The translations under genes and the position numbers were made by a program. DNA of 26,439 nucleotides from Chiloscyllium plagiosum (lineage: Eukaryota), in NCBI RefSeq assembly GCF_004010195.1, contig NC_057756.1, positions 6,676,788 through 6,703,226 of the forward strand, in the 5' to 3' direction. Under the pieces are notes generated by a model. It searched no databases and had not been told where the DNA came from. It saw only the letters and a program-made list of their open reading frames with translations. Below, piece after piece: positions 1 through 26,439 of the stretch (its first letter is position 1; each line of letters begins with the position of its first letter).

Positions 1-99
1 TAGATCATGAGCGAGAGTGCTAAAATGGAGTTGAACTTGAAATCTCATTCGACCAAGGGGACACTATATTACACTGGATTCACTGTCCACCATAGATAG

Positions 100-760
100 T
101 CCATGAATTTACAAGGATGTTGATGGGGTTGAATGGATTTGAGGGATGGGAGAGACTGAATAGGCGAAGATCACTTTCCCTGGAGTGTCGGAGGCTGGGA
201 TTTATAACATCATGAGGGGTGAATGGACATGGTCTTTTTTTCCCCAGGGTATAGGAGTCCAAACTATGAGAGGTGAGAGAGGAAAGAATTAAAAGGGACC
301 TGAGGGGGCACTTTTTCATGCAGAGGGTGGTACATGTGGGCGGCACGGTGGCACAGTGGTTAGCACTGCTGCGTGCTCCGGTTTCCTCCCACAGTCCAAA
401 GATGTGCAGGTTAGGTGAATTGGCCATACTAAATTGCCCGTAGTGTTAGGTAAGGGGTAAATGTAGGGGTATGGGTGGGTTTCGCTTCGGCGGGTCGGTG
501 TGGATTTGTTGGGCCGAAGGGCCTGTTTCCACACTGTAATCTAATCTATGTATGGAATGAGCTGCCAGAGAAAGTGGTGGAGACTGTTACAATTACAGCA
601 TTTAAAAGATCTGGATGGGGAGATGAACAGGAAGGGTTTAGAGGGATATGGCCGGTGCTGGCAAATGTGACTAGGTCAGATTGGGACGTCTGGTCGGTGT
701 GGACAAATTGGACCGAAGGGTCTGCATCTGTGCTGTACATCTCTCTGAGCGCATGACTGT
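100..760 (+). mobile_element. CR1/HER1-type LINE 3' fragment interrupted by an HE1 SINE
   Basis: tttacaaggatgtt..., tatggaatgagctgccagag (VWNELPE), ggaccgaaggg 3' tail; matches the copy at 12325-12820. Confidence 0.85.
338..547 (+). mobile_element. HE1-type SINE (V-SINE), internally deleted
   Basis: gggcggcacggtggcacagtggttagcactgctgc head joined directly to gtgctccggtttcctcccacagtccaaagatgtgcagg; (taatc)n tail; ATGT on both flanks. Confidence 0.9.
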
Positions 761-1119
761 CCTGTTTTGAATAGGAATGTAAAATTTATCGTCTTCCAGT
801 CCTCTGTTGCCGTCACGTTATACAGAAAGGTTGAAGAATTCTGATCATCATTAGTTTGTTTGTTAACTTCTGGTGCACGTCAGCCAGTTAGGAATGACAT
901 CTGACCCACCAGCACTGCTAACCTTTATTTTTATCCTATCCACTGTCTCTACCACCTCATCCTTTACAGTAACGGTAACCACATTCTCCTCTTTCATGAA
1001 GGCAACAAAAGCACTCACTTAGAACCTCAGCCATTCCTTCTTTGTCTCCAAGAAGATTCACATTGCTTGCTAATTTGTAAATCCTTTCCTGAGCATTTTT
1101 GTACCTTCACTTTACACTA

Positions 1120-1810
1120 CGGTGGCTCAGTGGTTAGCACTGCTACTTCACAGCACCAGGAACTCAGGTTCGATCCCGCCCTTGAGCGACTATCTGCGTG
1201 AAGTTTGCACATTCTCCCCGTGTATACGTGGGTTTCCTACGGGTGCTCCGGTTTCCTTCCACTGTTCAAAGATGTGCAGGTTAGGGTGGACTAACCATGC
1301 TAAATTGCCCATAGTGTCCAGGGATGTGCAGGTTAGGGTGGGTTGGCCATTGTGTCCAGGGATGTGCAGGTTAGGGTGGATTGGCCATGCTAAATTGTCT
1401 CATTGTGTCAAGGGATGTGCAGGTTAGGGTGGATTGGCCATGCTAAATTGTTTCATTGTGTCAAGGGATGTGCAGGTTAAGGTGGATTGGCCATGCCAAA
1501 TTACCCATAGTGCCCAGGGATGTGTAGGTTAAGGTGGATTGGCCATGCCAAATTACCCATAGTGTCAAGGGATGTGCAGGTTAAGGTGGATTGACCATGC
1601 TAAATTGCCCATAGTGTCCAGGGATGTGCAGGATAGGGTGGATTGGCCATGCTAAATTGCCCTGTGGTCCAGTGATATGCGGGTTAGGGTGGATTAGCCA
1701 TGATTAATGTGGGGTAATGGGGATGGGGTAGGGTGGTGAGTTTGGGTGTGATGCTGTCCGGACAGGCAGTGTGGACAGGATGGGCCGAATGGCTTGCTTC
1801 CACACTGTAG
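1120..1810 (+). mobile_element. HE1-type SINE with internal ~52-bp tandem array (~9 units, 1271-1702)
   Basis: A box tggctcagtggtt, B box ggttcgatccc, unit gatgtgcaggttagggtggattggccatgctaaattgcccatagtgtccagg. Confidence 0.9.
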
Positions 1811-1947
1811 ACCTGTGAAATTTTATTTGTGAAAATACTGATTGTATTTTTCATTTCTTCCTTTGCTTGGCTGACTATTGCTGTGGAAAGTGACATTGAT
1901 CATGAGCTCCCTTTTCTGAAATGAATAGATCTGGTTTTATTTTCCAG

Positions 1948-2013
1948 AATTTATCGTGGCATCTTGCTATCTTGCTGTAGCGGCAGGTCACCCAATGGAA
2001 CAAAGAGGACAAG
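1948..2013 (+). CDS. Internal coding exon A (66 nt) of a putative ITIM-like receptor tail; phase-2 reading IYRGILLSCCSGRSPNGTKRT, phase-1 reading FIVASCYLAVAAGHPMEQRGQ
   Basis: Acceptor ttttattttccAG, donor AAG|GTAAAA, non-repeat context, length divisible by 3, two open frames. Confidence 0.6.
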
Positions 2014-2114
2014 GTAAAAGTTTACATAATTTGCTTCTTTATTCCTTTTTTACCAAAACTTCTCAATACTTTGGTTTAATAGCCTGGTGTGTGGTAAACT
2101 GTGATTGCTGAAGC

Positions 2115-2600
2115 TGCCTGGACCTGCAGGTCCTGGGCCTCCTCCATTGCCAAAGCCCTAACCACCCAATGCCTGGAGGAAGAATGCCTCATCTTCGGTC
2201 CGGGGATCCTGCAACCAAGCGAGATCTCTGTGAATTTCATCAGTTTCCCCATTTCCCTACCTTCGACCTTATCCCAGTCCCGCATTCCAACTCGGCACTG
2301 CCCTCTTGACCTGTCCATCATCTTTCTCATCTATCCACTCCACCCCCTTCTCCAACCTATCACCTTCTCCCCCAACGTCATCCACCTAATGCATTCTCAG
2401 CTACCTACCCCTCCGCCCCAGCCCCAAACTCCTCCCATTTATCTCTCAGCAACCCCAGCCCTCAAGCCTCATTCCTGATGAAGTGTTTCTGCCCAAAATG
2501 TCGATTCTCCTACTCCTCAGATGCTGCCGACCTGCTGTGCTTTTCCAGCACCACATTCTTTGACTCTGATCTCCAGCATCTGTAGTCCTCACTTTCGCCT
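2115..2600 (+). mobile_element. Penelope-like element 3' fragment (ORF C-terminus plus terminal repeat)
   Basis: ORF segment LEEECLIFGPGILQPSEISVNF; pyrimidine-rich UTR; ctgatgaag...gatgctgccgacctgctgtgcttttccagca terminus shared with other copies. Confidence 0.75.
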
Positions 2601-2789
2601 ATCCCTCAGATGCCAAAGCAATTCATCCCATGGGACCCAGAGACATTCACTTTGTGATTCTGCAGAAAATTCTACAGTAGGGAAAAGCTCTGAGGGGAGT
2701 ACACCCCACTTAAGGAAAAAAAAGACAATTACGCAAAGATGAATGACTAGTCAGGATATGACAAATAAAAAGCACAGAACAACAGAAAG

Positions 2790-4120
2790 GCTAATCAGGA
2801 GGAAGAACGTAGAGTGACAGGTGGCTTGCTAGAAATGTAAAACTGGTTAGCGAGAATTTCTGCAAATACCTAAAAAGGAGGTTGCAGGTGGATATAGATA
2901 GGTTCAGCGACTGTCAAGATGGAGTATAATATGGGGAAATGCAAAGTTATTTATTTTAGCAGGGAGAACGCAATAACAAAGTCTAATTTGAATGAACCAC
3001 GTGTGTAGAATTCTAAGGTGCTGACAGATCTAGCATAGGAATCACAAAATGTTATTCTGCAGATACAACAAGTAAATAATAAAGCTACCGGAATGCTATC
3101 CTTTACTATGTCATGCTTCAGTAATAGGGCATTGTTGGGACTATACCGTGAATACTGAATGCGGTTTTGGTCTCTTTATTTCAGGAAATTTATAAATGCA
3201 TTGGAGTCATTTTGATTTTGATTTGATTTATTACTGTCACATACCGAGATACAGTGAAAAGTATTTTTGGTGTTGTAGTCAGACAGTTAATACCTTACAT
3301 AGGTACATCAGGGTAATAGAACAGAGTGCAGAATACAGTGTTACAGCTGCAGAGAAGGTGCAGAGGTGGTTTCCAGCATCTGCAGTCATTGTTTTTACCC
3401 CGCAGAGAAAAATCAACTCTATTGAATGCGAGGTCTGTTCAAAAGTCTGATAACAGCAGGAAAGAAGCCGTCCTTGAATCTATTCATATGCATTTTCAAC
3501 CTTTTCTGTCATCTGACCGATCAAAGAGAGTGGAAGAGATTGTAACCGGGATGGGAGGGATCTTCGATGAAATTGGTTGCTTTCCTGAGGTAGCAGGAAG
3601 TGTAGAGAGAGTCAGTGGACAGAAGGCTGTTAGTGAGATAGACCGGGCTGCGTGAACAGCTCTCTGAAATTTCTTGTGATCTTGGGCAGAGCAGTTGACA
3701 AACCAAGCTGTAACGCATCTGGATAGGGGGGGTCATGCATAATTTCCTTCGCTTTCTGAAGAGGTTTCACTGGCTCAATATCTGAACGAAGTGGGTTGTC
3801 TTAGAAGGAAAAGTTGAACAAATTAGGTTCCTTCAATCCAGTGCTGCAGAGAGTGAGGAGTGAGTTGATTGGGGGATGTAAGATCTTGACAGGAGGGAAT
3901 AGAAGTGATGTTTCCTTTTGTGGGCAAGTCCAGAACTATGGAGTACTTCTTAAAACCAGGACTTGTCCTTTTAGGATGGAGATGTGGTGAAATATTTTAT
4001 AGGCTCAGAACATATTTTTAAAGCAAAAGTAGATAGATTTTTGTCAGGCAATGGATTCTAAAGGTTATTGGTCATTGATGTGAATATGAAATTTGGAATA
4101 CAAGCAAATCATCTTATTCA
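2790..4120 (+). mobile_element. Old, degenerate CR1-type LINE pieces (2790-3210 and 3760-4120) split by a Rex1/Babar-like insert
   Basis: gatggagtataatatggggaaatgcaaagtt, ggttttggtctctttatttcagg and gtagatagatttttg motifs collinear with CR1 ORF2 end. Confidence 0.6.
3211..3735 (-). mobile_element. Rex1/Babar-like LINE 3' end
   Basis: Minus ORF LYTSCYLRKATNFIEDPSHPGYNLF resembles Rex1-type ORF2 C-terminus; (aaatc)n tail; related copy at 10480-11070. Confidence 0.7.
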
Positions 4121-4229
4121 ATGACGCATATTTACCCAGGTATAAATTGGTGTTTAGCAATGGTCATCCCTCACCTGTTATCAATGGCAATCGATATTTG
4201 AGATTTCCCAAGTTCTTTTTTTATAAACA

Positions 4230-4632
4230 TCATACATAGGAGCCAGAGGAGGCTATTCAGCCCTTTAGCCCCAGCCTATTATTCTAGATCACGGTTGTTT
4301 TTCTACCTCAATTCCTCCAATCTCTAAAAAAATCCCTTGATGTCACTCGCATTCCCAATTAATCCCTGTCACGGTCAGACTTGATGACTGAGATTTCACA
4401 GTGCTTCCGGGCAAGAGAGTCTCACGGGTTCATCATCTTCTGGGCCTCACCCCTAAACGGCTTCTTCCTTATTCAGACACCGTGTCCCCTTGTTTTAATC
4501 TCCCGGTCACAGGGAGCATCCTCTCTGTACCCACCCTCTGGAATAATATTAAAAATGTTGTTGCCTCAATGGGATAACCTCTCATTCTTCTAAACTTGAA
4601 GGAAGATAGGCCCAGTCCCCTCATTCTCTCTG
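4230..4632 (-). mobile_element. Degenerate CR1-type LINE 3' fragment
   Basis: ataggagccagaggaggctattcagccc terminus and ctctcattcttctaaac, reverse complement of CR1 3' end. Confidence 0.65.
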
Positions 4633-4884
4633 GGATGGCTGGCTAGCTGTTACCTATGGGGATGAAAGCTCAATACGTGACCTACCCATGGATTGATAGA
4701 AGTGAAGCTAGACATTATAACTTATTTAATACTCACTGCAAAATGAAATACATTAGAGGTCTCAAGAGTATCCAAATATTGATTCAGGAAGTCGGGTTTT
4801 ATTGGCCTAATCTCAAACTAGCAATGTGGCATTGGCACGATATGGTATGGGCAATATGCTGTGGAGCCCAAATCAATACAAATA

Positions 4885-5205
4885 GGGAGGCGACGCCCCA
4901 GTGGTATTATCGCTCGACTACTAATCCAGAAACTCAGCTAATGCACTGGGGACCTGGGCACAAATCCTGCCATGGCAGATGGTGGATATTCAGTCTTAAT
5001 AAATATCTGGAGTTATGGATCTCATGACGACCATGAATCCAATGTTGATTATTGAAGAAGCCATCTGGTTCACTGATGTCCTTCAGGGAAGGAAACTGCC
5101 ATCCTTACCTGGTCTGTGACTCCAGAACTACAGCAATATGGTTGACTCTTAACTGCCCTCTGATTAATAAATACTGGCCTATCCAGTGATGTCCCATCCC
5201 ATTGG
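4885..5205 (+). mobile_element. Second tRNA-headed SINE family (not HE1)
   Basis: cagtggtattatcgc...taatccaga head; ctggttcactgatgtccttcagggaaggaaactgcc...ggttgactcttaactgccctctg body, repeated at 17705, 20830, 22185 and 22660. Confidence 0.75.
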
Positions 5206-5311
5206 TAATTCTTTAAAAAGCTGCGCATGATTTTAGACATAGTTGCATCTCTTATGTTTGTTTTTATAAACACAAAGCCTACGGATTTTAATAAGGATTC
5301 ATATTAGTATT

Positions 5312-6010
5312 AGTTCTGGATGTAGGTTTGCTTGCTGAGCTGGAAGGTTCATTTTCAGATGTTTCTTCACCATACTAGGAAACATCATTAGTGAGCCTCT
5401 GGATAAGGCACTGGTGATATGGCCCACCTTCTATTTATGTGTTTAGGTTTCCTTAGGTTGGTGATGTCATTTCCTGTGGTTATGCCATTTTCTGTTCTTT
5501 TTTTCAGGGTGTGGTAAATGGGATCCAAGTCAATATGTTTGTTGATAGAGTTCTGGTTGGAATGCCATGCTTCTGGGAAATCTCACATGTATCTCTGTTT
5601 GGCTTGTCCTAGGATGGATGTGTTGTCCCAGTCGAGTGGTGTCCTTCCTCATCTGTATGTGAGGATACTAGTAAGAGTGGGTCATGTCTTTTTGTGGCTA
5701 GTTGATGTTCATGTATCCTGGTGGTCCTGGTGGCTAGTTTTCTGCCTGTTGTCTAATGTAGTATTTGTTACAGTTCTTGCATGGTATTTTGTAAGTGACA
5801 TAAGTTTTGCTTGTTGTCTGTATAAGATCTTGCAAGTTCATTAGCTGCTGTTTTAGTGTGTTGGTGGGTTTGTGGGCTACCATGAGCCAAGGGGTCTGAA
5901 TAGTCTGGCAGTCATTTCTGAGCTGTCTTTGATGTAGGGGAGCATGGATAGGGTTTCTGGACATGTTTTGTCTGCTTGTTTGGGTTTGTGGCTGAGAAGC
6001 TGGGTACCCG
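5312..6010 (-). mobile_element. Penelope-like element: degenerate GIY-YIG endonuclease region and 3' terminus
   Basis: Minus ORF VAHKPTNTLKQQLMNLQD...KTYVTYKIPCKNCNKYYI matches PLE VxYxIPCxxCxxxYIG endonuclease start; frameshifted. Confidence 0.85.
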
Positions 6011-6149
6011 TTCTTTTTGAATACACCGTATAGGTGATTTTCCTCTGCTCTGCATAGTTCCTCTGTGCTGCAGTGTGTGATGGCTCATTGAAATAATGTT
6101 CTAATGCAGCTTAATTTGGGGATGTTGGGATGATTAACAGAAGCAATAA

Positions 6150-6840
6150 GCTGTAAGCTGACAAAGCCCATAGGGAGGGAATTCCAGAATTTTGACCCAG
6201 TGACAGTGAAGGAACGTTAATATATTTCCAAGTCAGGATGGCCAGTGTCTTGGTGGGGAACTTGCAGAGCATGGTGTTCCCGTGTATCTGCTGCCTTTGT
6301 CCTGGGAGGTGCTGTTTAAGAATCCTGGGCAAGTTTCTGCGGTGCATTTGGTAAATGCTACACACTGCTGCTACAGTGGAGGGATTGGATGTTTATGGAT
6401 GTGGTGCCAATCAAGTGGGAGCTACTTTCCTGGATGATGTCAAGATTCCTGAGTGTTGTTGGAAGTGTAGTCATCCAAGCAAGCGGAGAGTATTCCATCA
6501 CATTCATGACTTGCGCCTTGCAGATAATAGACAAGCTTTGGGGTGTCAGGAGATGAGCTACTGTATTACAAACCTCTGACCTGCTCTTGCAGTCATTATA
6601 TTTACACGGTGAGTCCAGTTCAGTTTCTGGTCAATGGTAACCTCAGGATGTTGATATGGGGGATTCAGTGATGATAATACCATTGGATGACAAGGGGCAA
6701 AGGTTAAATTGTCTTTCATTGGAGATGGTCATAATCTGGCATTTGAGTGGCACGCATGTTAGTTGCCACTTGTCAGTCCAAGTCTGGATATTATCTAGAT
6801 CTTGTTGCATTGGGATTGCTTCAGTACTTGAGGAGTTACT
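6150..6840 (-). mobile_element. Degenerate non-LTR (CR1-clade) LINE ORF2 3' region and tail
   Basis: Minus-strand reading resembles RT-LINE C-terminus (FPTKTLAILTWKYINVP...); gagttccagaattttgaccc-like motifs. Confidence 0.65.
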
Positions 6841-7104
6841 TACAGCAAGGGATCACCAAACAGTGATCAAGAATGGAAGTCTGTGCTGAGTATCCCTAAA
6901 GCCAGAGGTACTCAGGCCATTTGTGCTCTCCTTACTGTCCTAATGGAGGAAAGAAAGAGAATGACACACGCGGTCTCATGTGCCTCAGTTTTCCACTGGA
7001 CTAATCCATTTTTCTGTCACACATGCACTTGAGATGGTTGAGGTTATGATGGCCAGAGACAGGGTAGATAGGAAGAAGCCCTTCTCCTTGATGGAGGGAT
7101 TAGT

Positions 7105-7607
7105 GTCAAGAGTGTGGTGCTGGAAAAAGCACACCAGGTCAAGCAGCATCTGAGGAGCAGTAACGTTGGATGTTTCGGGCAACAGCCCTTCATCAGGAGC
7201 CTCAGGGGTGGAGAGAGGGAGGTGGGGCTGGGGAGAAGGTAGCTGAGAGTGCAATAGGTGGATGGAGGTGGGGATATAGGTGATAGGTCGGAGGGAAGGA
7301 TGGAGCAGATAGGTAGGAAGGAAGATGAACAGGTGGATGGGTCATGAGGATGTGCTGAGCTGGAAGGTTGGAACTGGGTTAAGGTGGGAGGGAGGGGAAA
7401 TGAAGAAACTGGTGAAGTCCACATTGATGCCATGGGGTTGGAGGATCCTGAGGTGGAAGATGAGGTGTTCTTCCTCCAGGCGTCAGGTGGGAAGGGAGTG
7501 GCGGTGGAGGAGGCCCAGGACCTGCATGTCCTTGGCAGAGGGGGAGGGGGAGTTAAAGTGTTCGGCCATGGGGCGATTGGTGAGGGTGTCCCCGGAAATG
7601 TTCTCTG
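7105..7607 (-). mobile_element. Penelope-like element 3' fragment inserted in a CR1 tail (7010-7104 and 7608-7870, + strand)
   Basis: Reverse complement of the element at 2115-2600; CR1 flanks gagggattagtg|accaggagctatagatttaagg rejoin. Confidence 0.8.
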
Positions 7608-8119
7608 ACCAGGAGCTATAGATTTAAGGTAAGAAGCATGAATGTGAGGAAAACCTTTCTCACCCAGAGGGTAGTGGGAATGTGGAATTCACTGCCTGTA
7701 AGAGTGGGAGAGGCAGAAGAAGAATTTTGATGTGCACTTGTGATGCCAAGGCAAGCCGTGCATTTGGCCAAGTGTTGGAAAATAGGAGCAGAATAGTTCG
7801 GTGGCTGTTTTTGACTGGTGCAGACTCGATGGGCCAAAGGGCCTTTTTCTGTGCTCTAGACCTCTGTAACTTAGGAGGCTGAATGATTTAGACATGAGTG
7901 ACACTGAACATATTGCGCATCCTTTACAAATCTGTCCAGCTCATGGTCAGAATGTTCCCCATCACTTTCGGAATTTTCTCAGGTTGAAACATTCTTTTTG
8001 TGGGTGTTCGTGTGCTTAGTTCAAATGACTGTTGTTTTTCAAGTTGCATGTTTAATATTTGTGGCTGCTTGGCAAAGCCAGCTACACTTGTATCTTTGCT
8101 GAAATGTGTGTTTGTTCAG

Positions 8120-8185
8120 AAGGCATTGCTGTGGTACATGGATGTCTTGCTGCAAAACCAGATTAAAAGATGGTATTGAAACCAG
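8120..8185 (+). CDS. Internal exon B (66 nt), open only in phase 2: RHCCGTWMSCCKTRLKDGIET
   Basis: Acceptor tgtgtttgttcAG, consensus donor CAG|GTGAGT, same length as exon A and shares TCTTGCTG (SCC). Confidence 0.65.
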
Positions 8186-8432
8186 GTGAGTGTCTATAAT
8201 TTTTTTTTAAAAGACGCTTTAGAAAAGTTGAGTCAGCATCATCACTAATTATAGTTTCAGGTCACTGACTCTTTATGATTGGGTACTATTGTTAGAGGGT
8301 AATGTTATTGGGCTTGAAGCGAAAGTTAAGATCCCCTATGCGAAATTACTGATTACTTTCCCTGTGAAATTCATCTGGGCAAAATCTATTAATTTTGTTT
8401 GAAATTAAACGTTCAAAAAGACAAACAACTAT

Positions 8433-8773
8433 TACCATATATATGTGAATAATAGTCCAAATCTTTGACTACTTTATAAGACTAAATTTATGGGATTGAC
8501 TATTACATGGACGCTAATTTTGAGGGGCTGAAATTCGTGCCGCGTCATTAGTAGAAGTCAACTTGATCTCTCAATGATTAAAGAAAGAAAAAAAATTAAA
8601 CATGGTAATTTTGAAAACCTGGAGCAGAGCGGAACGGACCGGAAGACTAAATCATAAATGTTGATCTATTATCTGTGAAGAGCTAGGATTGACTATTTAC
8701 ATGAGATACCTGGAAAATTCCAGAATTTTTGCCCAACAATATGAGATCGACTTTTACTTGAGTATATACGGTA
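8433..8773. mobile_element. Non-autonomous Tc1/mariner (pogo/Tigger-like) MITE
   Basis: Imperfect TIRs TACCATATATATGTGAATAATAGTC and GACTTTTACTTGAGTATATACGGTA with terminal TA; internal repeat ggattgactat(t)tacatg at ~8493 and ~8686. Confidence 0.65.
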
Positions 8774-9229
8774 TTAAAATCTTGAACTTTACTGATTATA
8801 CTTCAGTGAAATGTGGGCTTTTTGTCACAGTTTTTACTTCCAGTTTTTCTGATTTGATTCATATTTTAGTTCCAGTTTATCAACATTTCTTTTGCAACTC
8901 TTACTACTGACTGAGGGGGGGGGTCTCTCTCGTCTCAATAATCCAAATATCAGAGCATTTATGAAAATGAGGCCAATTATGTACATGGATTCAAAAGAAT
9001 CAGAAAGAGCCATCAACTAGACTTCTTCAACAGACACCAAAATTAGTAATTTATTTTGAAAACTGAACTTATCTGGTAAAGATGCAAAGCTGATTAACGT
9101 ATAGTTGGAAATATTAAAGTACCCTTCTAAATAATTCAAAACATATAAGCAGAAAAAATTAACTTTCCCGGCAGAGATTAATTTTGCAGAAATAAAAATC
9201 AATTTTTTTTTATAATAGTTGTTAAAGAA

Positions 9230-9560
9230 TAGAGGCAGACAACACAGAAACAGACCCTTTGGTACAACTCATCCATGCTGACCAGACATCCCAATCTGAC
9301 CTAGTTCCATCTGCCAGCATTTGGCCCATACCTCTCTAAACTCTTCCTGTACCCATCAAAGTTTAAATATTGTAACTGTACCCACCTCCACCACTTCCTC
9401 AGGCAGCTCCTTCCAAATACGCGCCACTTTCTGTGTTAAAACGTTACCCTACAAGGCCTTTTTAAATCTTTTCCTTCTCACCTTAAACCTATGTCCTCTA
9501 GTTTTGATCTACTGCACCCTCGGAAAAAAGGCCTTGGTGATTCACTCTATCCATGTCCCA
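9230..9560 (-). mobile_element. CR1/HER1-type LINE 3' fragment
   Basis: aaacagaccctttgg..., cctccaccacttcctcaggcagctc, cttctcaccttaaacctatg. Confidence 0.85.
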
Positions 9561-9879
9561 CAGTCCTTAATGGAAGAAAAGATAAGGTTTGAAACATTCA
9601 AGATAGCTTTCAGTCAGAGTCCTCGTGCACGTAGATGGAGTATCACTGAACAGAGATGATTGTCACCGGAACCTTCAAATCCATTTCATTCATGAGAGGT
9701 CATGCGAGAACCATCAGGAATAACCTCATCAGAAATGTATGAGAAGCTTTGGCTGCAGTTGAAGTTTTGTGATGATGTTGCTCCTTTAACAAGGTTATGC
9801 TGTCCTTGGCTTTTTTCTTTCAGAGTCTGTAAAAGACACGGACTCCGAAAAGTCTAAGTTGAAGGGTTTTCGGGCCAGT

Positions 9880-10346
9880 TTGATTATAGTTGACAGATAC
9901 TGCCTCGGGCAACAGGTTTTTAAGTTTTTGGGAAAAAAGCACTTGTACAATCAAAGTGCAGTGGCCAGTTCTCCCAGCTCAGTTTTTCTCTGGTTTAATT
10001 TGGTTTATTTTAGCAGAAGTGTTGTGAAGCTGCTGGACCCAAAAAGGCAGGTCCATGCTGGTAATCTCTCTCTGACATCTCTTACAAGTATTTGAAACAG
10101 CGTCATTAACTTGGGATCATCAGTTGGGATGTCAGATAGATTGTTAGTCTGTATTCCGTTCTCTTTTGTTTGTGTTACATTCAGCAATCCTGTAAATAAA
10201 TTCTGTTTTCTTTCAAACTAAGTGGTTTGACCAACTGCATCACTTCTGGAATATCCGCCATACACCTGCTTAAAACAACTAGCAAAGTGAGAGTCTGTGC
10301 TACTTTCTTGACATGTTTTGAGGGGGGGTCTGGCCTGGTCTATAAC
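9880..10346 (+). mobile_element. Probable partial solo LTR
   Basis: Internal aataaa (10195-10200) followed by a U5-like stretch ending ggggggtctggcctggtctataac; no paired copy in the window. Confidence 0.35.
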
Positions 10347-10479
10347 TGGAAAATAAGTACTAAACACTGAAACACTCAAAGTCAGAAACAAAAAAGCCTC
10401 ACATAGTCAAAGGGGCTTATCAACAGAACGTGTTATGCGCAATTTTCTTTCAAGAGTCATATAATTATAGAGTTGTATA

Positions 10480-11070
10480 CTTTGATTTATCATTGTCACA
10501 TGCACTGTGTGACAGTGAAAAGTATTGTTTTGCATGCTAAATAGACAAACTATACCATATATAAGTACATCAAAGGATAGAACAGAATGCACAATATAGT
10601 GTTACAGCTTAGGTGCGGAGCTAGATCAACCTTAATATATCAGAGATCAATTATAAAGTCTGGTAACAGTGGGGAAGAAGCGGTTCTTAAATCTGTTGGT
10701 GTGTGTTTTGAAACGTTTGTATCTCCTGCCTGATGGAAGAGGGTGGAAGAGAGTATTACTAGTGTGGGAGGGGTCTTTGATGATGTTGAAAATGTGTTGC
10801 TGGTAAAGCACAGCAGGTCAGGCAACATCCAAGGAACAGGAGAATCGACGTTTCGGGCATAAGCCCTTCATCAGGAAGGTCCCTGCTTATGCCCGAAACG
10901 TCGATTCTCCTGTTCCTTGGATGCTGCCTGACCTGCTGTGCTTTACCAGCAACACATTTTCAGCTCTGATTTCCAGCATCTGCAGACCTCACTTTCTCCT
11001 CTTTGATGATGTTGGCTGTTTACGCGAAGCAGTGGGAAGTGTACATGGGGTCAATGGAAGGAAGGCTGGT
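10480..11070 (-). mobile_element. Rex1/Babar-like LINE 3' end interrupted by a palindromic PLE insert
   Basis: Similar to 3211-3735; ctcctgcctgatggaagaggg reads as LLPSGRR-type motif on the minus strand. Confidence 0.7.
10789..10999. mobile_element. Young palindromic PLE-terminus insertion with 15-bp TSD
   Basis: Arms 10787-10864 and 10885-10962 are reverse complements at 77/78 nt; TCTTTGATGATGTTG at 10774-10788 and 11000-11014. Confidence 0.9.
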
Positions 11071-11689
11071 TTCATGATGGTTTGTATCTTTTTCGCTCAC
11101 AGTACTTTTCGTGGATTGTGGCTGTCATGTTGTGACCGCGGATTTGAAAAGGACGAACAATCACAGGAATACAATGAAACCAGGTATCGGACTCCCTCCC
11201 TCCCCTTCCTCTGGACGTTGTGTGACAGTTCAGTGATGTCTGAACAGAATTACGTGGCGATATCTGCACCTTGCACGTCTTCATCGTTTTTACTCACTCT
11301 CAACATTCTGGCGAACGGGTGTCAATGTGGTTAGCGATGAACTGTACAGTTCTTGAGAGAGCCCCTGAGAGTGAGGGTGTGTTGAGTACCATGGATGGAG
11401 CATGAGATGAGGGACACTGCGTGATACACTGAGAGTGATAGAGGATGAGGCCAGGTGGGAGGTGGGTGTCATCGCAGAGATCAGGAGAGTTTGAAGTGGG
11501 AGAGAAGTGACACGTCACCTGGCAGAGAGATTTCTTCCTGCATTGGAGATAATTCCTCCGCATGTTCACTGGGGGAGTGAGGGACTGGCACAGTCTGCTA
11601 CCTAGCCTCCTCACAGCAAAGAGGGGGTCCTTCCTCTGTAACCTCTAGGTCCCTGCCCACAATGCATTTTCCCATGTCTGAGGCAAATA

Positions 11690-12311
11690 GGGTGGCATGG
11701 TGGCTCAGTGGTTAGCACTGCTGCCTCGCAGCACTAGGGTTTTGGATTTGTTTCCAGCCTTGGGCGACTATCTGCGTGGAGTTTGCACGTTCTTCGTGTG
11801 TCTGTGTGGGTTCCCTCTGGGTTCTCTGGTCTCCTCCCACAGTCCAAAGCTGTGCAGGTTAGGGTGGATTGGCCATGCTAAATTGCCCATAGTGTCCAGG
11901 GATGTGTGGGCTAGGTGGATTGGCCATGCTAAATTGTTTCATAGTGTCCAGGGATGTGCAGGTTAGGGTGGACTAACCATGCTAAATTGCCCATAGTGTC
12001 CAGGGATGTGCGGGCTAGGTGGATTGGCCATGCTAAATTGCCCATAGTGTTCAGCGATGTATGGGCTAGGTGGATTGGCCATGCTAAATTGCCCATAGTG
12101 TCCAGGGATGTGCAGGTTAGGGTGGATTGGCCGTGCTAAATTGTCCCATAGTGTCCAGGGATGTGCGGGTTAGGGTGGATTAACCATAGTATAAGTGCAG
12201 TTGTTGGGATAAGGTAGGGGCCTGGGTCTGGCTGTGATGCTCTTTGATGGGTTGGTGTAGACCTGATGGGCTGAATAGCCTCTTCCTGCACTGTCAGGAT
12301 TCTCTGATTCT
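11690..12311 (+). mobile_element. HE1-type SINE with internal ~52-bp tandem array (~7 units)
   Basis: gggtggcatggtggctcagtggttagcactgctgcc head; same repeat unit as 1271-1702. Confidence 0.9.
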
Positions 12312-12324
12312 AAATAGCTTCAAA

Positions 12325-12820
12325 TGCGCAGGGGTTATTAAACTGGAAAGGGTGCAGAAAAGATTTACAAGGATGTTATTGGGACTGGAGTGTTTGAGTT
12401 ATAAAGAGAAGCTCGAAAGGCTGGGACTTTTTTTTCCCTGGAGTATAGGAGGTTCAGGATTAGCCTGATAGAGGTATATAGAATCATGAAGGGTCTGGAT
12501 AGGGTGAAGAGCCAAGATCTTTGCCCCAGAGTAGGGGAGTCTAAAACTACATGCCCTAGGTTTAAGGTGAGAGGGGAAAGATTTAAAAAGGTCCTAAGGG
12601 GCAACGTTTTCACACAGAGGGTGGTGTGTGTATGGAATGAGCTGCCAGAGGAAGTGGTGGAGGCTGGTACAATGACAGCATTTAAAAGGCATTTAAACAG
12701 GTACATGAATAAGGAAAGGTGTAGAGGGATAGGCAAATGGGACAAGTTCAGTTTCGGAAAACTGGTTGGCAAGGATGGGTTGGGCCGAAAGCCCTGTTTC
12801 TGTGCTGTATGACTCTATGG
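12325..12820 (+). mobile_element. CR1/HER1-type LINE 3' fragment
   Basis: KLERVQKRFTRMLLGL and FTQRVVCVWNELPEEVVEAGT in the ORF track; tgtatgactctatg tail. Confidence 0.9.
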
Positions 12821-13070
12821 CAGCCAACACAATGCCAACACTTCACCATCGCTCAATAACCTTTTCATTATGGGATGCTGGTATATTCCATTATGATGTG
12901 GATTTTTGGCTTGTGTGAGGATTGGGTTAGCACTGAAACAGAGGGGCTGGGTGGGTGGTAAGCCTTTACAGAGGTTTGCTTATATTTTTCTGATTTCTCT
13001 CTCTCTCTCTCTCTGTGTCTCTGTGACTTTATCATTTTATCCCTTTGTCTCGGATCTCTCCTGTTTGCAG

Positions 13071-13127
13071 GAGAATAAGAATTGCACAGTGCACTTCCCT
13101 GTCAGCTTTCTCTGCCCATCCTGAACG
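13071..13127 (+). CDS. Candidate exon C (57 nt, phase 2-2: RIRIAQCTSLSAFSAHPE); 3' boundary uncertain
   Basis: Long pyrimidine tract ending tttgcAG; open only in phase 2; donor ACG|GTGTAA is weak (alternative GT at 13130). Confidence 0.35.
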
Positions 13128-13150
13128 GTGTAATACTTCACTCTCTGCAT

Positions 13151-13485
13151 ATAGGACCTTGATGATCCTAACGAGACGGGCGGCAAGTATTTTGTTCGGA
13201 CAATTGATTGTTCGGATAATCGATATGATCGTAAACAAGTGGAAATTTGAATGCCGGTTATCTGAACATTTCTCAGTAACCGACAGTGCATGCCGTAATA
13301 CCGGTTTAACTGATAACTGATCTATCGTATACAAGCAGTAATGTATAAGTACCAGTCATCCCAACATTTCTCGGGTTATCTAGCAATAAACACCATAATG
13401 CCGTTAAACTGATAACTGAATGCTGAGTGGCCTAATGCTGTTTTTACAGGACCTTGAGAATCATGTTCGGATAATCAAGGTTGTA
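13151..13485. mobile_element. Tigger-like MITE
   Basis: ACCTTGATGATCCTAACG (13156-13173) versus reverse complement of 13464-13481 (ACCTTGATTATCCGAACA), 15/18; repeated gttcggataatc and aactgataactga. Confidence 0.65.
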
Positions 13486-13794
13486 TTTTCCAGCATCATA
13501 CATGTAATAAGGCTGTCTGACAGGTAGAGATGGAGCATTATTGTATCTTTTAACCCTCCTTATGTTTTGTTCCAGAGAACTGTGTGATTGCTGGGTAGCA
13601 TGCTGCAACAAGGGGCAAGAGGAATCCAGAGATGTGTATGTTAACCCCATAACTTGGTGAGAGGTTTAAGCCTTTGGACAATTACAAACCACCTGATTAA
13701 ATCAGCAAAAGTGGCAGAGTTTTAATGATCAGATTTTACATTAAGTGCATTCGATCAGTTTATCATCGTACAAAAGTCACATGACAAACTTATA

Positions 13795-14370
13795 GTCATG
13801 GAGTCATACAACATGGAAACAAACCCTTCGGTCCATCTCGTCCATGCAGACCATAATCCCAAACTAAACAAGTCCCACCTGCCTGGGCTTATCCCTCGAA
13901 ACGTTTCTTATCCATGTACTTTTCTAAATGTCTTTTAATTGTTGTAACTGTACCTGCATCTACCACTTCTTCTAGAAATTCATTCCACACATGAAACACT
14001 CTCTGTGTAAAATAATTAGCCTTCACATCCTTTTCAAACCTTTCTCCTCTCTCCTGAGCAATATGCCCCCACCTGAGGGAATATACACCTACCGTTCACC
14101 TTATCGATGCCCCTCATGATTTTATAATCCTTTATAAGGTGACCCCTCAAGCTCCTATGCACCAGTGAGAAAAGTCCCAGCCTATCCAGCCTCTGCTTAT
14201 AACTCGAACCCTCTAATCTCAGCAACATCCTGGTAAATCTTTTCTGAGCCCTCTCCATCCTTCCTAAGATAGGGGAGACCAGAACTGGACATAGTATTCC
14301 AGAAGAGGCCTCACAACATCCTGCACAACCTCAACATTAACGTCCCAACTCCTATACTTAAAAGTCTGAG
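13795..14370 (-). mobile_element. CR1/HER1-type LINE 3' fragment
   Basis: Minus ORFs RPLLEYYVQFWSP and ERAQKRFTRMLLRLEG. Confidence 0.9.
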
Positions 14371-14557
14371 CAATGAAATTTGATTTGGGGCATGCCAGTC
14401 CCGTGATTGGAACATGGTCAGCCAGGTGGACCTCCGAGAATAGGAGTTCGCTGATTGTGGCAGTTAACCCGGTCCAGTCAGGAAACACTGGCTGACAGAT
14501 ATAAACAGGAGTGTCAGGGGCTTTGCTCACCCTCACAGCTGGCTCTGTGCTTGCTGG

Positions 14558-14848
14558 GTCACAGAGTCATAGAGATGTACAGCACGGAAACAGACCCTTT
14601 GGTCCAACCCATCCATGCCGACCAGACATCCCAACCCAATCTAGTCCCACCTGCCAGCACCCGGCCCATATCCCTCCAAACCCTTCCTATTCATATACCC
14701 ATCCAAACGCCTCTTAAATGTTGCAATTGTACCAGCCTCCACCACTTCCTCTGGCAGCTCATTCCATACACGTACCACCCTCTGGGTTAAAAAGTGACCC
14801 CTTAGGTCTCTTTTATATCTTTCCCCTCACACCCTAAACCTATGCCCA
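14558..14848 (-). mobile_element. CR1/HER1-type LINE 3' end
   Basis: gtcacagagtcatagagatgtacagcacggaaacagaccc terminus; reverse complement of 24220-24436. Confidence 0.9.
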
Positions 14849-15045
14849 AAGGGGACTTGATGACAGGGTAGCAGCCTTTGTGGAATTATTTCAGACCGCA
14901 TGATAAGCTTTGAATTAAACAACTTCAGATATAGCTGGGGACCTGCAGGCAGAACTGTTGCTCCATTTTAATGCATTTTCGAAACCGTTTATATGTCAGA
15001 ACAGTTACCTCTGTCTGCCTGTTTTAGGAGGTCACTCTTGTAACT

Positions 15046-15281
15046 CAGAGTCCAAAAGTGTGGTGCTGGAAAAGCACAGTCGGTCAGGCCGTATCTGAGG
15101 AGCAGGAGAGCTGACGTTTCGAGCATAAACCCTTCATCAAGAATCCTGATCATCCCTGATGAAGGACTTATGCCCGAAATGTCAACTCTCCCGCTCCTTG
15201 GATGCTGCCTGACCGGCTGCGCTTTTCCAGCACCACACCTTTGGACTCTGATCTCCAGCAGCTGCAGTCCTCATTTTCCCC
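15046..15281. mobile_element. Older palindromic PLE-terminus element
   Basis: cagagtccaaaagtgtggtgctggaaaag...cttttccagcaccacacctttggactctg inverted arms, diverged. Confidence 0.8.
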
Positions 15282-15425
15282 CATGTTTGTACTTCAGTCA
15301 CAAATTATCGTCTGACTCTCTCTGTCCCCAAGAACAAAACCTTTTGTGTTCTCTGAGCCCCGAGTCACAGTAAAATAGCATTAATCCCGTACAGCCGCAG
15401 ATTGAAAATATACAGTTTGCACTTG

Positions 15426-15723
15426 GGGCAGCTCAGTGGTTAGCACTACTGCCTCACAGCACCAGGGTCCCAGGTTCGATTCCAGCCTCAGGCCTGTGTG
15501 GAGATTGCACATTCTCCCCGTGTCTGTGTGGGTTACCTCCGGGTGCTCTTCCCACAGTCCAAAGCTGTGCAGGTCAGGTGAATTGGCCATACTAAATTGC
15601 CCATAGTGTTTGGTGCATTAGTAAGAGGGAAATGGGTCTGGGTGAGTTACTCTTCAGAGGGTCGGTGTGGACTGGTTGGGCCGAAGGGCCCGTTTTCACA
15701 CTGTAGGGAATCTAGAAATCTAG
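15426..15723 (+). mobile_element. HE1-type SINE ending just upstream of the exon D acceptor
   Basis: gctcagtggttagcact, ggttcgattcc, gggccgaagggcc...cacactgtagggaatcta. Confidence 0.9.
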
Positions 15724-15755
15724 AAAAACCCCTGAATTATTTTCATTTTGTTTAG

Positions 15756-15808
15756 CACCACAGGGCAGCAGCAGGCAAGGCATTTCAGGTGGACATCAAC
15801 AGGCAGCG
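15756..15808 (+). CDS. Internal exon D (53 nt); phase 2->1 TTGQQQARHFRWTSTGS, or phase 1->0 PQGSSRQGISGGHQQAA
   Basis: Acceptor ttttcattttgtttAG, consensus donor GCG|GTAAGT. Confidence 0.7.
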
Positions 15809-15852
15809 GTAAGTCACAAGACGCGATCATCACGCAACTGCAGTGAGCACCT

Positions 15853-17172
15853 GAAATAGAAGCAGAAAGTACTGGAGAAACTCAGCAGGTCTGGCAGCTT
15901 CTGCAGAGAGAGAAATAAGGTTAACATTTCGAGTTTTTGGACTCACAATGTTCATTTTGTCTTCCCCCTCTGCACAGATGTTTCCAGACCTGCTGCAAGT
16001 ATCTACAGTGCTTTCTGGGTTTTATTTCACATCTCCAGCGTCAGCACCTATGCGATTTAATTGCATTGAGCAGCTGGTGTAATGGACACAAACACGGGGT
16101 TGTGTTGGAGAAACTCAGCATCCATCAAGAGAGAAACAGAGTTAGCATTTTGAGTCTGGTCCGACTCTTCTTCAGAACTCTAAGGCCACTTCTGAATCAC
16201 TGCATCCAATTCTGGTCGCCCTGCTATAGGAAGGTTGCCATTAAACTGGAAAGGGTGAAAAAAGGATTTACAGCCATGTAACTGAGACTGGAGTGTTTGA
16301 GTTATAAGGAAAGGCTGGTAAGGCTGGGACATTTTTCTGTAGGCTGCAGGAAGCTGAGGGGCGAACTTACAGAAATTTATAACGTCATGAGTGGCATAGT
16401 GGCTCAGTGCTTAGCACAGCTGCCTCACAGTGCCAGGGACTGCCAGCCTCAGGTGACTGTGTGGAGTTTGCACATTCTCCCTGTGTCTGTGTGAGTTCCC
16501 TCTGGGTCTGCTCCGGTTTTCTCCCACAGTCCAAAGATGTGCAGGTTATGTGAATTGTCTGCTAAATTGCCCCACAGTGTTCAGGGCTGTGTAGGTGAGG
16601 TGCATTAGTCAGAGGTAAATGTAGAGTAATAGGGTAGGGGAATGAGTCTGGGTGAGTTTTTCTTCAGAGGGTTGGCGTGGACTTGTTGGGCCAAATGGCC
16701 TGTTTCCACACTGAAGGGATTCAATGATAGATAAGGTGAATAGCAAAGGTCTTGTCCCCAGGGTAGGAGAGGAGAAATATTTAAAAGGGACCTGAGGGGC
16801 AACCTTTTCACACAGACTGAGTGATGTGCATATGGAACAATGTGCCAGAGGAAGTGGTAGAAGTGAGTACAACATTTAAAAGACATTTGGATAGGGATAT
16901 GGATAGAAAAGGGTTAGAGGCACATGGGTCAAATGTGGGCAAATGGGACTAGTTCAGTTTGGGAAATCTGGAGAGCATGAACTTGTTGGGCTGAAGGGTC
17001 TATTTCCGTGCTATACAACTCTAACCACTCCAGAACCGAGTTCTGAAGGAGAGTCATGAAGGATTCAAAACATTAACTCTGCTTTTTCTCTCTCTGCAGA
17101 TGCTACCAGACCTGTTGAGTTTCTCCTGCATTCTCTGTATTCGTTTCAGACATCTAGCATCTGCAGTACTTT
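15853..17172. mobile_element. Nested cluster: third PLE-terminus family (15853-16050, 16100-16178 minus, 17038-17172 plus) around a CR1 3' fragment (16179-17025) that contains an HE1 SINE (16389-16722)
   Basis: ctggagaaactcagcaggtctggcagc / cagatg...ccagacctgctg inverted motifs; ORF RPLLNHCIQFWSPCYRK...KLERV; HE1 head gtggctcagtgcttagcac. Confidence 0.75.
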
Positions 17173-17704
17173 GATCCACTTGATGGTTTATTAGAGTCAA
17201 GGTTTATTTATTTCCCCTAACGATGGGTGAAAATGTCATGAAGGTTCCGCCAGTGGGTCTGCTGTCCCCATTGTCGAGACAACTTAATGTTGTATTAATG
17301 TGGGTCATGAAAGACTCGTGTCCAGGGAAGTGATTCTTAGCTTCCAGCCTGGAGTCATTGGTCAGCACCAGCACCTGCACTGTTCTATTCTCTAGTCCAG
17401 GCTAATGCTTACGGAGCCAGAGGCTGATGCTCATTCGTCCACAGTGTTAACGAAGGACCACTGTTCAGTCTTACTGGGCATGATGCAGTTGGCTTATTCA
17501 TTGAGGCTCAAGAGGAGAAGGGAGAGCGACAAAACAATTCCCCCTCATCAGAATTCTATCAACACCAATAACACTTGATCAACCTCAGTGACCGTTATAC
17601 CAAAGTTAACACACTATTAACATTGCGGACGAACTGAACTGCAGTCGGAATATGATGTGCACTCGAATTATTGAACATATCTCCCCCATCTTGACAAGAC
17701 TGGG

Positions 17705-18057
17705 TTTTTTTGTTCATTCACTGGATGAGGGCGCCATTAGCTAGCCCAGCATTTATTGAGCATCACTAATTACTCCAGAGGGCAGTCAAGAGTCAACCAC
17801 ATTGCTGTGAGTCTGGTGTCACATGTAGTCCAGACCAGGTAAGGATGGTAGTTTCATTTCCTTAACGGCCTTAGTGAACCAGATGTGTTTTTCCCTAACA
17901 ATGGATTTGAGGTCATTGTTAGACACTTAATTCCAGATTTTTATTGAATTCAATTGAAAAAATTAAAATTCCACCATCTGCTGGGGAAGGATTTGAACCT
18001 GGGTCCCTCACCACTGCCTGGGTCTCTGGATTAATACCACTCAGCCATAACCTCCCC
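17705..18057 (-). mobile_element. Second-family tRNA-headed SINE
   Basis: Reverse complement of 4885-5205 (gagtcaaccacattgctgtg, tagtgaaccagatg, ccaccatctgc, ctctggattaa). Confidence 0.8.
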
Positions 18058-18577
18058 TGTTGTACAGCAGCCCCACCAAATTACACATGAGGTAAATGAT
18101 TTGAGAATGTAGATGTTGTCATACAGAAAAAATATATGTTTCACAGGGAGTAGGTGGCATTTTTGTGATGTGAGAGGGAGGGTATTGAAGAAAAATTAAA
18201 TTGAAAACCCTAAATTAAATGATGTTTGCATACGTAGATGTTGGTTTATTTTAATCTCCGCTTGTGAATGATGGCAAGATGACAAGTAAGGAGTCATTGG
18301 TAATCTGGGGTGGACAGGGAAATGGAGTTGAGGTCAGAGACATGAGCATTTCAAATGGCAGGAACCGTCTTGAGGGCCGAATGGCTTACTACTCCTACCT
18401 CAATATGTTCCTATGATTTCCCAATGGCTGCTGAAGTTTCTTTTTCAGCCCCAATCAATGAACAGGGTTAAGGATGCAAGGGCTGCAACATTTGGATAAT
18501 GAAATAAATGGAAATTGAAGGGAAGTTGACCAATTGATTTTGGCTGAAAGTTAAATTGCTTTACTTTTTGTGCACAG

Positions 18578-18613
18578 ATGCTGCTATGGAACAGCCTGGA
18601 CAAAGCAAAACTT
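18578..18613 (+). CDS. Internal exon E (36 nt, phase 1-1: DAAMEQPGQSKT); alternative donor after 18641 gives 64 nt, phase 0->1 MLLWNSLDKAKLVRKIQEQNA
   Basis: Acceptor ttactttttgtgcacAG, donor CTT|GTGAGA; keeps frame between exons D and F. Confidence 0.55.
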
Positions 18614-18699
18614 GTGAGAAAAATCCAGGAACAAAATGCAAGTACAGTTTTCCGTATATTTATACATAGATTGGTAAACTTATATTTTGAAGTGAACTG

Positions 18700-18993
18700 A
18701 TACAGTCATACAACACGGAAACACACCCTTCGGTCAACCAGCCCGTGCCGACCATAATCCCAAACTAAACTAGTCCCACCTTGGCACATATCCCTCCAAA
18801 CATTCCTTATTCATTAACTTATCTAAATGTCTTATAAACATTGTAACTGTACCCACATCCACCACTTCCTCTGGAGTTTCAGTCCCCACATGAACAACCC
18901 TCTGTGTATAAAAGTTATCCCACATGTCCTTTTTAAATCTTTCTCCTCTCACCTTAGAAATGTGCCCCCTCATCTTGAAGTTCCCCCACCCTA
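18700..18993 (-). mobile_element. CR1/HER1-type LINE 3' fragment
   Basis: Minus ORF KVRGERFKKDMWDNFYTQRVVHV...PEEVVDVGT. Confidence 0.85.
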
Positions 18994-19561
18994 GCAGCTG
19001 TACATGTTTTTGGAGCTTTGGTTGGGCTTCGCTGGAAAACGTAAGCCAGCTCAGGACTGTAATGTCAACATGAAGGCAAGGTGGTTTCATTGAAATGGCA
19101 GGCAACTGCAAAGTTGGGGTCTGGGGGATCTGTACAGGTCTAACAGGTTACACCCGAAGCTGAGGTTAGGACCAACCTATCCTTGCAATGGGGTTTGCTA
19201 ATGCTGTTGGTGGATAGTGCAGTAGAGGGGCCATGGATATATGGAAGCCATATCCTGTAAGGGTAGCACATGCTGAAGCCATCATCACATTTAAGAAGTC
19301 CTTAGTCCTTGAGTCACCATAATGTACGAAGCGATGAGCCAAGTGCTGGATAATGGGACTGGAGTAGGTCAGTGCTTGACTTGTATGGATGCACAGGCAG
19401 AAGGTCTCTTTTTGTGCTGTGAAGCCTTATGTCTATATGGCTCTAATAATTGGAATTCCTGAAACGTTCCTTGGAAGGCTGTTTTCAAATGGGACTTCAG
19501 TGTGCTTTAGATTTTTCCCTTTGTATCTTCGGCTTAATCGATTTCCTTTTTTTTCCTGCAG

Positions 19562-19618
19562 CACCATCAAAGGCATTTCCCATATATGCTGCAGTTAAGA
19601 AGAAACGCAGGGGAAACG
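19562..19618 (+). CDS. Internal exon F (57 nt, phase 1-1): PSKAFPIYAAVKKKRRGN, containing a YxxV motif
   Basis: Branch-point-like cttaat, strong tract tttccttttttttcctgcAG, donor ACG|GTATGT; overlaps track ORF 19450..19668. Confidence 0.8.
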
Positions 19619-19670
19619 GTATGTATGGCCTTGGTTATTCTTGCCCAAGTGCATGGATGCCCATGTGACT

Positions 19671-20036
19671 GGGTGGCATGGTGGCTCAGTGGTTAGCACT
19701 GCTGCCTTACAGTGCCAGGGACCCTGGGGTTCGATTCCACTCTTGGGTGACTATCTGTGTGGAGTTTGCACATTCTTTCCTGTGTCTGCGTGGGTTTCCT
19801 CCCAAAGATGTAGAAGTTAACCCACCCAGACCATTACTCTAAATTTAGCCCTGACTAATGCACCTAACCGCACACCCCTGAACACTATGGCCAATTCACC
19901 CTAACCTGCACGTCTTTAAACGTGAGAGGAAACTTGAGCACCCAGAGGAAACCCACACAGACAGTTGCCCGAGGCTGGAATTAAAACTGGCTCCCTGGCA
20001 CTGTGAGGTAGCAGTACTAATCATTGAGCCACCGTG
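19671..20036. mobile_element. Two truncated HE1 SINEs joined tail to tail (+ 19671-19820, - 19821-20036)
   Basis: Head gggtggcatggtggctcagtggttagc at left; reverse-complement head cattgagccaccgtg at right. Confidence 0.85.
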
Positions 20037-20074
20037 ATATGTTAGCCTCCATACTGATAGGATTGGTGTACGGG

Positions 20075-20588
20075 AGCAGGGAGATCTTGCAGCAATTGTA
20101 CAGGAGCCTTGGTGAGACCACACGTGCAGTTTGAGTCTCCTTATCTGAGGAAGGATGTTCTACCGATAGAGGGAGTGCAGTGACTGATTCTTGGACGGCA
20201 AGGCTGACATACGGTGAGCGAATGGATCAGGAATTTATAGAATGAGACCTATCAAATTCTAACAGGACTAGACAGAGCATATACAAGGAAGAGTGTTCCC
20301 AATGACTAGGGAGTCTAGAACCAGGGGTCACAGTCTAATGACATGGTGTCGGCCATTTTGGACTTAGATATGGAGAAATGCCTTCGTCCAAAGCCTGTGG
20401 AATTCTGGGTCACAGAAAGCAGTCGAGGTCAAAACTTTGAATGTATTTAAGAAGGGGTTAGGTATCGTTCCTGCAGCTGAAAGAATCAAAGTGTATGGGG
20501 AGAGAGGGGGAACAGGGGACGGAGTTGTATGATCAACCATGACCATACTGAATGGCCTACTCATAGTCCCATTTTCTATGTTTCTATA
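20075..20588 (+). mobile_element. Degenerate CR1-type LINE 3' fragment
   Basis: gccttggtgagaccacac, gagtctagaaccaggggtcacagtct, ctgtggaattct, tttctatgtttcta tail. Confidence 0.75.
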
Positions 20589-21055
20589 AAATAATAAACC
20601 AGGGTGTGGTTCAATTTTTGATCTCACTACCACCAGAATAACTTTGATTTTTTTTAAATTCACTAACGGGACATCGCTAGCTGGGCCAGGATTTTATTGC
20701 CCATCCCTAGTTGCCTCTTAAGAAGGTGGAGGTGAGCTGCTTTCTTGAACTGCTGCAGTCCATGAGCTGTAGATTGACCCATAGTCATTTCTTTCTTGAG
20801 ACTTTGTAGTGACTGATACAACTGAGAGACTTGCTGGGCCTTTTCAGAAGGCAACTGGGAGTTAGCTACATTGCTGTGGGTCTGGAGTCACATGTAGGCC
20901 AGACCAGGTGAGGAACATTAGTCGGCCAGATAGGTTCCTCTGAGAATTGACAATGGTTTTATGGTCACCTGTAGATTCCTAATTGCATTAAAATTGAATT
21001 CAAACGCCCCCCCTTCGCCATAGCAGTATTCAAACCTGGGTCTCTGGATTAACAG

Positions 21056-21419
21056 GAGAAAGTGAGGACTGCAGATGCTGGAGATCAGAGCTGAAAATGT
21101 GTTGCTGGAAAAGCGCAGCAGGTCAGGCAACATCCAAGGAACAGGAGAATCGACGTTTCGGGCATANNNNNNNNNNNNNNNNNNNNNNNNNNNNNNNNNN
21201 NNNNNNNNNNNNNNNNNNNNNNNNNNNNNNNNNNNNNNNNNTGACCTCTCCGTCCCCACCCCACTCCGGCCTATCACCCTCACCTTGACCTCCCTCCACC
21301 TATCGCAATTCCAACGCCCCTCCCCCAAGTCCCTCCTCCCTACCTTTTATCTTAGCCTGCTGGACACACTTTCCTCATTCCTGAAGAAGGGCTTATGCCC
21401 GAAACGTCGATTCTCCTGT
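21056..21419. mobile_element. Young inverted PLE-terminus insertion with 15-bp TSD, spanning the assembly gap
   Basis: TCTCTGGATTAACAG at 21041-21055 and 21420-21434; aacaggagaatcgacgtttcgggcata on the left, tatgcccgaaacgtcgattctcctgtt on the right. Confidence 0.85.
21167..21241. other. Assembly gap (75 N)
   Basis: Run of n in the sequence. Confidence 1.
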
Positions 21420-21710
21420 TCTCTGGATTAACAGCCAAGCAATAATACCAGTAGGCCATCATCTCCCCTTAAAAAGACATGAGGGAGGAAGGATGGAAGG
21501 TCATATTGAGATGGATTACAGTGGAGGTGCACTTGGGTGAAGCCTGAAAACTGGGACTGCTCTGAATCTCATGGAGCTGTGCTGAAATCTCCTACACGAG
21601 GGAGAGAAAAGGCACATTTGTGTACAATAAATTTTCCTCAGTATCAGATGCTGTCAGTTATATTCAGAGACTAAAAAGCTTGGCCTTAGTGTTTAATCTT
21701 TGTTTTGCAG

Positions 21711-21748
21711 AAACTGTTAACCTTGGAAAAGGTCCACCTGCCTCCAAG
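21711..21748 (+). CDS. Internal exon G (38 nt, phase 1->0): ETVNLGKGPPASK
   Basis: Acceptor tctttgttttgcAG, donor AAG|GTAGGA; links exon F to the terminal exon in frame. Confidence 0.75.
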
Positions 21749-22034
21749 GTAGGAGCTTAAAGTTGTGATATAATCTGCAGAAGATTTGTTAAGTTGGCAA
21801 AGGACACTGGTGTCAGTCTATTTTTACAGCAAGCCTAGTTATCTTTACCCATGTTCCATGATCCTCTTTGATATGTTGAGGGGTACCGACACAATTGACT
21901 GCGGTGAGGCCTAAGGTTAGACCAATCCTGGGTGGACATTCTGTGTTCCTGATATTGCTCCCATCTTGCTGCCAAGCTTCATAACGTCCCTTAAGCAGGA
22001 GTAAAGCAAGGAGTGCGGAACAGGTAGACAATAA

Positions 22035-22795
22035 GACTGTAAGAAATAGGAGCAGCCAGAGGCCATTCGGCCCCTCAATCCTGCACCACCATTCAAATGG
22101 ATCATTGGCTGGTCACGTACACTCTCCTGCCCTTTCCCCACAACCCTTAATGATCCAAGTGAGTAAGAATCTATATAATGTATAGGGAGGGAAACTGCCA
22201 TCATTACCTGGTCTGGCCCACATGTGACTCCAGCCCCATAGTAATATGGTTGACTCTTAACTGCCCTCTGGGTAATTAGGGATGGGCAATAAATACTGGT
22301 CTAGCCAGCCACGCCCACGTCCCCATAATGAATAAAAATACCTCAGCCTTAAACATGCAGACATACTCTGCACCCACAGCTCTCTGCAACACGGAGTTCC
22401 AAAGATTCACAACCATCTGAGAGAAGACGTTCCTCCTCATCTCAGTCTTAAACTTGCGTCCATTTATTCTGGGACTGTGCCTTCTGGTCCTAGACTCTCT
22501 CCTGATGGGAAATAGTACTTACCCTGGAAAAGCCCCTTAAGAATCCTATGTATGGTTCAATGAGATCACCTCTCATTCTTCCCAATTCCAATGGGTAGAG
22601 CTCTCATCTGTTTAATCTTTGCTGACAAGATCCAACTGATCAAGAATCTAGTTAATCTATAGGGAAAGAAACTGTCATCCTGACCTGGTCTGGCCCACTT
22701 GTGACTGCAGACCCACAGTAATATGGTTGACTCTTAACTGTCCTCTAGGTAACCACAAGACAATCCCTCCATACCTGGGATCATCCGAGTGAACT
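22035..22795 (-). mobile_element. CR1-type LINE 3' fragment carrying two + strand SINE 3' pieces (22185-22340, 22660-22752)
   Basis: gaaataggagcag...ggccattcggcccctc terminus, gagttccaaagattcacaacc, tgagatcacctctcattcttc. Confidence 0.75.
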
Positions 22796-23012
22796 CAGTG
22801 AGGTAGCTCAGTGTTCAGCAGGAAAGGGGGTAAGTGTAATGCATGAATTTCAGTCTTGTATCAGCACGGATGGACTGATTTCATGTTGCCTGTTTAGCAA
22901 TAGAATGTACACAGTGTGACAGGGGGTGGTGTAACAGTGTCTGTGGGATTTTGAATTGAGTTGCCGGATCTTTGATGATAGTCCAGGTAATATTAATCCA
23001 TTTACTTTTCAG

Positions 23013-23126
23013 CTGAGTGAACTTCCCTGTCATTATGTCGACCTGCAACATCCAGACACTGGCTCCAAATCCAGCGATGTAATTCCCACCAAGCATGCAC
23101 CCCAATATACTTCTCTGAAATTCTAA
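23013..23126 (+). CDS. Terminal coding exon (phase 0): LSELPCHYVDLQHPDTGSKSSDVIPTKHAPQYTSLKF*, two YxxL motifs
   Basis: Branch-point-like tattaat, acceptor tttacttttcAG, 37 codons then TAA at 23124-23126; tyrosines 24 aa apart; phase matches exon G. Confidence 0.8.
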   Translation: MSELPCHYVDLQHPDTGSKSSDVIPTKHAPQYTSLKF

Positions 23127-23317
23127 CCACTGGGATGTCTTCACCAGACCCTGTTTGTGTATTATCTCTGTTGCACCTCTCACTTTGGAAATTTGCATGA
23201 TACTCCAGGACCATTTCTGATACGTGGATGTCATCAGAATTCCTTCACCTGCCTCTGCCAGATTCTTGCCCGAGCCATGAATACCCGCGCCCTCTCTCTC
23301 TCTCTCCTATTTATGGA

Positions 23318-23530
23318 GTGTGAAAGCCAGCCATTTGGCCCATCGAGTCCACACTGACCCTCTGAAGAGCATCCCATTCAGACCCACTCCGCTACATTTC
23401 CGGTGGCTAATCCATCTAATCTACACATCCCTGGATACCATTGGCAGTTTAGCACGGCCAATCCACCTGACCGGCATGTGTATGGACCATCAGAGGAAAC
23501 TCACACAAACAGAGGAAGACTCCTGCACAC
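23318..23530 (-). mobile_element. Degenerate HE1 SINE fragment within the putative 3' UTR
   Basis: gtccacactgaccctctgaagagcatccca, tttagcacggccaatccacctgac. Confidence 0.75.
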
Positions 23531-23760
23531 AATCCATGTTTGTTGGCTTCTTTAAAAAAGAATCCACAGAAATTGCTGGAGAAACTCAGTGAGTCAGGCA
23601 GCAACGGTCAGGAGATAACAAAATTTTGAATCCAGTGGCTCCTCATTGTCTCCGGACTCCTTTCCCGACCTCTCACTTTGGCACACACTCCTTAAGGCTT
23701 GTCAATTGATCCCAATTTGTGGAAGGTCCCTGACAAAATGAGTTTCTGTCTGAGTTTTAA

Positions 23761-23766
23761 AATAAA
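23761..23766 (+). promoter_or_regulatory. Candidate polyadenylation signal AATAAA of the receptor-like gene
   Basis: First AATAAA I found downstream of the stop at 23126; others occur near 25187 and 25283. Confidence 0.4.
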
Positions 23767-23786
23767 ACCCACATGACCCACATGAG

Positions 23787-24438
23787 GGTTACCTCAAACT
23801 ACAACAGGATCTTGACCAGATGGGCCAATGGGCTGAGAAGTGGCAGATGGAGTTTAATTCAGATAAATGCGAGGTGCTGATTTTGGGAAAGCAAATCTTA
23901 GCAGGACTTATACACTTAATGGTAAGGTCCAAGGGGGTGTTGCTGAACAAAGAGACCTTGGAGTGCAGGTTCATAGCTTCTTGAAAGTGGAGTCGCAGGT
24001 AGATAGGATAGTGAAGAAGGTGTTTGGTATGCTTTCCTTTATTGGTCAGAGTATTGAGTACAGGAGCTGGGAGGTCATGTTGCGGTTGTACAGGACATTG
24101 GTTAGGCCACTGTTGGAATATTGCGTGCAATTCTGGTCTCCTTTCTATCGGAAAGATGTTGTGAAACTTGAAAGGGTTCAGAAAAGATTTACAAGGATGT
24201 TGCCGGGTTGGAGGATCTGGTGTATGGAATGAGCTGCCAGAGGATGTGGTGGAGGCTGGTACAATTGCAACATTTAAGAGGCATTTCGATGGGTATATGA
24301 ATAGGAAGGGTTTGGAGGGATATGGGCCGGGTGCTGGCAGGTGGGACTGGATTGGGTTGGGATATCTGGTCGGCATGGACGGGTTGGACCGAAGCATGTT
24401 TCCGTGCTGTACATCTCTGTGACTCTGTGACTCTATGA
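23787..24438 (+). mobile_element. Young 5'-truncated CR1/HER1-type LINE (RT C-terminus) with internal deletion
   Basis: LQQDLDQMGQWAEKWQMEFN then ORF 23867..24232 QRDLGV...LYRTLVRPLLEYCVQFWSP...LERVQKRFTRMLPG; (ctctgtga)n tail. Confidence 0.92.
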
Positions 24439-24824
24439 CATCCCAAAGCAATTTCTGGTTGATCAGGGATGACATGTGCCTTGAACCTGAAACGTGGCAC
24501 GTTTGGGGAATGCCCCTGCCACACTGAGTGAGACCATTTCCTGGTCAGGGAGACAGATCAGATATTGTTGGATGCAAATCGATGTGTGTTTTTAGCTCTT
24601 TATTGACCAATTCCAGCAACAGTAGCAGATGGAGGGAAACCTCCATGAAATGGCTCTTGTCCTCCAAGCGGGTAGTGTTGGGAATTGCAGGGTTTCTGAT
24701 GAGCAGCAGAGGGCGCTTGTGGCTCATCAACTTCTCATTGATCTGCAGTACACCAGCTCTGCCGTGTAGTTGCAAACCCTCCCCTCCTGCTGGGATTTAT
24801 GGAAATTCTCTTCATGAATATTTA

Positions 24825-25140
24825 GATTAGATTCTAATTAGGGAATCTCCTACAGTATGGAAACAGGCCCTTCAGACCAACAAATCCACACCGACTCTCT
24901 GAAGACTAACACATGCAGGCTCATTTCCCTACCCTATATTTACCCCAACTAATGCACCTAACACTGTGTGTTGATTCACCAGGATTGTGGGAGGAAACTG
25001 CAGCACCCAGAGGAAACCCCACACAGACACGGGGAGAATGTGCAAACTCCACACAGACAGTTGCCCTGAGGTGGGAATCGAACCCGGGTTCCTGACGCTG
25101 CGAGGCAGCAGTGCGAACCACTGAGCCACCGTGCCACCCC
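24825..25140 (-). mobile_element. Near full-length HE1-type SINE
   Basis: Minus strand gggtggcacggtggctcagtggttcgcactgctgcc...gggttcgattccc...; (aatct)n tail. Confidence 0.92.
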
Positions 25141-26029
25141 CAAGTTTAATGCCCGGTTTCACTAGGTGACCCCCAAAAAATGGCCAAATAAAAGGAACAA
25201 ACTGGAAGAAGGTGTACCCACAATTGGGTAAAACTCAAAGCTTGCGGGTTCATTGTGTAAAAAATCTTGTGTTAATCTGTGGAATAAAAGTGTGTTCATT
25301 TGGGTAAAAAATTTGAATCAATCTGTGCAAAACTCTTTAATTTGAGAAAAAGCCTGTGCAGATCTGGGCAAAAATGTGGTATCCGTTTGTACAAAGAATG
25401 TGGGTTAAGTTGTGTAAATGTCTTGTGTCAGTTTGTGTTGTGAGTGTGTGCCCAGGGGCTGCCCAGGGTTTGAATCTGCAGCTTTGTGTCTGTGTGTATT
25501 CCCAGGCTGGGTCCAGTGACAGGAGATGGAGATAAGGACAGGGACAGAGTGGGACAGCCCTGGTCTAAACCTGCTGCTTTCTCCCAGGCACCCCCCAAAT
25601 CCACAAAGATGACGGTTGGTGTGTTCCATACCTGTGACCTGTGGGAGGTGTGTTCCAGGTAATGGAGCTGGGAGCTGACTGGATGAGCTGGGAGTTGGGA
25701 GGAAATGGGATTTGAGTGACAGACATGGGTGGGGGGAGGTACTTAAACCTGGCTTAGGCTGCCATGAGCCTTTTACCATGTGGAGTGACCAAGGGTGGGT
25801 ATTAGGGTGTTACTGTCTCTCTTGCTCTGTCTGTGAGTGAGAATGTGGGTTGTGTTTGAATGTCATCCTGTTTTGGATCTTAGAAGCTTCCCCAAAGCAG
25901 GCTCTGTCCCTGATGGGGGACACATGCACAGAGAGAGAGAGAGAGACCATGGAGAGGGAGCTGGGACCTGCTGGAATAGTGAAGATGGTCTCCTTCCCCT
26001 CTCCATGTCTCTCCTTGCCTCATCTTTGT

Positions 26030-26439
26030 CTCTACCTCTCTTTTCCCTTCCATCTCTCTTTCATTTCTCGTGTCTATCTCTGTTCACTATCTCTCTCTGT
26101 GTCTGTCTGTCTGTCTTTTTCTGTGTTGTGTGTGTGTGTGTGTCTCTCTCTCTCTGTGTTCTGTGTGTGTCTCTGTATGTTCTGTGCGTGTCTCTGTGTC
26201 TGTGTGTCTCTCTCTCTCTTTGTGTCTGTGTGTATGTGTGTCTCTCTCTCTGTCTCCCCCTCACTGTGTGTGTGTGTCTCTCTCTCTGTCTCCCCCTCAC
26301 TCTGTGTGTGTGTGTGTGTGTGTCTCTCTCTCTGTCTCCCCCTCATTGTGTGTGTGTCTCTCTCTCTGTCTCCCCCTGACACCCCCATGTGTCTGTCTCT
26401 CTCTCTCTCTTTGTCTCCCCCTGCCACTCCCATGTGTGT
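26030..26439. repeat. Compound (CT)n/(GT)n microsatellite grading into a tctctctctgtctccccctcactgtgtgtg minisatellite
   Basis: Direct inspection; accounts for the low-complexity ORFs at 25837-26433. Confidence 0.95.

Follow-up and report, generated by a model that had tools for sequence, protein, structure and literature searches.

Background

Pairs of inhibitory and activating CEACAM receptors have been described in mammals, frogs and reptiles. Within this family an IgV domain that lacks the disulfide between strands B and F and carries an Arg-Asp pair is a defining trait (PMC11646291, PMC4079198), activating members bear the signature of an ITAM or ITAM-like YxxL pair split by a phase-0 intron (PMC2832619, PMC5112662), and synteny markers of the locus have been named (PMC3628338). 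The strict ITIM has been given as (I/L/V/S)xYxx(L/V), and a YxN motif has been described in ITAM-type CEACAMs (PMC2832619). The adaptor PAG combines a 16-aa ectodomain with one palmitoylated dicysteine and a Csk-binding tyrosine (PMC2213442), and motifs of the EPIYA/EPLYA type bind the SH2 domain of Csk (PMC3593179, PMC3561454). In the literature surveyed, cartilaginous fish are represented by a skate EST only, and the literature matches listed contain no description of a shark CEACAM pair or of the cysteine array reported below.

Here we analyze a stretch of 26,439 nucleotides from the shark Chiloscyllium plagiosum (the window), in which an earlier note had picked out three spliced exons as the tail of an ITIM receptor. 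With a probability of roughly 0.6, we propose that they terminate a CEACAM1-like receptor which likely serves as the inhibitory partner in a pair, its cysteine array being predicted to be palmitoylated and its tyrosines to recruit Csk and SHP-type phosphatases.

Gene model and splicing

The spliced exons, their phases and their peptide are real. All three are flanked by a pyrimidine-tract AG and a GT, the acceptor at 19562 obtained the top score (11.0) in a simple splice-site scan of 226 kb with 126 candidate rows, and joining the exons in the order given in Table 1 yields exactly the peptide proposed. As had been claimed, the two alternative frames are closed by stops, one in the first of the three exons and the other where the last exon begins. 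The Ig-domain and transmembrane exons, which the earlier note suggested looking for upstream of the window, are present and encode a membrane protein, a type I shark receptor of the Ig superfamily. The gene comprises 17 exons and begins 30 kb upstream with a signal peptide, followed by IgV, IgC and a split transmembrane exon. The spliced 17-exon model equals XP_043539153.1 (isoform X5) letter for letter, a match that is not independent of the DNA because the record may come from the same genome. RefSeq lists the locus (LOC122544179, XP_043539149-54) as an "uncharacterized protein", with no family, pairing or motif reading in the record; taken alone, the three exons are an ordinary receptor end, already modelled there, though unnamed. 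They had been placed correctly, but the larger part of the tail, with an array of Cys-Cys exons, a YxN motif and a 53-nt exon, had been overlooked.

Table 1. Parts of the shark CEACAM1-like gene (window positions unless a scaffold coordinate is given)
Feature	Position	Strand	Basis or location
Leader, IgV, IgC and TM exons, Cys-Cys exons C0-C3	G000:C47:6646686-6672737		upstream of window
Cys-Cys exon C4, 66 nt, phase 2-2, fifth of eight	1948..2013	+	
Cys-Cys exon C5, 66 nt (63 nt via tandem acceptor 8123), phase 2-2	8120..8185	+	
Cys-Cys exon C6, 81 nt, phase 2-2	11103..11183	+	
Cys-Cys exon C7, 81 nt, phase 2-2, YxNP motif at end	13576..13656	+	
53-nt exon, phase 2 to 1	15756..15808	+	
Spacer exon, 60 nt, phase 1-1, GC donor needed for frame	18578..18637	+	public models, orthologues
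First exon of the earlier note, 57 nt, phase 1-1, PxYAxV then basic residues, candidate Csk SH2 site	19562..19618	+	
Second exon of the earlier note, 38 nt, phase 1-0, ends PPxxK, second-to-last cytoplasmic exon	21711..21748	+	
Optional in-frame exon, 81 nt, phase 0-0, no tyrosine	22749..22829	+	run contigs, public isoforms
Last exon of the earlier note, 114 nt, phase 0-stop, two YxxL motifs 24 aa apart (claimed: about 20-30 aa), stop TAA	23013..23126	+	
3' UTR, contigs run on from last exon to at least 23780, AATAAA at 23761	23127..23780	+	
Alternative last exon (public isoforms X4, X6)	24983..25069	+	public models

The 19618/21711 joint is present in all six public isoforms. Four sequencing runs, whose RNA status is a guess, were compared with positions 21300-23780, and contigs of two of them (X1 and X2) carry GT..AG joints, each represented by one contig with a short side of 25-29 letters. 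Among the runs listed as containing the sequence, none is annotated as RNA. The direct 21748/23013 joint of the proposed chain exists, in run X2 only (depth 141), i.e. in one of the two informative runs, and in one of the six isoforms (X5). However, the chain had missed an optional exon between the second and third exons: contigs of both X1 and X2 join 21748 to 22749 (depth 104 and 315) and 22829 to 23013 (depth 40 and 115), and four of the six isoforms include this exon, which was not found in the orthologous models examined. For the GC donor at 18637 and every joint upstream of 21711 the basis is public models and orthologues. On 21300-23780, single-cell run X13 (about 2% read) gave repeat reads only and X14 (about 6% read) no matching reads. 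The same junction peptides run through orthologous models of other sharks, eight of which back the exons.

Upstream, and in the same orientation, there is a Siglec-like gene, and the exons might in principle belong to this Siglec/CD22-like neighbor, or be joined at chance splice-like sites. We find both scarcely credible, as the neighbor has a two-tyrosine terminal exon of its own, with a stop at C47:6637366, before the CEACAM leader, and the exons are backed by the spliced contigs and the orthologues. Ownership by the neighbor is refuted by this intervening stop exon and by the continuous frame from the CEACAM leader. The Ig_CD22 match (E-value 1.7e-11) likewise corresponds to the V domain of the neighboring gene and not to that of the CEACAM-like gene.

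Several variants alter the tail. Exon C5 is skipped in one C. punctatum isoform, an earlier donor in exon C7 removes the YxNP motif from isoform X3, and the 60-nt spacer exon is missing in some orthologous models. Skipping of the 53-nt exon would lead to an immediate stop; none of the six public models skips it. The alternative last exon, with which the last two tyrosines are lost, is repeat-derived (127 matches in 763 kb). A GPI-anchored end produced by read-through to a stop at the first transmembrane exon was set aside, since the donor is strong and all models splice on. Nor did we accept that exon 19562 is a Cys exon read in a shifted frame; at the DNA level it resembles one of the eight exons with z about 4, among many comparisons.

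Assignment to the CEACAM family

The gene is a CEACAM, of the CEACAM1-like kind. Its IgV domain lacks the B-strand Cys, and with it the disulfide, and retains the Arg/Asp pair; an unpaired Cys in the F strand is peculiar to this species. The best PDB matches of the IgC domain are CEA (E-value 3e-24) and CEACAM1 (1e-19), which make up the top three of 67 matches. Of the seven IgV matches, four carry the names CEACAM1, CEACAM6 or CEA and one more that of biliary glycoprotein, all of them weak, as is the V-set match. LIPE (C47:5.24-5.26 Mb) and XRCC1 (C47:9.33 Mb) flank the locus on the same scaffold, which carries two of the three CEACAM-locus markers, and the third marker family (TMEM145) matched C13 only. 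The frame-shifting 53-nt exon equals in length the L/S switch exon of rat and rattlesnake CEACAM1; its intron phase is presumably also that of the switch exon. Among the receptor families that the earlier note had offered as examples, CEACAM1 proved to be the right model. A V-set domain of the CD22 type, expected for CD33-related Siglecs and CD22, was not found in this gene. The TEHKxS motif of the first CEACAM1 cytoplasmic exon is absent from this protein, and because it lacks this motif and does not have three cytoplasmic exons, we file it as CEACAM1-like and not as CEACAM1.

The cysteine-pair array

Between the membrane and the tyrosines lie eight exons, all of phase 2-2 and each with one Cys-Cys pair, which together contribute 24 Cys in 187 aa in this species and 24-28 Cys in 181-187 aa across sharks. 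In six of the seven exons C1-C7 the pair is encoded 25 nt from the acceptor. The repeat unit consists of a hydrophobic W/L-x-S/A-Cys-Cys segment and a polar linker, the hydrophobic run before each pair being conserved and the 10-20 polar residues between pairs variable in length. The array is the best-conserved region of the protein across sharks, above the Ig domains: among eight species, 76 of 188 columns are invariant, compared with 29 of 103 in IgV and 26 of 93 in IgC, and 19 of the 24 array cysteines are invariant.

A profile search against 1.84 billion representatives revealed no credible non-shark homolog of the array. It returned two matches. One is the shark cluster itself; the other, P0041 (E-value 2.9e-4), is a tandem-repeat protein whose matched stretch lacks Cys-Cys pairs, and was rejected as chance. 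Pfam searches with the tail gave two chance-level matches among seven members, the best ESM Atlas score (0.77) is below the useful range, and an AlphaFold2 model from the 8-sequence alignment was uninformative (mean pLDDT 33).

From the sequence pattern we predict that the array cysteines are palmitoylated and tie the tail to the membrane. A different use of the same cysteines in the same CEACAM1-like paired receptor would be the binding of zinc or the sensing of redox state, through a zinc clasp of the CxC kind or a cluster of metal ions, instead of lipid attachment. Clasps of this type near the membrane are known from the CD4/CD8-Lck interaction, and the density of cysteines, a CxC about 10 residues past the membrane span in all eight aligned models (C-S-C in seven, C-P-C in the eighth) and additional cysteine clusters (CxC, CCC) in exons C5-C7 would agree with it. 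However, the hydrophobic run before each pair and the variable polar spacing are unlike compact metal-binding folds, and there is no Pfam match; we consider this explanation unlikely, albeit the strongest competitor of palmitoylation.

Tyrosine motifs

The ITIM label is correct only in part. In C. plagiosum the three motifs have Pro, Cys and Pro at Y-2, so that no strict ITIM is among them, and none matches the ITSM pattern TxYxx(V/I); yet a strict terminal ITIM occurs in S. canicula, Mustelus and Heptranchias, three of six scorable shark models. Conservation of the tyrosines, the lack of which the earlier note had named as a refutation, is mixed: the Tyr of PxYAx(V/T) is kept in 9/9 shark models, but the middle Tyr is replaced by Cys in C. 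punctatum and the last by Phe in S. torazame. Conservation is lowest in the last exon (32-41% identity to non-bamboo sharks, 0/37 invariant columns), and PxYAxV is the best conserved of the three motifs. The Tyr of YxNP, at the end of exon C7, is likewise kept in 9/9 models.

A conventional SHP-1/SHP-2 ITIM receptor, as proposed originally, would reduce the Cys exons and the first tyrosine motif to a spacer. The pair of YxxL motifs, placed as in CEACAM1 in a terminal exon of phase 0, and the strict terminal ITIM of the three species named speak for it; the lower conservation of the last exon compared with the array and the first two tyrosine motifs, and the lack of a strict ITIM in C. plagiosum, speak against it, and we judge it improbable. 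PxYAxV looks more like a Csk-binding site than an ITIM, with the qualification that in the shark motif position Y-3 is occupied by F, L or A instead of E and, in Heptranchias, Y+3 by Thr. The passages of PMC10016382 consulted give no Csk SH2 consensus.

The ITAM-type twin and its gene-conversion pattern

At a distance of 0.4 Mb, and in opposite orientation, there is an ITAM-type CEACAM gene (C47:7046150-7057976). It encodes YxxL-x7-YxxL split by a phase-0 intron and carries a Glu in the membrane span. Unique DNA common to both genes is confined to the leader-intron-IgV segment (670 bp, 95.5% identity) and the IgC exon (344 bp, 91.9%), the remaining 30 of 32 DNA matches being repeats. Within species, the ectodomains of the pair are 91, 96, 93, 94 and 97% identical in the five sharks compared. 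In the ectodomain tree the starred branches require a minimum of 5 label changes, and the Cys-tail genes are grouped in 0% of 200 bootstrap trees; the S. torazame pair is unresolved and the two Chiloscyllium pairs have sub-threshold support. In one within-species comparison of the twin genes, the IgV codons show 11 non-synonymous as against 3 synonymous differences. The identity of the ectodomains in all five species has the appearance of gene conversion, and the Cys-tail gene is likely the inhibitory member of the pair, with the twin predicted to be activating. A gene-converted pair in 5/5 sharks suggests that decoys of this kind either are as ancient as the jawed vertebrates or re-evolve readily.

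The 763 kb scanned, which exclude C47:7.11-7.31 Mb and further CEACAM-like IgV matches at 4.95, 5.09 and 8.17 Mb, contain no second Cys-array gene (a match at C47:7348623 was rejected, having no acceptor), and the Cys-tail gene is the only CEACAM-like gene in them with a two-tyrosine terminal exon. This, together with the layout of an inhibitory/activating pair (a separate ITAM-type twin, homogenized ectodomain, opposite orientation), argues against a tail with adaptor, mixed or activating output, such as Grb2 binding via YxN or epithelial adhesion signaling. Such an output would fit the invariant YxNP, given the YxN of ITAM-type CEACAMs (PMC2832619), and the degenerate ITIMs of bamboo sharks, but we hold it to be very improbable.

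Proposed mechanism

By analogy with CEACAM1/CEACAM3 and the Xenopus pairs, the IgV domain of the inhibitory receptor may bind itself or a microbial adhesin, and gene conversion would keep the ectodomain of the twin a mimic. Each repeat may be S-acylated, in which case about 190 residues would run along the inner leaflet and keep the tail within Src-kinase-rich domains, as an eightfold version of the single dicysteine of PAG. Src kinases could then phosphorylate the tail, upon which PxYAxV may bind Csk and YxN may bind Grb2-type SH2 domains, and the YxxL pair of the last exon would recruit SHP-1/2, probably weakly in bamboo sharks.

A more specific version, which we put forward tentatively as possible rather than probable, is a receptor-plus-adaptor inhibitory CEACAM, in which eight duplicated Cys-Cys exons serve as a tether with multiple lipid anchors, tunable by splicing and presenting a Csk site, inhibition has shifted from ITIM/SHP towards Csk, and the whole is conserved in both galeomorph and hexanchiform sharks alongside a gene-converted ITAM decoy. 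If true, this would date CEACAM pathogen-decoy pairing back as far as cartilaginous fish. The eight-exon array would allow a clear test of the way in which repeated S-acylation places an inhibitory tail.

Comparison with known systems

With PAG/Cbp adaptors the shark protein shares a membrane-proximal dicysteine, a long polar tail and candidate Csk- and Grb2-type tyrosines, a likeness in working only, as the profile search found no sequence homology to PAG. Unlike the PAG/LAT type, with its very short ectodomain, it has two Ig domains, and it has eight dicysteines. The CEACAM1/CEACAM3 and Xenopus ceacam301/303-type pairs resemble the shark pair in their near-identical ectodomain exons, unrelated tails, opposite orientation and YxxL motifs split by a phase-0 intron; in the shark, however, homogenization spans the leader, first intron, IgV and IgC exons, and the twin has the Glu in its span. 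The closest likeness is to CEACAM1-L of mammals and reptiles and to ITIM-type Xenopus Ceacams, in the disulfide-free IgV, CEA/CEACAM1-like IgC, LIPE/XRCC1 linkage, 53-nt frame-shifting exon, two tyrosine motifs in the last exon and ITAM-type twin. Compared with CEACAM1-L, the shark membrane span is split over two exons and the tail is about 300 aa long instead of 72 aa, with eight Cys-Cys exons and two or three further ones (13-14 exons after the first transmembrane exon, against three cytoplasmic exons in mammalian CEACAM1); it adds YxN and PxYAxV, and in this species has neither a strict ITIM nor TEHKxS.

Gene structure and transcripts

The exons described here are real and belong to a member of the CEACAM family with a joint probability of about 0.95; the gene model is already public, but unnamed. 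An earlier note had proposed that three short exons of the window (19562-19618, 21711-21748 and 23013-23126) encode the tail of an ITIM receptor. The exons lie at exactly these positions, bounded by AG/GT and in phases 1-1, 1-0 and 0-stop, their joined translation is the peptide it had given, and the stops in the other two frames are located where it had placed them. It had also suggested looking upstream for Ig and transmembrane (TM) exons, and a scan for splice sites across the window itself (G000:C47:6676788-6703226), 150 kb on its upstream side and 50 kb downstream indeed revealed exons for IgV, IgC and a membrane span split across two exons, together with a series of small cysteine-rich exons. 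Repeated 14-mers or N cover about 36% of these 226 kb, and the introns throughout the window are dense in what we take to be SINE and CR1/L2-like LINE fragments, which account for most long ORFs. At window positions 18637-18643 the frame requires a GC-AG intron, while a GT four bases further leads to the next exon in a stop-containing frame.

Used as a query, the IgV exon matched 13 proteins, every one of them from a shark; the top match is "uncharacterized LOC122544179". This cluster comprises six isoforms, of which four were mapped exon by exon; the 17-exon model is identical in sequence to isoform X5, although the records may come from the same genome and hence do not independently confirm the DNA. 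The optional 81-nt exon occurs in 4/6 isoforms, and in two of the six the final exon is repeat-derived and the last two tyrosines are missing. Contigs of the sequencing runs X1 and X2 (labels separate from those of the isoforms), which we guess to be RNA, were aligned to window 21300-23780. Both contain the GT..AG joints 21748/22749 and 22829/23013, while the previously predicted junction 21748/23013 was recovered as a spliced contig in X2 only; each joint rests on one contig, with a short side of 25-29 letters. In the same alignment the depth is zero in two intron bins, and contigs run on through the 3' UTR. Two raw single-cell runs gave 0 exonic reads in the small share of reads examined. 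X1 and X2 carry different organism labels; at 23075-23718, in the last exon and the 3' UTR, they share the same departures from the window, among them a 7-nt insertion. This is either an allele or a labelling matter.

Features of the locus (C47, scaffold of genome assembly G000; five-digit positions refer to the window)
Feature	Position	Strand	Remark
IgV exon	C47:6646907-6647224		splice-site scan
IgC exon	C47:6657969-6658247		splice-site scan
53-nt exon	15756-15808
81-nt exon	22749-22829		in-frame
IgV of ITAM-type twin	C47:7057437-7057751	-	six-frame search, 90% match
Second ITAM-type twin copy	C47:7415555-7426781	-	disrupted IgV exon, no IgC match
Degenerate copies of exon C6, spacer exon region and last exon	C47:7437879-7477318 (L002, L028, L034)	-	72-78% DNA identity
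Further CEACAM-like cluster genes	C47:6881632-7041186 and 7387580-7395109
Siglec/CD22-like gene	C47:6618573-6637488 (L008-L006)	+	~9 kb before CEACAM leader
Two presumed pentraxin-like (CRP/SAP) exons	C47 about 6577743-6578117, 6588406-6588770	-	by sequence pattern
TM-like exon, another upstream membrane-protein gene	C47 about 6566032-6566158	+

Family assignment and neighbouring genes

The closest solved structures to the IgC exon are CEA and CEACAM1; the IgV domain matches CEACAMs weakly and lacks the B-strand cysteine, and its Arg/Asp pair is present. The locus is flanked by LIPE and XRCC1; a third CEACAM-locus marker was not found on the C47 scaffold. The 53-nt exon leads from phase 2 to phase 1, and skipping it would halt translation at once, the same frame effect that passages of PMC11646291 and PMC13278318 describe for the 53-bp exon of rat and rattlesnake CEACAM1. 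According to a passage of PMC2832619, CEACAM1 cytoplasmic exon 3 carries two tyrosine motifs, as does the last exon of the shark gene; however, the latter has 13-14 exons after the first TM exon instead of three and no TEHKxS, which counts against strict CEACAM1 membership.

The Siglec/CD22-like neighbour encodes a V-set domain (Ig_CD22, E 1.7e-11), two more Ig exons, a TM segment and a terminal exon whose motifs are a strict ITIM and, second, YxxI. Assignment of the tail to this gene was rejected, because its own terminal exon precedes the CEACAM leader.

The six-frame genome search with IgV gave 14 matches, 12 of them on C47. The twin gene has a different membrane span, with Glu, and a YxxL-x7-YxxL tail in which a phase-0 intron interrupts the first YxxL, a characteristic of CEACAM ITAM genes in passages of PMC2832619 and PMC5112662. 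Two stretches make up all the unique DNA common to both genes, the leader-intron-IgV block at 95.5% identity and the IgC exon at 91.9%; the other 30 of the 32 matches are repeats. In an ectodomain tree of 15 sequences, with five species represented by both genes (the S. canicula twin, found later, was left out), no bootstrap tree grouped genes by tail type; two of the five pairs have starred support, two fall slightly below it and one is unresolved. Ectodomain identity is 91-97% within these species, 87-90% between two Chiloscyllium species and 50-74% between distant genera. The shark protein is very likely the inhibitory member of a pair; an adaptor with mainly activating output is a rival reading.

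The second twin copy, whose leader-IgV block is 91% identical to the cysteine-tail gene, is likely a pseudogene, and the degenerate copies are remains of a second cysteine-tail gene. The further cluster genes comprise three tandem IgV exons, IgV with six IgC and TM, and three IgV with TM (minus strand). The 2028-aa Heterodontus record P0036 seems to be an annotation merger of three adjacent CEACAM genes, apparently in the order ITAM-type, cysteine-tail, ITAM-type.

Cysteine array

Eight successive phase 2-2 exons of 66-81 nt (C0-C7) carry one Cys-Cys pair each; in six of C1-C7 the acceptor and the pair are 25 nt apart. Several of the exons resemble each other detectably in DNA sequence (z as high as 7 when compared with 300 mononucleotide shuffles), which is consistent with tandem exon duplication. 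All nine shark models, one of them cut out of the fused Heterodontus model, have 24-28 cysteines in 181-187 residues. Across eight aligned species no other part of the protein is so well conserved (76/188 columns and 19/24 cysteines invariant), which speaks against the rival view that this is an ordinary ITIM receptor and the array an inert spacer. A tail profile search of 1.84 billion representatives yielded the shark cluster and, beyond it, a single match at chance level; in a word-indexed search all 17 matches at E 1e-20 or better were sharks, a weak test of absence from rays and chimaeras. Since the array follows the single membrane span and precedes the tyrosines, we infer a cytoplasmic location. 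Palmitoylation is the somewhat favoured prediction, and such S-acylation would tether the tail to the membrane; alternatively, the cysteines might serve a metal or redox role.

Tyrosine motifs and comparison with known systems

The tail has four tyrosine sites: YxNP, PxYAxV and a pair encoded by the last exon. In 9/9 models the tyrosines of YxNP and PxYAxV are retained. The Stegostoma and Cetorhinus models stop short of the last exon, and in the seven that reach it the middle and the last tyrosine are each kept in six (the Heterodontus end could be scored for tyrosine presence only). The ITIM tail proposed earlier stands as regards two tyrosine motifs in the last exon, but none of the three sites is a strict ITIM in C. 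plagiosum; strict terminal ITIMs occur in S. canicula, Mustelus and Heptranchias. As the inhibitory arm of the pair, the protein would recruit SHP-type phosphatases through its last exon, with a strength varying by lineage, and phosphorylated PxYAxV is predicted, at roughly even odds, to recruit Csk.

Passages of PMC3593179 and PMC3561454 describe binding of the Csk SH2 domain to EPIYA/EPLYA motifs; the shark PxYAxV, followed by basic residues, resembles them but lacks Glu at Y-3. According to a passage of PMC2213442, PAG has both a palmitoylated dicysteine and a tyrosine that binds Csk. We regard both parallels as likenesses, not tests. Among the papers listed by our literature searches, nothing appeared on a shark CEACAM pair or this cysteine array; passages of PMC3628338 and PMC4079198 report CEACAMs from a skate EST, and CEACAM pairs are reported from mammals, frogs and reptiles. 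The Xenopus pairs exhibit the same concerted-evolution pattern as the shark pair, including the opposite orientation.
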